Positions 1 through 64,000 of a stretch of DNA of 64,000 nucleotides are shown one piece after another. Every line of letters begins with the position of its first letter. The first letter of the stretch is position 1. This stretch comes from a virus (taxonomy: Duplodnaviria; Caudoviricetes). The DNA lies in the IMG/VR virus record IMGVR_UViG_3300032290_001644, positions 8,736 to 72,735 of that record, one strand, 5' to 3'. The notes under the pieces were generated by a model, which was not told where the DNA came from, ran no database searches, and saw only the letters and a list, made by a program, of their open reading frames with translations. Both the position numbers and the translations under genes were made by a program.

Positions 1-52
1 ATACGCCAGCATGACCATTAAAATTTTTAATTAAAAAACTCATGATAAGGCC

Positions 53-3000
53 TTAAAGGATGATCCAGTTTGTGCCAGTAGACTGTAATGTCAAACAAGC
101 GTATTGTTGGATGATATCCGTACCACCAGTAAGACCATCGATTGAAACGCCGGTACTTGGGATAACGGATACATAGAACGAGGTGAGTTTCTTAAAGTTT
201 AGCTTCATCCCTTTGTTGCCTACACCTGGTACAATATTTGTCAGATTGACATTTGCATTAGCGGATGGACTAAGAAGATAAGTGACTTCTAGAGTACCCG
301 CTGATGGTGCTGTTGGCGTAAAGACATTTGTTGTGAAGGTTGCCGTGATAACATCGGGTAAGGATCCACCACCGCCACCACCTGCAACGGTACCTGGCTT
401 CCATTGTGAGGTAGAGCTTTCCCAAACCAATGCTTGACCATTTGTAGGAGCTACCGAGCTGGTATTGACATCTGATAGAGCATCAATCGAGAAACCGGCA
501 AGTGAGACTACGGCGTCAATACGACTGTTGCCAGTGTTATTTGTGAAAGTGATACCGGTATTTGTTGCGTTGCCACTAGCAAGACCAGCACCAGCTGCAC
601 TTCTAGCTAGAGCATCCGTATACTGAGTCAAGGTTGTACTAATCACACCAGTAGCTTGAGTATATACGATAGGTGAAGTAGCACTGATCAAAGATCTGAC
701 ATTTGTTGAGGATGCGTACTTATTAGTTGTACCTTCTACAAGATCATCAGTTGTTCTAAGTGCACGATCATTTGATACGGTGACATCCCACTGAGCATAT
801 ACGGTACCGCTAATTGTGCGTTTAGTACATACAAGTTTATATTCCCCAGCCTTTGTCAGTACCACGGATTTCACGCCGTTCACGGTACCACTATCAGCAT
901 AAACAATAAACTCACCGCCAGCTACACCACTTGCGTTTAAAGTCACTTGACCGGTACCACGAATCCTAAGATAAGTGACTGCACCAGTACCTTGAGTTAC
1001 TGCTCGTGCTGGTACATTTACCGAGATATTTGTTGATCCATCATATATATAATAGATACCGGCTTGCATGGTTGTACCAGATCCAATATTGGCAACGGCA
1101 ACATTACCATTTGATAAACCGCTTTCAGTATTATCAATCACGGTAAAATCAGTTGCTTGAACAACGCCACCGCTTACATCTGCCACGAATACAATTTGAT
1201 CATTTGTAGTCAAGTTAACGCCAGCTAGTGTACCGCCAACGGATACTTGATAGAAGAAACCTTTTTTAGCACTTACTAAGCTGGGGGTATTAGCGGTTGC
1301 GTCATATGTACCCTTATAAATCAGAGTACCACTTGAGCCGATGGTTGCTTGGATGCTTGCGATTGCAGTATCAACATATTTAGTATTCGCAACTTTAGTG
1401 GAATTATCGCTTGCACTTTGATCGGGTACGACTGGAGCATCACTGAAAGTCTTTACCCCTGCAATCGATTGTGCACCAGTAGTTTGAACAAAGCTACTTG
1501 CATGAAAGCCGTCCAATAGATCTGCTTCAAGACCGGATCCGCTACCGTCCAAGCTCAAGACTTTATTGAAGACATCTGATGCCGTATAGCTACTAGAGTT
1601 GAGTTTAGCGGATAAACCATTGTCAACATAGGTAGTAGTGGCAAATGTTGTGATGCTTGACTCTACACTATCCAGTCTTGTATCAAGTGGATCAGTGATA
1701 CCAGTTACATAGAGCTTGACGGCTTGCGTTGTTGGTGCCTTGTCATCCGTATTGATACTCGAAGTAGTGGTAGCACTCAAGGCTCTAGAGTCGGTAAAGT
1801 ACAATTTACTTGCTTCACCTTGTGCACCAACACCTTCAGTGATATCTCCCGTATATAAAGTGATATCGCCGATTTGACCATTCACACGAGACACTGGAGC
1901 GGTTGGATTATAGAGAGCAATCCATGAGGGAATGGTATCATCATAAATATAATTCCCATTGTTGGATGCAGTTGGATCATTGACAACAATAGCAACATCC
2001 CCCGTATTGATACCGGTTAATGCATCACGATCAGCAATTGTATTCACAACATAAGGCTTGCTCAAGGCCAGCGGGGGGATATGATGATTAGGAATAAGAC
2101 CATTTGCATCTAATTCCGCAACGCCGTTAGCTACCCCTTTATCACTTGTACGGAGCAAGCTAGATGAATCACTAAGTTGAGTGCTGGCGGTAACCAAGCT
2201 TGGTTTATCTCTAAGCTCTGAATAACTACCAGTGAAAGCGGTCTCAACGCCTAAGGCACTAATATAATTTGAAGAAGTTGAGAAGACTTTGACGATACCG
2301 CTTGAATATCCAGTACGGCCAACGATAGCAACACCGCTCGTTAGATTTGTTTGAAGACTATTCAAACCAGCACATTCGGACAAGATGATTAAGAAAGGTG
2401 ATGCTACATTTGTTGGCAAGACTCTCACATTTGTGAAATTACAACGATTGAAATACACGGTGCAATTTGTGAGATTAGAGATAGTGATATTTTGGCTACT
2501 AAACTCACAATCTTGAAATACGATAAAGGTTGAGGTGCTATCTGTTGTACTAGAGATACTTACCCCGCCCAAAATGTCGCAATTTGTAAAGATATGTCTA
2601 CCCTTTGTCCCTGATATCGTGAGAGCACCTTCAATTTGTAGATTTGCTACTCGTACTCGTTCACTTGTACCGCTAATTGTTAATCCCCTACCACCAGCAA
2701 GCTCACAAATTGTATTCCCTACGGCTGGAGCAATGATACCAAGATTAACCTTATTGTTTAGTGTAAGTGTAGATCCACCATATGAGCCAGATGATGCAAA
2801 GATTACATTGCCTTGACTTGTACCGATAGCATCCACTTGAGTTTGAATATCTGTGATGTTGTCATTCGCATAATAAGAATTACTATGTAAGTGATGAGCA
2901 TTCAGATCAGTCACGCTTGCTTGTAAAGCTTGATCTGCACTTACTCTTGCATTAATCTCATTTTGTAGATCCGCTTCTAACGCTCTAAGATCAACGCCAG

Positions 3001-3886
3001 CGGTAAGACCTAAAACATCCGCTTGTAAAGTATCAATTTCACTTTCAGCGGTTGTCACTCTAGTTGTTAAATTGGTTAAATCCGTACTACTAGCCTTGGT
3101 ATCGATACTTGTTTGTAAGGCTTGATCAGCACTAATTCTATTTGTAATTTCCGCTTGTAGATCAGCATCATCCGCCTTCAGATTGACATTTATTTGTAAA
3201 GTACCAATGTTGCTTTCAGCGGTTGTCAATCGAGTTGCTAGTGCTTGATCTGCTTGTGTAAGCGAAGTGATATCACCTTGTAGATCCGAAATAGCGGATG
3301 CGTGCAAGCTGAGTGTATCTCCCTGAGTACTAACAGTAGCGGTGAGTGATGAGATATCAGCGACGGCATCAGCTAAATCGGATGACAAGGTTGTTATACT
3401 TGCACCTTGATTAGACACATCCAACGCCAAGTTTGTCAAATCTGATTGTGTGGTGGTTATGATCTGATCAAGGATCTTGTCTGCATTCTTAAGAGAAGTG
3501 GCAAAATCTAGATAGTTTGTAGTGTTATCTGGGATATATGCACCAGTAGTAGCTAAACCAGCACCAACTTGAGTAGCATCAAGCTCATCTTGTAAGGCTT
3601 GGATATCAACCGAGCCACCAGCTTCAAGAGCATCTAGACGAGCAAGAGTAGTGACGCCAAAGCTTGGATCATTGTTCAAGGCTTGAGCAAGCTCTTCTAG
3701 TGTGTCAAGTGATGTTGGAGCATCTGCTACGACACTACTGATTGCAAGTGATACACCTGCTGGGGTAGAGGCAATCGTGGTGGATGTACCTTCTAGTGTT
3801 TCGGTTGCAGTAGCTAGACGAACAACGCCTGATTGTGTTTCAGTACCTGACTTTACTGTACTATTGTTTCCTTGTAAAACTGGCAT
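53..3886 (-). CDS. Long mosaic virion fibre protein (tail or head fibre) with coiled-coil and beta-helix-like segments
   Basis: 1277 aa. Fibre motifs GVVRLATATET, APTSLDTLEELAQALNNDPSF and KGVANGVAELDANG; repeated ADLQxEIxxRxSADQALQ coiled coil; central Asn/Ser/Thr/Ile-rich beta-helix-like stretch. Confidence 0.8.
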   Translation of the reverse strand: MPVLQGNNSTVKSGTETQSGVVRLATATETLEGTSTTIASTPAGVSLAISSVVADAPTSLDTLEELAQALNNDPSFGVTTLARLDALEAGGSVDIQALQDELDATQVGAGLATTGAYIPDNTTNYLDFATSLKNADKILDQIITTTQSDLTNLALDVSNQGASITTLSSDLADAVADISSLTATVSTQGDTLSLHASAISDLQGDITSLTQADQALATRLTTAESNIGTLQINVNLKADDADLQAEITNRISADQALQTSIDTKASSTDLTNLTTRVTTAESEIDTLQADVLGLTAGVDLRALEADLQNEINARVSADQALQASVTDLNAHHLHSNSYYANDNITDIQTQVDAIGTSQGNVIFASSGSYGGSTLTLNNKVNLGIIAPAVGNTICELAGGRGLTISGTSERVRVANLQIEGALTISGTKGRHIFTNCDILGGVSISSTTDSTSTFIVFQDCEFSSQNITISNLTNCTVYFNRCNFTNVRVLPTNVASPFLIILSECAGLNSLQTNLTSGVAIVGRTGYSSGIVKVFSTSSNYISALGVETAFTGSYSELRDKPSLVTASTQLSDSSSLLRTSDKGVANGVAELDANGLIPNHHIPPLALSKPYVVNTIADRDALTGINTGDVAIVVNDPTASNNGNYIYDDTIPSWIALYNPTAPVSRVNGQIGDITLYTGDITEGVGAQGEASKLYFTDSRALSATTTSSINTDDKAPTTQAVKLYVTGITDPLDTRLDSVESSITTFATTTYVDNGLSAKLNSSSYTASDVFNKVLSLDGSGSGLEADLLDGFHASSFVQTTGAQSIAGVKTFSDAPVVPDQSASDNSTKVANTKYVDTAIASIQATIGSSGTLIYKGTYDATANTPSLVSAKKGFFYQVSVGGTLAGVNLTTNDQIVFVADVSGGVVQATDFTVIDNTESGLSNGNVAVANIGSGTTMQAGIYYIYDGSTNISVNVPARAVTQGTGAVTYLRIRGTGQVTLNASGVAGGEFIVYADSGTVNGVKSVVLTKAGEYKLVCTKRTISGTVYAQWDVTVSNDRALRTTDDLVEGTTNKYASSTNVRSLISATSPIVYTQATGVISTTLTQYTDALARSAAGAGLASGNATNTGITFTNNTGNSRIDAVVSLAGFSIDALSDVNTSSVAPTNGQALVWESSTSQWKPGTVAGGGGGGSLPDVITATFTTNVFTPTAPSAGTLEVTYLLSPSANANVNLTNIVPGVGNKGMKLNFKKLTSFYVSVIPSTGVSIDGLTGGTDIIQQYACLTLQSTGTNWIIL

Positions 3887-3887
3887 A

Positions 3888-4211
3888 CTACATTCTCCTT
3901 CTAAAGAAGTTTGCTTTTACTTTTGGATGAGCATTTGCACCCAAACCGCTAAATGAAACCTTTAGAGCTTGGAAGATGAAACTTTGCTCGGTCACAAGTA
4001 CGCCGTCAGATTGTGTTGCATTGTCTTGATAGGAGACATAGTCGTAGCCATTAGGGGGGAAAATAGCAACGGAATAGGTCCCACCATCTAGACCGGTACA
4101 GTGTACTTGGCAAGCTGACAAGATATCAGCTGGATTAAAGCCTAGGCTTGCCTTATCAAAAATCACTGGTGCATTATTTTGAGATACCAGCTCAATCGTT
4201 TTCATAATCAT
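3888..4211 (-). CDS. Hypothetical protein, probably virion-associated
   Basis: 107 aa beta-rich ORF packed tightly between terL and the fibre gene. Confidence 0.55.
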   Translation of the reverse strand: MIMKTIELVSQNNAPVIFDKASLGFNPADILSACQVHCTGLDGGTYSVAIFPPNGYDYVSYQDNATQSDGVLVTEQSFIFQALKVSFSGLGANAHPKVKANFFRRRM

Positions 4212-4213
4212 AG

Positions 4214-5896
4214 TTAAAAACCTTCGTCATCTATGTCAAAATCCACATGTAAGCTATCCCAAAGCGATTGCATCGAGTTAGCTTCAGCTCGCTTATGATA
4301 ATCTAAATCTGATTTTGTACTCTCAATTTTTTCACCATGAGCATCAAACGCTTCATCACCAATTGCAATAGAATATTGGAAATCTGCCTCTCTCATTGCA
4401 GATACGGCAATCCAAAGGCTCATGACTGTGTCATCGTGTTTCTCTTTCCCAAGGCCATAAAGCTCAGTACAAAGTAGATCAGATTTATCAAGATCTTCGG
4501 GAGTCTTAGAAGGCAATATCATCTTACCATTCTCAAAGAGAGTAGTTAAGCTGGGTACGCCAATCCAAGCACTATTCTTATTCCCCGCCGTCGTGACATG
4601 TTCCTTAATAGGTAGGTCAGTGTTTTTTTGAAGAGTGAAGGTGTGTAGCTGGCCAAAATTATTTTTTTCAATAGAGATGACATGACAAAGTTTCTTGAAT
4701 TTGTTGTACTCATCAATGATTGCTTGGTAGATTTGGGAAGGTGTGAGGCCTCTATCTCTAAACATAGATAATAGATAGTGATTACCCTTTTCATCCTTAC
4801 CTAGTGTAATCCCTACGGTATAATCGCTATCCTGCTCTTCCGCTGATTTCTTGTCCGTTTTCAAGGCCAAATCCCACGCTTGAACGACAACCATTCTCTC
4901 TACTGGGGGTATCTCACCATAAGAATAGAAAAAACCTCTATCCTTTGCAGCGTCAAGCCAACTAACTTTGAAGATTGCATCAGCATCACTTTGTACTTGA
5001 TTTTGAAATTCCCTTGTGAAGGATAGTGAGCCTGCTGAGTACAATTCCTTGAGCAATAATTTAATCCCTCGTTCTTCTGGCCAAAGTACTTCATAATCAC
5101 CTTCTATCACTACATCTTGCCACAAGTCACGGCCGTCAACCTCTTTGATGATATGCTTGTATGATTTAGGCCACTTGATAATAGCTGGCGTATTGACTAC
5201 TTGGAAAGTTGGATCCTTGATCATCATGTTGTATGCGTCATCATAATGTTTGCGTGTACCTACCACGACCATTGTTCCACCTTTTGTGAGCATAGGCATA
5301 CATGTACCTCTAAGCCAATCTCTAGTCTTTTGTCTTTGGGATGCACTAAAAACGGTCTTTTCATCCTCCAAGTCATCTATGATGATCATGTCAAAGTGGC
5401 CACCAGTGATTGAGCCACCGCTACCGATTGCTTCTACTGATGGATCAATGCTATTCAAAGTACGGTTGAGATAGATCTGGGTACTGGTCCACTTGTCTTC
5501 ATTCTTGCGTTGAAAAGGTTCATCGCTTGCCCAATCCTCAATAAGCTTCTGAGATTGTAAATAATTCTTGCATACTCTCACACGCTTCTCAGCTTGCCCC
5601 ATGGATTTGGATAGCCAAAGGATACGGGTATTACGATCAAGACATAAAGCTCTAAGAGTGACGGCAACACATAGCATACTCTTCCCATGGTCTCTTGGAG
5701 CAAGTAAGAGCAATTTCTTCTTCTCATTTGTCTTCTTGCCTTCACTTACCATCCCGTCGATCAATTTGAGCCAACGATCTTGGTGATTTGTGTAGGAATA
5801 CCCCAAATAGTAGCTTGCGAAAAAGCTGGGGGAATGTTTAGAAAGTATTTGTCTACCTTCTTTGGTCTGCATTAATTCATGAATTTTGTCATTCAT
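4214..5896 (-). CDS. terL: Terminase large subunit
   Basis: 560 aa. Walker A LLLAPRDHGKS, Walker B DMIIIDDLE, coupling motif VVVGTRKH, RuvC-like nuclease WDLA...HDDTVMS. Confidence 0.93.
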   Translation of the reverse strand: MNDKIHELMQTKEGRQILSKHSPSFFASYYLGYSYTNHQDRWLKLIDGMVSEGKKTNEKKKLLLLAPRDHGKSMLCVAVTLRALCLDRNTRILWLSKSMGQAEKRVRVCKNYLQSQKLIEDWASDEPFQRKNEDKWTSTQIYLNRTLNSIDPSVEAIGSGGSITGGHFDMIIIDDLEDEKTVFSASQRQKTRDWLRGTCMPMLTKGGTMVVVGTRKHYDDAYNMMIKDPTFQVVNTPAIIKWPKSYKHIIKEVDGRDLWQDVVIEGDYEVLWPEERGIKLLLKELYSAGSLSFTREFQNQVQSDADAIFKVSWLDAAKDRGFFYSYGEIPPVERMVVVQAWDLALKTDKKSAEEQDSDYTVGITLGKDEKGNHYLLSMFRDRGLTPSQIYQAIIDEYNKFKKLCHVISIEKNNFGQLHTFTLQKNTDLPIKEHVTTAGNKNSAWIGVPSLTTLFENGKMILPSKTPEDLDKSDLLCTELYGLGKEKHDDTVMSLWIAVSAMREADFQYSIAIGDEAFDAHGEKIESTKSDLDYHKRAEANSMQSLWDSLHVDFDIDDEGF

Positions 5897-6491
5897 CGTT
5901 TAATCTCTTTTGTGAGGATATTGTTTTGGCCAAGATCAGGCCTATTTGTGAAAGTGTTTCGGGGGATGCATCAATCGCAAGCTCTTTTTTCTCGGTAGTG
6001 ATTTGCTCTACTGATATCTCTAGCTTGTCTAAACCGCATAAGGTTGCTTGCCTTTTTTGTGCTTCTAGGATCAGTTTCATATATGCAACTTTGTCCTTAT
6101 CATTGACTTGTACCTCATCCCACGCCAATGCTTTGATCCGCTCACATTCTTGATATAAAGCTTCTCTTCGTGAATTTGCTTGTGCTGGTGTGAGTGTCTT
6201 GCTCCATCTAATCTTTAATTCATCAATAAGTCTTTGGGTAGTAGTGAAATGAATGCCAATGATATCTGCAATCACACGAGTGGCAAAAATTCGATGCACG
6301 CCAATGATATATTCAATGATGATAAGCCACCGCTCTTTATTTAAATCATCATATGGAAGAGGGGGAACATCTTGACCTATTAAGATTGGATGGACCTTTT
6401 CCGCTACTGGCTTCTCTATATGTAGATCTGCATCAGGATCGTTCAGTTGTCGTTCAAGTAGTGAAAAATTGTAATTTGCTTTGCGACCCAT
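5889..6491 (-). CDS. Probable terminase small subunit
   Basis: 200 aa helical protein with an HTH-like segment (TRVIADIIGIHFTTTQR), overlapping the terL start; assigned largely by position. Confidence 0.6.
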   Translation of the reverse strand: MGRKANYNFSLLERQLNDPDADLHIEKPVAEKVHPILIGQDVPPLPYDDLNKERWLIIIEYIIGVHRIFATRVIADIIGIHFTTTQRLIDELKIRWSKTLTPAQANSRREALYQECERIKALAWDEVQVNDKDKVAYMKLILEAQKRQATLCGLDKLEISVEQITTEKKELAIDASPETLSQIGLILAKTISSQKRLNDE

Positions 6492-6503
6492 GATTATTTA
6501 CTC

Positions 6504-8198
6504 CTAGCTATATGTTGCGTATTTGAGCCTTTGCTCTTGTCCAGTTATTCTTGAGATAGTATCTGCTCCTTGCCTTGCCTTCCACATAGCACTACCAAAA
6601 AGACCATGAGAGAAATAATAGATTTCTACTTCGTCAGCTTCTTGACCATGTCTATGTGTACGAGCTAGCAATTGCTCCCAAGTAGCTGGATCAGATAGAG
6701 GATGAGCAATGAGATTGATATTCCATGCTTGTAAATTCTTCCCCGTCCCATGACTTTTGATAGAGGCTATACAACGATGCGATTTAGTGTTGGGTATTTC
6801 AGTACCCCCTCTATAATAAGGTATACCTAACTCTTGTTCGAGTCTATTGCCTAGCTCTGACATACCAACCCAAATGATAAAGTCATCTTCTCTAGTAGAT
6901 ACCCAAGCCTTGATTGCTTCTACAAAATAGTCATCAAGCCAGATACATTTAGTTGGAGGCTTCTCTTTGTGTTTTTGGCTATCCCATGCTTGCTTTGCCA
7001 TGAGAAAGTACCTTTGAAAAGCTATAGGTAAGATATCAACATTTTGCTCAACCATAGCGGGGGAGTCAATACCCTCTAGCTCAAGATCAAGTACTTGCCT
7101 AATCGCTTTCCCATAGAGTGAGCGAGTAGTGAGCCACTCTTCATCTGGTCCATTTGGCCAATCCCAAACATAGAGAAAGCCCATCATCATCTGAGCATAG
7201 GCTCTAAGAGCAAAGGCATCAGTGGTTTTCCATAAATGTTGGCTATCCTCAATCATCTTGATATCAAGTTCAAAATCCCCCAGAGCATCAGCCATTCGTT
7301 TCTCATTGAAAGCTTGATTGATTGCGTGGATCAGTGTACGGGGTACTTGTAGCTTATTTGCAAACATGTTGAGTGATGAAGGTACGATATCTTTACCCGT
7401 AAGTACTACACCATCACAATTCGCTAGTCTCTTATATATACTCTCTTTGACTGCTAATCCGTCCACTTGCCAGTATCTCTTAAACTCTATGTATTCAAAA
7501 CCGCTTGCTTCACCGTTGATCAGTCTATCCCAAACTTGCACTTGCCTATTCTCACGGGGGAAAGGTGATTGATCTAGTAGAGACCAATCAGAGAGATGAG
7601 CAATATCAGCAATACTTTTGTTCATGAGGGTACCTGATAGCACAACGAATTTAGTATCTGGTCTTTTACTAAGATAGACACCAAGACGGGAGGCTCTAGC
7701 GGATCTTAAATTTTTAATGTAGTGAGCTTCATCGCAAATGATCAGATCGGGGGATAGCTTAAAAAGAAGATCCTTCCCCTTTGGCGTTTGGATTTGCTCA
7801 TAGCTAATGACTTCGATCGGAATAAGTTTGAAATGCTTTGCATACATTGACCATTCAAGCTTAGTCTTATCTCTTAGTGATGCAGGTACAATCAAGAGTG
7901 GATTACAAGCCTGAGCAACAAGCGGAAGTAAAAAGGTTGTCAGAGTCTTACCAGTACCACAACCAGCAAGAGCAACAAGACCGCCAACCTTCTCAAATTC
8001 ATAGAGCATGGAATTTTGAATATGTCTTAGCTTCATTGTCCCATCTTCGGTCTTGAAACGATCAGTGAAATCCGGTACTTGATCTTTTGTTGTGCTAGCG
8101 GGTATCCTTGTTATCCTAACATTATCACTGACCTTTGCATTTACTTGAAAGCCAGGAGTACCCCCACCGGCCAAAAACATATCTGCAAGGCTTGTCAT
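6504..8198 (-). CDS. SF2 (SNF2-like) DNA helicase
   Basis: 564 aa. GCGTGKT, DEAH, SGT and motif VI-like EQLLARTHRHGQ. Confidence 0.9.
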   Translation of the reverse strand: MTSLADMFLAGGGTPGFQVNAKVSDNVRITRIPASTTKDQVPDFTDRFKTEDGTMKLRHIQNSMLYEFEKVGGLVALAGCGTGKTLTTFLLPLVAQACNPLLIVPASLRDKTKLEWSMYAKHFKLIPIEVISYEQIQTPKGKDLLFKLSPDLIICDEAHYIKNLRSARASRLGVYLSKRPDTKFVVLSGTLMNKSIADIAHLSDWSLLDQSPFPRENRQVQVWDRLINGEASGFEYIEFKRYWQVDGLAVKESIYKRLANCDGVVLTGKDIVPSSLNMFANKLQVPRTLIHAINQAFNEKRMADALGDFELDIKMIEDSQHLWKTTDAFALRAYAQMMMGFLYVWDWPNGPDEEWLTTRSLYGKAIRQVLDLELEGIDSPAMVEQNVDILPIAFQRYFLMAKQAWDSQKHKEKPPTKCIWLDDYFVEAIKAWVSTREDDFIIWVGMSELGNRLEQELGIPYYRGGTEIPNTKSHRCIASIKSHGTGKNLQAWNINLIAHPLSDPATWEQLLARTHRHGQEADEVEIYYFSHGLFGSAMWKARQGADTISRITGQEQRLKYATYS

Positions 8199-9364
8199 CA
8201 GACACCTCGTACAACGATATCAGCCAAAGCTTCAAGCGTTGCTCCAATCTTTTGGTACTCAAATGATCGTGCGTCAATTTGCATAGAACAAGGCAGCTTA
8301 CCATATTGCATGAGCATTTGATTGAGCATATCGTAGCCTCTACCATATTGGATGGTTGAGATATGAGGCACTTTCTCTCTAGCACAAATATCAAGGATGA
8401 GAGGTTTGAGAGCATCCAAAGCTAGGGTAGGTAATGCACCTTTTACAACATGTGCACTGACAAATAATACGCAAGGTTCAGCTTGTACTTGCGGAGCTAC
8501 TTGAGGAGCTACTTGAGCAATTGGTTCTTGAATTGGCTCTTGTGCTGTCATTCCCTTTTGTGCAAAGAGTTGTCTTAGTAAATCGGTACTAGTAGTAGTC
8601 ATATTTGTATCGTCTTTCTCTTGTGGTGGTACAAGAATGGAGGTTAAATCGTTTAGTGAGTCTCGTTTACATCTTAAATAGAAGGGACACCTTTGACCAT
8701 AGGCAAAGCACGACTGTTCGTTTTTTGTCATCGACTCAATTTGCTTATCATATGCACTGATCATCTCTTTGATCGTAGGTACAAGATCAGTGAACGCCTT
8801 CATGACATGGTCTCTATCTACTTCAACGCTTCTCTTTTCTGCATGCCTTTTGCCAGAAGTGAGGTAGTAAATATGGGATAGCTTGAATTTAGTATGGGGG
8901 TAAGCTTGCATTGCATGTCTTGCATAGATAATGAGCTGGGTATTAGTCATCAGATCAAGCTCAGTCAACATGTACTTTTTGGCACTGGTAGTCTTATGAT
9001 CAAGTATCTCAATATGATCATCATGTACAATGAGGCAATCGATAAAGCCTTTAAACTTGATGGATGCAGATAGTGGGGAGAAGTTATCCAAAGCATACTC
9101 AATGAAGACCTTACCTTCTTCATAGGTTGGTAGTAGAGCAAGACCAGATGAGGCAATCAAGCCTTCGTCAGTATCTTGTGGCGGTTGGATACCTTTTAAA
9201 ATATAATTCTCAATATGTGTATGCACGATCTTCCCACGCTCTAGAGCTGGACTTGACGGCGTGGTTTCACCATTGATATAGATTTCGTACCATTTCCGTT
9301 GGCAAGTGTCTTTGAATAAATTGATCTGGGATGCGGATAGGTGCGAAAATTTGTTGCTTGTCAT
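8198..9364 (-). CDS. PD-(D/E)XK (Cas4/RecB-like) exonuclease with extra C-terminal domain
   Basis: HLSASQI..CQRKW, GKIVH, GFIDCL, DHKTT, QLIIYA, C..CPFY; QEPI/QVAP repeat linker before a C-terminal domain. Start taken at MTSNK. Confidence 0.85.
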   Translation of the reverse strand: MTSNKFSHLSASQINLFKDTCQRKWYEIYINGETTPSSPALERGKIVHTHIENYILKGIQPPQDTDEGLIASSGLALLPTYEEGKVFIEYALDNFSPLSASIKFKGFIDCLIVHDDHIEILDHKTTSAKKYMLTELDLMTNTQLIIYARHAMQAYPHTKFKLSHIYYLTSGKRHAEKRSVEVDRDHVMKAFTDLVPTIKEMISAYDKQIESMTKNEQSCFAYGQRCPFYLRCKRDSLNDLTSILVPPQEKDDTNMTTTSTDLLRQLFAQKGMTAQEPIQEPIAQVAPQVAPQVQAEPCVLFVSAHVVKGALPTLALDALKPLILDICAREKVPHISTIQYGRGYDMLNQMLMQYGKLPCSMQIDARSFEYQKIGATLEALADIVVRGV

Positions 9365-9418
9365 ATACTCTCTCTTCTTACTATGAGAGTATATCAATAT
9401 TCACATATATTTTTATTT

Positions 9419-9652
9419 TTATTTATCGTTTAGCTTACTTTTTTCAATCAAAAGCTCAATCTTTAGCTCAAGATTTTGCATCTTTTCCGACAATCGATCA
9501 ACGATAGGATCTTGTCTCTCTTTAAGTGATACATAACGATCAAAAATAGGAATGATTTGCTTGGCAACATAAGCAAGGACAAGAAGGCCAACACTTTCGC
9601 TATTCTTTGCTGCGAGTACCCAAAAATCTTGTGGTGGTTGTAGATCTGACAT
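9419..9652 (-). CDS. Small single-pass membrane protein, holin-like candidate
   Basis: 77 aa with one hydrophobic segment (VGLLVLAYVAKQIIPIF) followed by a charged coiled coil. Confidence 0.4.
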   Translation of the reverse strand: MSDLQPPQDFWVLAAKNSESVGLLVLAYVAKQIIPIFDRYVSLKERQDPIVDRLSEKMQNLELKIELLIEKSKLNDK

Positions 9653-9653
9653 G

Positions 9654-10034
9654 TCATTTCTCCTTTAGTGAAACGGTAACTTTAAACCTAGCTTGCCACA
9701 AACTCACTGACTCATCTTGATTTTTTTCTATGACTAGATCCGTGATATAGTACCAAGCTGGAAGATAGATATCTGTCCATGCTCTAAATTTTACAAGAGC
9801 CGTTCGCTCAAACACTCTAGAGAGCGGTGCAATGACATCCAGGCTATCGATCAAGACTCGTGCCTCATGTGTTTGCTCAAGACAATCAAAGAAAAGTGAA
9901 ATTTTTAGATCGTCAACCTGCTGCTCTTTTAATCGTAAGCCACTCTTAAAATTTGTATAAAATTCAATGTCATCCATCAATTCGATCGGATTTTCGTGCA
10001 AACCTAACTCTATCATCTTGTACCACTCTTTCAT
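9654..10034 (-). CDS. Hypothetical protein
   Basis: 126 aa ORF packed in the operon. Confidence 0.6.
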   Translation of the reverse strand: MKEWYKMIELGLHENPIELMDDIEFYTNFKSGLRLKEQQVDDLKISLFFDCLEQTHEARVLIDSLDVIAPLSRVFERTALVKFRAWTDIYLPAWYYITDLVIEKNQDESVSLWQARFKVTVSLKEK

Positions 10035-10066
10035 TCAGTTAGTACAAGTATGGAATATTTTTTTGA

Positions 10067-10267
10067 CTATGGTAGGAAATATTCAGCAGACTCACCGGTT
10101 AATTTAGCAAGTGCACGAGCTAGCTCCCAGCTTGGCTTGACTTTGCCACCACATACTAGACATAACATTGTTTCAGTATAACCAAGATCTTTGGCTACTT
10201 CTCGGAGAGTTTTGCCAGTCTTTTGCTTGATCAACATTGTTTTTTCACTTCTGGTTACTTTATTCAT
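10067..10267 (-). CDS. XRE/Cro-like HTH regulator
   Basis: 66 aa; TLREVAKDLGYTETMLCLVCGGKVKPSWELARALA. Confidence 0.85.
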   Translation of the reverse strand: MNKVTRSEKTMLIKQKTGKTLREVAKDLGYTETMLCLVCGGKVKPSWELARALAKLTGESAEYFLP

Positions 10268-10276
10268 GATTACACC

Positions 10277-10558
10277 TTAGAGCATCTTGATGAGGGTAAA
10301 AACAACAGTACAAAAACAAGCCAAGCAGATCAATTCAGAGAGTGTACTCATCATGAAAGCATGAGCTTGTCGGCGTTCTTCTTCTTCCTTTTCAGCACTA
10401 TAGTCAATGTATGGAGACCATTGGGGAAGGTTTTGTACTTGGGGTAATTCTTTTGTTTCGACCTGATCTTGTTTTACGGTAGACCAGAGACCGCAATCAA
10501 ACTTGTTCATGTTACTTGCTGCTTTCTTAGAGACCAATGATTGTGATTTTGATACCAT
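10277..10558 (-). CDS. Hypothetical protein with C-terminal hydrophobic segment
   Basis: 93 aa, acidic patch then ICLACFCTVVFTLI. Confidence 0.5.
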   Translation of the reverse strand: MVSKSQSLVSKKAASNMNKFDCGLWSTVKQDQVETKELPQVQNLPQWSPYIDYSAEKEEEERRQAHAFMMSTLSELICLACFCTVVFTLIKML

Positions 10559-10718
10559 TGCCTACGAAACCGTAAACAATAACTTCTTCTTGTGTTTCGA
10601 CTGCTTGATCGATTGCTTCTACGATTTCTTCTTCTTCTTCATAGATAGCTTTGATTTGATCAACAGTGTCCTGAGCCAAGATTTCTTGCGTTTGGATATC
10701 AATGATTTGGATTTGCAT
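10527..10718 (-). CDS. Small acidic hypothetical protein
   Basis: 63 aa, first gene after the promoter at 10778-10806, with AGGA RBS. Confidence 0.6.
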   Translation of the reverse strand: MQIQIIDIQTQEILAQDTVDQIKAIYEEEEEIVEAIDQAVETQEEVIVYGFVGNGIKITIIGL

Positions 10719-10777
10719 TTTGCATCTTCCTTCTGATCTTCATGATCATGGTTTGTTGTTTTGCTTCGTTATGTATA

Positions 10778-10806
10778 GATATATAAATATATTTAAATAA
10801 TGTCAA
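10778..10806 (-). promoter_or_regulatory. Sigma70-type promoter
   Basis: Minus strand TTGACA-17 nt-TATATC with an AT-rich UP tract. Confidence 0.7.
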
Positions 10807-10825
10807 ATAAAATTTAAATTTTTTT

Positions 10826-13054
10826 TTACTTTTTCAAATCAACCTTAGAAATATAGACTTGCTGCCTATCTTCTTTTGTCGGTGAGTGAGCTTCTTTATC
10901 CCAACGATAGGACAAGGTTGTTTCACAAACCGCTTGAATATCTGGCGTCATAATCTCCATCCCCAGCTTCATGAGAGCAGACAAACGATCAACAGCATCT
11001 TTCCCTTGTTGGGTATAATGCTCGGTATCAATATCATCTACGGGTATCTCAATAATGATTTCATCGTGGATAAAGCACACGATACGAGAGCCAAAGAGCG
11101 GGGATAACTTATTAAACATGCACTCTTCAAATACGAGAATTAATGCGTTTTTTGCTCCATCACTTGCCATGCCTTGGAAGGGGGAATTGCAACCATTCGT
11201 ATACCCATCACAAAAACGAAAGCGGTTTGATCTGGGGTACTGATACACAGCCTTGAACGCACCTTCATCCCACGCTAGATTTCTACGATAAATTTCTTCG
11301 TCTTTTGGTGCTCTCTCTGCTCTGACCTTGAAATAATCTACCATCTCTGAATAGACTTGTTTCCATGCCTTGATTGATTTATCCACCTCATGGAATTTCA
11401 AGATATTTGCACCTTTGAAACCATAGCCTTTAGCATACGAGATAAAGCTCTTTACCCCAAGGCCTCCAGCTAAACCAAAATTCAAAACCTTTGCAAGATT
11501 TCGCTTCTCTTTCAGATCTTTGTACAAAGGATGTTTCTTGTCGGCATAGTACTCAATCGCTTGCTCGTATGTAACACCACAAAATTGAGCGGATACGAAC
11601 AAGTGAGGATCAAAGTTTGGATCATCCTTATATCGCTTTGCGAGAATGCTATCTCTACCCTCATCAAGATGGATCTGGCTTAAGGTTCTCATTTCAGCGT
11701 TGGAGTAATCGCACAAGCCTAGAATATGACCTTTACTTGCACGAATGACATTACGAACAAAACCATTACGAGGGAGATTTTGAAGATTTGGCTCACTAGA
11801 GGTAGTACGGCCAGTAGCAGCACCATAGCCATTGAAACGATACCTAAGACGATGATCTTCACTTTGAAAAGCTTTCGTAAAATTCTTGAGGTATGTGTTT
11901 CTTTGCTTTGTGATATCTCGGTACTCATCGATCAGATCAAGCGTTTCAAGAATATCTTTAAAATCCTCACTGCTTCCCTTATTCATCAAAAAGATCAAAT
12001 TCTCGGTTGCTTCTTCATCGATAGAGATATCCCCCCCACTGGTAAGCTTACGATCTTTGGTAATTACCTTGAGCTTGTCATATATTTGTACAAACAGATC
12101 TTGTAGTGGCTTGGGGGGGATTTTGTACCCATCCTTATCCTTGATCATGTACCCCTTACCTACGATTTGTTTTGCCAATTCTTGTTGGCGGATTTCAAGG
12201 TCTCGATCTGCTGACATATGCATGATCTTATCAAGGTGGATACCCGTATAGACAGATGCAAAAGCAAGTACAAAGTCTGCATATGTTTGGCGTGGCAAAT
12301 CCTCTAGGAAATGCATATCTCTAATACTGGCCAATTTACATGACTTACCCCATTGTGTATAGAGAAGAGCACGAGCAAAAATAGCGTCTTCTTTAGCATA
12401 TGCTACGGCCACTTCATCCCACTCATCAATTGGTATATCGATCAAGTCTCCAAAGCTGGTTCTGATACTCCCTTTTTTCTTAGGTTGATCATCAAAGAGT
12501 GTTGGGGTATCTGTAGGCTTCTTACTCTTTTCTTTCTTGTCTGCATTTTTGAGCTTGACTAAATGATCGTATTTATCGGTACTCAACAAGCACTTCATAC
12601 TATCGAGTAAAGATACTTGACTATGCATATGAAGAGATGGAAGGCTTGCGTTCATCATAGATTGAGCGATAGCGGTACATACGATACGGCCTGCCTTGAT
12701 AGCTTTGACGATTGGAACGAGAAGAGAAAAGTCTTGCTTGAGTAGTACAAGAAGATCAAATTTTGCGTTATGGATAGCAATCACACAATCACGACGAGAT
12801 AGTAGCTCCTTGAATTTCTCGACGGTTGCCTTAGCATCCAAGATCAAGGTCTGATCTAAAATCTCATCTGATACCTCAACCAACTTGTTTTTGAATAAAC
12901 TTTGGATTGGTACATCTGGTAAAGCGAAAGTACCACATACAAGACGGGGAATTTCACCAGTGTGTGGGATGAGGAAAGTTTCGGTATCAAAGCCAACAAT
13001 GTGAATTTGATCCATGGTTGGGGGTAATCGCTGAGCGATATCTTGCAGTTGCAT
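10826..13054 (-). CDS. polA: Family A DNA polymerase with 3'-5' exonuclease and no 5' nuclease
   Basis: Exo motifs FDTET, HNAKFD, YAKEDA; TGRTTSSEPNLQNLP; motif A CDYSNAEMR; motif B RNLAKVLNFGLAGG; motif C FIHDE. Start at MQLQD (GGAG RBS); ORF track start is 13087. Confidence 0.95.
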   Translation of the reverse strand: MQLQDIAQRLPPTMDQIHIVGFDTETFLIPHTGEIPRLVCGTFALPDVPIQSLFKNKLVEVSDEILDQTLILDAKATVEKFKELLSRRDCVIAIHNAKFDLLVLLKQDFSLLVPIVKAIKAGRIVCTAIAQSMMNASLPSLHMHSQVSLLDSMKCLLSTDKYDHLVKLKNADKKEKSKKPTDTPTLFDDQPKKKGSIRTSFGDLIDIPIDEWDEVAVAYAKEDAIFARALLYTQWGKSCKLASIRDMHFLEDLPRQTYADFVLAFASVYTGIHLDKIMHMSADRDLEIRQQELAKQIVGKGYMIKDKDGYKIPPKPLQDLFVQIYDKLKVITKDRKLTSGGDISIDEEATENLIFLMNKGSSEDFKDILETLDLIDEYRDITKQRNTYLKNFTKAFQSEDHRLRYRFNGYGAATGRTTSSEPNLQNLPRNGFVRNVIRASKGHILGLCDYSNAEMRTLSQIHLDEGRDSILAKRYKDDPNFDPHLFVSAQFCGVTYEQAIEYYADKKHPLYKDLKEKRNLAKVLNFGLAGGLGVKSFISYAKGYGFKGANILKFHEVDKSIKAWKQVYSEMVDYFKVRAERAPKDEEIYRRNLAWDEGAFKAVYQYPRSNRFRFCDGYTNGCNSPFQGMASDGAKNALILVFEECMFNKLSPLFGSRIVCFIHDEIIIEIPVDDIDTEHYTQQGKDAVDRLSALMKLGMEIMTPDIQAVCETTLSYRWDKEAHSPTKEDRQQVYISKVDLKK

Positions 13055-13180
13055 ATGTACTCCAGAATGAGGAATGAGATAATTCATATATATGAATTTT
13101 TATATTTCGTATCAAGGGAATTTTAAAAAAAATTTAAGTATGGTTTGTGTTATCTAGTAGATCAAATGAAAGGATCAAAA

Positions 13181-13885
13181 ATGACAATAGATACTGGATA
13201 TGTTTTTCTGATAGATCAGCTTGGTACTGATCTTGATATTGTGAACGCTGCAAGAGTCAGTTTCAACAAAGAGTCTCATGCACTTACACCAAAAGATGAA
13301 CGCTTGCTAAAATACTTGTGGCAAAATCAACATACTTCACCATTTAGGATGGTAACTTGCAAATTCAAGATCAAGGCTCCTATCTTTGTGCTTCGTCAAT
13401 GGATGAAACATGTTGTCGGATGCACATGGAACGAGGTATCCGCTAGATATACCGAAGTTAAGCATGAGTGTTTTACACCAGATACTTGGAGGCTACAGCA
13501 TGAGACAAGCAAACAATCAAGTTATGGTCAAGTGGATAAACTGATCAGTGATGAGGCTGATAAGAGACTACTAGAGAGCTATGAAATCGCATATAAAAAT
13601 TACCGATGGATGCTAGATCATGGTATTTGTAGAGAGCAGGCACGCATGCAACTCCCAGTAGGTACATATAGCGAATGCATCTGGAAAGCTGATCTTCAAG
13701 CCGTATTCAATTTCCTTTCGCTTCGTCTAGATCCTCATGCTCAAGAAGAGATTAGAGAGTATGCAAAAGAGGTTCATAGGCTTGTATCCATTGCATTCCC
13801 AGAGGCTACTCGTATGTGGGAATTAGCTTACAAAATAGATCAAGAATTGGCGGATCAAAAGAAGGCCTTGTGGGACAAAAACTAA
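13181..13885 (+). CDS. thyX: Flavin-dependent thymidylate synthase
   Basis: IVNAARVS, HTSPF, RQWMKHVVG..WNEVSARY, REQARMQLP; AAAGGA RBS before MTIDT. Confidence 0.92.
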   Translation: MTIDTGYVFLIDQLGTDLDIVNAARVSFNKESHALTPKDERLLKYLWQNQHTSPFRMVTCKFKIKAPIFVLRQWMKHVVGCTWNEVSARYTEVKHECFTPDTWRLQHETSKQSSYGQVDKLISDEADKRLLESYEIAYKNYRWMLDHGICREQARMQLPVGTYSECIWKADLQAVFNFLSLRLDPHAQEEIREYAKEVHRLVSIAFPEATRMWELAYKIDQELADQKKALWDKN

Positions 13886-14178
13886 ACAATTCGTCTATAG
13901 TAGTATCTCATCCTAATCATATAATAATGGTACTGACCTTTACTCCCTGCACCATCCCAAGCTTGTACGATATGCCAAGGCACGCCAAAGTACTCATACA
14001 CATGACCGCTATTGAATAAGACTGTTAGCATTTGAGTCATGGGAACATAGAAAAAAGATCTGATATTTGATGAGTCAAAATTTGAGAATGTGTATTGCTG
14101 GGGGGTAAAAAAATTCAAACTGGTGATTGGTGTACCAACAATTTTTCTTCCCGCCATAGGTGATGGAGCTTGCTGCAT
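13882..14178 (-). CDS. KTSC-domain protein
   Basis: SSNIRSFFY..TQMLTVLFNSGHVYEYFGVP......AGSKGQY matches the KTSC pattern. Confidence 0.85.
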   Translation of the reverse strand: MQQAPSPMAGRKIVGTPITSLNFFTPQQYTFSNFDSSNIRSFFYVPMTQMLTVLFNSGHVYEYFGVPWHIVQAWDGAGSKGQYHYYMIRMRYYYRRIV

Positions 14179-14226
14179 ATGTATTTCCTTTTTGTACTAT
14201 GATACACAAATCAAAATGTGAGCTAT

Positions 14227-14257
14227 AAAGAAAAATACCCCATCTTTCGATGAGGTA
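14227..14257 (-). terminator. Intrinsic terminator
   Basis: Minus strand TACCTCATC-GAAA-GATGGGGTA (9 bp stem with one G-U, GNRA loop) followed by TTTTTCTTT. Confidence 0.75.
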
Positions 14258-14380
14258 GGTTTCTTTTCTCACATCTCGTGCGTTGGAGTACACTAGATTT
14301 TCGTAAGAGACTCGTTTTTGCGACTCATCTCTCACTTACAACAAAGCATCAACAAATCCCTTAAGGAGTCTCTTGATTTT

Positions 14381-14450
14381 TTTGAGGCTGTTGTGGAATC
14401 GGACCACTAGGATAGGAAACCTACCCCCACTCCATCAGTGCAACCGACTC
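14381..14450 (-). ncRNA. Candidate tRNA-like structured RNA (not a canonical tRNA)
   Basis: Cloverleaf-like fold with T-arm GTGG-TCCGATT-CCAC, central hairpin with TTT apex and GGTTG/CAGCC closing helix; bracketed by 11-bp direct repeats. Confidence 0.3.
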
Positions 14451-14456
14451 TTGATT

Positions 14457-14966
14457 TTACTTTAGATCGGCCAATCGTTTAGCTTGATCTTGCTTGTCAG
14501 CTGGTACAGCGATAAAGTTTAGCACAGTAAACGGTGTCCCAGCCTTGGTTGTGATTTCTTTGGCAACGATTTCAATCTTGAGACCGCTTAGAAATGATCT
14601 ACCAGTGTCTGGATTTTGTGCCAGAGCTTTCGCTATGATTTCTTTTGTAACACCTTTCTCACTTAAATTCAAGGCTCTTTGAATAAAATTTTTAATATTT
14701 GCAGGTGCAAGGTCAGAATCAAGCATTTGCATCCAAGACGCTTCGCTTCCAGTACCTAAATCTGCAACATCACTATCCAGAACGGTTGTCTCAAGAACAA
14801 TGAAAGGTCTTCTTTTACGAGTTTCTGCTCGCTTGAAATCAATGATCTGTACAAGGTAATGACCTGGCACAAAATATTCGCTTTGGCGAGTAGGTTTTGC
14901 TCCTACAACTTCATCTAAAAAAGGATCTGATGAGAACATGTCTTCACTTTGACTTTGCTTTGCCAT
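14457..14966 (-). CDS. Probable single-stranded DNA-binding protein
   Basis: Beta-rich pattern PGHYLVQIIDFK...FIVLETTV...GLKIEIVAKEITTKAGTPFT next to the primase-helicase; GGAG RBS before MAKQS. Confidence 0.5.
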   Translation of the reverse strand: MAKQSQSEDMFSSDPFLDEVVGAKPTRQSEYFVPGHYLVQIIDFKRAETRKRRPFIVLETTVLDSDVADLGTGSEASWMQMLDSDLAPANIKNFIQRALNLSEKGVTKEIIAKALAQNPDTGRSFLSGLKIEIVAKEITTKAGTPFTVLNFIAVPADKQDQAKRLADLK

Positions 14967-15027
14967 AATAAAACTCCGGTTTTGTTGGCTTGTTATGATC
15001 AAAGTATAGCAGAAGATTTATATCAGA

Positions 15028-18000
15028 TCAATGTTTTTTAAACTTTTTCCGTAGGTTTTGCTCTACTTCTGGATCAAGATTATTCTCATCAAGATCATCT
15101 AGTGGTGAGACAAAGATCGGCTTACTCGTTTTTGTCGTTGGTGGTGCATTCACTACTTGAGGCTTGGGGTATATACTGACTTCTTGAGGCTTGGGGTATG
15201 TACTGACTTCTTGCTTGCTCGGTACGATTTCCCAGACAAAATCTTCATCATCATCCTCATCTTCTTCTAGCTCTGGGGTATAGCTTGGTGCTGCTACCTT
15301 ACTCACAATCACAATCTCTTGTGCTGGAATTTCAGATACTTTTTCTTCTAGTCTCACAACCTCCGTCTCTTTTTTCTTCAAAGCGTTCTCAAGCTCTTTG
15401 ATTTTCTTCTCTAGATCAGAGATTGTTTGTTGTTGCTCCCTCATTGTTCTCATGGTCTTGTTTTCATCTTCATCTTCTCTGATACCAGCATATGGATTAC
15501 AATTAAGCAGATTTCTAGAGTCTAGACGATCAACAAAACGCCAAACGGTTGCTCCTCTCTTTTCTACTCTAACAAGAGGGAAATCGAGGCTTGCCATCGC
15601 ATCAGTCACTTGGTTTTGGTGCTTGATAAAGCCAATTGTCTCTTTCACGCCAGCTTCAATATCATGGAATTTGTATGCAATCTTATCTTCCGTCTGATTT
15701 CTAAAGTATGTGATAAGTGCTTCTCGCATGCGTTCGCTACCCATCTCATATCTCTTATTGAAAGCTGCAACCTTAGCTTTTTCTTCTTGTGAGAGTCTTG
15801 GCATCTCACATGGAATTTCTTGATCGGTTGGTTGACCGGTGAGTATATCTTTGGCAGATCGAACGGCAACCAAATCTTGGGATGTGCCAGCTTCCAGCTC
15901 GCCGTTGATTGCACGAGCATAAGCTTCGCCAAAGGCAAGATCTAATAGGCTAGCCATCAGGTCCCTGTCTATAAAACCTTCATTCCCCTTGAGCCAATTG
16001 ATAGGCTTTCTCTTACCATCTAGAGGGATAGCATAATAGCCATCAGTACCGACATAATCAAGATCAAGGATTAGAAAGCGTCGTTGGTCTCCATCACCTT
16101 CATGCAAGAAGTATCGATCATTCGTGGTTGAGATGATGAAATGCGTGAAATTGAGACTTCTATTAAATCGTTCGTATGCTGAGCGACCTTCAACGGATTT
16201 CTCAGAGATAGCATTCTTCAGCTGATTTGCACTCGATTTTTTGACTTGATCAGATCCAAATTCTTCTAACTGATAAATGAGCTTACCTTCATAGCTCAAA
16301 ATCTTATCCCCTGACTTATTGTCATCTTGACGAGTACTTAGGATAAAACGGCTATCCATCTCCCCAGCAGTGGCAGTCTCTACGCCAAACAGATCGAGTA
16401 GAGACCTAATCAAGGTTTCAGAGAATGTACTCTTACCCGTACCTTGAGATTTACCGGTGATACAAAACATCATTTCAAGCTTTGTTGGATCCGCAAAAGA
16501 ATACGCACGACTGGTCATACCGATCAAGAGCTTACGGCCAACCATAGATAAATGATCATAGTATGCTGGATTGATTGATTTACTGACTTGAAGTGTGTCT
16601 GGCAACCATGAATTGAGCATAGAAGGTCTACCAGCCTTGATCCACTTGTCATAGTGTCCTAAAAATTTGTCGTGGACCAAATTGAATTTCAGATCCATAT
16701 CGGGATTTGTAGAGAAACAAGCCTTGATATTCTCAATGATGAGCTGGCGTGCATATTCTACGCCGTAAACTTGTTTGATATGAGCTTGAAGAACGATGAA
16801 ATCCTCATCTTGCAATTGTCGAGCCTTCATCTTGCAAAAAGGCTTATTCTTGATCGTTGTCTTGACCTGCTCTGCAATTGGCTTATCAAGCTGGATACAA
16901 GAAGAAGGGGAGTTAGAGCTTGTCTTCACTAGGTGATGCACTACCATATGACCACGCAAAATATCAAGCTTGTAGATCGAGGTGATAAGAGGATCTTTTT
17001 GTAGGATGATGCGTAGATTTGTTTCGCTTTTCTCTACCTTACCGCTCTTTGGATCCAGATCAAGCTGTAGAGCAGATGCAACCGCTTTTGCCTTGAGCTT
17101 TGCACCAATCTTTTGACTAGGTAGAACAAATAGAGAAATCTCACTACCTTTCTCACTCTTTGGCTTTGTTGGATGCACGAGATTGATCAGTAGTGCATCA
17201 TCTTCAGCCTTACTCACAAAGGCACCGCCAATGCTTTCATAAGGTTTTGATATCTCTGGTGATACGAAATCAAGACATGCTTGGATTTTGTCTCGTGTCC
17301 CATATTCCCCTAAATATCTGCTCCAGTTATTTGCCAGCTCTTGCACGGTGATTGTTTCGTGCTTCACTTGTGCTTTCTTGCCACTAGTACCAATGGAAAT
17401 GATTTCAGTACCATCTAGATAACGATAAGACTTTTTGCCATCGATAACCTGCTCCATCAAATCCTTGAGCTTAGCTTTTTCTTCCTTAATAGATGGTTGA
17501 GGAATAGTAGGTGTGATAGGGGAAGTGCTTAAGCTAGAAGTTTGGAAAGGTCTCATTAACCAAGGATTATTGATATCTTTGGTGTGCCACATACCAATTT
17601 CTCTACACTTTCGTGCACCAATATCTAAAACTTGTTCATCATACCCCCTTGCTTCTTTAAACTTTTTCTTTTCAAAGAGTTTTACCCACCATGATCTGAT
17701 ACAATTGCTTTCTTCACCATCAAAATATTCCACTTGTAAATCATTGATGGATGAGATACCTGCTGCTGTACAAAACTCTTTTTGCTTTGTCTCTGGTAGC
17801 TCTAGAAGATATTGTATCCCAGCAGAGGACCAACCGGATACAAGACTAAGATGGTAGTGAAAATGAAAGCCATTCTTTGAAAGCAAGCAAGCATTTGGAG
17901 CTTGATTAAACTCGGGTACTGTTCGTAAAAAGCTAATCTCCCCCTCGATATAATTTGCAAGCTCTTGTGATACATACCCATTGGCCAATTGTTGGTGATA

Positions 18001-18393
18001 CCATGCTCTTTTTTGATCCTTGAAATCAATATCGATAAAGATGGTCAGTACCTTATAACAAGATGAGCCTGCGAGACCTAAACGATTTGGCGAATTAGGT
18101 GCAGCATTGATACGAGCAATAGGGAAAGCACCAGTGGTAACGAGTAAATTTTTTTCACTACCATTATGTGTAAGTGCTAGACCTGCACCAATACCGACAT
18201 TCTTTAGAGCCGTTAAAACATCAAGATTGTAGATACTCTCTGCACCTACCTTGTAATTGGCGGTTTCATAGTCATAGATGGATTGACTCTTTCGAATGCC
18301 TCCCCCTACGCCAAGTTGGTACTTAAATGCATCAAGACTTTTAGCGATTTCATCTTGTGTTAAATGATTAAGCGGTTTACGATTGGTTGTCAT
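15028..18393 (-). CDS. Primase-helicase fusion (AEP-like N-terminus plus VirE/VapE P-loop ATPase)
   Basis: IFIDIDFKD and SKNGFHFHY at the N-terminus; ITGKSQGTGKST, QLEEF, GRSAYER, STTND..FL...G.QRRF in the VirE domain; coiled-coil and acidic tail. Confidence 0.88.
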   Translation of the reverse strand: MTTNRKPLNHLTQDEIAKSLDAFKYQLGVGGGIRKSQSIYDYETANYKVGAESIYNLDVLTALKNVGIGAGLALTHNGSEKNLLVTTGAFPIARINAAPNSPNRLGLAGSSCYKVLTIFIDIDFKDQKRAWYHQQLANGYVSQELANYIEGEISFLRTVPEFNQAPNACLLSKNGFHFHYHLSLVSGWSSAGIQYLLELPETKQKEFCTAAGISSINDLQVEYFDGEESNCIRSWWVKLFEKKKFKEARGYDEQVLDIGARKCREIGMWHTKDINNPWLMRPFQTSSLSTSPITPTIPQPSIKEEKAKLKDLMEQVIDGKKSYRYLDGTEIISIGTSGKKAQVKHETITVQELANNWSRYLGEYGTRDKIQACLDFVSPEISKPYESIGGAFVSKAEDDALLINLVHPTKPKSEKGSEISLFVLPSQKIGAKLKAKAVASALQLDLDPKSGKVEKSETNLRIILQKDPLITSIYKLDILRGHMVVHHLVKTSSNSPSSCIQLDKPIAEQVKTTIKNKPFCKMKARQLQDEDFIVLQAHIKQVYGVEYARQLIIENIKACFSTNPDMDLKFNLVHDKFLGHYDKWIKAGRPSMLNSWLPDTLQVSKSINPAYYDHLSMVGRKLLIGMTSRAYSFADPTKLEMMFCITGKSQGTGKSTFSETLIRSLLDLFGVETATAGEMDSRFILSTRQDDNKSGDKILSYEGKLIYQLEEFGSDQVKKSSANQLKNAISEKSVEGRSAYERFNRSLNFTHFIISTTNDRYFLHEGDGDQRRFLILDLDYVGTDGYYAIPLDGKRKPINWLKGNEGFIDRDLMASLLDLAFGEAYARAINGELEAGTSQDLVAVRSAKDILTGQPTDQEIPCEMPRLSQEEKAKVAAFNKRYEMGSERMREALITYFRNQTEDKIAYKFHDIEAGVKETIGFIKHQNQVTDAMASLDFPLVRVEKRGATVWRFVDRLDSRNLLNCNPYAGIREDEDENKTMRTMREQQQTISDLEKKIKELENALKKKETEVVRLEEKVSEIPAQEIVIVSKVAAPSYTPELEEDEDDDEDFVWEIVPSKQEVSTYPKPQEVSIYPKPQVVNAPPTTKTSKPIFVSPLDDLDENNLDPEVEQNLRKKFKKH
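15156..15209. repeat. 27-bp tandem duplication in the primase tail
   Basis: CTTGAGGCTTGGGGTAT(A/G)TACTGACTT x2, encoding QEVS(T/I)YPKP twice. Confidence 0.9.
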
Positions 18394-18454
18394 AGTGTAC
18401 TCCAAAAAGATAAATTGATTGATTGACGCCGAGTTGTGAGAAAGGCTTGTATTG

Positions 18455-18483
18455 TGTATAAATTTTTATATAAAATTTTGCAA
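18455..18483 (-). promoter_or_regulatory. Sigma70-type promoter for the primase-helicase
   Basis: Minus strand TTGCAA-17 nt-TATACA in an AT-rich gap. Confidence 0.55.
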
Positions 18484-18555
18484 ATAAAAAATATAAAATA
18501 AATTTTAAGTGTGTGAATATGAGTCATTTTTTCCATACCTATCGTGAAAATAAAC

Positions 18556-18831
18556 TTATTCGTCAGAGGTAGGAATAGGAGGTAAGCTACCTTCTTCAAG
18601 CAGTGTTTTTAGTTGCTTCATCACAGCCAAAGGCTTGAGCCAGTCTTCTTGGATACCTTCAATGATAATTTTCTTGTACTCATCCCCTTGGCGTGCAAGC
18701 GTGTATAAATCACTTGCAAGCAAATTCAATGAGAAGAGTTTTTCAAAGGTTGGCTCTTTTGCAATTTCGCCAATGTTTTTCAGTATTTGGTTGATTGCAT
18801 CTAGTATCTGATCATGTAAAGTAGTAGTCAT
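18556..18831 (-). CDS. Hypothetical protein
   Basis: 91 aa helical ORF with GAGG RBS. Confidence 0.65.
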   Translation of the reverse strand: MTTTLHDQILDAINQILKNIGEIAKEPTFEKLFSLNLLASDLYTLARQGDEYKKIIIEGIQEDWLKPLAVMKQLKTLLEEGSLPPIPTSDE

Positions 18832-18879
18832 AGTATCCTCAAGTGTAAAATTTCAACATGGATACCATAAAATTAAAGA

Positions 18880-19080
18880 TCATCTTTGCTTAAAATATCC
18901 ATCCCTAAACCAACCTCCCCCTTTTAGAGCAAATTGAGGTGCAGATAACACCTTCACCAGCTCACCATCACAACCGTTTTTATTGATACTATCGCAAGAA
19001 GGTGGAATTTGATCATCCATGCTCATTCTCTTAGTAGTTTGTGCCTGACATTTTTTACACTGCAATGAATAAATTGCCAT
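18880..19080 (-). CDS. FmdB-family zinc-ribbon protein
   Basis: MAIYSLQCKKC...C......CDGELVKVLSAPQFALKGGGWFRDGY. Confidence 0.88.
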   Translation of the reverse strand: MAIYSLQCKKCQAQTTKRMSMDDQIPPSCDSINKNGCDGELVKVLSAPQFALKGGGWFRDGYFKQR

Positions 19081-19087
19081 AACTAAA

Positions 19088-20050
19088 TTATCCTTTCGAT
19101 TTTATCGCTTGTTTTAATTGCTTGATCAGTTTTGGTAGCGTGCTATATGCACTTGTAGGTATACCTTGAGGGTATATTGCCAAAAGAAGATGATCAATTT
19201 TTTGTTCAGATACGATATCTTCACCTTTACCGATCAATACTTGTTTAGGTGGTTCTTTTTTGGCAAGTGTAAAGACTTTTTTGGGTACATCTCTTTGTGG
19301 TTTGTACTCCCGATCATTTGAAGTAGGTTTTTTATCATCCGCAGCAACCTTCATGACCTGAACAACAACGCCTTTCTCATTCTGTTTGTCCCAAGCCATT
19401 CTTGCTCGTTCCGTACTCACTTCTGCCTCACGCACTTGACCAATCCGTGCTATCATATATCCTCTGATCTTGCTATACTCTGGATGTTCTAGTACCGCTT
19501 TGATCCATGCTTGCTTTGACTCAAACCGCTCATGTTGGAAATCTGGATCATTTTTCAGTACCTCATGAAGATCTTGCATCTGCTCAATCACTTCAGTTTG
19601 TTTTTGGCTCAATGCTGGATCTGTTGTGATTGCATAGCTAATCGTTCTACGATGACAACCAACGATAAAGGCAAGCTCTTTTTCGGAATATCGATTGAGT
19701 GCACCATTAGCGATAGCATCTTTTATGATACCAGTCTTGCTCTCATAACTGGATAAAGGGATTGACAAATAGGATAAAAATTCCTCTGGTGGTGTCAAAG
19801 CTAGGATTGAATTTTTTAATTGCCTCATAACTGGCTCCTTGTACTCTGGTTTTGCATAATCGATAAAGTAAAGCTCAAGATCTTCAAGAGAGAAATATTT
19901 GCCATAAAGATATTGTGCACGATGCAAAGTTTTAATTCTGCCACTCTTCAGATCCTTACAAAGGTGTTCTAACTTTTGGCCTTTCTCTTCTTCTTGGTGG
20001 CGGAAGATCATATTTTCTAGAGCTAGTGCATGCTCATCGTACTCACTCAT
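19088..20050 (-). CDS. HTH-containing hypothetical protein
   Basis: 320 aa; YSEKELAFIVGCHRRTISYA; N-terminal DEHALALENMI resembles the motif of the HTH paralogs. Confidence 0.6.
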   Translation of the reverse strand: MSEYDEHALALENMIFRHQEEEKGQKLEHLCKDLKSGRIKTLHRAQYLYGKYFSLEDLELYFIDYAKPEYKEPVMRQLKNSILALTPPEEFLSYLSIPLSSYESKTGIIKDAIANGALNRYSEKELAFIVGCHRRTISYAITTDPALSQKQTEVIEQMQDLHEVLKNDPDFQHERFESKQAWIKAVLEHPEYSKIRGYMIARIGQVREAEVSTERARMAWDKQNEKGVVVQVMKVAADDKKPTSNDREYKPQRDVPKKVFTLAKKEPPKQVLIGKGEDIVSEQKIDHLLLAIYPQGIPTSAYSTLPKLIKQLKQAIKSKG

Positions 20051-20358
20051 TTTTGTTTTGCTCGCTGATCAAAAATCCGTTTTAGTACTGGCCTACAAAT
20101 CACATGTGGTGAGGTTCGAGCGTCGAGTAAGATTAGTGTATTTAGCGTAAGATCGAGGCAATCTTCGAGTAGTGGGTGAACGGCTCTCTTATGATGAGCA
20201 AAGGACAGCATAAGCATTTGTAATGCTCCAAGGTCCATCAGCTGATCATAGACTAAACAAACATCACCAATAAAGTCTTGTGGCTCATCTTTGGGGGTAA
20301 GTGCGAGTGCAACCTTTTGGAACAATTCCCCGCTTGAGATATCTTGAAGTGTGAACAT
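20047..20358 (-). CDS. Hypothetical protein
   Basis: 103 aa with ATGA overlap to the next gene. Confidence 0.6.
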   Translation of the reverse strand: MFTLQDISSGELFQKVALALTPKDEPQDFIGDVCLVYDQLMDLGALQMLMLSFAHHKRAVHPLLEDCLDLTLNTLILLDARTSPHVICRPVLKRIFDQRAKQK

Positions 20359-20397
20359 ATTTTGATCCTTTCAGACCATAAACACGCTCATGAAATT

Positions 20398-21747
20398 TTA
20401 TCTTTCATCGTTGTTAGCACTATATTTTAAACTCCTTAGATTTTTAAGGACCTTTGCCGTAAGCTCTTTCTCTTCCTCAACCAAATCTTCTAGTGCGTAG
20501 AGCAACTTGCTAAATTTTTCCATAAAAGACTCTTCAGATACCTCAACCTTGTTAATATCTATCTCTTGGTATTGACCTGGTGATAGACTAAATTTTTGAT
20601 CGTGTACCACCGTTTGATCAATATCAACAAGGAAATCAAGCTTCTCAATTTGTTCACCAGCTCGCCACTTACCTAACTGGTCGATTACTCGGTCAATCAC
20701 CTCATCCTTAAGCTCATTTTGCTTGCGATTGATCGGTGTACCTTGGCTTGCTAAATCTATCAGTAGCATCTTGCCAGCTCTAGCCTTTGCCTTGTTCAGT
20801 ACCCAAATAGAGCATGGGATACTTGTACTCATGAAGAGTTTTGGGGGTAGTGTGATAATAGCTTCCACTAAATCTTGCTTCACTAAATATTCCCTTACCG
20901 CTAGCTCATCCTTTTGAGCGGTTGTGAGAGCACCATTAGCCATGATAATACATGCAATCCCGTCATCTTTTAGGTGATACAAGCAATGGAGGATCCATGC
21001 AAAATTTGCGTTATTAGAAGGTGGCGTTGGGAAGTCTTTAAATCTTGGATCCGAGGCTAAGTGTAATCCACTATCCCATCCTTTTTGATTGTATGGAGGA
21101 TTGGCTAGGATGATATCTGCTCGCAAATCGATATGTTTTGGGGTATCCATAGTGCTACCTGGTAGTCTGCCAAAGTCATAATCCATCTGGTACAACAAAG
21201 CATTGACACAAGCAATCTTCCAACTTGTTGAATTAAACTCCTGGCCATAGTACTCAACCTCACAATGTTGCATGACTCTTGAAATATGTTTATGAGCAAG
21301 TACAAGTAAGCCAGCCGTACCCATAGCAGGATCATAGATTTTCAGCTCATGTCCCTTACCTAGTAGACCAATCTTGATGACAAGCATTGCTAGTGAGGGG
21401 GGAGTATAGAAAGCCCCCAGCTTTTGAGCATCTGCTCTACTCATCAAGCCTTCAAACACAAGACCTAAATCATCCACATCACCGCATAAATCGAATGTTT
21501 TTACTTCATTGTAGATAGCAAGAGCTTTCGTTGACTGGAAGACGCTAGGCTCAAGTAAAAAATAAAATTTGTCTTCATGCTCATCACGCAAATGTCTGAC
21601 CGCCAATTCAAGCTGGGATGATGATGCATAATCTTTATCCCCTGCAATCATTCGTAGTAATAGACTTTGGACAACAATTTTGGCAATTTGCTCTTCAGTC
21701 AGGTGATTTCTATAGGCTTGATAGAGAGCTTCAATCTGATCTTTCAT
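20398..21747 (-). CDS. hsdM: Orphan type I RM methyltransferase subunit (HsdM-like, copy 1)
   Basis: 449 aa. GAFYTP, motif I IYDPAMGTAG, YGQEFN, motif IV ANPPYN, NANFAWILH, ANGAL, LPPKLF, C-terminal SLSPGQY plus helix; shortened N-domain. Confidence 0.92.
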   Translation of the reverse strand: MKDQIEALYQAYRNHLTEEQIAKIVVQSLLLRMIAGDKDYASSSQLELAVRHLRDEHEDKFYFLLEPSVFQSTKALAIYNEVKTFDLCGDVDDLGLVFEGLMSRADAQKLGAFYTPPSLAMLVIKIGLLGKGHELKIYDPAMGTAGLLVLAHKHISRVMQHCEVEYYGQEFNSTSWKIACVNALLYQMDYDFGRLPGSTMDTPKHIDLRADIILANPPYNQKGWDSGLHLASDPRFKDFPTPPSNNANFAWILHCLYHLKDDGIACIIMANGALTTAQKDELAVREYLVKQDLVEAIITLPPKLFMSTSIPCSIWVLNKAKARAGKMLLIDLASQGTPINRKQNELKDEVIDRVIDQLGKWRAGEQIEKLDFLVDIDQTVVHDQKFSLSPGQYQEIDINKVEVSEESFMEKFSKLLYALEDLVEEEKELTAKVLKNLRSLKYSANNDER

Positions 21748-21805
21748 GGTTTTCCCCTATGTTGTGTATGTTCAACCTATAAACACATGACACTATCTTT
21801 TTATT

Positions 21806-22381
21806 TTACTTCCCGCAAGTCTCATGTCTATGGTGCCTATTGTATGCAAGCCACTTATCGTAGCAACCTCTAAATTTAAGCATGTTTCTTGTGATTTGGA
21901 AACTCTTCTCAAGCTTGAATGCGAGCATACCTATGAAACCTTTGTAGATAACCATCCACTCATCAAGCTGCTCTACTGATGGGGAATTTTTCTCATAGTA
22001 TCTACGATTGTATTCTTTTCTTGATAAAGCTACTTCCCCCATCGGTTTTCTTCCTCGCTTCATTCCAGTGTGATGGATACCATTCACTTTTGCATATTCC
22101 CGTAAATATGGGACATCCATGTTGAAATGCTCAGCAATTTGTTTCCAAGTAAGTTGTTGTGCTAAAACTCTTTTAAATTCCGTTAGGTTTAGTTTTGCAT
22201 ATCGTGTTGAGGTTTTTAAACTCTTTAAACATTTCTTTTTGTGTTTTTCATCAAACTCACCGGCTTCAAGTTGGTCTTCCAGTTGCACTAGCCGATCATT
22301 AGGATCTACTGGCATCTCTAGTAAAACTTCAAAAATGCTTCGGGGTATTTTAGACTGAAGGTTTTTTTTAGCATGTAGCAT
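21806..22381 (-). CDS. HTH-repeat protein, paralog A
   Basis: QQLTWKQIAEHFNMD HTH; shares RRYYEKNSPSVE.L with 22400..22960. Confidence 0.75.
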   Translation of the reverse strand: MLHAKKNLQSKIPRSIFEVLLEMPVDPNDRLVQLEDQLEAGEFDEKHKKKCLKSLKTSTRYAKLNLTEFKRVLAQQLTWKQIAEHFNMDVPYLREYAKVNGIHHTGMKRGRKPMGEVALSRKEYNRRYYEKNSPSVEQLDEWMVIYKGFIGMLAFKLEKSFQITRNMLKFRGCYDKWLAYNRHHRHETCGK

Positions 22382-22399
22382 TTTTATCTCCGTTTTTGC

Positions 22400-22960
22400 T
22401 CATTTGTTAAAAAAGTCATATTTACCACCATTCTTAAAGTAATCCTTCCAAGTTTGGTATCTACCACGATGACGCAACATGTTTTTAGTGATAGCAAAAG
22501 TCTTGTTTAGCTTATATGCGAGTATGCCAATATATCCACCGTATAGTACCATCAAACGGTCTAGCTCCTCTACGGATGGTGAATTTTTCTCATAGTACCT
22601 ACGCACACGCTCGCTATTTGTCAAAGCGGTTGTACTCAACTTCTTACCCCTAGGCATTCGCTCCTTAGTGATACCATTTGCTCTAGCGATATCTCTTACC
22701 CGCTGGGGGGTATCTCCAAGCTTGTCGGCAATTTGATGCCAAGTCAATTGTTGGCTACATAGCATTTTCAAATCAAGTAAATCAAAAGTGTACTGTCTCT
22801 TCCTATCACTTCTTTTTGCGTTGTAGTACTCTTCATCACAATGCTCATCCAGCAGTTTAGCCTCTAGATCTAAAAGTCTTTGATCATATTCGGTTGGTGC
22901 TGATTGGAGAACATCAAAAAGATCAAGCATTCGATGTTTAGTTTGTTTACCAAATCTCAT
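22400..22960 (-). CDS. HTH-repeat protein, paralog B
   Basis: QQLTWHQIADKLGDT HTH; full-length paralog of 21806..22381. Confidence 0.75.
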   Translation of the reverse strand: MRFGKQTKHRMLDLFDVLQSAPTEYDQRLLDLEAKLLDEHCDEEYYNAKRSDRKRQYTFDLLDLKMLCSQQLTWHQIADKLGDTPQRVRDIARANGITKERMPRGKKLSTTALTNSERVRRYYEKNSPSVEELDRLMVLYGGYIGILAYKLNKTFAITKNMLRHRGRYQTWKDYFKNGGKYDFFNK

Positions 22961-23253
22961 CTTTTCTTTCTCCTATAGATACCTAGTGAACGATCTTGTA
23001 AATCGTCAAGCTTTGCTCGTGCTTCTGGAGATAGGTCCATAAAAAAGAGTGTGAAAAGGCAGCTCTCTTTGATCGTGCTAGCGTACTTTTTTTGCTCAAT
23101 CGTTAAATCATCCTTGAGTAGGTACTGGGTACAATATTCCGCTAGATCTTTGTATTGCACTCTTAACTTACCTGGATCTTCCCCAAGCCTACTAGCATAT
23201 TCGATTGCATGGAAATCCAGATTGATCTGATTTTTGATTTCTTGATTAGTCAT
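22957..23253 (-). CDS. Hypothetical protein
   Basis: 98 aa overlapping both neighbours. Confidence 0.6.
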   Translation of the reverse strand: MTNQEIKNQINLDFHAIEYASRLGEDPGKLRVQYKDLAEYCTQYLLKDDLTIEQKKYASTIKESCLFTLFFMDLSPEARAKLDDLQDRSLGIYRRKKR

Positions 23254-23725
23254 TTTTCTTATTTCCTTTGGGTAGTAAACCGAGTGCTTTTGCTCTATAT
23301 CTAGCGGAGTCGATTGTGATACCTAGCGTTTTACTTATCTCACGCCAGCTTAATCCTTGCTCATATACTGCTTTAAATTGGTCCGCAACAAGGTCAAGAT
23401 CAGTGTATCCCTTGTTTTTATGCTGGCCTAAATGTCTCAAAGCATAGTATCTGGCTTGCTCAGCAGTTACACCAAAAGCAGCACCTATTTGACGCCAAGG
23501 CTTCAATTCGATCATCATTTGCTCAAGCTTGATCAGATCCAGCTCCTTTACAGCGTTCTTGCGTACCACTGAAGGCTTTTTGGGGGTAGTTATTTTTACT
23601 TGCTCTTTTGGTGGTACGATAGGAAGATCAATCTTCACTTGCTCTTTTGGTGGTACGATAGGAAGATCAATCATTTGTCCATCTGTTGGCCTATAAATAA
23701 ACGCTTTTGTTATTGTCATGATCAT
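23246..23725 (-). CDS. Two-HTH protein
   Basis: KPWRQIGAAFGVT and LSWREISKTLGIT. Confidence 0.7.
   Translation of the reverse strand: MIMTITKAFIYRPTDGQMIDLPIVPPKEQVKIDLPIVPPKEQVKITTPKKPSVVRKNAVKELDLIKLEQMMIELKPWRQIGAAFGVTAEQARYYALRHLGQHKNKGYTDLDLVADQFKAVYEQGLSWREISKTLGITIDSARYRAKALGLLPKGNKKND
23598..23672. repeat. 39-bp-period tandem duplication
   Basis: 36 identical bp at 23598-23633 and 23637-23672, encoding IDLPIVPPKEQVK twice. Confidence 0.92.
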
Positions 23726-24318
23726 GCCTCACAATTTACTAATTTGACATTTCTTTTAGGTATACCAGCATTGCGTATAATCGCATACAAGGTGCCAAGA
23801 GATACGCCACCTTGTGCAAGGATATCTTCAATCGGTAGGCCTTTTTTATATGCATCTAGAATCCATTCACTTTTATCAAGTACCTGCTTTGTGATACCTT
23901 TTGGCCTACCGCCAACTCTTCCCCTTGCTCTTGCAGCCTTGAGGCCGAGCATGGTTCTTTCTCTGATCATACCTACTTCCATCTCTGCCAGTGCACCGAA
24001 GATGTGAAAGATGAAGACTCCCATGTGCGTGCTTGTATCTATTCCATCGCTTGTCTTGAAATGACAATCCTTGGCTTTGATTTGATCTACTAGCGAAATT
24101 AAATCTTTCATAGATCTACCTAATCGATCGAGCTTAGAGCATACCAAAGTATCACCCTTCTTTAGCTTGTTGAATGCTTTCTTTAGCTCTGGTCTTTCTT
24201 TTGATCTACCAGTAAATTTTTCTTGATAAATTGTGGTGCATCCAACCGATTTTAGATAGTCTATTTGCATATCTAGCGATTGATCTTCGGTCGATACTCT
24301 TGCATATCCAATTAACAT
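23722..24318 (-). CDS. Small serine recombinase (resolvase/invertase)
   Basis: 198 aa. MLIGYARVSTEDQ (catalytic Ser), KLDRLGRS, IRERTMLGLKAARARGRVGGRP, C-terminal HTH. Confidence 0.95.
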   Translation of the reverse strand: MLIGYARVSTEDQSLDMQIDYLKSVGCTTIYQEKFTGRSKERPELKKAFNKLKKGDTLVCSKLDRLGRSMKDLISLVDQIKAKDCHFKTSDGIDTSTHMGVFIFHIFGALAEMEVGMIRERTMLGLKAARARGRVGGRPKGITKQVLDKSEWILDAYKKGLPIEDILAQGGVSLGTLYAIIRNAGIPKRNVKLVNCEA

Positions 24319-24379
24319 GTATTTGTCCTTGTGTGAGAAATTCTTCTAGTAAACACACAAGCAGGTGGTTTTTTATAAA

Positions 24380-24817
24380 TTATTTAAATTTTCGTACCGT
24401 ATTCATGATTTCAGAAAGAGATTCATTGATTGCACCCATACAATTTTTTTCAAAGAATGTACCAACTACACATCGGGTAAACTCGCAACATACTCTGCCT
24501 CGTATTTCATATTCCGCAGCAATGTTGAGCATTTGATTAGGGAAGTCGGAAGAGAAATCCAAAGAGAAAATGATTTTTACTGGATGCTCACCAGTGTAAA
24601 AAATCTCTAGTTTTGATCCATTCACCTTTGTTTCATATGGTAGTTTCAATCGTGCATAGAGTAGTTGGCACGCCAGCACTTGATTTGCCTCGATCATACA
24701 AATAGGACCAAATACATGTGTTAAACCCCAGATATCGATTTCATGTTTATTTTCCACCAAACCTGCTTCCCTTGCTGCATATCTTATATCTTCCGCCGAT
24801 TTTTTTTGCTTTGCCAT
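24380..24817 (-). CDS. Hypothetical protein
   Basis: 145 aa with GGGG RBS, behind its own promoter and a long leader. Confidence 0.65.
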   Translation of the reverse strand: MAKQKKSAEDIRYAAREAGLVENKHEIDIWGLTHVFGPICMIEANQVLACQLLYARLKLPYETKVNGSKLEIFYTGEHPVKIIFSLDFSSDFPNQMLNIAAEYEIRGRVCCEFTRCVVGTFFEKNCMGAINESLSEIMNTVRKFK

Positions 24818-24943
24818 CTATACCCCCCAAATCAGATAGGTGTTGGTCCTAAGGTGCTACGCAATCAACATGACAACAAAAAAACCGTCAACAACCAGAG
24901 AAAACGGTTTCAAACTCAACCAAAGGTTCAGACCAACAAAATT

Positions 24944-24972
24944 TATATAACAATATATAAAAATATTGTCAA
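24944..24972 (-). promoter_or_regulatory. Sigma70-type promoter
   Basis: Minus strand TTGACA-17 nt-TATATA. Confidence 0.72.
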
Positions 24973-24978
24973 CATTTT

Positions 24979-25284
24979 TCATGATCTAATTTTTGTTTGA
25001 GCGATTGTATTGTATCTTGTGATGAGTGCTGGTGATATCTCTCTGACTGCATCACTAAAGAAAAGTGTTATTGCTTGATCCAGATACTGGTACATAGGTT
25101 TTTGGGTAGCTGGAATTGTATTCGTTTCTAGCGTTTTACAAATCGTCTCAAGTGTATAGTCATAGATACTTGATGCGTTAGGTGCATGACTATTCATATA
25201 CATAGGCCTATTTGCCATCCACTGATTTAGAAATAAACTTGTATAGCAAGTAGGTAAAAATTCTAGGTCCGTAACTGGCTTCAT
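24979..25284 (-). CDS. Hypothetical protein
   Basis: Start taken at MKPVT, where ATG overlaps the upstream TGA (ATGA). Confidence 0.6.
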   Translation of the reverse strand: MKPVTDLEFLPTCYTSLFLNQWMANRPMYMNSHAPNASSIYDYTLETICKTLETNTIPATQKPMYQYLDQAITLFFSDAVREISPALITRYNTIAQTKIRS

Positions 25285-25517
25285 TGGTTTTTCCTCCACA
25301 CATGTACTTGTTCCATAATTGTCAGTAATACAAGTGAACAAAAACTTGTCATTGGTGCCAGTACACATACACTAAATAGACATGCAGTACACACTAGAGC
25401 AAACGATAGAATTTTAATATCTTCACGCTCAACCGCTACCTTGTATGTGAGGGATAAAAATGGATTGATCATGATCCACATGATGATGATATTGATAAGT
25501 GCGAGTAAAATATACAT
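25281..25517 (-). CDS. Small two-pass membrane protein
   Basis: 78 aa with two hydrophobic segments. Confidence 0.5.
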   Translation of the reverse strand: MYILLALINIIIMWIMINPFLSLTYKVAVEREDIKILSFALVCTACLFSVCVLAPMTSFCSLVLLTIMEQVHVWRKNQ

Positions 25518-25519
25518 AT

Positions 25520-25729
25520 TTATTCCAGCTTTGTTTTTAGACCTAGCTCACTTAAGTAAGCATTGATCTTGATTTTGTGTTTTTGGATATCGTTTAAGAG
25601 TTGATTGATCTGATTGAGTGTTTCATCTAGATCAATCGCTTCTTCATCACTATGTTTTATTATATATCTAGGAATATTCAGATTGAAATCATTATTTTCA
25701 ATTTCTGACAAAGAGACACTTCTTACCAT
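25520..25729 (-). CDS. Stand-alone short-type HsdM C-terminal module
   Basis: VSLSEIENNDFNLNIPRYI...EEAIDL...helix...LSELG is the typical short HsdM C-terminus. Confidence 0.8.
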   Translation of the reverse strand: MVRSVSLSEIENNDFNLNIPRYIIKHSDEEAIDLDETLNQINQLLNDIQKHKIKINAYLSELGLKTKLE

Positions 25730-26184
25730 GAAATCCCCAACATCTTTAGGTTTGCATCTAGCTTGTCTTCCAGCTCACGAAGTTGCTGCCTCATGACTGG
25801 TAGCGGTGTATCATATCTACGAATAAGCTCATCTAGTCTAGTATAGAGTTTGACAAGAGCTTCTTCATGTTGCGTGAAATAGGGGAGACCTATGATAAAT
25901 TGTCTCAAAGCTTCCGTACTGATATCAATGTTTGTTATTTTCTCTGGTGCAATTGTAGGCCGGTAGTATTTTGGCCTATGCTCAATCGTGTCAAAGAGTC
26001 TTGCCTTTAGATCAGGGTAATCGGACCAATCAAGACTATCAATATCAACCTTGGGAATACCCCCCAGCATATGAGCCTCTATATCGTGGATATCTTCAGG
26101 CTCAATATTTGGTATGTACCGGTTAATTGCTAAGTTATACTCTTTCTCTTCAATCTCTTTGAGTGATGCCAAATACTCTTTCAT
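25723..26184 (-). CDS. Stand-alone condensed long-type HsdM C-terminal module
   Basis: ASLKEIEEKEYNLAINRYI...DIEAHMLGGIP...RYDTPLP...LKMLGISW, as recalled for long-form HsdM termini. Confidence 0.75.
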   Translation of the reverse strand: MKEYLASLKEIEEKEYNLAINRYIPNIEPEDIHDIEAHMLGGIPKVDIDSLDWSDYPDLKARLFDTIEHRPKYYRPTIAPEKITNIDISTEALRQFIIGLPYFTQHEEALVKLYTRLDELIRRYDTPLPVMRQQLRELEDKLDANLKMLGISW

Positions 26185-27224
26185 GCTTGTTGCTCCCCAA
26201 TCACTTCTAAGATCTTGTTTGTGCGTAGTCTATTCTTCTTACCAACCTTCTCAAACTCTTCGCTTGCATCTATAAAGAGAATGTCGGTTCTTGGTCTATT
26301 CTTCTTGAGTATGATCATGCAAGTAGGGATATCCGTTTGTTGGAAGATCTTGGGGGGTAGACCTATGATCGTATCTATATAGTTTTTCTTGATCAATTGC
26401 TCCCGTATCTTTTGCTCACTACTACCTCTAAACAGCACACCATGCGGTAGTACGATTGAGCAAATACCATCATCTGATAAGTGGCTCATCATATGCTGGA
26501 CAAAGGCAAGATCAGCCGTCTTTTTAGGTGCTAGTATGCCTTCAAATCGTGGATCATCTTTCATTTTATCTTGTTCCCATGCAACACTAAACGGCGGATT
26601 TGCTAGGATTGCATCAAACTTTTGTCCCACATGTTGGGGATTTGCTAGAGTATCCCCCCATCTAATATCACATTGATCAGGTGCTAAACCGTGAATTAAC
26701 AAGTTTTTCCTACAAATCTTGAAAGTCTCTTTGTTTAGCTCTTGACCATAGAATTTGTTCACTTTACCAACACCTTGCAAGATTAGGCCTCCCGCACCAC
26801 ATGTTGGATCATAGATTGATTTAGTTTTACTTGTGATTGTGAGCGTAGCTTGTAATTCTGCCAGCTCCTTAGGCGTGTAAAATTCGCCAAAGATTGCGGA
26901 ATTGCCTTTACTAAAAAAGCCTAAGATCATCTCATAGATATCTCCAAAAGAATGACTATCAATCTTTGAGATATCCAGCTCCGGTAGGATCTGATCTACT
27001 AGCGTCTGATCTTTGAATAGGTCCGTATCAAATAGATCAATCTCTTGTGCGTGGGGGTACATGCGATTTAATTCGTGCATACCTTCATAAACACTACCGC
27101 TAATCTTGTGCCTACTACTTAGCATTTGGTAGGCAATCAGGGACAAGATAAAATTCGTGTATTGTGTTGTTTCCATCTTCCCACGCAAGAGAGTGGCAAC
27201 CTTTAGTAATTGATTTTCGTTCAT
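26181..27224 (-). CDS. hsdM: Orphan HsdM catalytic core (copy 2), lacking its C-terminal tail
   Basis: 347 aa. GEFYTP, IYDPTCGAGG, YGQELN, GDTL, ANPPFS, ADLAFVQH, LPHGVLFRG, FIDAS; stops just before the NLNIPRY segment. Confidence 0.92.
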   Translation of the reverse strand: MNENQLLKVATLLRGKMETTQYTNFILSLIAYQMLSSRHKISGSVYEGMHELNRMYPHAQEIDLFDTDLFKDQTLVDQILPELDISKIDSHSFGDIYEMILGFFSKGNSAIFGEFYTPKELAELQATLTITSKTKSIYDPTCGAGGLILQGVGKVNKFYGQELNKETFKICRKNLLIHGLAPDQCDIRWGDTLANPQHVGQKFDAILANPPFSVAWEQDKMKDDPRFEGILAPKKTADLAFVQHMMSHLSDDGICSIVLPHGVLFRGSSEQKIREQLIKKNYIDTIIGLPPKIFQQTDIPTCMIILKKNRPRTDILFIDASEEFEKVGKKNRLRTNKILEVIGEQQA

Positions 27225-27239
27225 GTAATTGGCCTTGAT

Positions 27240-27704
27240 CTATGTAGTTTTTTTCTGTCTACTTGGTTTACGCTGCTTTACAAAGCCTATTCTTTTGGCG
27301 TAATCTCTTAGTGCTTGAATAGATACACCATACATTTTAGCAATTTCCCACCACGCTCGTTCAGGGGTAGCGAGTGCAATAAACTCTTGAGCGGTTGGTA
27401 GCTGTACCCGTATTACCGTATTGAGAGGCGTCTTACGGATACCGATTGCAAGTACTCTTTTTCTCAAAGCAGACCGTTCCATCTTTAGCTCACGCTCCAT
27501 TTGTCCCCAAGTTTTTGTATGTGCAAAGACTGCTAGGATCATGTCATCGGTAATATGATCATAAGTCTCTCTTGGCTTTCTTGCCTTTGGCTCTTGTGCT
27601 TTTTGTACCTTCTTTGTCTTTGGTTTGGTCTGCTTTCCAAGTACTTCCCCTCGCTCAATCATGCGTTCGATTTGGCGTAATCGTTCATCATCTTGTGTTG
27701 TCAT
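27240..27704 (-). CDS. HTH-repeat protein (two modules)
   Basis: KTWGQMERELKM and RAWWEIAKMYGVS; N-terminal DDERLRQIERMIE. Confidence 0.72.
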   Translation of the reverse strand: MTTQDDERLRQIERMIERGEVLGKQTKPKTKKVQKAQEPKARKPRETYDHITDDMILAVFAHTKTWGQMERELKMERSALRKRVLAIGIRKTPLNTVIRVQLPTAQEFIALATPERAWWEIAKMYGVSIQALRDYAKRIGFVKQRKPSRQKKTT

Positions 27705-28439
27705 CTAAACCTTCTTTGTTCTAGCATGTCTTTCTTTTAAAAAACCGTGTGTTTTCGCATAGCTATGAGCGGATGATGCTACTACGCCAAAATGTGACGC
27801 AATCTCTTTCCAGGTCAAATTTTGTCTCACAAGCTCTTTAAATAGATCTTGATCTAAAATCATTCGCTTGTAATTTCGAGTCTTTTTTATACCTAAGGTT
27901 TTTGCATGCTTACATAAAGCGGTCCGACTGATATTTAGTTTCTTACTGATATCATCCCATGAGCTATCACTATTCGCAAGCTCCAGCATGGTTTCATAGC
28001 TGGGTAATTGAATGTTATTTGTTCTTCTATATTTTTTTCTCATACGAGGCTGGATAACGCCTTTTCTTTTCATCCTATTGTATAGAGCGGATGCCGTCAC
28101 GCCAAGGGTAGGTGCAATTTCTGATAGAGACTGTGTGCTATATTGCTCACACACATCCCAAATTTGGTTATCAGTCAGTACTTTCTTCCAATGACATTTA
28201 TGCTTTTGGATACCTAGCTCGATTGCCTGCTTGCGTGCTTTGGTAGCACTCACATTGACCATATCCCCAATTTGTTTCCATGTTAGATCATCAGATACAA
28301 GATTTTTGAATTGCTCCATGGTACATTCAATTGTCCTTCTCTTTTTGCGTGTTTGTACGCTTGGGGGATTGGCCAGATTATTTTGCTCAATCATTTGCTC
28401 CAGCATTTCTAATCGCTCATCGTCATATTTGTACTTCAT
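27705..28439 (-). CDS. HTH-repeat protein (four modules)
   Basis: LTWKQIG, SLSEIAPTLGV, SWDDISKKLNI, LTWKEIASHFGV; N-terminal DDERLEMLEQMIE; start at MKYKY (GGAAGG RBS). Confidence 0.75.
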   Translation of the reverse strand: MKYKYDDERLEMLEQMIEQNNLANPPSVQTRKKRRTIECTMEQFKNLVSDDLTWKQIGDMVNVSATKARKQAIELGIQKHKCHWKKVLTDNQIWDVCEQYSTQSLSEIAPTLGVTASALYNRMKRKGVIQPRMRKKYRRTNNIQLPSYETMLELANSDSSWDDISKKLNISRTALCKHAKTLGIKKTRNYKRMILDQDLFKELVRQNLTWKEIASHFGVVASSAHSYAKTHGFLKERHARTKKV

Positions 28440-28441
28440 AA

Positions 28442-28621
28442 TCACACCTTCCCTTGAACAAGCTTGCATCTGAAAGTGGTTGCATTCCATCTATATCTCA
28501 TATCTTGCACCTTCTCAGTGACTTCTGGATCAGTGAGAGCACACGATTTTTCTAGTGGAATTTGAAAATCAAAAACTATTTCATCTACCACTAGACGCAG
28601 TAATAATATATTGCCAAACAT
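28442..28621 (-). CDS. Small hypothetical protein
   Basis: 59 aa from MFGNI with GGAG RBS. Confidence 0.5.
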   Translation of the reverse strand: MFGNILLLRLVVDEIVFDFQIPLEKSCALTDPEVTEKVQDMRYRWNATTFRCKLVQGKV

Positions 28622-28681
28622 AGTGAGTCTCCTTTGTGTCAATACGAATATAAACACACGAGGCAATCAATTTTTCAAGCC

Positions 28682-28805
28682 TTTCGTATATATTTCTTCA
28701 TATACTTTTATACGAAACGGGGTATATCGAAAATCGTTGATTTCAGCAAGAAAACAAGGATTTATACGAAACGGTATTTTATACGGAAGGGACGACTCGT
28801 ATAAA
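28682..28805. repeat. Cluster of five TATACG(A/G) motifs in both orientations (res-like site or operator array)
   Basis: TTTATACGAAACGG at 28707 and 28761, TTTATACGGAAGGG at 28778, inverted copies at 28682 and 28797. Confidence 0.75.
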
Positions 28806-28815
28806 TATATTGGCT

Positions 28816-29424
28816 TTACTTGAAATGAAGTGAGGCAAGCGACGCAAGCTCGGCGTGTGATGCTCCGCCAACCCACTTTTCTATTGTCTCTCGTATTGTC
28901 TTCATCGTTTGGATTTGATCATAAAGCTTGGGGATATCATGCGTGTCTAGAGCTTGGTACTCTTGCAAGTCTTTCTCGATCAACGCAAGCCTGCATGATA
29001 GCCTATATTGTATCAAAAAAAAGTGTACTACTCTGGCACTCACACGATGAGCGATGAGTAATTTTGTATGAGCATGTACTAAATCCTCTTCAGTACGATA
29101 CACAATGTCAGTGGTACGAGTAGATAAAGACCGGTACGGCTCAAGCTCTTCCAAAAGTGTATCAATCGTGTCTTGACGCAATTTTTTTAACCGATTGAAT
29201 TGCTGGTGTAGTGTATGTCTGATTTCATCTCTCACTGGATTTTCACTCATCTTCAAGTGGTACTCAAGTAATAGCTCCTGCTCTCTCTTGTACACTAGTG
29301 CATGCAGATCAAGTAAATCATCATCAGTAAATTTTGAATTAGTACATGCCTTGTGCTTGAGTATCCAGCTGGGGATATCATCTTTGTGAGGAAGAAGAAT
29401 CATGCAGCATGCTCTCTGGCTCAA
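28816..29424 (-). CDS. Hypothetical coiled-coil protein
   Basis: About 200 aa, helical; true start may be slightly downstream. Confidence 0.6.
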   Translation of the reverse strand: MSQRACCMILLPHKDDIPSWILKHKACTNSKFTDDDLLDLHALVYKREQELLLEYHLKMSENPVRDEIRHTLHQQFNRLKKLRQDTIDTLLEELEPYRSLSTRTTDIVYRTEEDLVHAHTKLLIAHRVSARVVHFFLIQYRLSCRLALIEKDLQEYQALDTHDIPKLYDQIQTMKTIRETIEKWVGGASHAELASLASLHFK

Positions 29425-29572
29425 TTCCTTGTTGTCTACAAGCTTTGTCTAAAACAATTCGTACCCACTGACTCAAAGTCTTACCATGTTTGAGTGCTAC
29501 TTCTTTATAGATATCTGCTCTAGCCTGATCCAGCATAACAATCATTGAATGTTTATCTTTTTTCTCGCTCAT
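29378..29572 (-). CDS. Ribbon-helix-helix-like DNA-binding protein
   Basis: SMIVML...ADIYKEVALKHGKTLSQWVRIVL; first gene of the leftward block. Confidence 0.7.
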   Translation of the reverse strand: MSEKKDKHSMIVMLDQARADIYKEVALKHGKTLSQWVRIVLDKACRQQGIEPESMLHDSSSSQR

Positions 29573-29600
29573 ATATACCTCGGTCGGTGTATGGTTTTAA

Positions 29601-29662
29601 ATCGTTCATGTGTATAGCATGAACGATAATATGATTATATATGAATTTGTATGTCTTAGTAA
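29601..29662 (-). promoter_or_regulatory. Leftward promoter with a perfect 10-bp inverted repeat near the start site
   Basis: Minus strand TTACTA-17 nt-TATAAT; ATCGTTCATG-7 nt-CATGAACGAT at 29601-29627. Confidence 0.6.
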
Positions 29663-29700
29663 AAATATTTTTTGAGCATCTTTTTAGGCCAGATGAATTA

Positions 29701-30367
29701 AGGGGTAGTTTGGGGGTAATTAAGCCTCAAAAATAGTCAAAAACACACTCAAAAAGGACAAAAAACACAACTTTTAAGGTACTTTTTAGCTAATTAAGGG
29801 GGGTAAAAAGGGTAATTAAAACGGCGTTTTTGCCAAATACCCACTACCCCCCCCATGCATTACATACCCCCCCTGCATACCTTCACATGTGTGTAATATA
29901 TCCTAAAAAACCTTCTACAACTCCGATAAAACCGAATAATCTTCAAAATGAATAATAGTAATATAAATAATAAAAAACATGCAGAGGGGGGGGGTATTTT
30001 GAAAAGGTAAATAGAAATTATTTTTTTGTGTAGGTGGTATATAATAGGTAGTGAATTTTTTGTATAGGGGGTAGGAGGTATTACCCCCCCCTGCAAGCCA
30101 CCATCATGAAAAGATGAAAACACTTTACAATTTACATGAAATACCGATAAACACACACACCCAAGACATATGCAAATTGAGTCTTAATATATGCAGGGGG
30201 GGGTAGTGGGTATCTGCTGGGGGGTATCTGATCCTAAAAATAGCGTTTTTAATTACCCTTTTTACCCCCCCTAATTAGTCTTTTTTGCCTACTTTTGTTG
30301 TCAAAAGAGGTATGTTTTTGATCCTAATAGGGTAAATTTAGGCCTTAATCCCCCCTAAAATACCCCT
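29701..30367. repeat. Large imperfect inverted repeat (arms about 160-175 bp) at the strand switch
   Basis: 29790-29821 vs 30247-30278 match 31/32 in reverse complement; 29837-29860 vs 30191-30213 match with one indel; outer arms match more loosely. Confidence 0.9.
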
Positions 30368-30467
30368 ATCATTTTTTTCGATCTGATAGAGTTTAAGCTA
30401 TCTATGAATAGCGATACATGCTAAAATTTTTATATCACGGCAAAGCAAATCAACAATGAGGTGATAT

Positions 30468-31001
30468 ATGACTCGAAAAAGAGGATTTATGAGAACGCCA
30501 CCAACGGCAAGGAGCAATTCAGGTCTTCGTGCACAAAAACAAGGTAAAAGTGCTGAGGAGCAAATTTTAGAGATAAGTGCTTTTTATCTCCAACATGGGA
30601 TTGCAGAAGTGAATAAAAGACATGAGCCATATAAAAGGGTAGGATCAGGTAAAAACTGCTTTCATGCTGTGTATAGCGACAAGGCTGGATGTGATTTTGA
30701 GATTTGGCTACCTAGTGGTAAAGGTGGGTACATAGAATGTAAATCAAGGGAAGGCATGAGGATCCAAAAGAGTGCGATTGATCCATACCAACAAGAGCAA
30801 CTTGATCGACGGCTTGAGTGGGGACAAATAGCGGTGGTACTTATCAGACTTGACGGCGTTTGGTTTGCATGCTCATGGAAGAAATTTAGGGATTTTGAAA
30901 AGAAGTCTTTTACGGTAGCAGATCTTCTTCAAGTAGGTAAGCCAGTACCTATGCTTGCCAATTTACTTCCAGATTTCATTAAAGTACTAGATCAAATTTG
31001 A
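30468..31001 (+). CDS. recU: RecU-like Holliday junction resolvase
   Basis: QGKSAEEQI...Y...V.K...P, K.GCDF, YIECKS, Q..QL, AVVLI. Confidence 0.8.
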   Translation: MTRKRGFMRTPPTARSNSGLRAQKQGKSAEEQILEISAFYLQHGIAEVNKRHEPYKRVGSGKNCFHAVYSDKAGCDFEIWLPSGKGGYIECKSREGMRIQKSAIDPYQQEQLDRRLEWGQIAVVLIRLDGVWFACSWKKFRDFEKKSFTVADLLQVGKPVPMLANLLPDFIKVLDQI

Positions 31002-31053
31002 TACTATATAAAGTCTTTGATATATCTATTTATCTTTTCATCAAAGGACCACC

Positions 31054-32148
31054 ATGAAAATCACTCTTGATATCACTAAACATATCTCAATTTTGAAATC
31101 GATTGTTTCACTTGCTAGTCAAATGACAGCTCCAGAGTATCTATCCTATATCTATGTAGAGTGTTCCAATAGAACACTCACTCTACAATCCACTAATCTA
31201 GAGGCAACAAAGTTTTGTACCATCACACTGGATCAAGAATACCCCGAATTTAAATCTTTGATCCATCACCAAGCTTTGGCTCAAGTGCTGGCAATCTTTA
31301 CCGGCAAGATTTCTATTGACTTTGTAAAGGGTATCATCTCTCAAGGATCAACCAAGATTCACTTTAAAACACTGGATCCTAATTCCTTCCCTGAAATCAA
31401 GGTGGGTACTAATAAAGCACCATCTGATACACCAGTTTGGGATGAGTCTGAAATTGCTGACCTAAAAAAATCGATTGATATCTGCTTACCTTGTGTAAGT
31501 ACGGAAGTTTCCCGTATCCGTCTATGTACAATCAATCTCAAATCAAGCGGTGATAATCTGTTTATGCAGGCAACCAACGGCCATGTTTTGGCTAAGATCC
31601 GACTGGTAAAGCCTCGCTATACTGATTTTGATTGCCTCATTCCTAGCTCATCCATCAAACACATATCCAGCTTTCTAGCAACAACAGCCTTCCCCACGAT
31701 CTTTTTAGATGCAGGCCATATCGTACTATCAGATATCACTCAAACCGTCGCCGTTCGTTTGATCCAAGAAGTCTTCCCCGATATCGATGCTATCATTCCT
31801 AAACCAAGTGAAGATGCAATTAATTTCACTATCACGGATGAGCTAAGACAAGCCGTAAGGCAGGTGCAAAAAGTGGCCTCTGACTCCGCTTGTCTTCTTC
31901 ATATAGATCAAAATAATCGTTTCTTTGTTCATGGTAAAACCGCTACTGGTGAGCTTGTCTATGAGTGGAAGGATGATGAATATGATGAAGACAAAGAGCC
32001 TCACAAAGCCTTGTTCCAAACATCGTACCTATCCAACACGATCAATCATACAGATGTAGGCCAACAGATGAGTGAGCATACCCCGCTCATGTGTAGATCA
32101 AATGATGACAAGGTCCTTCTTCTATCCATGGCACGGAGAACCTCTTAA
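31054..32148 (+). CDS. dnaN: DNA polymerase III beta sliding clamp homolog
   Basis: 364 aa. LTLQSTNLE, SFPEI, STEVSRIRL, MQATNGHVLA, LIPSSS, RLIQEVFPDIDAIIP. Confidence 0.82.
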   Translation: MKITLDITKHISILKSIVSLASQMTAPEYLSYIYVECSNRTLTLQSTNLEATKFCTITLDQEYPEFKSLIHHQALAQVLAIFTGKISIDFVKGIISQGSTKIHFKTLDPNSFPEIKVGTNKAPSDTPVWDESEIADLKKSIDICLPCVSTEVSRIRLCTINLKSSGDNLFMQATNGHVLAKIRLVKPRYTDFDCLIPSSSIKHISSFLATTAFPTIFLDAGHIVLSDITQTVAVRLIQEVFPDIDAIIPKPSEDAINFTITDELRQAVRQVQKVASDSACLLHIDQNNRFFVHGKTATGELVYEWKDDEYDEDKEPHKALFQTSYLSNTINHTDVGQQMSEHTPLMCRSNDDKVLLLSMARRTS

Positions 32149-32997
32149 ATGGTCAAAGAAAAGCATGTTTTAGGGATATCTGGGGGTAAAGATAGTGCTG
32201 GTCTTGCAGTCTATATGCGAACATATCATCCAGAAATTGATATCGAGTATTTTTTTACGGATACTGGCAAAGAGCTACCCGAGACCTATGATTTTCTAAC
32301 TCGCTTGGAGGGGTATCTTCGTAAAAGAATCAATCGACTTGACTCTAAGAGGGATTTTGATTTTTGGCTAAGACAGCATGGGAATTATCTGCCAAGTGCC
32401 ACAGATAGATGGTGTACTATCAAAATGAAACTCAAGCCTTTTGAAGACTGGGTACAAGCTTTCTTGGATGAAGGTTATACCGTATATTCATATGTGGCTA
32501 TTCGTGCGGATGAAGAATTTAGAGAAGGGTATCAATCCAAAGACTCAAACCTAATTATTAAATTACCGCTTAGGGAAAATGGGATTGATAAGCCTAGAGT
32601 CATGCAACTTTTGCATGACGCCGGCCTTGGTTTGCCAGAGTACTATGAGTGGCGAAGTCGAAGCGGTTGCACTTTTTGTTTCTTCCAACGCAAGATTGAA
32701 TGGGTCGGATTACTAGAACGACATCCCGAAGCGTTTCAAGAGGCAATCGATTATGAAAAGAGTAGTATCAAAGATGGCTACTTCTTTACATGGTCAGAAA
32801 ATGAAAGCTTGGAAGAGTTGGCAAAGCCTGAACGAGTAGCTCAAATCAAGGCTGAATATGAGAAACGAAAACAACAATACCAAGAGAGACAAGCAAAGAG
32901 ACGGAGAAGTAACTTGTTGCAAGGTGCTAATGCTTGCTCAATTGATACTGATGATGTTTATGGATCCGCTAAAGTTTGTCTTGCTTGCCATAAATAA
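32149..32997 (+). CDS. PAPS-reductase-family PP-loop protein, SspD/DndC-like
   Basis: HVLGISGGKDS, FTDTGKELPET, RWCTIKMKLKP, AIRADE, RSRSGCTFCFFQRK.EW, C-terminal CLACH. Confidence 0.85.
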   Translation: MVKEKHVLGISGGKDSAGLAVYMRTYHPEIDIEYFFTDTGKELPETYDFLTRLEGYLRKRINRLDSKRDFDFWLRQHGNYLPSATDRWCTIKMKLKPFEDWVQAFLDEGYTVYSYVAIRADEEFREGYQSKDSNLIIKLPLRENGIDKPRVMQLLHDAGLGLPEYYEWRSRSGCTFCFFQRKIEWVGLLERHPEAFQEAIDYEKSSIKDGYFFTWSENESLEELAKPERVAQIKAEYEKRKQQYQERQAKRRRSNLLQGANACSIDTDDVYGSAKVCLACHK

Positions 32998-33066
32998 TTC
33001 TGCTGTTAACCAGGTTAACTACACAAATCTGCTGTTACCGCTGGAAACTACACAATATAAATAATT
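32991..33066. repeat. Two 28-bp bipartite repeats flanked by 9-bp direct repeats
   Basis: TCTGCTGTTA-N8-AACTACACAA at 32999 and 33028; TAAATAATT at 32991 and 33058. Confidence 0.85.
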
Positions 33067-33077
33067 AGGACACCTAT

Positions 33078-33566
33078 ATGCACCAGATCATAGACACATA
33101 TGCGTACAATCAGAGCATGATTTATAACCGACGGATTTTCCTTGCTAGTAGTGTACATGTACCAGCTCGGTACGATTGGCAATCAAGCGTAATCTCTTTT
33201 TTAAAAAATCATGTTTTTACGGATAGCTATTGCACGATCGTGCATCTCCAACATGGTACGATGGATGATACGGAAAAAATAAAATTGTACTATCAGTATC
33301 AAGCAAAGAGTACCTATACCGTCGTCTATTTTGATCAACATGCGGATGCATCCATCTATATGCTTGAGCTGGGTATGTACCTTCATTCAAAACAAGTCAT
33401 TGTCATTTGTCATAAAGATTTTATTGCTAGGCTTACACTAGAGCAAATGTGTGTATGGTGGGGTATCCATCTGATGATCCATGATCCAGATACATGCACC
33501 TTGGATACGGAGCTACTACAAAACCAACATTTCTTCAAGGATACCTCTAAATGGAAAGTGATTTAA
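33078..33566 (+). CDS. Nucleoside 2-deoxyribosyltransferase-like protein
   Basis: RIFLASS...DWQ...VVYFD...SIYMLELG...VIVIC, including the family's conserved Glu. Confidence 0.72.
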   Translation: MHQIIDTYAYNQSMIYNRRIFLASSVHVPARYDWQSSVISFLKNHVFTDSYCTIVHLQHGTMDDTEKIKLYYQYQAKSTYTVVYFDQHADASIYMLELGMYLHSKQVIVICHKDFIARLTLEQMCVWWGIHLMIHDPDTCTLDTELLQNQHFFKDTSKWKVI

Positions 33567-33780
33567 ACTATTGATTTAATTGAACAATTTTAGATTACCT
33601 TTTTGAAAAAGGTTTTAATTTCTGCTAAGACCAACGGACCTAGCACGGTTTCAAATGTTACTCTAAGTAACATTTACTTTCTGCTAGTGACGACGCCACT
33701 ATCACTATTTTAAAAATTCATCATCCCGAATGTGTTTTAGCTATATTTAAAAACCCTTCAACACAATCAGGATAAATGAA

Positions 33781-36600
33781 ATGCAATTTTCCGATCATGC
33801 TCTATCACTTTTGAGGAGCTACTACCTATTACCATACGAAAAAGAAATTGATGAGGCCTTTGAGCGAGCAAGCAAGGCTTATTGTGCTGGTGATTATGAT
33901 CTAGCTAGTCGTATCTACAACTATGTAAAAAAGGGGTGGTTTATGTTCTCATCCCCTATTTTATCCAATTCCAGGATCAAGGATGATGAGAAGAAAAAGG
34001 CTGGCTTACCAATCTCTTGCTACCTGACCTATGTCAATGATGATCTTGATGGTCTCATATCCCATACAACTGAAAATCGTTGGCTTGGAGTACTAGGTGG
34101 CGGTGTAGGTGGTTACTGGGGACATGTGAGAGCGGTATCTCAAAAAGCACCTGGTCCTATTCCCTTTATCAAGACCATTGATAGTGATGTAGAGGCTTAC
34201 CGCCAAGGGAAGACACGACGAGCAAGCTATGCAGCATACCTTGATATTAGTCATCCAGATATCATTGAATTTCTCAATCTACGATTACCCACTGGGGGGG
34301 ATACCAATCGCAAGGCCTTTAATTTGCACAATGCAATTTGCCTAAGTGATGAATTTATGCAAGCGGTGGTGGATAATAAAGCATGGGATTTGATTGATCC
34401 ACACACACACGAGACAAGAGAGACGGTACAAGCAAGAGAGCTTTGGCAACGAATTTTAGAAGTACGATTTAGAACGGGTGAGCCTTATCTCATGTTCAAG
34501 GATACCGCTAATAGAGCCTTACCCCAAAGCCTAAAGGATAAAGGCCTAAAAATTCATAGCTCAAATCTTTGTCTTGCTGGTAGTGAACGAGTAATCACAA
34601 ATCGAGGATATTTAACCGCCAAAGAGTTATATGAGCAAGGGGGGGAGCTTGAGATTTTTGATGGTGTACACAAGCAAAAAGCCACTGAGATGAGATTGGT
34701 TGAGAAGGATGTACCCACATATAAAATCACTCTTAAGAACGGTTTATCACATACCATAACAAGTTATCACCGAGTACGAACGGATAATGGATTGACCGCT
34801 TGTGAAGATTTAAAGGTTGGGGATAGAGTACATATCCAGAGCAATAAAGGTCTTTTTGGTACAACCAGCATGGAGGATGAGGCCTTCCTACTAGGTTTAT
34901 ATCAAGCAGATGGTACCCAATACAAAGATACGATCATGCTGGATCTATGGGAAGATGATTTTGATCTGATCGAGGAAATTGAAGAACGCTTTGCAAGAGT
35001 ACATCACAAGTATGGATGCGATACATATGAGATAAAAAATTCTCATGGTGTCATTACAAGAGGTAGAGAGCCTGCAAAATTCAATGATTGTATTGTAAAT
35101 CAAAGTACTGTTGCCAAAAAGCGATTAGCCTCTAAAACACTAAAGAAGTCTCTTGATTTCACAAAAGGACAAATTCCTTATTGGATTTGGGAATCAGATG
35201 AAGCTACCCAGTGGCAATATGTCAGAGGTTTATTCTATGCTGATGGTTGTGTATCTTTAGCCTCCTCTAAAGGTGAGCCAATTTATCTTAGTATCGCTAA
35301 TGTAAATAAAGATTTTCTAAATGAATTACATTTACTTTTAAGAAATTTAGGTTTGCCTTTTGCTCTTCACCTACAAAGAGAAGCAGGTTTCTCAAGCCTA
35401 CCAGATGGTAAAGGCGGATACAAAGATTACCCAACACAAACATGTTATCGCTTAGTATGTGGATCTAAAAACGCTTGTTTACGCTTAGAAGAAAAAACTG
35501 GCTTTCTTACTAGACGAGGCGTAGATCTTGAAAAAAGACCTTGGCGTGATAATACTCGTAAAGTGTCTGAAGTGGTATCCGTGGAGTATATTTGCCACCA
35601 AGATGTATACTGCCTAACCGTAGATTCTGAAAGTCATTTGTTTGTAGCGAATGGTGTTATTACACATAACTGTTCCGAAATTTTCTTGCCAACGGCTAAA
35701 GATAGATCTGCCGTATGTTGCCTCTCTAGTCTCAATCTTGAATATTTTGATGAGTGGAAAAATACCCCTATTGTTGAGGATTGCATTACTTTCCTAGACA
35801 ATGTACTTCAATATTTTATTGATCATGCTCCCCCCCAACTGGCGAATGCAATCCATGGAGCAAGACAAGAACGATCATTAGGTCTTGGTGCTATGGGATT
35901 TCATTCATACCTACAACGCAAGAAGGTTGCCTTTGAGTCTATTGTGGCAAAAAGCTTTAATAAAAAAATCTTTAAACTGATCAATGAACGAGCAGTTTTA
36001 CAATCTCAAAAATTAGCTACCGAGCGTGGTGAATATCCTGATGGCTTAGGCACTGGTAGACGCAATGCTCATCTCTTAGCGATTGCTCCCAACTCAAACT
36101 CTTCAATCATTTTGGATACTTCCCCCAGCATTGAGCCTTGGGTTGCCAATGCCTTCACACATAGGACCAGAGCGGGTACTTTCCTTACTAAGAATAGGTA
36201 TCTTGATGATTTGTTAAGGAGCAAAGGCTTGAGTGAGTCTGAATATGAAGAGGTTTGGCAATCAATCATCATCCATGAAGGATCAGTGCAACATCTTGAT
36301 TTACTGACAGAGCATGAGCGAAAAATCTTTAAGACGGCGTATGAAATCGATCAACGCTGGGTAATCTTACATGCAGGGGAACGCCAACCGTTTATTTGCC
36401 AAGGTCAATCAACAAATCTCTTCTTCCCTTCAGGTAGTGATAAATCCTATGTCAATGCTTGCCACCTTCAAGCTTGGAAGGATGGCTTAAAGTCAGTGTA
36501 CTATCTTCGTACTACTGCTGGTACACAAGCGGAAAAAATCTCTAAACCAATCGTCAAGGAAGTCGTAAAACTTGATGAATGTATCGCATGTCAAGGATGA
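33781..36600 (+). CDS. nrdA: Class Ia ribonucleotide reductase alpha subunit, intein-containing, no ATP cone
   Basis: FSSPILSN, PISCY, GGGVG, YRQGKTRRASYA, SNL[intein]CSEI, LGLGAMG, IAPNSNSS, YYLR, C-terminal CxxC. Confidence 0.95.
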   Translation: MQFSDHALSLLRSYYLLPYEKEIDEAFERASKAYCAGDYDLASRIYNYVKKGWFMFSSPILSNSRIKDDEKKKAGLPISCYLTYVNDDLDGLISHTTENRWLGVLGGGVGGYWGHVRAVSQKAPGPIPFIKTIDSDVEAYRQGKTRRASYAAYLDISHPDIIEFLNLRLPTGGDTNRKAFNLHNAICLSDEFMQAVVDNKAWDLIDPHTHETRETVQARELWQRILEVRFRTGEPYLMFKDTANRALPQSLKDKGLKIHSSNLCLAGSERVITNRGYLTAKELYEQGGELEIFDGVHKQKATEMRLVEKDVPTYKITLKNGLSHTITSYHRVRTDNGLTACEDLKVGDRVHIQSNKGLFGTTSMEDEAFLLGLYQADGTQYKDTIMLDLWEDDFDLIEEIEERFARVHHKYGCDTYEIKNSHGVITRGREPAKFNDCIVNQSTVAKKRLASKTLKKSLDFTKGQIPYWIWESDEATQWQYVRGLFYADGCVSLASSKGEPIYLSIANVNKDFLNELHLLLRNLGLPFALHLQREAGFSSLPDGKGGYKDYPTQTCYRLVCGSKNACLRLEEKTGFLTRRGVDLEKRPWRDNTRKVSEVVSVEYICHQDVYCLTVDSESHLFVANGVITHNCSEIFLPTAKDRSAVCCLSSLNLEYFDEWKNTPIVEDCITFLDNVLQYFIDHAPPQLANAIHGARQERSLGLGAMGFHSYLQRKKVAFESIVAKSFNKKIFKLINERAVLQSQKLATERGEYPDGLGTGRRNAHLLAIAPNSNSSIILDTSPSIEPWVANAFTHRTRAGTFLTKNRYLDDLLRSKGLSESEYEEVWQSIIIHEGSVQHLDLLTEHERKIFKTAYEIDQRWVILHAGERQPFICQGQSTNLFFPSGSDKSYVNACHLQAWKDGLKSVYYLRTTAGTQAEKISKPIVKEVVKLDECIACQG
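34570..35670 (+). mobile_element. Intein with LAGLIDADG homing endonuclease (367 aa)
   Basis: Starts CLAGSERV, ends FVANGVITHN before Cys; LLGLYQADG and VRGLFYADG motifs. Confidence 0.95.
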
Positions 36601-36604
36601 GCAA

Positions 36605-37552
36605 ATGAGCAATTTATTAAAAGAGAGCAAAACCTATAAACCATTTCATTACCCTTGGGCTATGCAATATGCTGAAAGTCATGAGAAGATGCACTGGGGG
36701 ACATGGGAAGCCAAATTGCAAGAAGATCTAAAGCAATGGAAGAGCAACGCTTTATCAGAGATTGAGAAACGATTTATCACTCAAATTCTTAGGATTTTTA
36801 CCCAATCAGATGTTGCGGTGGCGGATAACTACATTGACCAATTCTTACCCGTATTCAAGAACAATGAAATTCGCAACATGTTGTTATCCTTTGCCAATAG
36901 AGAAGGTACTCATCAACGAGCCTACGCTTTACTAAATGACACCTTGGGGTTGGATGAAAGTGAATATGCATATTTCCTAAGCCATAAGCCAATGCTTGAT
37001 AAAATTCACAATATGCAATCGATCGATCCTAGTGATAGTACTCAAACCGCTTATGCTCTAGCTCAAGCGGTTTGCAATGAAGGCATGAGTTTATTCTCAG
37101 CCTTTGTCATGCTCCTACACTTCCAACAACATGGCAAGATGAGAGGCATGTGCGAGGTTGTAGAATGGTCCATTAAAGATGAGTCTCTTCATGTGCAAGC
37201 CATGACAAAGCTGTACCAAACTTATGTAGAAGAGATGAGCCTACAAGTAGATGAGAGTCAAGTACAAGCTCTCTTTAGTCAAGCCGTAAACTTAGAGGAT
37301 CAAGTCATCGATCTGATCTTTGGGGATGCTCTTGCAATTGAAAATTTAACTAAGGTTGAGGTTAAGACTTTTATTAGGTATCTTGCTGATCGTAGGCTCA
37401 TGCAGCTTGATTGCCAGCCTATTTACCAGATCGATAAAAATCCTCTGCCATGGCTTGACTGGATCGTGAACGGCGTATCATTCAAGAATTTTTTTGAAGG
37501 TGTAGTCACTGATTATAGTGCCAGCGGTATGAGTGGAGACTGGGGATGGTAG
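36605..37552 (+). CDS. nrdB: Class Ia ribonucleotide reductase beta subunit
   Basis: FTQSDVAV, EGTHQRAY, EGMSLFSAF, WSIKDESLH, NFFE. Confidence 0.95.
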   Translation: MSNLLKESKTYKPFHYPWAMQYAESHEKMHWGTWEAKLQEDLKQWKSNALSEIEKRFITQILRIFTQSDVAVADNYIDQFLPVFKNNEIRNMLLSFANREGTHQRAYALLNDTLGLDESEYAYFLSHKPMLDKIHNMQSIDPSDSTQTAYALAQAVCNEGMSLFSAFVMLLHFQQHGKMRGMCEVVEWSIKDESLHVQAMTKLYQTYVEEMSLQVDESQVQALFSQAVNLEDQVIDLIFGDALAIENLTKVEVKTFIRYLADRRLMQLDCQPIYQIDKNPLPWLDWIVNGVSFKNFFEGVVTDYSASGMSGDWGW

Positions 37553-37671
37553 TCAATCGGGTACGGTAAAAAAATCGTAGATTAATAAAATATAAAAAAA
37601 CATATATACAAATTTAATTTTTCATGATACGAATATTTTAAAGCATCCAACAACTCAACAAGGAAAAAATC

Positions 37672-38247
37672 ATGGTTGCATTCAAGCCATATCTAGAGAG
37701 TGTAAAAACACTTATCCAAAACAAAATCGACGAAACACGCAAATTGATCCACAAAGCACGATTTATGTCTTACTCTGAAATCCAATCCGAGGCTGAAATC
37801 GGTTTTGCCGTTCTTCCTGATCTAGAAAATGATCTTACCCAGCTCATGTCTATCAGTGCATCACCTAAGTGTATTTATAACGCTACCCCCCATCCTATCC
37901 ATTTCATGGGGACACAAGATAAAGTGTTGTATACAATCAAGCCTTGCGGTTTAATCACACGAATTGCAACACCAAGCACAACAAATTTAACTTGGGATTT
38001 CGTTGTCGCTCCCGTTGATCTAGACGGTTTATATATCCCAATCATCAAAGCTTGTATCACTGAAAAGGCAAGTAGTGATACTTTCATTGATCTACCATCT
38101 TTTGAAGACGGCGTATACTATATCGTATCTGCTCCAGTTTTCCTTGCTCTACCTCATCGATCTGATCTTTTACAAGTGGATCCAGTACGAAACGAGGCTG
38201 GCCAAACAATCGGTGCTAAAGGCTTTTTCAGTCATTCAAGCAAGTGA
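37672..38247 (+). CDS. NxTPH-motif protein, candidate Crn4-like cyclic oligonucleotide ring nuclease with N-terminal helical extension
   Basis: IYNATPHPI...LPSFEDGVYYIVS...HRSDLL...VRNEAGQTIGAKGF; family name recalled from memory. Confidence 0.5.
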   Translation: MVAFKPYLESVKTLIQNKIDETRKLIHKARFMSYSEIQSEAEIGFAVLPDLENDLTQLMSISASPKCIYNATPHPIHFMGTQDKVLYTIKPCGLITRIATPSTTNLTWDFVVAPVDLDGLYIPIIKACITEKASSDTFIDLPSFEDGVYYIVSAPVFLALPHRSDLLQVDPVRNEAGQTIGAKGFFSHSSK

Positions 38248-38377
38248 TATTCATACTTTATTTATTGTATTTATTTTATTATATGTATATATAGTCGAGA
38301 AATCAGCTTGACACTGACAAATCTGAATGTTTTGATTTGAAAAATCCGCTTGACACCTATCACTAAAAAGAGAAATT

Positions 38378-38947
38378 ATGTCCTCAGTACACAAGTATTT
38401 GGTTGAGCAAACTGCCACCACGAACATGGTAAAAAAATTGCAATTCACTGAAATTTGCACTTCCCTTCACCAAACACCTCAAATTTTACGGCCACTCTAT
38501 GATGAAAATCTAGAGGGGGTACTTTTACAACCTGATGGATCCGTGAAAGCTTTATATGAATGGTCTTCCCCAATCAAGGGACCAGAGCAAGCAAGGGATA
38601 ATATCATTCACGCACTTCCCGATGTTGCTATATATGCACCGCTTATTCCATCACTAGATAGTATCACTAGAGAGATTTGGTACTGGCAAACTCAATTCGA
38701 TGGTCGAGCCTCTATCTCTGGGGTACTCAATCACTTAAAGAACGAAATCAAGGAATTTGAAGAGACTGAACAAGGGAGCGAGGCACAAGAGAAAGAGTTT
38801 GCTGATCTTTATATTTTGCTCATGCATCTTGCAGCTCTTTCAAATATCGATATTAAATCAGCAATCACTGCAAAACTTGATCAAGTCAAGAAGAGAGACT
38901 ACTCTGCACAGCCAGATGAACAAGGTTGTATCACTCATAAAAAATAA
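38378..38947 (+). CDS. DUF550/MazG-like dNTP pyrophosphohydrolase with unknown N-terminal domain
   Basis: WQTQF...GVLNHLKNEIKE...EFADLYIL...AITAKL....RDY. Confidence 0.75.
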   Translation: MSSVHKYLVEQTATTNMVKKLQFTEICTSLHQTPQILRPLYDENLEGVLLQPDGSVKALYEWSSPIKGPEQARDNIIHALPDVAIYAPLIPSLDSITREIWYWQTQFDGRASISGVLNHLKNEIKEFEETEQGSEAQEKEFADLYILLMHLAALSNIDIKSAITAKLDQVKKRDYSAQPDEQGCITHKK

Positions 38948-39003
38948 AAATAAAAATTGTCTCTTCGTGTGTTTATAGGCACCTCACACACACAGGATTG
39001 ACC

Positions 39004-39474
39004 ATGAGTGAAAAAGAATTTCTAGATGAATTGAAAGAATTTATCGATCAAGGCGAGCAACCAGATGCATATATGGATCAAGAGTCTTTTCATAAAGAGC
39101 TTGATTATGCGTTTAGTTTGATTGAGCGTACCGAGCAAAACCGTATGTGGTACAAGACTTTTGCCGTGGCAATGCTCCTCACTAGTATGATTGTACCATC
39201 TACATACCAAATCCAATTTTCCATGACTTTTGGCCTTCTCACACTACTTGGTCTTGAGTGTCATGCAAAGGTGAGACTCGATAGGCTACACTGGCTCTAT
39301 GACACAACCGTGGTAAAACGAATGACGGATGATACCTCTGGAAAATACAACCTCAATTTAAGCCAAGTTAGTTATTTTGAATTTTCTTGGTTTCCCCTTT
39401 TTGATTTTGATAGCATTCCCTTCTTTCTGCTCATTTGGGCAACCTACTTTTTATCTTCAGGAGTACTAGCATGA
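39004..39474 (+). CDS. Multi-pass membrane protein
   Basis: Three hydrophobic segments; LDYAFSLIER..N...K and L......RLHWLYD pattern. Confidence 0.6.
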   Translation: MSEKEFLDELKEFIDQGEQPDAYMDQESFHKELDYAFSLIERTEQNRMWYKTFAVAMLLTSMIVPSTYQIQFSMTFGLLTLLGLECHAKVRLDRLHWLYDTTVVKRMTDDTSGKYNLNLSQVSYFEFSWFPLFDFDSIPFFLLIWATYFLSSGVLA

Positions 39475-39653
39475 AACCATGTCTACTCATCACACCTAAA
39501 AACAAGTATGACTTTGAATTCACTTTTGTGGATACCAGAGGCCGTAAGCAATCCAAAGCTCCAAAAAACTTCAGTATCACTCAAGAAGATGTGTACCTCA
39601 AGCAGGGAGCCGTCTTTGTAAATATCAGGGGCCACCTTTATACACATGAATGA
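39471..39653 (+). CDS. Small hypothetical protein
   Basis: 60 aa from MKPCL, ATGA-coupled, GGAG RBS. Confidence 0.55.
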   Translation: MKPCLLITPKNKYDFEFTFVDTRGRKQSKAPKNFSITQEDVYLKQGAVFVNIRGHLYTHE

Positions 39654-39945
39654 CTCTGCCTTTATGATCTTTGCCAAAGAGCTAGCCACTCTATTGGAAC
39701 AAAAAAACCAAGCGTATGGCGATGCTTTCGCTAAGACTACTCAAATCCTTGAGCTACTCTACCCCAATGGTATCCAAAAAGAGCAGTACAAAGATGTACA
39801 TGTCATTGTACGAATGCTTGACAAGATTTCTAGAATTGCAAGAGACAATGACCCAATGGGGGAGTCTCCCTATCAAGACATAGCTGGATATAGCATACTG
39901 GCTTGTGTACAACGGAAAACTAATGAGACTGATACTCAACGATAA
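39646..39945 (+). CDS. Nucleotide-modification-associated all-alpha domain (Nmad1/DUF1599-like, MazG-related)
   Basis: KNQAYGDAF...RMLDKISRI...ESPYQDIAGYSIL. Confidence 0.75.
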   Translation: MNDSAFMIFAKELATLLEQKNQAYGDAFAKTTQILELLYPNGIQKEQYKDVHVIVRMLDKISRIARDNDPMGESPYQDIAGYSILACVQRKTNETDTQR

Positions 39946-40423
39946 ACTTAGATTTTATTACTTAAATCCAGATGAAAATGAGAAATTTTGGGCAAGTAAG
40001 CACCGATCGATGCAAGAGATGATTTCAGATGCTTGTAGAGATTTCCCGATAAAATCCATCATGCTACATCCTAAACGAGACTGGTCTTACCTAGAGATTG
40101 AGGCTCACTTTGGGATGGATGATGAGACAACCAATCCGCCAAAGTCTTTTTTTATCTGGTACGGTAGATTTGAGGTTGTGGGGGATATCTCTGATATGCA
40201 AGACTCATATACGCCAACACGACTCAATTTCTCATACACTTTATGTACGGATCAAAATCCAGTGCATCACCTTGGCCTTAAACGCACCAATATTTTACAA
40301 CTTGAGGGGGATAAGGGTATTCCACTTAGCGAAATTGCATCCGTGTGTAGATCATATATAGGTACACCTGCTGCATGGTGGTCTATGCTACTCTCTATGT
40401 GTGATAACAAGAATGAACAATAA
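39923..40423 (+). CDS. Hypothetical protein
   Basis: About 166 aa from MRLIL. Confidence 0.6.
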   Translation: MRLILNDKLRFYYLNPDENEKFWASKHRSMQEMISDACRDFPIKSIMLHPKRDWSYLEIEAHFGMDDETTNPPKSFFIWYGRFEVVGDISDMQDSYTPTRLNFSYTLCTDQNPVHHLGLKRTNILQLEGDKGIPLSEIASVCRSYIGTPAAWWSMLLSMCDNKNEQ

Positions 40424-40514
40424 TGAAAAAGTTTTATTGATTAGCACTCTTTATATATATAAGTAACTTTTAAATTGTTTATCCTACAAATAAAAAATAA
40501 GGATAAATTCGATC

Positions 40515-41540
40515 ATGGACGATTTACAACTACTGGCGTCATACATAGAAACGCCAACTGATACGGATATACTACAATTGCTCGCTCGACGGTGCAAGCC
40601 AGTACTAGATCAAATGGGTCTCGATGAAAAGATTGAGGCTCAAGTCGTCAAGAAGATAGGTCTTGATGCATGGTGTGATATCCACAAAATTGACGGGACA
40701 ATCGCAAGACTGATCTATGTATATCTAGGACAAGTGAAAACAAAGGTATCTAAGACGACTATGTCCCCAAAAGATCTGCATAGGATGATCTTAGCGGGGA
40801 AATCAACCGCTTATATGGCTCGTAAGCTGAATGTGCATCGTGACTCGGTAAGAAGAGCAATCGTAAAATTCGGGTATGTCGAGCTTTATGAAAGTAATCG
40901 TAAGCGTAGCAAGGTTAAAAAGATTGTTTCCCTACTGGAGAGTAATTCACAAATCACAAATCTTGAGATTGCCAAAATTGTAGGCACTCAAGAGTCATAT
41001 GTAGCGAAGATCAGACATACTCATGGTTTCACGATCAAGACACGAAAGCCACCAGCTGAGTATCTGGAGCAAAAATTGATAGAAGGCTTATGTGCCAAAG
41101 AAATTGCTAGTGAGCTTGGATTGTCTCACCGTACAATTCAAACCTACCTATCAGGCTATGGGATAAAAGTCGGAGACTCCCCCGCTTATCGATCAGTACC
41201 TGCAAGACGAATTGAGGCCTTACTCATAGAAAAGAAGTCAATTGCAGAGATAGCGGATATCCTATGCAAAGCGGAAAGCACGATCAAAACATATATTTAC
41301 CATCATAAACTTAGTCATTTGATTATTAGAAAATTCGACGATCCAGAGCTACCTATTAAGATCAGATCCATGAGAGATGAAGGATACACAAATTCGAAAA
41401 TTGCCGAGACGCTCGATGTTTCCGTCAGCTATGTTTGTGCAGTAGTCAAGAGACTGGGGATGCCATCAAGACGCCACGCCGTACAAAAACAATTCACACT
41501 CTTTGATAATTTTGATGAAATTTTAAACCGCTTAAAATAA
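40515..41540 (+). CDS. Multi-HTH protein (about five modules) with C-terminal clamp-binding-like motif
   Basis: STAYMARKLNV, TNLEIAKIVG, CAKEIASELGL, SIAEIADILC, TNSKIAETLDV; QFTLF near the C-terminus. Confidence 0.75.
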   Translation: MDDLQLLASYIETPTDTDILQLLARRCKPVLDQMGLDEKIEAQVVKKIGLDAWCDIHKIDGTIARLIYVYLGQVKTKVSKTTMSPKDLHRMILAGKSTAYMARKLNVHRDSVRRAIVKFGYVELYESNRKRSKVKKIVSLLESNSQITNLEIAKIVGTQESYVAKIRHTHGFTIKTRKPPAEYLEQKLIEGLCAKEIASELGLSHRTIQTYLSGYGIKVGDSPAYRSVPARRIEALLIEKKSIAEIADILCKAESTIKTYIYHHKLSHLIIRKFDDPELPIKIRSMRDEGYTNSKIAETLDVSVSYVCAVVKRLGMPSRRHAVQKQFTLFDNFDEILNRLK

Positions 41541-41564
41541 ATATAAAAAAATTTTTAAATTCTC

Positions 41565-41616
41565 TTGACTATATAAACAATTTATTATATCTTGATTTTA
41601 CAAAGCAAAACAAACC
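41565..41616 (+). promoter_or_regulatory. Strong sigma70-type promoter plus conserved downstream box
   Basis: TTGACT-17 nt-TATCTT, then TACAAAGCAAAACAAACC at 41599-41616. Confidence 0.75.
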
Positions 41617-41639
41617 ACTTCCCAAAAAGGAAAAACCAA

Positions 41640-42500
41640 ATGAAATCCATTTTTCAATTCACACACACAACAACACTCGCAACCGCTCACATCATCGTTG
41701 ATGGCTCAAAGTTTTCTCTCGTAAATGCACAAGGCATCCCCCTCTGCACAAGCCAAATCACAACCTCTGAATTTTCCCCCATGCTTGTTGTCACTGCAAA
41801 AAGCTTAGGATACAAGATGACTGGCATCCAACACTTTGAAATCATCTTCGAACAAGTGGCTCACGATACAGCAGATCAAATTCATGTCTTGGTAGACGCT
41901 GTTGCTCAAACCGTTGACGCTGTTGCTCAAGTGATTGAAACCTCCGCTATCGCAATTCAAGAAATGCAAGATGATGATTGTACATGTGTAGATCAAGTCA
42001 AATCTCTTCGTGGTATGATCAATAGCAGCTTTGCTATGGTCAACCAATTACAAAAGAGTTTGAACGCTCTATCCTATGATCTAGAGTCTTGTATGGATAA
42101 ACTCATGGACGCCTCTGGTGAAGTACAAGTGGCCGAGCTTTTTGAGACTACCGAACAAGAAGAAACTCGTATCAAGGAAGATCAAATTGCAGAGGCACAT
42201 AAAAAAGCATCAGCACTTGGTCTCTCTTCTGAAATCAAAGATGAAACTTTCATGATGCCTTACAGCCGTGATAGAAAGCCAGGTATCAAAGATAGACTCT
42301 TGATTTCTTACGGCAAGACTGAATATCTCATCATTGCTGGAGACGACGGCGAGGCATTTACCTTGTGTCAGTGGTATGATAGAGCTGGTGGCACTACTGG
42401 TGAGTATACTACAACGCATACCAACCTCATGGATTTCTTAGATGAGATTGAGGATGACATGATTGCGTTTGATGCTGAGAATGAAGAGTACCAGTACTAA
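41640..42500 (+). CDS. Acidic early hypothetical protein
   Basis: 286 aa from MKSIF (AAGG RBS); tail DEIEDDMIAFDAENEEYQY. Confidence 0.7.
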   Translation: MKSIFQFTHTTTLATAHIIVDGSKFSLVNAQGIPLCTSQITTSEFSPMLVVTAKSLGYKMTGIQHFEIIFEQVAHDTADQIHVLVDAVAQTVDAVAQVIETSAIAIQEMQDDDCTCVDQVKSLRGMINSSFAMVNQLQKSLNALSYDLESCMDKLMDASGEVQVAELFETTEQEETRIKEDQIAEAHKKASALGLSSEIKDETFMMPYSRDRKPGIKDRLLISYGKTEYLIIAGDDGEAFTLCQWYDRAGGTTGEYTTTHTNLMDFLDEIEDDMIAFDAENEEYQY

Positions 42501-42542
42501 GCAAGATTAATAAATAAATATAAAAAAAATTTTAAATTTCTC

Positions 42543-42594
42543 TTGACTATATAAACAAATCATTATATACATAAATTACAAAGCAAAACAAACC
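42543..42594 (+). promoter_or_regulatory. Near-duplicate of the 41565 promoter
   Basis: TTGACT-17 nt-TATACA; identical 18-bp box at 42577-42594. Confidence 0.75.
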
Positions 42595-42610
42595 TACAAA
42601 GGAAAACAAA

Positions 42611-43507
42611 ATGTTTATCGATTTCGACGCAATCATTGCACAAGAAAACCAAACCACAAAATTAGAAACCGTTCGCACCTATGTTGACGCCAAAGGCCGC
42701 AAGTACTTCGTACGCTATACCGATGAAAACAATGGATCTTTCCATGTTGTGCGTGAAGATGGCTACTATGTTGTCCCCATGGCTTATGATGCACATACCT
42801 GCTTCTTGCTCTGTGATGCTAATGGTCTCGTAGAAGAGAGTAAGGTTGTCGTTGCTCAAGCTCAAGCAGTAGCTGCAATCGATGATGAAATCAAAGTACT
42901 TGAAGAAAAGCTTGCACAAATGAAGGCAGAAAAACAAGCAATTGTAGATGCAGTAGAAATCAAGTCTGCTGAATGCAAGATCGGGATTTTTCATGTAGAG
43001 ATTGCTGTTGGTACTCGCCACTTTACCACAATCGAGGTATCTAGCTCTGAAGGCAGATTGTTTACTGGCTTTACAAGAGTGAGTCATGCAATCGCAGGCA
43101 AGACCGAAATCTTAAGACTGCTTACCCAAATTGCCAAGGCAAGCAGCATGTCTTCCTTGATCGATACCATCAACGCAAATCGAGGTGCTGGCGAGAGTTT
43201 GGTTGACTGGAATGTGAGACTCGAAGATGATGAGTTTACGGTAGCACTACATAGGACAGGCTTTTACGCTCAAGGCCTTGGGATTGATGAGCAGTATGAT
43301 GCACCAGCAGATATCAAAACCTTGGAAGAGGCAACCTTGTGGTTTGAAAAAAATCTCATGCCAACCTGGATTGCATACCGTCAATCTTGTGACATTGATC
43401 ATGCTCAAACACTTTGCCAAATCGCTCTCGATTGTGGTTGTACTCAGTACGAAGATGAAGACGAGTACGAATTTAGCGACAATGATGCTTGGAAGAGATG
43501 GGAATAG
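42611..43507 (+). CDS. Acidic early hypothetical protein
   Basis: 298 aa, AAGGA RBS, central coiled coil, tail EDEDEYEFSDND. Confidence 0.7.
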   Translation: MFIDFDAIIAQENQTTKLETVRTYVDAKGRKYFVRYTDENNGSFHVVREDGYYVVPMAYDAHTCFLLCDANGLVEESKVVVAQAQAVAAIDDEIKVLEEKLAQMKAEKQAIVDAVEIKSAECKIGIFHVEIAVGTRHFTTIEVSSSEGRLFTGFTRVSHAIAGKTEILRLLTQIAKASSMSSLIDTINANRGAGESLVDWNVRLEDDEFTVALHRTGFYAQGLGIDEQYDAPADIKTLEEATLWFEKNLMPTWIAYRQSCDIDHAQTLCQIALDCGCTQYEDEDEYEFSDNDAWKRWE

Positions 43508-43508
43508 C

Positions 43509-43928
43509 CTAGCCTACCCACTCGACCAAATGAGGTGATTTTCTAATATCTACATGTATCCAACCACGATCGTAAAAGCCTAAACCTTTAAAATCCCATT
43601 TCTTTGCTTTGATACCCTCTCTCACAAATTTGTGAAAAGTTTTGATATCCATATCACGAGCATAGCAATCGACAGCACTGGCAGTGATATGCTGACTCTT
43701 AGTAGCTCCCCCAATTTCTTGGTTGTACTCTGCTGCTCTATACCCACTGGTGATGATGATAGGCTTGCCTAGTGCATCTCTCACTTTTTGTAGCTCAATC
43801 AATAGTTTTTTCGCATTGTCTAGGTACTCATCTGGTATCACTGAACGAAACTCAAGCTCCGATAAATTGAAATTTGTAGTCACTTGTATGTCATGCTTCT
43901 GCTCTGATTTTAAAAGTTGCGGTTTCAT
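43509..43928 (-). CDS. Peptidase M15-family endolysin
   Basis: TNFNLSEL, ITSGYR..EYN..IGGA.KSQH....AVD, GLGFY...WIHVDIR; start at MKPQL (AAGGA RBS). Confidence 0.88.
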   Translation of the reverse strand: MKPQLLKSEQKHDIQVTTNFNLSELEFRSVIPDEYLDNAKKLLIELQKVRDALGKPIIITSGYRAAEYNQEIGGATKSQHITASAVDCYARDMDIKTFHKFVREGIKAKKWDFKGLGFYDRGWIHVDIRKSPHLVEWVG

Positions 43929-44028
43929 CGTGGATCCTTTATTCTGTTGGTGGCAATCAAGCCATGTTTTTGGGGGAGTAGGTGCAACGCCTCTCCCCCT
44001 TAAATTTAAATATTTTTTAAACTTTTGT

Positions 44029-44079
44029 TTGATAAGCCTTCTTATATACGATATCATATAAATACAAAGCAAAAACAAA
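44029..44079 (+). promoter_or_regulatory. Sigma70-type promoter plus conserved downstream box
   Basis: TTGATA-17 nt-TATCAT; TACAAAGCAAAAACAAA at 44063-44079. Confidence 0.7.
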
Positions 44080-44096
44080 TTTCACATGGAGTACAG

Positions 44097-44666
44097 ATGC
44101 TAAAGAAGAGAGATATGCTGGTATATATCCCAGATGAATTGGTAGAGCGATGCAAAAGAGTGGCCAAAAGAAGAACGGATGAAAATCAAGCTCGTAAGTA
44201 TTTTAGGGATGTGAAGAAGTCAAGCGAGTCTCAAGAAACGATTGAGCTTCGGGGGATTGTATGTGAGGCCAGTCTTGCTCTCACACTGGATCTTGATATT
44301 GAGCAAGTCTTTAAAACTGGGGTACGGTCAGCGGTAAGGGGTAGCGATTTGGGGGACCTGGTCTATGACAATTGCTATATCGATGTAAAAGGGGTACGAT
44401 ACCCCCATTCAAACTTGCTCGTATCCATGACTAAGAAAAATACCATGATTGATGTTTTCGTACTTGTGCATGAGAGTGAATGGGGTAATCGTTTCCTAGG
44501 TGCTATTCCCTTCCATAAGGCCTTTGGTCAAAAGATTGTGCTTCAAGACGGTACTGATCTTGGCAATGGGGTAAAACAAGCCGATCTTCTTGATCTTGAT
44601 GATGCTATCCAACAAGCTAAGGCTGAACGAGAACGAATTAGAAGTTTGAGGCCTCGACTCTTATAA
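44097..44666 (+). CDS. PD-(D/E)XK restriction-endonuclease-fold protein
   Basis: GIVCEA...D.GD......IDVK pattern; GGAG RBS before MLKKR. Confidence 0.55.
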   Translation: MLKKRDMLVYIPDELVERCKRVAKRRTDENQARKYFRDVKKSSESQETIELRGIVCEASLALTLDLDIEQVFKTGVRSAVRGSDLGDLVYDNCYIDVKGVRYPHSNLLVSMTKKNTMIDVFVLVHESEWGNRFLGAIPFHKAFGQKIVLQDGTDLGNGVKQADLLDLDDAIQQAKAERERIRSLRPRLL

Positions 44667-45453
44667 TATCACCGAAAAAGCCTAGATTTGAATTGTAAAT
44701 GGATGAAAAGATTTGTGGCTCGGCTTGAGGTGTCCATTCCCTCGATAAAAGCTTGCCATGTATACCAGCAGATAAAATTTGCTCCCACGCATAGGCTATC
44801 ACTGATGAGATATCACTTGATGCAAAATAGAGAGCTGGGGTATCCCCCGACACTTGAGCTTGTGGTACAAGGATACCACCATTTGGATCAGTCTCTCTAG
44901 GCTCGCCGTCTTCTCTCATGTATGTCACTGGTGCACTAAAGATCGATCCATCAACATATACGGCAAACAAGCCTTTGTCATCTTGTGCTATCCAAAAGGG
45001 TAAAAGCTTAATCGTGTATGTTGTACCACTTACAAAATTGGCTTTGTTCCACAAACTGGTATCTATATCACTAAAGATCAAATTTGTAGATCCGCTTACA
45101 CGCTCCAGATAGTAGATCTTGCCGTCTATCTCTACCCACCTACCTTCATATCGAGTATGAAAATCAGTGCCTTGTAGTGTACGACTACCTATAGCAATGA
45201 CTTGTGTCTCGGTGCTATCAATCCAACCTTGTAGCAAATTTTTGAAAAAGGCAAAGGCTGTGCCTACTGTACCCCTTGCTCCATAGGCAACTGAGCGAAG
45301 AGCCTCTCTCACATATTGCTCTGGAATAAAAGGCAAGCGGTGAAAGCCGTACATCGATAAAATCCGTTGAAAATCAATGCCTTTTGCTCTATGCAATAAA
45401 GTTTCATTCTTGATCTGATCTGCTTTAGATATCGGATATAACATAGGAAACAA
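44638..45453 (-). CDS. Baseplate or tail-associated protein
   Basis: AKGIDFQRILSMYGFHR...GARGT resembles wedge gpI-type N-termini; position in the baseplate operon. Confidence 0.5.
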   Translation of the reverse strand: MFPMLYPISKADQIKNETLLHRAKGIDFQRILSMYGFHRLPFIPEQYVREALRSVAYGARGTVGTAFAFFKNLLQGWIDSTETQVIAIGSRTLQGTDFHTRYEGRWVEIDGKIYYLERVSGSTNLIFSDIDTSLWNKANFVSGTTYTIKLLPFWIAQDDKGLFAVYVDGSIFSAPVTYMREDGEPRETDPNGGILVPQAQVSGDTPALYFASSDISSVIAYAWEQILSAGIHGKLLSREWTPQAEPQIFSSIYNSNLGFFGDIIRVEASNF

Positions 45454-46261
45454 CCCCCCCTCTTAGAATGTTGGATGCAAGCTTGGTGAATTGAAGATTT
45501 CGGAAGGTTGTATTTGTCTTGCTTGTATATGTGAATAAGCGATTTTCCACAAATAGCGAGCCTTGATCGGGGAAACCGATTGTGCTTTCTACATGCAAGA
45601 TCTGATCCGCTAGATCATCAAAATCACTGACCAAAATCGTCGTTGGTTGTCCTACTAGATTGTGTATTTGCTCCCCTACCGTAAGCAACATGCTTTCAAG
45701 TACGCCAAAATCATAGGTATCTTTGCCAATTGGATCAATACGGCTATCTCGTGGACCAGTAGCAAGAGATGGGGGGATTTGCTTCCTCATAGAATAAACT
45801 GATGATGCTCTAAATCGATCCACTACGACAAGCGAGTCATCAAGCCGTAAACTTTGGAAATTCCCCCACTCAACAAGAATTGAATATGTACCCTTTGCAA
45901 GCGGTGGGACATAACACACAACCATAGTCTGCCAAACATCAGTGTAGCAGTTACCTTGAGACTGGGGAAAGCCACCATGGGAAATAGCTTGAGTCATCCC
46001 TTGATCATCAATAAAAGATACTTTGAAACCGCCAACAGATAGGGGGTAGCGGGTAGTGCTTGCAAGTGTTTTCCAATCGGCATAGATATGGAGACGAGTA
46101 CCCCCATGATTAGGTACAATCGCATGACTTAGTGAGCTAGAGGCTACCACTTGATCATAAGGTGAGCCAAAACCGGTATCTCTTAGTGATGGGGTATATG
46201 GTGAGCCAAAGCCAGCGTTTGTCGCTTGGGGATATATCGGTGAGCCAAAGCCTGTTTCCAT
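45425..46261 (-). CDS. Tail or baseplate structural protein with GFGSP repeats
   Basis: Three N-terminal GFGSP repeats followed by an Ig/IPT-like beta region. Confidence 0.5.
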   Translation of the reverse strand: METGFGSPIYPQATNAGFGSPYTPSLRDTGFGSPYDQVVASSSLSHAIVPNHGGTRLHIYADWKTLASTTRYPLSVGGFKVSFIDDQGMTQAISHGGFPQSQGNCYTDVWQTMVVCYVPPLAKGTYSILVEWGNFQSLRLDDSLVVVDRFRASSVYSMRKQIPPSLATGPRDSRIDPIGKDTYDFGVLESMLLTVGEQIHNLVGQPTTILVSDFDDLADQILHVESTIGFPDQGSLFVENRLFTYTSKTNTTFRNLQFTKLASNILRGGVVSYVISDI

Positions 46262-46274
46262 GATTGACTCCTTC

Positions 46275-47636
46275 TTATACTACATAGGCTGTGATGGTAC
46301 CAGCTAGACCATAACCATGGTGAAAAGGTTGTGTTAGCGTACGAATACCAAACCATTCACCATTTGCGATACTGATAGGATTTGCTGATAAATCTAAGCT
46401 ACCAGGTAGTGGACGATGGTTCTTAAAACTCACATTTGTTGATCGTAGTACGGAGATTGTTGAGCTTTGAGTGGTCCATGTATTTTGAGCAAGAGCTCCC
46501 TCATCATTGATACATTTCACTAGATCAAAAGTGTAATCACTTGTCCCACCATCCTTGGATCCACCACTGAAAACTACTAGATCAATATGCGTAATTTTGA
46601 TTGTGCTTCCAGTGGTATTCCTCCAGATCAGATGAGGATGCAAAGCGATTTCATCAGTAAAATCTTTTGATAAAGTACCTTGGTTGAAAATCCCCGTTAC
46701 ATTTGTATTTGATATGTCTTTTGTACCTACTGCAATCGTGGTTGTCGTTTGTTGGCTATAGGTAATCCATGAGGTAGGTAATGTTGTGTTTGAGCTTGTG
46801 CTGATGGTAATGGATGAGCTACCATCAAAGGAGGCTGATCCACTGACTGCACCACTTAAAGCAATTGTTCTAGGAGTGGCCAATTTGGTAGCGGTTGCAG
46901 CATTTGCATTGATAGATGAAGGCAAGCTCAAGGTGATACGAACATCGTTATCAACCTTTGATCTAGCAACCTCAATCTCATTTGTCGTACCATGAAAAGA
47001 TAACTTATCACTGGCCAAATCAACGACGGTAAGCGGTAGCACTACATCATTAGCACTTACATTTAGATTAGGACTTGGGATTGTTGGCAAGTCTTGATTT
47101 TTCCATCCTAGAACGGAATCATATCTTAGAGCTTGTCCCTCAGTTGGTGCATTGATAGAAACATCAGTCAATTCGTTCAAGGTTGTGGCACCGCTGAAAT
47201 GCTCAACCTCATCAACTAGCGTATTATAAATGGAGGACCAATTCTTTTCGCCAGTAGACGGCTTCTGAAGGCCTTTATTCTCTGATAGTACACGAATATG
47301 AACAAAAGAAGATTGAGGTGCTAAAATAGCATCGCTCTGGCTTGTTTCCCCCGTGCTTGTGTTGGTAGCAATCAAGAAAACTCTATAATTCCCCCAAATA
47401 TCAACATTGTTCAAGATAGGATTTTGGATAGTGGTACTACTCAAGGTTGCACTACTGCCACTTGGTTTTGAGAGCGACCATGAATAGAGAAAACTTGCAC
47501 TTGGGTGATTACTATCTTGTGCTTGACCATAAAGCTGGATGTTTGTTTGTGGTAGGCTTACACTAGCTAGATCAATGATCTTATCATGCTGACTAGCTAC
47601 TGGGTTTGATTGACTACTTGTATATGTGATGATCAT
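46275..47636 (-). CDS. Tail fibre or appendage protein
   Basis: PKD-like N-terminus (LYSWSLSKPSG), LNELTDVSINAPTEGQAL, ATAATKLATPRTIALSGAVSGSASFDGS fibre motif. Confidence 0.7.
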   Translation of the reverse strand: MIITYTSSQSNPVASQHDKIIDLASVSLPQTNIQLYGQAQDSNHPSASFLYSWSLSKPSGSSATLSSTTIQNPILNNVDIWGNYRVFLIATNTSTGETSQSDAILAPQSSFVHIRVLSENKGLQKPSTGEKNWSSIYNTLVDEVEHFSGATTLNELTDVSINAPTEGQALRYDSVLGWKNQDLPTIPSPNLNVSANDVVLPLTVVDLASDKLSFHGTTNEIEVARSKVDNDVRITLSLPSSINANAATATKLATPRTIALSGAVSGSASFDGSSSITISTSSNTTLPTSWITYSQQTTTTIAVGTKDISNTNVTGIFNQGTLSKDFTDEIALHPHLIWRNTTGSTIKITHIDLVVFSGGSKDGGTSDYTFDLVKCINDEGALAQNTWTTQSSTISVLRSTNVSFKNHRPLPGSLDLSANPISIANGEWFGIRTLTQPFHHGYGLAGTITAYVV

Positions 47637-47640
47637 GGTT

Positions 47641-49014
47641 TTATCCTACGGTAACATCGATTGAAAGCATGGTGATATTATAGATATTGATATTGAATGA
47701 GGCATTTAAAAAATCTCTTCTTCTGATCTTGAAACCAATTGCAGTTTGCAAGACACCATTCACATCCACATACTCAACCGATTGCACTTTGTTGGCTGTC
47801 ACAATATCATCGACAGTACCGTTTAGAAGAATATCAAAGCCTTTTTGATCTTGATTTTGAAATTGAAATTCGTAGGTGTTAACTGGATTGATATCTGGTA
47901 CCACCGTGTGTAGTGTACATGTAAATAACTTGTCCAGATATGCAGCAGGTACCACTACCACATATGTTGCCAAGGCTGATCGAACGGATGCATTATTTGT
48001 ATTGATTGCTTGAGGGGTATATGGTGAATTGAGCACATTACCATATTCAACCAGCGTTGTATAGTCTTGCTTGATATCTAAATTGAAATCATCTAGCGTG
48101 TTTTGTGTAAGCGTAATCGTATTTGAATAAGGGTCTCGAAGATCTAGAACATGCTTGAGATTGATTGAGCTTCTCTTCTTTTTAGCAATAAAAGTATTGA
48201 AACTTGTAGTTAGTGATGCAAGCGAAACATTGATATCATTGATCTTTGATTTTAGATGCTCCAGGCCTTCTTGTAAGCCTCCAATACCGACTGGATTATC
48301 GTTAGCAATCCATTCACTTGCGTTATCGGTAAGGGGGGAATTTCCAACAAGTTGATCCGCTAGATAATAAGGTGTAATCCCCGCCAACGACAATTGAACG
48401 GTACTACCTGAAAGAGACCATTGAGTGATACGGCCAATTAGAGACCATGCTTCACCATCATCACCTAAATCACTAGGTACGCCAACACTAAAGATTGTGC
48501 TTTCAATTTGTCTCGTTGCAATCGCTTGAGTAACTTCTGCACCATCTACGACGGACCAAAAACGGCGGTTTTGTGTACTACCACTACTAAGCACTCTCTT
48601 GGCAAAGATCGGGGGGTAGAATTGTGCATGTGTTGCAGAAACATAGCTTGCACTGGTAGGTCTAGGGGGGAGTGCTGAATTTGTTGTGTAGTAAATTTGA
48701 GTAAGTGCATGAGCTACGGTAAAATCGCAATTCCCATTTGTTGCACTTGTACGGTGCAAGCATACGGTACCTTGAGTAGCATCATCCCCGCTAATCGTAC
48801 GAGCAAAATAACTGAAATCACTAAAGGCAATTAACTTACTTGAATTGTTGATTGTGCTTGAGCTATCCCACTTCTTAAGCAAGCCTCCACCAGTGGTAAC
48901 TAAGCCACCAAGCAAGCGACTGACTTGCTCATGCACGATGTCTTGTAAGCCTTGCACATCTTCAAGATCAAGTCTTTCAAGTGGTTGTAATAGTACTTTT
49001 TTTTCAATAGCCAT
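47641..49014 (-). CDS. Baseplate or fibre-attachment protein
   Basis: 457 aa directly downstream of baseplate J; N-terminal QPLERLDLED. Confidence 0.55.
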   Translation of the reverse strand: MAIEKKVLLQPLERLDLEDVQGLQDIVHEQVSRLLGGLVTTGGGLLKKWDSSSTINNSSKLIAFSDFSYFARTISGDDATQGTVCLHRTSATNGNCDFTVAHALTQIYYTTNSALPPRPTSASYVSATHAQFYPPIFAKRVLSSGSTQNRRFWSVVDGAEVTQAIATRQIESTIFSVGVPSDLGDDGEAWSLIGRITQWSLSGSTVQLSLAGITPYYLADQLVGNSPLTDNASEWIANDNPVGIGGLQEGLEHLKSKINDINVSLASLTTSFNTFIAKKKRSSINLKHVLDLRDPYSNTITLTQNTLDDFNLDIKQDYTTLVEYGNVLNSPYTPQAINTNNASVRSALATYVVVVPAAYLDKLFTCTLHTVVPDINPVNTYEFQFQNQDQKGFDILLNGTVDDIVTANKVQSVEYVDVNGVLQTAIGFKIRRRDFLNASFNINIYNITMLSIDVTVG

Positions 49015-49018
49015 GTTA

Positions 49019-50407
49019 TTATGCTCCTACTCTGATCGTAATACTTTCAGATTTAATTCGTGTTGGGGAAGAGGTTTGAGGCTCGATATTTTGTAGCGGT
49101 GAGCCGTCTGCATTGATAAAGGCAATGTCTAGCACACCGTCAATATCCATGCACCTATTAACAAGTTGTGAGATATAAAGTGTGTCAGTAGGTGCTAAAG
49201 AATTGATATAGGCAACCAAAGCTTGAATAACCGCTGATTGTACGATAGAGGCTGAATATGTTGGCTTGATCTTGAGATTGAGTAGAAGAGAGATAAGGGT
49301 AGGGGTAATCGCTTTAACTACCACTCTTGTGCCTGCTGCTCTAAATCCAGTCATCCTTGTTGGCTCATCTAAATCACCTTCGATTTCTCTTTGGATTTCA
49401 GCAATGATACCCGTATAAACTCTATAAGGTGAGCTTTCCCCAATTGTCCACTCATCACCAGCTTCTAGACCTTGCACATATACAATCCCTCGTTCTGGTA
49501 AAGAGATAATACGGCTTTGAGCTATTGCTTGACCATTCACACGAATTTGACTTGTTGTGATAGGTGCGGTTGCAGGTGCTTCATGATACAAGACTCTTTG
49601 ACCGCCAACCGGTACAATACCCCCAACGGCTTTACCCACTCTTGAGCGAGTAGCAACGCTCATCTCCGCCGTACCATCATCAACAAACAATTCCGAATAT
49701 GCTGGCTTATCCTCTGGCTCAACGAGTTTTGCATAGCGTAGTCTTTCCCCTGTACTACCAACAAAAGAGACTGCTAAAAATTCGATTGCTGCCTTTTGTG
49801 AGCGGGATAACGAGTTAATGTAGGTCTTTGCTCTAGCTCGTAAACTACTATCATCCTCTTCATCAAATCCATTGTTTAGAGCAATCGTATTCGTGCAAGT
49901 GAGAATGGTATCAGGTAAAGACTTGATCGTGTCAATTTCCCCTATTCCGCAATTCCCTAAACTACCTGGTTGGCTAGCAACAACAAAAATACCTGAACGA
50001 CTAGATGCTCCAGCAACCATGGTATAATCATCAATCGTGCGATATGTCATGCTAGTACGAGAACAAACAACCTCACTACCTGCTGGTATGACTAAATCAC
50101 TGGTAGTATCATCCCTAGTCACTTCTAGCACGCCACCACTTGCATGACTGGCTTGTAATCGCCTCACGGTCCCAAGTGGTAGCTCTCTGACTCTCTCATC
50201 TAGATCAATCCCTGAAACGGTATCCAAAAAGTACGACTCACGAATCGTCACTAGCTTTCGCTCAACACTAGCAAGCTCTTGAGCAATCGCTGAATACATA
50301 GTGGTTAAGATTGATCCATTTGAGATATCATCAAGGCTTGTTCTACCTACCGTCATAGCGGTTAAATCCCTTAGTATCTCTAAGGCTGATTTCGGTGTGT
50401 ATGGCAT
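49019..50407 (-). CDS. Baseplate J-like wedge protein
   Basis: GSILTTM..AIAQEL, TVSGIDLDERV, ASQPGSLGN, NGFDEEDDSSLRAR. Confidence 0.88.
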   Translation of the reverse strand: MPYTPKSALEILRDLTAMTVGRTSLDDISNGSILTTMYSAIAQELASVERKLVTIRESYFLDTVSGIDLDERVRELPLGTVRRLQASHASGGVLEVTRDDTTSDLVIPAGSEVVCSRTSMTYRTIDDYTMVAGASSRSGIFVVASQPGSLGNCGIGEIDTIKSLPDTILTCTNTIALNNGFDEEDDSSLRARAKTYINSLSRSQKAAIEFLAVSFVGSTGERLRYAKLVEPEDKPAYSELFVDDGTAEMSVATRSRVGKAVGGIVPVGGQRVLYHEAPATAPITTSQIRVNGQAIAQSRIISLPERGIVYVQGLEAGDEWTIGESSPYRVYTGIIAEIQREIEGDLDEPTRMTGFRAAGTRVVVKAITPTLISLLLNLKIKPTYSASIVQSAVIQALVAYINSLAPTDTLYISQLVNRCMDIDGVLDIAFINADGSPLQNIEPQTSSPTRIKSESITIRVGA

Positions 50408-50417
50408 AATCTAAATC

Positions 50418-52178
50418 CTATATTGGTGCAATGAATGAGATATTATCACTATTCAAAGTTGTACGGCATGTTAAATCAACGGCCACGCCATCCCCGTCTA
50501 CGATCAAAGAAATGCTCGGTACATCTAGAATACGGGTATCACTCAAGATTTGCTCTTTGATATCTACCGCTAGATATGAGCTGACTCGATCAATATTTTT
50601 TGAGCCTATGATCTTTTGGATACCAAAGTTTGGGAAAAGTGTTAATTGTCCCTTCTCAGTAGTTAACCTATAGGCAAGCGTTTGCTTGATTGCATCTAGA
50701 CCAGAGACAAGCGAAAGATCATCCTTACCAAGTACAAGGTCTCCATCAACCAATTTCAAATCGCTTGTGAATTGTTGAGGAGCAAAGCTTGGTGTTGTCT
50801 CTTCGGTAGGTACTAGGATGATATCTCCAGCTTGGAGGATGGATCCATCTGCTTTAGTGTGAGCATCAAGGCACGAATTGAGAGTAGCTAGCTTGATCCA
50901 ATCAGATGGCGAATTGAGCAAATCGCTTGCGACCGTGAGCAGATTTTCACCTAATCTAAGGGTATATTCAAAAGTGGGGTATGGCTCTTGCTCTGTAGTA
51001 GGTATCGTATCAAAGCCTTGATTGAAGGCAGATAATTGCTTAAAACCTCTATCGGTTCTTAAAAAACCTTTGGCTAAATCATCATTCTTTAGGATAGGTA
51101 CAACATAACCTTGTAGTAGCTCCAAGGTATAAGCTAGATCCTCTAAATTTTGAGTGAGGATGAGCAAGTCAAGATCTATTGGTGTACCTTGTGAGAGATT
51201 AGGAATATTGCTATTTTTCCATTGTACTCGTATAGCATCCCCAAACGAAATCCCTTTGATTTCCCAGCTAGCTTGAGCAGTAGTACTCACACCAGTTGCT
51301 TCATCCTCACCATATGCTGACTTGATTTGCTTGATTGCATCCTTGATCGTATCAATAATTCCCCCCATCGTTCGCCAAGCATTTTTAAAATCGTTCTCTA
51401 CGGTTACGGGTAGCAAGGCAACATTTTTGATTGCATTGCTCACCGAACTAACTACATTGCTTGCGTTTGTGGCCACATTGTTGGCAACCGCACCAAAGGC
51501 TCGAATTGCATTTGTGAGCTTTTCTACCTCTTTCACTACATCCATTATTTGATCGTACCAATTCTTTTCTGGTGGTACTGCTTGATCATATGCTTCTAAA
51601 TCTAGTGTCCAATCGTATGAAAGCCTTGTACGATCAGCACGCCAACGCCTAACCTCAACCTTGGCGTTGACTTGCTCCTGTACCGCTCTAAAGACTAGTG
51701 TTGTTCGCTTGTCCTTTAGGAATGCGTCTAGCTCAGTATAATCAAAAAATAGCTTGTTTTTCTCTGATCTAGCTTGTTCCCCATACCCATGCAGGAAATC
51801 CCCAAACTCTTGCATGACTTGATCTGGTGTAAGAAAACCAATAATTCCATTGGCCTTACTTGCCAGTCTAGGACCAAGACCAATCTTACCCTTGATAGAG
51901 ATGGTAGCCTTGCGAGGTGTACCTATCTGGCGAAATACCGATTGATCATCAAAAGTATATTCCACTTTTGCAGGTGTTTCTCGCTCTATACTAAAGGCTT
52001 GAGGTTGTGATGGTAGTACCACCACTTTAACTCTCTTGCCTCCTTGATATAGCTCTAGATAGTAGTCAATCGGTAGGCGTACTACGGTATCTACTACATC
52101 CATCACTTGATCGATAACACTATTGATTTTGTCAAATATTCCCTTTTTCTCAACCTTGCCTTTGATACCTAACTTCAT
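50418..52178 (-). CDS. Baseplate protein: tube-initiator-like N-terminus, LysM domain and gp25/W-like C-terminus
   Basis: YTLRLGENLLTVA.....W..LATLN...LQAGDIILVP (LysM); DL.LVSGLDAIKQ....RL.TEKG.L...PNFG. Confidence 0.7.
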   Translation of the reverse strand: MKLGIKGKVEKKGIFDKINSVIDQVMDVVDTVVRLPIDYYLELYQGGKRVKVVVLPSQPQAFSIERETPAKVEYTFDDQSVFRQIGTPRKATISIKGKIGLGPRLASKANGIIGFLTPDQVMQEFGDFLHGYGEQARSEKNKLFFDYTELDAFLKDKRTTLVFRAVQEQVNAKVEVRRWRADRTRLSYDWTLDLEAYDQAVPPEKNWYDQIMDVVKEVEKLTNAIRAFGAVANNVATNASNVVSSVSNAIKNVALLPVTVENDFKNAWRTMGGIIDTIKDAIKQIKSAYGEDEATGVSTTAQASWEIKGISFGDAIRVQWKNSNIPNLSQGTPIDLDLLILTQNLEDLAYTLELLQGYVVPILKNDDLAKGFLRTDRGFKQLSAFNQGFDTIPTTEQEPYPTFEYTLRLGENLLTVASDLLNSPSDWIKLATLNSCLDAHTKADGSILQAGDIILVPTEETTPSFAPQQFTSDLKLVDGDLVLGKDDLSLVSGLDAIKQTLAYRLTTEKGQLTLFPNFGIQKIIGSKNIDRVSSYLAVDIKEQILSDTRILDVPSISLIVDGDGVAVDLTCRTTLNSDNISFIAPI

Positions 52179-52187
52179 GTCATTCTC

Positions 52188-52880
52188 CTATGGTAGCTCT
52201 ATGCGTTGGTTTAGTGTAGCAAGCAAAGCATCACGGACCTGATTTGTTGGTATATGCTGGGATAGATTGCTAGCCGTGCTTTCAGTGATAGCCGTTGTGT
52301 ATGAAGTAGCTTCCACTGGTGTGATGATGGAGGCACTTGCGAGACTGGTGATAATACCAAGTAGCACGGAATTTTGAACGGTCAAATGAGTGATATAGAA
52401 ATTCAATTCATTCATAAGAGCATTGATAAAGGCTTGTCCATTGATAGCTACATCACTTGTGCTTCCATCGTGGGAAATCCTAAGCTTGTTCAGTTGCATA
52501 CGAATGATATCACTATCCAAAGTGAGACCATTGATACCAAGATTGATACTTGCTCTTGCATTTGATAAATGCGTATCTAAATGACCTATACTATTTAAAT
52601 CACTAGTGATAGGCTTGGTTGATATACCTAAACCGATGGACTGCCTATCTGGTACATCTGGGATACATCCTAGTATGACGGGAATGAATTTTTGATCGTA
52701 AATAAGCACAACGATTGCACCCTCTATAATAGGTTGTACACTAAATCGAGTCTCGCTTCCCCCCCAGCTTAGTTGCCTGGCGTTGCTCACAATCAAGCCA
52801 TCATCCATCTGAATTTGGTAGAGTATTTCCCCACTACCACTCTTTGAGATTGCTTGCACTTTACCTTTACAAATCTGCAT
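52188..52880 (-). CDS. Baseplate spike or puncturing protein (gpV-like)
   Basis: OB-fold-like N-terminus (QPIIEGAIVVLIY...PVILGCI); position after the hub. Confidence 0.6.
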   Translation of the reverse strand: MQICKGKVQAISKSGSGEILYQIQMDDGLIVSNARQLSWGGSETRFSVQPIIEGAIVVLIYDQKFIPVILGCIPDVPDRQSIGLGISTKPITSDLNSIGHLDTHLSNARASINLGINGLTLDSDIIRMQLNKLRISHDGSTSDVAINGQAFINALMNELNFYITHLTVQNSVLLGIITSLASASIITPVEATSYTTAITESTASNLSQHIPTNQVRDALLATLNQRIELP

Positions 52881-52881
52881 A

Positions 52882-54372
52882 CTATCCTCGCCTTTCGATT
52901 TGTGATTTAGGAATAGGATTGATAGCGGTTTTTTGATTGTTCTGGGGATAATCTTTCTTCACTTGCTTGGGGTAGAATAGAGGCAGCCTACTTTTACTAC
53001 CTCGTTCAAAATGTAAATCTATCGAGCCTTCTTGGATACCGGAAGTGGATAGGCCTATCTTGTATTCGATCTTTGTAATATATGCAGTAAAGCCTTGGCA
53101 CGATACCCACTGACCTACCGTAAGAGCTTGTGTAAATGCTAATCCTAGCTTTACAATTCCCTTACTATAATATGCTCCATCACCATATAAACAAAAACCT
53201 AATTCAGTCAATTTAGCACTAGTGAGCGGGGATGGATCCTCTACATAGAAATTTGTGATTACTTTGTGTGATATCCCAAACTCCTCAGCATCATCCTCAT
53301 TCATGACGAGATGATTTAAGCTTTCCGCCAGTGAAAAAGCTATGCTTGAATTGCTTGCACTCACACCATTGTATACGGAAACGGCGTTGATCATTTCATC
53401 ATCATATGCATATGATATAGATAGGATTTGGTGAACGGGTATCTCAAGGTACTCGATCTTTGATCTATCACTTGTATCTTCAGTGAATGTAAGCTCCACC
53501 ACTGGACGAGAAAGGATCCTCGTATCTCTCACTTTCTCAAGGGATTTTTTAGAGATATTGAATTTTGGTGGCAAAGGCTTGTACCTAAACACAATCGTTG
53601 GTACCGCTCCTAAAGCCTTGTAAAGTATTTTCTTTGATTGCTCAATCTTATAGTCTTCTTGGTATGGTACAAGTAGGAAGAAAAACTCGACAAGCTCTGG
53701 CGTTTGTTGGAATATTGTCATGAATTTTTGAAGAGTCAGTAGCTTGTCATTGGGATTGACTAGACCTTGCTTCAAAATTGAATACACTTTATTGTTGTCA
53801 TTTGCATATTGAGCAAGTTGAGGCAAATGATAGCCTTGGACACCATCACAAATGTTGATTAGATCAGATACTTTCAAGCCTTGCTCGAATAAGGATTGGG
53901 GTACTTTGGCAAAGGCAAATTGATCAAGTGTATATTGCAAGATCTTAGCAAAATCGTTTTCTTGCCTTAGATACGCAGCATAAGTAGCTAGTACCTCACT
54001 TCTTACGGTTCCATAGAGAGTGGCAGAATTAGAGTGTACAATTTCAGAATTGAGCATCCTTGTGAAAATACTATCACATGTGAGTGAGCCAGTTGTGATT
54101 TCAAGGCCTGAAAAATCAAGTATCGTTTCAATTGAGATACTATCGATAAATCCCCAGTACAACAACTGATCTAAATATTTGATCATGAGTTGCTTGCCTT
54201 TGAGAGCAAATTTGTCTCCATTTGTAAACAAGCTATCAATGCTTGTGCTAAACATTTGGATACTTAGTGTTGCCTTATTGCTGGTCAAATCGATTGCTTG
54301 ACTGAATGAAATATCAGTAGTCAGCTTCGTGATGTCAATTCGTTGTTGTCCAATAATTTCTACTTTAATCAT
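52882..54372 (-). CDS. Baseplate hub protein
   Basis: 496 aa after the tape measure; beta-rich, ends with a GQWV..QG..AYITKIEY barrel. Confidence 0.6.
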   Translation of the reverse strand: MIKVEIIGQQRIDITKLTTDISFSQAIDLTSNKATLSIQMFSTSIDSLFTNGDKFALKGKQLMIKYLDQLLYWGFIDSISIETILDFSGLEITTGSLTCDSIFTRMLNSEIVHSNSATLYGTVRSEVLATYAAYLRQENDFAKILQYTLDQFAFAKVPQSLFEQGLKVSDLINICDGVQGYHLPQLAQYANDNNKVYSILKQGLVNPNDKLLTLQKFMTIFQQTPELVEFFFLLVPYQEDYKIEQSKKILYKALGAVPTIVFRYKPLPPKFNISKKSLEKVRDTRILSRPVVELTFTEDTSDRSKIEYLEIPVHQILSISYAYDDEMINAVSVYNGVSASNSSIAFSLAESLNHLVMNEDDAEEFGISHKVITNFYVEDPSPLTSAKLTELGFCLYGDGAYYSKGIVKLGLAFTQALTVGQWVSCQGFTAYITKIEYKIGLSTSGIQEGSIDLHFERGSKSRLPLFYPKQVKKDYPQNNQKTAINPIPKSQIERRG

Positions 54373-55886
54373 AGCTTACTCCCCCCAAAGGCATCAGTAG
54401 GCTTTCGGTTTAATTCTTGTTTCATCTTTACGGGGTCTGGCTTGCCAAAACTGAATTTGTCGGTCAATTTTTCAACCGCTTCGATCGTCTTATTCATCAC
54501 CTCCGCCAATGAATTTACCCCCTTTGAAAGAACGGTAAGACCGAGACTTAACGCTTGTGCTGCTGTCTCCCCCGTCTTCCCCAAGGCCTCATAATCTTGG
54601 GGGGTAGATATGCTTGTTTTTCTTACTCTTGTATCTGCTTGAATTGCTGAAATAATTGAGCCTGAATTACCAAGAGCTGAATTGATAATTTGCATTTCTG
54701 CACTCGCTTGTGCTGATGCAATCCCACCTCTACCAATTGCACTAAAATCACCTTTGCCTTTACCTAGTAATAGTGGCAATTCCTTGAAGGCATCCATGAT
54801 TTCTGGCGGGAGTGATTGACCCATAAAATTATATCTTGATAGTTGTAGTTGCTGGGATAAACTTAGATCCGGTCTTGATTTTATTGCATCCGCTTGCTGT
54901 TGTGCCAGCAGTAATCCAGCTTGTTGCGTTGATAGCTTGCGATTAAAAGTCTCAAGAGGATCAGAGGCAATAATACCTTTCTTGAGTGCATCCTCTTTTT
55001 GAATTTCACTAATGGTCTGCAATAAGCTTGTTCCCTTACTACTTGACTCACTGATCTTGCGTAGTAGCTCGGTTGTATTTGTACTCGCAAGTGATAGGTC
55101 TCCATTCATTCGGTCAGATAGCATCGTTTGGATTGAAGATAGACCTGATCGTCTTTGCTCTGGTGATAAGTCTTGAGATAGTAGTGAGTTGACAACGGAT
55201 ACCCCTATATTCGCTTGCTTACCTATCGTTTCCCCTAGCTTTTGTACACTAGCAACCAAACCAGCTCCAAGACCTTTTTGCTCACTTGCAATTGCTTGAT
55301 CTACACTAAGCGTTCCAGTACCCCCACTCATAGCAATCGCTCTTTGGATAGCAAAAGCTTCATTTGATTTGTACCCCTTACCCGCAAATCCACTGATACC
55401 GCTTCCCCCTAAGCCTTTTAAATCCGCAAGACTTGAGCTATATGCTCCCGCTTGGTCACCTGCTCCCATCAAGGTTGTGAATTGGCTGGCAAGTAAGCCA
55501 CCAAGGCCAAAGGGAATAGCGGCAAGTTGTCCAGCAAAGCCGTTGCTCAAGCCACCAACCTGACCAGCCTTGCTCGTGATTTGAGACATGCGTTGATCGA
55601 TTTGTTGAAAGCTCATGTCTCTATCACTACTACGCACTTGTACTTGCTGGGTACCTTGTACTTGCTGGGTATTGCTTGCTATCAGTTTTTGATTGATATC
55701 TATGAGCTGCTTTAGAACGGAAGTTAAACCATTCATAGCGGTGATGATACCTGTTGAGCCAGTAGCTTGGGGTGTGCTTGTTGGAGGTGCAATTGTTGGT
55801 TGTGCTAGTGGCGGTTGCGTGATTTGAGGTTGAGCAACACCCATTGGCGTGGGAATTGTGTTATTTGTAGGTTGCGAGGTAATCAT
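54369..55886 (-). CDS. Tape measure protein
   Basis: 505 aa Ala/Gly/Gln/Ser/Leu-rich helical protein directly after the chaperones. Confidence 0.75.
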   Translation of the reverse strand: MITSQPTNNTIPTPMGVAQPQITQPPLAQPTIAPPTSTPQATGSTGIITAMNGLTSVLKQLIDINQKLIASNTQQVQGTQQVQVRSSDRDMSFQQIDQRMSQITSKAGQVGGLSNGFAGQLAAIPFGLGGLLASQFTTLMGAGDQAGAYSSSLADLKGLGGSGISGFAGKGYKSNEAFAIQRAIAMSGGTGTLSVDQAIASEQKGLGAGLVASVQKLGETIGKQANIGVSVVNSLLSQDLSPEQRRSGLSSIQTMLSDRMNGDLSLASTNTTELLRKISESSSKGTSLLQTISEIQKEDALKKGIIASDPLETFNRKLSTQQAGLLLAQQQADAIKSRPDLSLSQQLQLSRYNFMGQSLPPEIMDAFKELPLLLGKGKGDFSAIGRGGIASAQASAEMQIINSALGNSGSIISAIQADTRVRKTSISTPQDYEALGKTGETAAQALSLGLTVLSKGVNSLAEVMNKTIEAVEKLTDKFSFGKPDPVKMKQELNRKPTDAFGGSKL

Positions 55887-56187
55887 GTAAATCTTCTCCT
55901 CTTGCTAATGCTTGTTCCATCTTGTCTATCTCGCTAATACCCGTTGTAGCGATACCATCTTGAAAATCGATTTTAGCATAAAGGCTGGGGAAGGCCTGCT
56001 CAAATGTTTCTTGGGTACAATGCAGCATGGCAAGCTCTAGATTTTCCCATGAATAATAATGCTCGATTGATATTTGATATTTGATTTTATCTGGCAATAA
56101 ACTTTGCAGCAATGGAAATTCGCTTTTGTCCCTTAGCCTCTTCACCCTCTTTGGTGCTTGCTCCAAAAAAAAGAGCCTCATGCTCAA
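55861..56187 (-). CDS. Tail assembly chaperone, downstream (T-like) part
   Basis: Overlaps the upstream chaperone by about 100 nt; TTGISEIDKMEQALARG. Confidence 0.6.
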   Translation of the reverse strand: MSMRLFFLEQAPKRVKRLRDKSEFPLLQSLLPDKIKYQISIEHYYSWENLELAMLHCTQETFEQAFPSLYAKIDFQDGIATTGISEIDKMEQALARGEDLHDYLATYK

Positions 56188-56554
56188 CTAGGGTATTCAA
56201 AATCTGAATGAGCAATTGATTATCTTGACCAATCCATTCAGTGAGCCACTCTGGAGGATCTTTGATTTGTACTAGACACCGAGCAAGACCTTGAAGACGG
56301 TACTTCTCTTCTGTTGGTAGATTATCAAATACTACCCCCATGCATAAGCTTTGAAGTACCCTATTCATTGCAAGACGGCTTTCAGTATCCATCACACAAG
56401 AGAGTAAATCGGCTCTAAAATGCTTACCTGTTGGTGCTACATATTCAATAGAGAAAGTCTCTTCCCTACTGACTAAATCATCTTCTTTTTTCTCAACCAA
56501 AGACTCCGCATCAGCCTTGATTTTTCTTAAATCGATTGTTTCCTTCTTACTCAT
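56087..56554 (-). CDS. Tail assembly chaperone (G-like)
   Basis: 155 aa between tube and tape measure; carries a U8 run near its 3' end. Confidence 0.7.
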   Translation of the reverse strand: MSKKETIDLRKIKADAESLVEKKEDDLVSREETFSIEYVAPTGKHFRADLLSCVMDTESRLAMNRVLQSLCMGVVFDNLPTEEKYRLQGLARCLVQIKDPPEWLTEWIGQDNQLLIQILNTLVEHEALFFGASTKEGEEAKGQKRISIAAKFIAR

Positions 56555-56663
56555 GTCTCAATCCTTTCAAAATATATATATCGATATATCAAATTTGCTA
56601 GTAAAGATCTTAAAAATTCTTACACTTGCCAATGAAACACACATACAAGAAAGTGAGAACGCT

Positions 56664-57392
56664 ATGCCTTTGATCTATGAGCCTACACCAGCACAACTGG
56701 ATGACATGAAAGCCACGATAAAAAATTTCAAAAAGATGGCAGATATGCATCCCGAATGCGAGGCAGAAATTGCCAAAGATAAAATTTCTATTACTGTAAT
56801 GGTGGATGATGTATCCAGTATCATCACCATGAGAGACCCAATGATCTTTGCTCGTACTGACTTCTACAAAGGATTAGAGATTGAAAAGAATTTTGGTATG
56901 AGAAGTGATTTTGTTCGGATCCTGGATGAGCTAGTACACCTTCAAGCCGATTGCCTTGAGGAAGAAACATTCCTAAGAGATATTCAAACAACCTTGATGC
57001 AAACTTTTGAGCTACTCAAAAACACAAAATTTCATGTGAGCATGAGCAACGATCTTATTCTTTCTATGAAATATGATGAGTTTGAGTGGCGAGCAATACT
57101 CAAAGAAAAACGATGGCTGGAAGTTAGCGTATTTGATAACCATGAAACCGTGTCTGGTTGTTGGCCAACATATTCGTTTCCTAAAAAAGCGAATGAGCTT
57201 GCAGATCTTCTGATCCAAGGCTTCTTAAACTTTCTTAGTCTCTATGTATCATCAGATACGATTGATGAGCTTCGCACAAATCCAGCGACACATAAACGCA
57301 CGCATCATTCTGATGAAAATCAAAGACATGAAAATATCCGAAAAGCTCTAGCGTCTTTGGATGCATGGCTCGACGAAGACGATGAAGACTAA
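56664..57392 (+). CDS. Hypothetical protein inserted antisense in the tail module
   Basis: 242 aa from MPLIY; acidic C-terminus DEDDED. Confidence 0.65.
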   Translation: MPLIYEPTPAQLDDMKATIKNFKKMADMHPECEAEIAKDKISITVMVDDVSSIITMRDPMIFARTDFYKGLEIEKNFGMRSDFVRILDELVHLQADCLEEETFLRDIQTTLMQTFELLKNTKFHVSMSNDLILSMKYDEFEWRAILKEKRWLEVSVFDNHETVSGCWPTYSFPKKANELADLLIQGFLNFLSLYVSSDTIDELRTNPATHKRTHHSDENQRHENIRKALASLDAWLDEDDED

Positions 57393-57534
57393 TTTTGAAC
57401 ATTCAGAGCTAAACATGTTCAAAAAGCCTCGATTTTGAACAATACATTATTTTTATCTTTTTTCTTGCAATAAACTATCTTTTGGATTTATTTACTCCAT
57501 ATGGTCCAATGTGGGATAGTATCAATCCACTAGG

Positions 57535-58017
57535 TTAACCAAGCTGTTCGGTATCCTTGATTTCAATTAACTTCAATGCTTGAAAATTAATATTTGTTGC
57601 CATCAGTGTTTGGCGGTTTACGGTGAAACTTTGGCTCTCAGGTTTGCACCCCTTGATCAAATATCGTGTTTTTTGACCTGCTCCAAAATCAGCTGAATCA
57701 GCCAATTCCAGATCAATCCCTTGAGTGAAGAAATTTACAACATCGACGGTTCTTTGTTGGTTGGTAGCGGTAGCAAGATGACTAGGTACAAGACCTTGTG
57801 CTGCTGATCCACCATCTGGAATTACTCTCATGAAACCTACTTGACAGCTCACTGTTCTACCAACAGGCTCAATATCATAGCTATCAATAGAGCCAAGTAC
57901 ATCTACTCTTTGCAAGGTGTAGTTTTCGGTTACAGTGATATTTGTGCAATAGCCAATCGCTTTGCCATCTTTTTTTACAATTGCGGATGCACCGCTGATT
58001 ACTCTAGGTTGTACCAT
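57535..58017 (-). CDS. Tail tube protein
   Basis: 160 aa after the sheath; ISGA.AIV...G..IGYCTNITVTENY. Confidence 0.85.
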   Translation of the reverse strand: MVQPRVISGASAIVKKDGKAIGYCTNITVTENYTLQRVDVLGSIDSYDIEPVGRTVSCQVGFMRVIPDGGSAAQGLVPSHLATATNQQRTVDVVNFFTQGIDLELADSADFGAGQKTRYLIKGCKPESQSFTVNRQTLMATNINFQALKLIEIKDTEQLG

Positions 58018-58019
58018 TT

Positions 58020-59957
58020 TTAGATCCTTCCGACATTAGCTGTGATAGTGATGAAATTGAGAGGCTCAATCCCTGCCATAGCATAAACAACACTGATAGT
58101 ATCACCGACCTGACGAACGACAACATCTTTGAAATCAAGGATCAATCCGCTATCTCTTTGAAAGCTTAACCGGTTGATAGTTAAGCGTTGTACATTGTCT
58201 TTTTGAGCAACGGTTGACTTGCTACCAATCTCACTATCAAGGAAGAGTCTCAAATCTCTAATGCTAAGATTGATGCTCTCATTGGCAGATACTTCAGTAT
58301 AGAAGGGATTTAGATCCTTGAGCCAGGTTGTGATTGATCGTTCAACCTTGAGACCTCGATCTTTTCCGTTCAAAATCACAATACCTTTTTGGATAGCAAG
58401 ACTAGCTTCAGACTCGGGATTGAAAGCTTGTGTTGTGTCAAAAATCTTAGGTTGCTTTCTAGTGAGAGGGGTAGCAACACCGAGAGATGCTTGAAGGCAA
58501 GCCATGAAGAAGGCCAATGCTTTAGGTTCTAGTGTCTTTTTCTCACCGCCAACAAGCACGATAGGAGATTGACCAACAACGGCACAATTACGATCATTCA
58601 ATACTTTTACATATTGAGCATAGATTTGATTGAGTGTTAAGTTTGCACTTGTACCGATCCAAGCATTTCGTTCAAGGCCGGCTTCTACTGATGCTTTTAC
58701 ACAATGATCTTTGACCAGTTGGTGAATAGCAATATCATCAGTGTATGCAACAACAATGTTGATTTGCTTGTACACTAGAGCATCAAGAGCGGATTGCCAA
58801 TCACTAGAAGTGAGAGCACCGATTGAGCCACCAATTAAATTAAAGCCTACGGTTGAGCCTACTGGTCTATCACCGCTAACAATCTCACCTTCCACAACAA
58901 GACTACCATCAAGAAAATCTTTGAGGAAAGAGCAATCACAAGTGAGGGATAACGCACTTGATACAATACTTGTACTTGCAACATTATCCAGCTGTTCACC
59001 GCTAACAATAGACTCAGGCAACACTACAACAATATCATCATTGCTTTGATTGATTGTTGTCAGTGTTGAGCCAATATTAGAGATATCTGATAGCTTTGCT
59101 GAGTATAAGGATCCGCTGATTTCAATACTACCAGCATAATCACTGGCACCATCCAAAACGATGCTTGTGATTTGTGAATATGTTTGGCTGGTTGTGATTG
59201 TTGTACCGACTGCACCAGCTGGCAAAGTAGTGGTGGTTGTGATTGTGCTACCCGCTTCTGATAGACCATGAATTGTAATTGCTACGGCTGAAGGGGAGCT
59301 ACTTGTTCTTTGGGTAAAGGTCAATGCACCACTTACAATCAAAGCGTTAAAATCGATTGCAGTACCTGGTATAATGATTGAGGATGCGATATTCTTAATG
59401 AAATTGATAGCGAGCTTATCAGTAGCTTGATTGATCAATAGCTTGACATCGCTAAGAAGTGTACCGGTATATTGTAGGCTGGCAATCGTGCCTTTACCAA
59501 TAGCAATGCTTTTTTCCTTGAGGTTTCCACTCTCATAAACAAAAAGATCGTATAGATCTGGATCATTACCGTTCTCATCTAAAGCCACAAAAACACGATT
59601 GCCACATGTCCCATAGTGTTTTGCTTTGATCTTGAGACCGTTAATAGTCTTGCTTGCTTGCGTTGCTTGTCGTGCATTGACAATTGTAAGGCTTGTGGGA
59701 TTGCCACCTAAATCCGCTCTAGGTGAGAAACCAATCTGACCCAAAATATCAAGACCATATTCCCCCCCAGTCGCTTCTAAGAAGGCTTCTAGGTTGTCAT
59801 AGGTATTGACACTATCTTTTTGGAAGAGTGGAAAATCACCGACAAGAGCTACGGCACCGCTTGCAATGCTGGGATTTGTAGTAGGTGCTTGTTTGATTTC
59901 ACCGTATACGCCAGGTCTATATTTTCTTCCGCCTTGGAAGACGATTGATGAAGGCAT
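58020..59957 (-). CDS. Contractile tail sheath protein
   Basis: 645 aa; RKYRPGVY, ALVGD, WQSALDAL, PLTRK, VERSITT, EPLNFITIT. Confidence 0.92.
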   Translation of the reverse strand: MPSSIVFQGGRKYRPGVYGEIKQAPTTNPSIASGAVALVGDFPLFQKDSVNTYDNLEAFLEATGGEYGLDILGQIGFSPRADLGGNPTSLTIVNARQATQASKTINGLKIKAKHYGTCGNRVFVALDENGNDPDLYDLFVYESGNLKEKSIAIGKGTIASLQYTGTLLSDVKLLINQATDKLAINFIKNIASSIIIPGTAIDFNALIVSGALTFTQRTSSSPSAVAITIHGLSEAGSTITTTTTLPAGAVGTTITTSQTYSQITSIVLDGASDYAGSIEISGSLYSAKLSDISNIGSTLTTINQSNDDIVVVLPESIVSGEQLDNVASTSIVSSALSLTCDCSFLKDFLDGSLVVEGEIVSGDRPVGSTVGFNLIGGSIGALTSSDWQSALDALVYKQINIVVAYTDDIAIHQLVKDHCVKASVEAGLERNAWIGTSANLTLNQIYAQYVKVLNDRNCAVVGQSPIVLVGGEKKTLEPKALAFFMACLQASLGVATPLTRKQPKIFDTTQAFNPESEASLAIQKGIVILNGKDRGLKVERSITTWLKDLNPFYTEVSANESINLSIRDLRLFLDSEIGSKSTVAQKDNVQRLTINRLSFQRDSGLILDFKDVVVRQVGDTISVVYAMAGIEPLNFITITANVGRI

Positions 59958-59969
59958 AGTATGCTCCTT

Positions 59970-60635
59970 TTATTTCGTGTAAGTTGTAACATCGCCACCA
60001 TACTGATCAATTTGCACAAAAATTGGCAATTCTTGATCTGATGAGGTTGTTAGTGTAGGCAGGTACATGTGATGAATAGCTGTGAATTTGAGCCTTCTCT
60101 TAAAATTAACAAGAGAGCTAGACTCAGCGTTCAAAGTGGTTTCTTGATCCATATCAGTGCTAGATACAAACCTTAAGTTATCATATCCAACCTTGATCAA
60201 GGCTGATTTGTATTGTAGGAAACTTGCGTGCGTGATTGCATGTAGTACTCTCACCAAATCCTGATCTTGTGCATAGATCGTAATATCTACGGATTGAAGA
60301 GTGAGAAGGTGAAAGTGTTTCTCATCGCTCAAATCCCCCAAGCCTTGCGTTTCAAAAGCTTGCTCCATCAATTTAATACTGATCATAGGCAAGCTTTGAA
60401 CTTTACCCGTATTCGCTAGATCAATTGAGATTGGATGCTTCGCTTGGGTCTCCATGAAGAGCTGGTAAAATTTGGTTTGTAAGGCTTGAGATATTGTAGG
60501 GAATAGCTGATTAAACCTCGTCTGTTGGGAGTACAAGGCTAATCCATTCCTTAAAATATGTGTAAAATGAAGATCAAACATTGAAGAAATCCAGTGATGC
60601 AGTGGCTTGTGTGAGTAGTGGTGTATGTAGCTCAC
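59970..60635 (-). CDS. Tail completion/terminator protein
   Basis: 221 aa immediately upstream of the sheath. Confidence 0.5.
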   Translation of the reverse strand: MSYIHHYSHKPLHHWISSMFDLHFTHILRNGLALYSQQTRFNQLFPTISQALQTKFYQLFMETQAKHPISIDLANTGKVQSLPMISIKLMEQAFETQGLGDLSDEKHFHLLTLQSVDITIYAQDQDLVRVLHAITHASFLQYKSALIKVGYDNLRFVSSTDMDQETTLNAESSSLVNFKRRLKFTAIHHMYLPTLTTSSDQELPIFVQIDQYGGDVTTYTK

Positions 60636-61386
60636 TTGGTTGCTTATACACTACCTTAGTATCCCTAATGCTATGAGGATAAGAGCCAATCTTATAGATA
60701 GGATGCATAAAATAAGAGATAGCGAATAGTGTACCGGCGGTTGGTGCAGTGCTAGGAGATATACTAAAATCAATCTTCCCATCAGTGGTAATCGTGAAAT
60801 GCTGGTCTTGAACGAGTACGCCACCCAAAACCGCCAAACCTTGTGCATTTGCTTTTTGAAGGTGTAGTACGCCAATTTCAACCTCCCCCGATGATAAAGT
60901 CATAGATCTTTTTACGATAGGATACCGAGTACTAGCGATTAAACCGCTGCTTGGCATAGTCACGCTTTCAGTGTATCTCATGACTGAATGTTGCAACACT
61001 AGCTTATCCCCAAAACCTAATAAATGCTCTGGATGCGTTGTGATATTTACCTTCTCATCACGATATACACCATACTCACTGACCGAATACACGCCACCCA
61101 TGCTTGTGATGATTGCCATAATCACTTGGGGGGAATGTAGGATAATTCCTTGGCCTTTACATACGGGACAAGCATTGTTAAAGCCTGTGGTAGATGCTAC
61201 CGTGCTTGAGATACTTGCTAGATCTAAACCTAATTCATTCCCTTGTTGCCTACATGGACATTCCGTAGTTTGATACCAAAGCACTTCCTGGCCTTTTTGA
61301 TCCACCAATTGCTTAAATTGCTTATCCATGAAGTCAACACGATTCTTGCGTTGATCCATCTGATTGATAGGTAGTTGCATACTCAA
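60574..61386 (-). CDS. Head-closure (neck) protein
   Basis: VLWYQTTECPCR...CPVCKGQG pattern; position in the neck module. Confidence 0.6.
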   Translation of the reverse strand: MSMQLPINQMDQRKNRVDFMDKQFKQLVDQKGQEVLWYQTTECPCRQQGNELGLDLASISSTVASTTGFNNACPVCKGQGIILHSPQVIMAIITSMGGVYSVSEYGVYRDEKVNITTHPEHLLGFGDKLVLQHSVMRYTESVTMPSSGLIASTRYPIVKRSMTLSSGEVEIGVLHLQKANAQGLAVLGGVLVQDQHFTITTDGKIDFSISPSTAPTAGTLFAISYFMHPIYKIGSYPHSIRDTKVVYKQPSELHTPLLTQATASLDFFNV

Positions 61387-61398
61387 GCCTTTCTCTTT

Positions 61399-62364
61399 CT
61401 AAATGATTGCTATATTCATAGCACGGTACTTGGCCTTTAGCTGGGGGATAACCTGATCTAGCTCCGCTCGATACTGCTTGATCAAAGCATTGTATGCACC
61501 AGCATCCCCTGATTTAGTGGTACTAATACTTTGAGATAGGCCGTCAACACCAAGAGAGAAGTTTGATATACCAGCTCCCGCTACCAAATTACCACTTACA
61601 CCAAGAGGCAAGATACTTGCCATCAAACTGATTGCCTTAATCAAGGCTGGCTCAACGGTAGTGAGCTTCCATGTGATTTGGGTATCTTGAGTAGGTGCTT
61701 GTGATACCCCAATCGTGAAAACCTTAGTACCTGCAATTTTCATTTTGGGGTATAGTGCACCATTGCTTGCTCCAGTAAATTCACACTCAACAAGAGGCTT
61801 TGTAGATAGGGTAGCTCCTGGGATTGTCACATCTACACTTGTTTGACCGGCCTTGATTGTTGCAATACCTTCTTCAAATCTAAAGCCGGCAATATAATCT
61901 ACCCCCCAATAACCTGGGACATTGTTGTAAGGATTAAACACATCCCCGAAAACAAGAGGCATCCCGCTTCTAAAAAAGAACGAGCCTATACTATCACTTG
62001 TGGGAATTAGATTGACTTGACCGGCTTCTGGACCAATCACATTAAACCAGTTTAGAGGCATGACCATGAACGGATTATTCCCTAATTGTAAGCGAACTTC
62101 CGTCATCTCAACAACCGGACGATGATTGAGATGCCAAGGCCAAAAGCTTTCTCTATCCTTGGAATTTGCATCATGTCTTTCCCCTACCACTCTAAGAGGA
62201 TCAATGACAATACCCAGCTCCATCTCAAGGCTAGAGACGGCTTGTTTGATTGCATCAGTCAGTAGTAAATCACTAAACGGACTCCCTTGATCCGTTGTTA
62301 AATCAATTCCACCTAGATATGTCTGTCTTAATCGTTGGGGGGTAACAAAATCAAAAATACTCAT
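61399..62364 (-). CDS. Head-tail adaptor (neck) protein
   Basis: AIKQAVSSLEMELG, L.HRPV.....V.L, V.YIAGF, GAGIS..SLGVDGLSQS; start at MSIFD (GGAG RBS). Confidence 0.7.
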   Translation of the reverse strand: MSIFDFVTPQRLRQTYLGGIDLTTDQGSPFSDLLLTDAIKQAVSSLEMELGIVIDPLRVVGERHDANSKDRESFWPWHLNHRPVVEMTEVRLQLGNNPFMVMPLNWFNVIGPEAGQVNLIPTSDSIGSFFFRSGMPLVFGDVFNPYNNVPGYWGVDYIAGFRFEEGIATIKAGQTSVDVTIPGATLSTKPLVECEFTGASNGALYPKMKIAGTKVFTIGVSQAPTQDTQITWKLTTVEPALIKAISLMASILPLGVSGNLVAGAGISNFSLGVDGLSQSISTTKSGDAGAYNALIKQYRAELDQVIPQLKAKYRAMNIAII

Positions 62365-62383
62365 AGATACTCCACTAGGGGGA

Positions 62384-62695
62384 CTATGATCCACCCTTCT
62401 TTTTGCTTGATTTCTTTGGCTTGGCAACCTCAAGCTCTTCTTCCCCTATCATACTTAAAATTAAATTAGCTTGCTTATCTTCTACTTCTGATTGCTTATC
62501 CTCTTGTTTGCCTTCCTCTCCCTGATCCGCATACCATGTAAAGAGAGATGGATTTAATTTGATGTAGGCTTCTTCGTTGGCGTGAAATTTAGTTAAAACC
62601 TTACCGCTTGGCATCTCAACCATAAACTTAATTCCTCTAAATTGTGTGATAAATGCACCACTACCCATCGTAAATTTTCTATTGTATATCCACAT
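62384..62695 (-). CDS. Small protein downstream of the major capsid gene
   Basis: About 95-103 aa with an acidic then basic tail. Confidence 0.5.
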   Translation of the reverse strand: MWIYNRKFTMGSGAFITQFRGIKFMVEMPSGKVLTKFHANEEAYIKLNPSLFTWYADQGEEGKQEDKQSEVEDKQANLILSMIGEEELEVAKPKKSSKKKGGS

Positions 62696-62721
62696 GTTGA
62701 GATGCTTCCCTTATAGTTATC

Positions 62722-63999
62722 TTAGAAATTAGCGTTTAAGTAGTTTGCTGCAACGCCTGATGCATTGTTGACACCAGCATTACGGACAACCCAGAATTTA
62801 TTAGGAGTCTTGACCATCAAGCTACCGAAGAGCATGAGCAAGAATGGTCTTGTTGTGCTTACTTGAGCTAAATCTTTTCTCATGAAATCCATTAACTTAG
62901 CGAACGCCATTTGACCTGGATCATGGTTTGCAAAAACAATGTGAGAGCAACCGTACATGAAATGATTGTAATCAGCAAAGTTGTTGCCTTCGAGTTGAGC
63001 AGCAGATACTTCCATCAAGAATTTCAAGCTGTCGGTATTGACTGCATTTGCTGAAGTTGCCTTAGCGGTACGATAGATACGATAAGAAATTGCTGGGTTG
63101 CCACCATTTCTTGTAATCTTCATGCTTACTTTATCACCACTGGCAATTTGTACGGCATCAGAAACGATAGGTAAGGTCATCCCTAATTTATTTACGGCTA
63201 CTACTGCATATTTATAGAAACCAGCATCACCAGCTTTGAATTTGCTCTTGCCACTTGCATCAGCAGCGGCGGTTGGTTGTGTACCAAAAGAGGCAACGAT
63301 ACCATGACCAACCAATTCAATTGAATTAGGCTTTTCAGATCTTTCAAGGAATGGTGCACTTACGATTTCTACTGGACCATATGGAGCCATAACGGTGATA
63401 GATTTAACACCTGCAACAATGGAATTACCGCTAACACTGATATCATAACGGCCTTGTTCATTAAATTGCTTTTGTAATTCAGCATACACATTAGGAGTTA
63501 CATAGATAGTATCTGGTTCACCGAAATTGGGTGAGCTATATACAGCACCGAGGATTTCTTGTAAGAGAAGAATTGTTGGTGCACTACCTTCGAGGTCCCA
63601 TGTATTTGAACGATAAGGACGACCTTGACCGTCAACGATTGCACCGCTTGTGCGTTCGATTTGCTTGATCAAACCATCGAAACCATCTGGATTTGTATCT
63701 TCATCGCCAAACCAAAGAGCCTTTTCCATCTTCTTGAGAAGAGTTAAAGTACCTCTTTCAGTTTCTTCAGCTAGAGCGGTTGAATTGCCACCAAGAAGAG
63801 AAAGCATAGAGGCCATATCAGAAACTTGGCGTCTTTCAGCCATGAATTTGATCTTGACAAACTTGCGTTCATATACTGATTGATTTGTAGAAAGAGTATC
63901 GCTACCGCCTTGACCTTCAGAGATGAATGGAGAAGAGTCAAGACCGTTTTCGATAACGCTGGTATATTCATGAACGAAGTTGTTAGCGGTTGTCTTGGC
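62722..63999 (-). CDS. Major capsid protein (5' end beyond the window)
   Basis: Frame stays open to the window edge (AKTTANNFVHEY...KFMAERRQVS); KMEKALWFGDE..NPDGFDGLIKQI recalls SPO1/Twort-type capsid proteins. Confidence 0.85.
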   Translation of the reverse strand, partial: AKTTANNFVHEYTSVIENGLDSSPFISEGQGGSDTLSTNQSVYERKFVKIKFMAERRQVSDMASMLSLLGGNSTALAEETERGTLTLLKKMEKALWFGDEDTNPDGFDGLIKQIERTSGAIVDGQGRPYRSNTWDLEGSAPTILLLQEILGAVYSSPNFGEPDTIYVTPNVYAELQKQFNEQGRYDISVSGNSIVAGVKSITVMAPYGPVEIVSAPFLERSEKPNSIELVGHGIVASFGTQPTAAADASGKSKFKAGDAGFYKYAVVAVNKLGMTLPIVSDAVQIASGDKVSMKITRNGGNPAISYRIYRTAKATSANAVNTDSLKFLMEVSAAQLEGNNFADYNHFMYGCSHIVFANHDPGQMAFAKLMDFMRKDLAQVSTTRPFLLMLFGSLMVKTPNKFWVVRNAGVNNASGVAANYLNANF

Positions 64000-64000
64000 C

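Follow-up and report, generated by a model that had tools for sequence, protein, structure and literature searches.

A phage HsdM-like methyltransferase gene split into a catalytic core and two alternative C-terminal tails

The window analysed here is a stretch of 64,000 nucleotides (positions 8,736 to 72,735 of virus record IMGVR_UViG_3300032290_001644; Duplodnaviria, Caudoviricetes) and belongs to the complete, DTR-bounded 72.7-kb genome of a myovirus-like, aquatic phage. On its minus strand, an ORF for the catalytic core of an HsdM-like methyltransferase is followed by two ORFs, each of which codes for a C-terminal tail. The genes and their signals are as follows.

26181..27224, minus strand: HsdM-like catalytic core, 347 aa (PF02384, TIGR00497, motifs I and IV)
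26193..26198, minus strand: GGGGAG, Shine-Dalgarno-like run within the 3′ end of the core ORF, 8 nt 5′ of the long-tail ATG
26181..26184, minus strand: junction 1, ATGA, where the core TGA (26183-26181) overlaps the long-tail ATG (26184-26182)
25723..26184, minus strand: long-type tail, 153 aa (homology to the C-termini of long HsdMs and of a Nostoc HsdM)
25734..25738, minus strand: GGGGA, Shine-Dalgarno-like run, 4 nt 5′ of the short-tail ATG
25723..25729, minus strand: junction 2, ATGGTAA, where the long-tail TAA (25725-25723) overlaps the short-tail ATG (25729-25727)
25520..25729, minus strand: short-type tail, 69 aa (PF02384 283-310; TIGR00497 466-510)
25281..25517, minus strand: small hydrophobic protein, 78 aa, directly downstream of the tails

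Both tail starts are preceded by the string TTGGGGA (26200-26194 and 25740-25734), and each tail is read in the -1 frame with respect to the ORF before it. Shine-Dalgarno-like motifs comparable to those at the junctions are found for 34 of the 51 ORFs of the phage. The original prediction, made from the letters alone, was of a 347-residue core with motifs I and IV that ends before an NLNIPRY segment, followed by two ORFs which each begin with the missing docking segment, with stop/start overlaps at 26181-26184 and 25723-25729 and a TTGGGGA string ahead of each. ORFs and profile matches confirmed the extent of the core, the docking segments were found at the start of both tails, and the overlaps and strings can be read directly from the letters. 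Scans for promoters and terminators around the locus gave results at chance level. One run (X18) had been considered as expression evidence and was set aside; its RNA-Seq label is a guess, and it gives short contigs over parts of the locus only, some of them from relatives.

The core matches the N6_Mtase profile PF02384 over positions 3-267 of 311 (E 1.6e-83) and the hsdM profile TIGR00497 over positions 174-450 of 515. With 228.4 bits it misses the equivalog cut-off of the latter (NCBIfam, 242.75) because of its truncations. Motif I (DPTCGAGG) and motif IV (NPPF) are invariant across the relatives. Judged by its sequence, the core is a complete gamma-class N6-adenine methyltransferase domain that extends up to the helix preceding the docking strand and is devoid of a C-terminal tail. 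The HsdM C-terminal helix is not on the catalytic polypeptide; homologous segments are encoded by separate ORFs which have their own starts. At the other end, only residues 3-46 match the HsdM N-terminal domain (PF12161), with 22.5 bits and thus below the cut-off of 24.5, and the N-terminal domain is about 85-90 residues shorter than in 39 full-length HsdMs. In EcoKI, this domain of HsdM is the site of the preference for maintenance methylation and of the m* mutations (PMC12707154).

The position of the cut was located on an AF2 model of a fused homologue, which matched HsdM structures from end to end (TM 0.73-0.78). It falls into the loop between a helix (384-392) and a strand (400-403). Residues 391-420 are modelled with a pLDDT of 93-96; after them come a linker of low confidence and a helix (432-459). 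On this model, the gene is shown to be cut in a loop just ahead of the final structural segment of the methylase domain. Each of the two tails opens with this conserved docking segment, consisting of a strand, a short helix and NLNIPRY, and the docking segments are 62-67% conserved as compared to 33-42% for linker plus helix.

In the short tail, the docking segment (SVSLSEIENNDFNLNIPRYI) is followed by a linker and a single long C-terminal helix ending in LSELGLK. It matches the ends of the same profiles that are hit by the core (PF02384 283-310 and TIGR00497 466-510, the latter with 14.4 bits). A short-tail profile matches residues 436-494 of the 499 residues of PacII M1 (E 3.6e-10) and also PacII M2, 3LKD (455-513) and EcoR124I HsdM (453-510 of 520). 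By sequence homology, the short-tail helix is the counterpart of the HsdM C-terminal helix which binds the coiled coil of HsdS in PacII and EcoR124I. The C-terminal tails of M and the coiled coil of S form a four-helix bundle, and M-S assembly is abolished upon deletion of the C-terminal tail in PacII and in EcoKI (PMC9613975; PMC2647291).

The long tail starts with its own docking segment (LASLKEIEEKEYNLAINRYI), which is followed by an EPED..GGIP..DID region. A small middle domain comes next, and the C-terminus is a predicted helical hairpin with LKMLGISW as its last residues. No Pfam family was matched. Its residues 5-83 match positions of about 420-510 of HsdM proteins with 800-900 aa, while the whole tail (residues 5-153) matches the C-terminus of a 556-aa HsdM from Nostoc with 38% identity; this Nostoc hsdM (L040) is followed by hsdS. 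The AF2 model of the long tail has a pLDDT of 85.9, with helices at 107-125 and 128-148. When compared to PDB folds, the model had no match at E <= 0.001, and the weak top rows (E > 2), which resemble a winged-helix-like fold, were set aside. A sequence search of the PDB retrieved only the NLNIPRY piece of 3LKD (E 0.21), and no solved structure covering the long tail was found there. We infer that the long tail contacts HsdS. Among the bacterial HsdM tails, none was found that is close enough to point to a recent capture from a host: the best matches to the long tail are 38-60% identical and come from many phyla. Assigning a host by the closest bacterial long tail failed, with relatives of 33-60% identity distributed over many phyla. 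Taken together, the homologies support the view that the two tails are alternative C-terminal modules originating from two different HsdM families, and the earlier assignment of one condensed long-type and one short-type tail is borne out.

A split gene may simply be a broken gene. If an indel had disrupted hsdM, either in the phage or in the assembly, fragments of two genes might be left, and hsdM fragments starting at an internal Met are indeed common in bacterial and metagenomic gene calls. Stand-alone tail-like proteins in a 50% cluster library were considered as further natural splits, but many start at such an internal Met (MVPLAEI..., MIDASKGF...) and were judged to be fragments or miscalled pseudogenes. 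For the phage locus, however, the layout of 347, 153 and 69 residues with the same overlaps is found in at least nine independent assemblies, with identical junctions. Contigs from three other runs cover the stretch without any indel (one contig each from X3 and X6, two overlapping contigs from X4). The X6 contig, with 53 substitutions relative to the window, is the independent witness because those from X3 and X4 hardly differ from the window and could be its very source. In the L021/L026 type, the core is 92% identical and both tail ORFs are kept with motifs and overlaps, even though tail identity with the window is no more than 30-44%. Across relatives with tail identities of 30-51%, ORFs, starts, overlaps and Shine-Dalgarno-like runs are intact, and neither stop codons nor frameshifts have been acquired.

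The selection data point in the same direction. The core is under strong purifying selection (dN/dS 0.065-0.115). The dN/dS of the tails (0.2-0.4) exceeds that of the core, as might be expected for a decaying remnant, but polymorphism is significantly below the neutral level for both of them: pN/pS is 0.43 for the long tail (p = 0.033) and 0.19 for the short tail (p = 0.018), which represents moderate purifying selection, calculated from few substitutions. Relaxed selection with a dN/dS near 1, an indel at the junctions, or a single intact gene in relatives had been named as signs of an artefact or a pseudogene. Core and tails are well below 1, the contigs from independent runs are free of indels, and the close relatives are split at the same place. 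A fused gene of 468 aa occurs in more distant relatives only (P0005, L030 and L038; 42-49% identity); this fused form is thus the probable ancestral state and does not refute the split. We consider the pseudogene or artefact explanation to be effectively refuted.

The tails vary in number and type. A core with only a short tail is found in L004, L005, L011 and L027-29, a core with only a long tail in L006-10, and both tails occur in the window, in those assemblies which share its layout, and in L021/L026. This supports the view that the tails behave as exchangeable cassettes at the gene level, and it is at this level that their predicted swappability has been substantiated. Among relatives, the tails have diverged much further than the core. 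The downstream gene for the small membrane protein diverges to the same extent (33-76%), and the fast evolution of the tails could thus stem from weak constraint or from a mosaic boundary rather than from adaptation to a partner. This small hydrophobic gene is a conserved neighbour which follows the last tail in L004, L005, L011 and L026 and the fused 468-aa gene in L038. When the window is compared to L012, DNA identity is 96-100% for the tails and 89-95% for the core, a modest difference which was found too weak to claim a recombination breakpoint.

The split might be only apparent if programmed -1 frameshifting at one or both junctions produced a fused HsdM, consisting of the core, the long tail and possibly also the short tail. 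Both tails are in the -1 frame of the preceding ORF, and a G-rich, Shine-Dalgarno-like run is located ahead of each junction; in certain genes, runs of this kind are able to promote frameshifting. However, a slippery heptamer of the type X_XXY_YYZ is absent from every junction, and the tail frame is open for just 3-15 codons upstream of its ATG (3 codons in L004, L005 and L011). In addition, every variant retains an ATG that overlaps the stop codon, with a Shine-Dalgarno-like run at normal distance, and this is the signature of coupled re-initiation. The ATGA overlap at the core stop is kept in every split relative. At the second junction, ATGGTAA is the same in L012-L020 and is replaced by a 4-nt overlap in the L021/L026 type. 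In L004, L005, L006, L011 and L026, the tail ATG has a G-rich run 6-9 nt ahead of it. We thus regard frameshifting as very unlikely. The data support a conserved, selected and translationally coupled arrangement which is neither the product of decay nor an assembly error. Translational coupling rather than decay had been suggested from the overlaps, and this agrees with the conservation of overlaps and starts and with selection below the neutral level.

The phage does not carry the other type I subunits. A search of the complete 72.7-kb genome for HsdS (PF01420) gave nothing at E <= 1, while control genomes were matched, and PF01420 also had no match in two related phage records. HsdR (PF04313, TIGR00348) was likewise without a match in the complete genome. 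A second HsdM-like methylase of 449 aa, with its tail fused, is encoded by the phage together with several HTH-array proteins nearby, and relatives bear further methylase genes. As the best explanation, the locus would be an orphan type I methyltransferase that is naturally split and functional. The conserved layout without a recognition subunit suggests that the phage may join its methylase to the recognition subunits of the host and thereby evade restriction. A switch between the tails by inversion, mediated by a nearby serine recombinase, was rejected: the surroundings of the tails contain no inverted or direct repeats of note, and the two tails share one strand.

We tentatively prefer the reading that the tails are exchangeable adaptors which dock on the core and recruit HsdS of the host, for protective methylation, for sequestration of S, or for both, and we give this reading slightly less than an even chance. 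An ancestral single gene, probably like that of 468 aa in more distant phages, has been cut into a core and separately translated tails, with stop/start-coupled translation of a single transcript. Either tail may rejoin the core non-covalently, which would complete the fold of the core. The helix of the free tail would then insert into the host-encoded HsdS. The phage core would in this way be aimed at the type I sites of the host and might methylate phage DNA; the core-tail complex may also keep HsdS in restriction-incompetent complexes. The trimmed N-terminal domain may favour de novo methylation, while two tails would widen the range of usable HsdS families, with cassettes being exchanged between phages. 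Docking on the core, binding of host HsdS, use of different HsdS families by one core and dominant-negative action are proposed on the grounds that solved M2S complexes contain homologous parts and that the phage has no hsdS of its own. A more specific version of the adaptor reading is possible but doubtful: a core lacking the regulatory N-terminal domain would, through its swappable tails, use HsdS from two type I families of the host; HsdS would direct methylation of the phage DNA while being withheld from restriction, and tail cassettes would be swapped between phages as their hosts change.

The target could also be provided by the phage itself. The tail helices might let the methylase associate with itself, pair with the second HsdM-like methylase, or bind a DNA-binding partner encoded by the phage, such as one of the adjacent HTH-array proteins, which would in turn provide target recognition; HsdS of the host would not be used. 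Three related phage records have in common that they code for two HsdM-like methylases but not for HsdS. In the window, and likewise in L004, L006 and L012, HTH-array genes lie directly 5′ of the core. In L005 and L011, though, the core lacks an adjacent HTH-array gene and is preceded by N6_N4 methylases, and neither a coiled-coil nor a TRD-like partner was detected in the phage. Moreover, the short tail is homologous to helices that bind the HsdS coiled coil, and homologues of the long tail reside in canonical hsdM-hsdS operons. We consider an S-independent or phage-internal system unlikely; binding of the tails to a phage partner would point to targeting of an HsdM by a route other than HsdS. 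M.EcoGIX was evaluated as a possible precedent for HsdM-like enzymes that act without S and was dropped; its paper describes a plasmid-encoded single-strand methylase and does not name that kinship.

A further alternative, which was also raised in the original prediction and is compatible with the adaptor reading, is that the tails act mainly as decoys. Tails free of the core would fill the HsdM-binding groove of host HsdS, so that M2S1 and R2M2S1 are blocked and restriction is relieved without methylation. As there are two tails per core, exclusive docking should leave a surplus of tails. The loss of M-S assembly upon tail deletion, mentioned above, identifies the groove as a critical anchor, and the long tail is predicted with confidence to fold on its own. 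On the other hand, purifying selection on the core is much stronger than on the tails and all catalytic motifs are kept, so methylation is clearly selected, and neither the relatives with a single tail nor the fused form can depend on surplus free tails. A mainly decoy function seems rather improbable.

The phage protein can be compared to several known systems. Canonical HsdMs (EcoR124I, PacII and S. thermophilus 3LKD; PDB 7BST, 7VRU, 3LKD) have the same catalytic domain and motifs, and the phage core plus short tail align over the whole of their C-terminal two thirds. The phage version differs in that the last segment of the methylase domain and the tail are on separate polypeptides, with two alternative tails, that it is phage-borne with a shortened N-terminal domain, and that the genome lacks hsdS and hsdR. 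The 153-aa tail is homologous to the region which follows NLNIPRY, and to the terminal helices, of the long-tailed HsdMs (800-900 aa; 556 aa in the condensed Nostoc protein). In those bacterial systems tail and methylase form one protein and hsdS follows, whereas in the phage it is a stand-alone gene beside a core of the short-tail lineage.

Families of type I systems are defined by complementation, and M, S and R from different systems of the same family co-assemble (PMC12707154; PMC2647291). The mechanism proposed for the phage follows the same principle, with M and S of one family assembling in trans through conserved contacts between the M tail and the S coiled coil. It differs in that the exchanged part would be a phage M rather than S, that it would be directed against the host, and that compatibility would be set by a separate tail gene. 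Like other orphan methyltransferases which phages and plasmids employ against restriction, the phage enzyme is an adenine methylase without a cognate nuclease, and it is accompanied by a second orphan HsdM-like methylase. Known orphan methylases have a target-recognition part of their own or are non-specific, while the phage protein is a recognition-less subunit with a detached and variable assembly module.

Phages are known to counter type I restriction by DNA mimics (Ocr, ArdA), by Ral-type enhancers of host methylation, and by self-contained methylases. If the adaptor reading is correct, a recognition-less M that borrows S from the host would be a different anti-restriction strategy because the host's specificity, whichever it is, would be copied. 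Borrowing of host S would also explain why a phage has kept HsdM-like genes but never hsdS. A literature search revealed no published phage M subunit that uses host HsdS and nothing relevant on split or orphan HsdM. The natural cut marks a site at which splitting of HsdM is tolerated, separating catalysis from subunit assembly, and the split shows that the assembly module is exchangeable between HsdM families. The site may be useful for studies on the compatibility of type I families and for the engineering of programmable methylases.

In a DNA search, the phage collection yielded no match to the locus, and the sole match from the plasmid collection is to 207 nt of an hsdM in Acinetobacter. 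HsdM-like genes are present in 111 GenBank phage records, and none of these homologues exceeds 60% identity; the one homologue which was inspected (PV036457.1) has the fused form. The runs which contain the split layout are labelled as freshwater, marine or aquatic in their descriptions.

The split HsdM locus of the phage consists of three consecutive ORFs, which are encoded on the minus strand:

27224..26181, minus strand, HsdM-like catalytic core, 347 aa
26184..25723, minus strand, long tail, 153 aa
25729..25520, minus strand, short tail, 69 aa

The core overlaps the long tail by 4 nt (ATGA) and the long tail overlaps the short tail by 7 nt (ATGGTAA), each tail ORF being in the -1 frame relative to the ORF before it. 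The string TTGGGGA is found 8 nt upstream of the long tail ATG and 4 nt upstream of that of the short tail, so that the stop/start overlaps and RBS-like strings of the original prediction could be confirmed at both junctions. G-rich Shine-Dalgarno-like motifs of this kind precede 34 of 51 phage ORFs. Sequence scans of the stretch revealed no terminator-like sites or meaningful repeats between the three ORFs. As judged from the sequence, the core and both tails are arranged like an operon, with signals for coupled translation. A fusion of core and tails by frameshifting is very unlikely, as the junctions lack a slippery site and the frame of the tails stays open over 3-15 codons only.

The core matches PF02384 with an E-value of 1.6e-83, at profile positions 3-267 of 311 only, and TIGR00497 (hsdM) at positions 174-450 of 515 (228 bits, slightly below the equivalog cut-off). 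Motif I and NPPF are complete and invariant among relatives. Compared to 39 full-length HsdMs, the N-terminal domain is shorter by about 85-90 residues, and everything past the helix preceding the NLNIPRY segment is missing. The position of the cut was mapped on an AF2 model (pLDDT 85.7) of a fused homologue; over its full length, the model agrees with HsdM structures (TM 0.73-0.78). In this model, helix 384-392, equivalent to the last helix of the core, is followed by a loop, strand 400-403, helix 405-410 and an NLNFPRF segment (pLDDT 93-96 from the strand onwards), and then by a low-confidence linker and a long helix (432-459). By alignment, the core ends in the loop after helix 384-392, and thus each tail has about 25 residues of the globular methylase domain (as defined by Pfam) plus a free helix. 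Fragment complementation would call for just such an anatomy, from which we infer that the first part of a tail should re-bind the core.

The short tail matches the extreme end of the PF02384 and TIGR00497 profiles. A profile built from four short tails aligns with residues 436-494 of 499 of PacII M1 (E 3.6e-10), and also with PacII M2, 3LKD (455-513) and EcoR124I HsdM (453-510 of 520). These alignments identify the short tail as a docking segment (strand, short helix and NLNIPRY) with a putative HsdS-binding helix of the type known from solved M subunits. For the long tail there was no match to a Pfam family, and 466 relatives were retrieved when all 1.8 billion cluster representatives were scanned, typically at positions ~420-510 of HsdMs of 800-900 aa with HsdM_N and N6_Mtase domains. 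An equally condensed tail is fused to a 556-aa HsdM from Nostoc (38% identity over residues 5-153), the gene of which precedes a PF01420 hsdS gene. AF2 modelled the long tail with good confidence (pLDDT 85.9, pTM 0.68), which is lower for the first 30 residues. The model shows a small domain in the middle and, at the C-terminus, a hairpin of two helices (107-125, 128-148); a PDB fold search yielded no similar solved structure. Like the short tail, the long tail thus starts with the docking segment, but its end is a predicted hairpin without a solved relative.

It had been proposed that the junctions fit translational coupling better than random decay, and several observations make a pseudogene or an artefact hardly credible. 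Contigs from three other sequencing runs cover 25400-27400 without any indel (one contig each from X3 and X6, two overlapping ones from X4). X3 and X4 are near-identical to the window and may be its own source, while the X6 contig has 53 substitutions across the covered stretch. Nine further samples have contigs coding for a short tail with 96-97% identity to that of the window, and as far as these contigs reach they show ORFs of 347, 153 and 69 aa, which likewise overlap by 4 nt and 7 nt. The core has a dN/dS of 0.065-0.115 (Nei-Gojobori). Among window-type copies, the long tail has 10 synonymous and 16 non-synonymous changes (pN/pS 0.43, p = 0.033) and the short tail 5 and 4 (pN/pS 0.19, p = 0.018). 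All values are well under 1, which argues for selection on the core and both tails. The strongest argument against artefact or decay is conservation over long range, as seen in five loci (L021-L024, L026) with a core that is 92% identical and has the same ...IGE.QA end. Their tails (146 aa, 30-33% identical to the long tail; 68 aa, 42-44% identical to the short tail) have diverged and still retain the starts, the overlaps and the motifs NL.I.RY, GG(I/F)P, RY..L and L..(M/L)G(I/L).

Close relatives (core 79-92% identical) show four layouts: core and both tails of window type, core and both tails of L026 type, core and short tail only (L004, L005, L011, L027-L029), and core and long tail only (L006-L010). 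More distant phages (42-49% identity; P0005, L030, L038) have a single fused gene of 468 aa with a short tail, in L038 within a 72-kb DTR record. The same small membrane-protein gene follows in these phages. The fused form is the likely ancestor; the gene would then have been cut, with the long tail being added or substituted later. The membrane-protein gene codes for a 78-aa hydrophobic protein (25281-25517, minus strand in the window), and is always next after the last tail and also after the fused gene of L038. The first ~12 residues are alike in whichever tail comes first (M+.HIV.LEEI.K in the short tail of L004 and the long tails of L021 and L026), and short tails in second position share a start of another kind, which hints at recombination inside the docking segment. 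Docking segments are 62-67% conserved, as against 33-42% for linker and helix. As the membrane-protein gene is as divergent as the tails (33-76%), high tail divergence alone is no proof of adaptive change. Two window-type relatives carry an extra 250-aa gene between an HTH-array gene and the core (L012 2000-2752, L014 364-1116); in contigs of runs X6 and X18 this gene appears as 753 nt inserted at window position 27224-27233.

In the complete phage genome, neither HsdS (PF01420) nor HsdR (PF04313, TIGR00348) was matched, while control genomes were; HsdS is also absent from two related phage records. In all three records a second methylase of the HsdM type is encoded, which has ~450 aa and carries its tail in fused form. 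In the window (20398-21747, minus strand) this protein has 449 aa, matches PF02384 at positions 3-304, shares 32% identity with the split core and has its own tail (FSLSPGQY and a C-terminal helix). L004 has a third, full-length HsdM of 541 aa (2222-3847; HsdM_N and N6_Mtase) directly upstream of the split core, 31% identical to it and with a different tail family; there is no hsdS on this 12-kb contig. M-type subunits with a variety of tails thus accumulate in these phages, and an S subunit is never among their genes.

In solved type I methylases, the C-terminal tails of the M subunits pack with the HsdS coiled coil into a four-helix bundle, and M-S assembly is lost when the tails are deleted (PMC9613975). 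EcoKI HsdM lacking ~43 C-terminal residues is folded but has lost its binding to M1S1 (PMC2647291). Which subunits are exchangeable with each other is what defines a type I family (PMC12707154). We tentatively propose, as a reading with a fair claim and somewhat short of probable, that either tail docks on the core and inserts its helix into the coiled coil of a host HsdS, and that the hybrid methylase would protect phage DNA by modifying it at the type I sites of the host itself. The shortened N-terminal domain of the phage core may favour de novo methylation and impair HsdR recruitment; in EcoKI, the preference for maintenance methylation resides in this domain, where certain mutations abolish restriction as well (PMC12707154). 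With two tails of different families, more hosts or systems would become usable. Free tails could also block host M-S assembly; that they act mainly as decoys is unlikely, and would be compatible with recruitment of host HsdS. A phage-internal partner, or action independent of S, is not very likely. HTH-array genes often precede the core, but not always.

Genes for a family of proteins with 2-4 tandem HTH repeats are interleaved with the methylase genes (27705-28490, 27240-27704 and 23246-23725, all minus strand). An orthologue of the 154-aa member, a possible regulator or DNA-targeting partner, is directly upstream of the core in L006 and absent there in L005 and L011. ORF 23246..23725 contains a 39-nt tandem duplication in perfect register (23592-23669, 95% identical), which repeats the peptide IDLPIVPPKEQVK. 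A small serine recombinase (23722-24318, minus strand; PF00239, E 4.7e-42) is encoded 1.2-2 kb downstream of the tails, and the same gene occurs near the locus in L004, L006, L011, L013 and L016. Inverted repeats around the tails that would suggest recombinase switching were not found.

The locus belongs with orphan phage methylases and type I M subunits. Among GenBank phages, 111 records contain HsdM-like genes, all with <60% identity, and the single homologue inspected is of the fused long form. Literature searches yielded no account of an HsdM that is split, of tail genes that alternate, or of a host S being used by a phage M subunit. The split anatomy is unusual and has good support; the mechanism is a proposal.

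The 72.7-kb IMG/VR record, most of which is covered by the window, has direct terminal repeats, a GC content of 40% and genes for tail sheath, baseplate proteins, DNA polymerase, primase-helicase and ribonucleotide reductase. Runs with near-identical DNA, from 14 studies, are labelled freshwater, marine or aquatic. The large subunit of ribonucleotide reductase (33781-36600, plus strand) has family matches in two stretches set apart from each other, and its endonuclease-like and terminase-like insert (~residues 264-566) may represent an intein or an inserted homing endonuclease.
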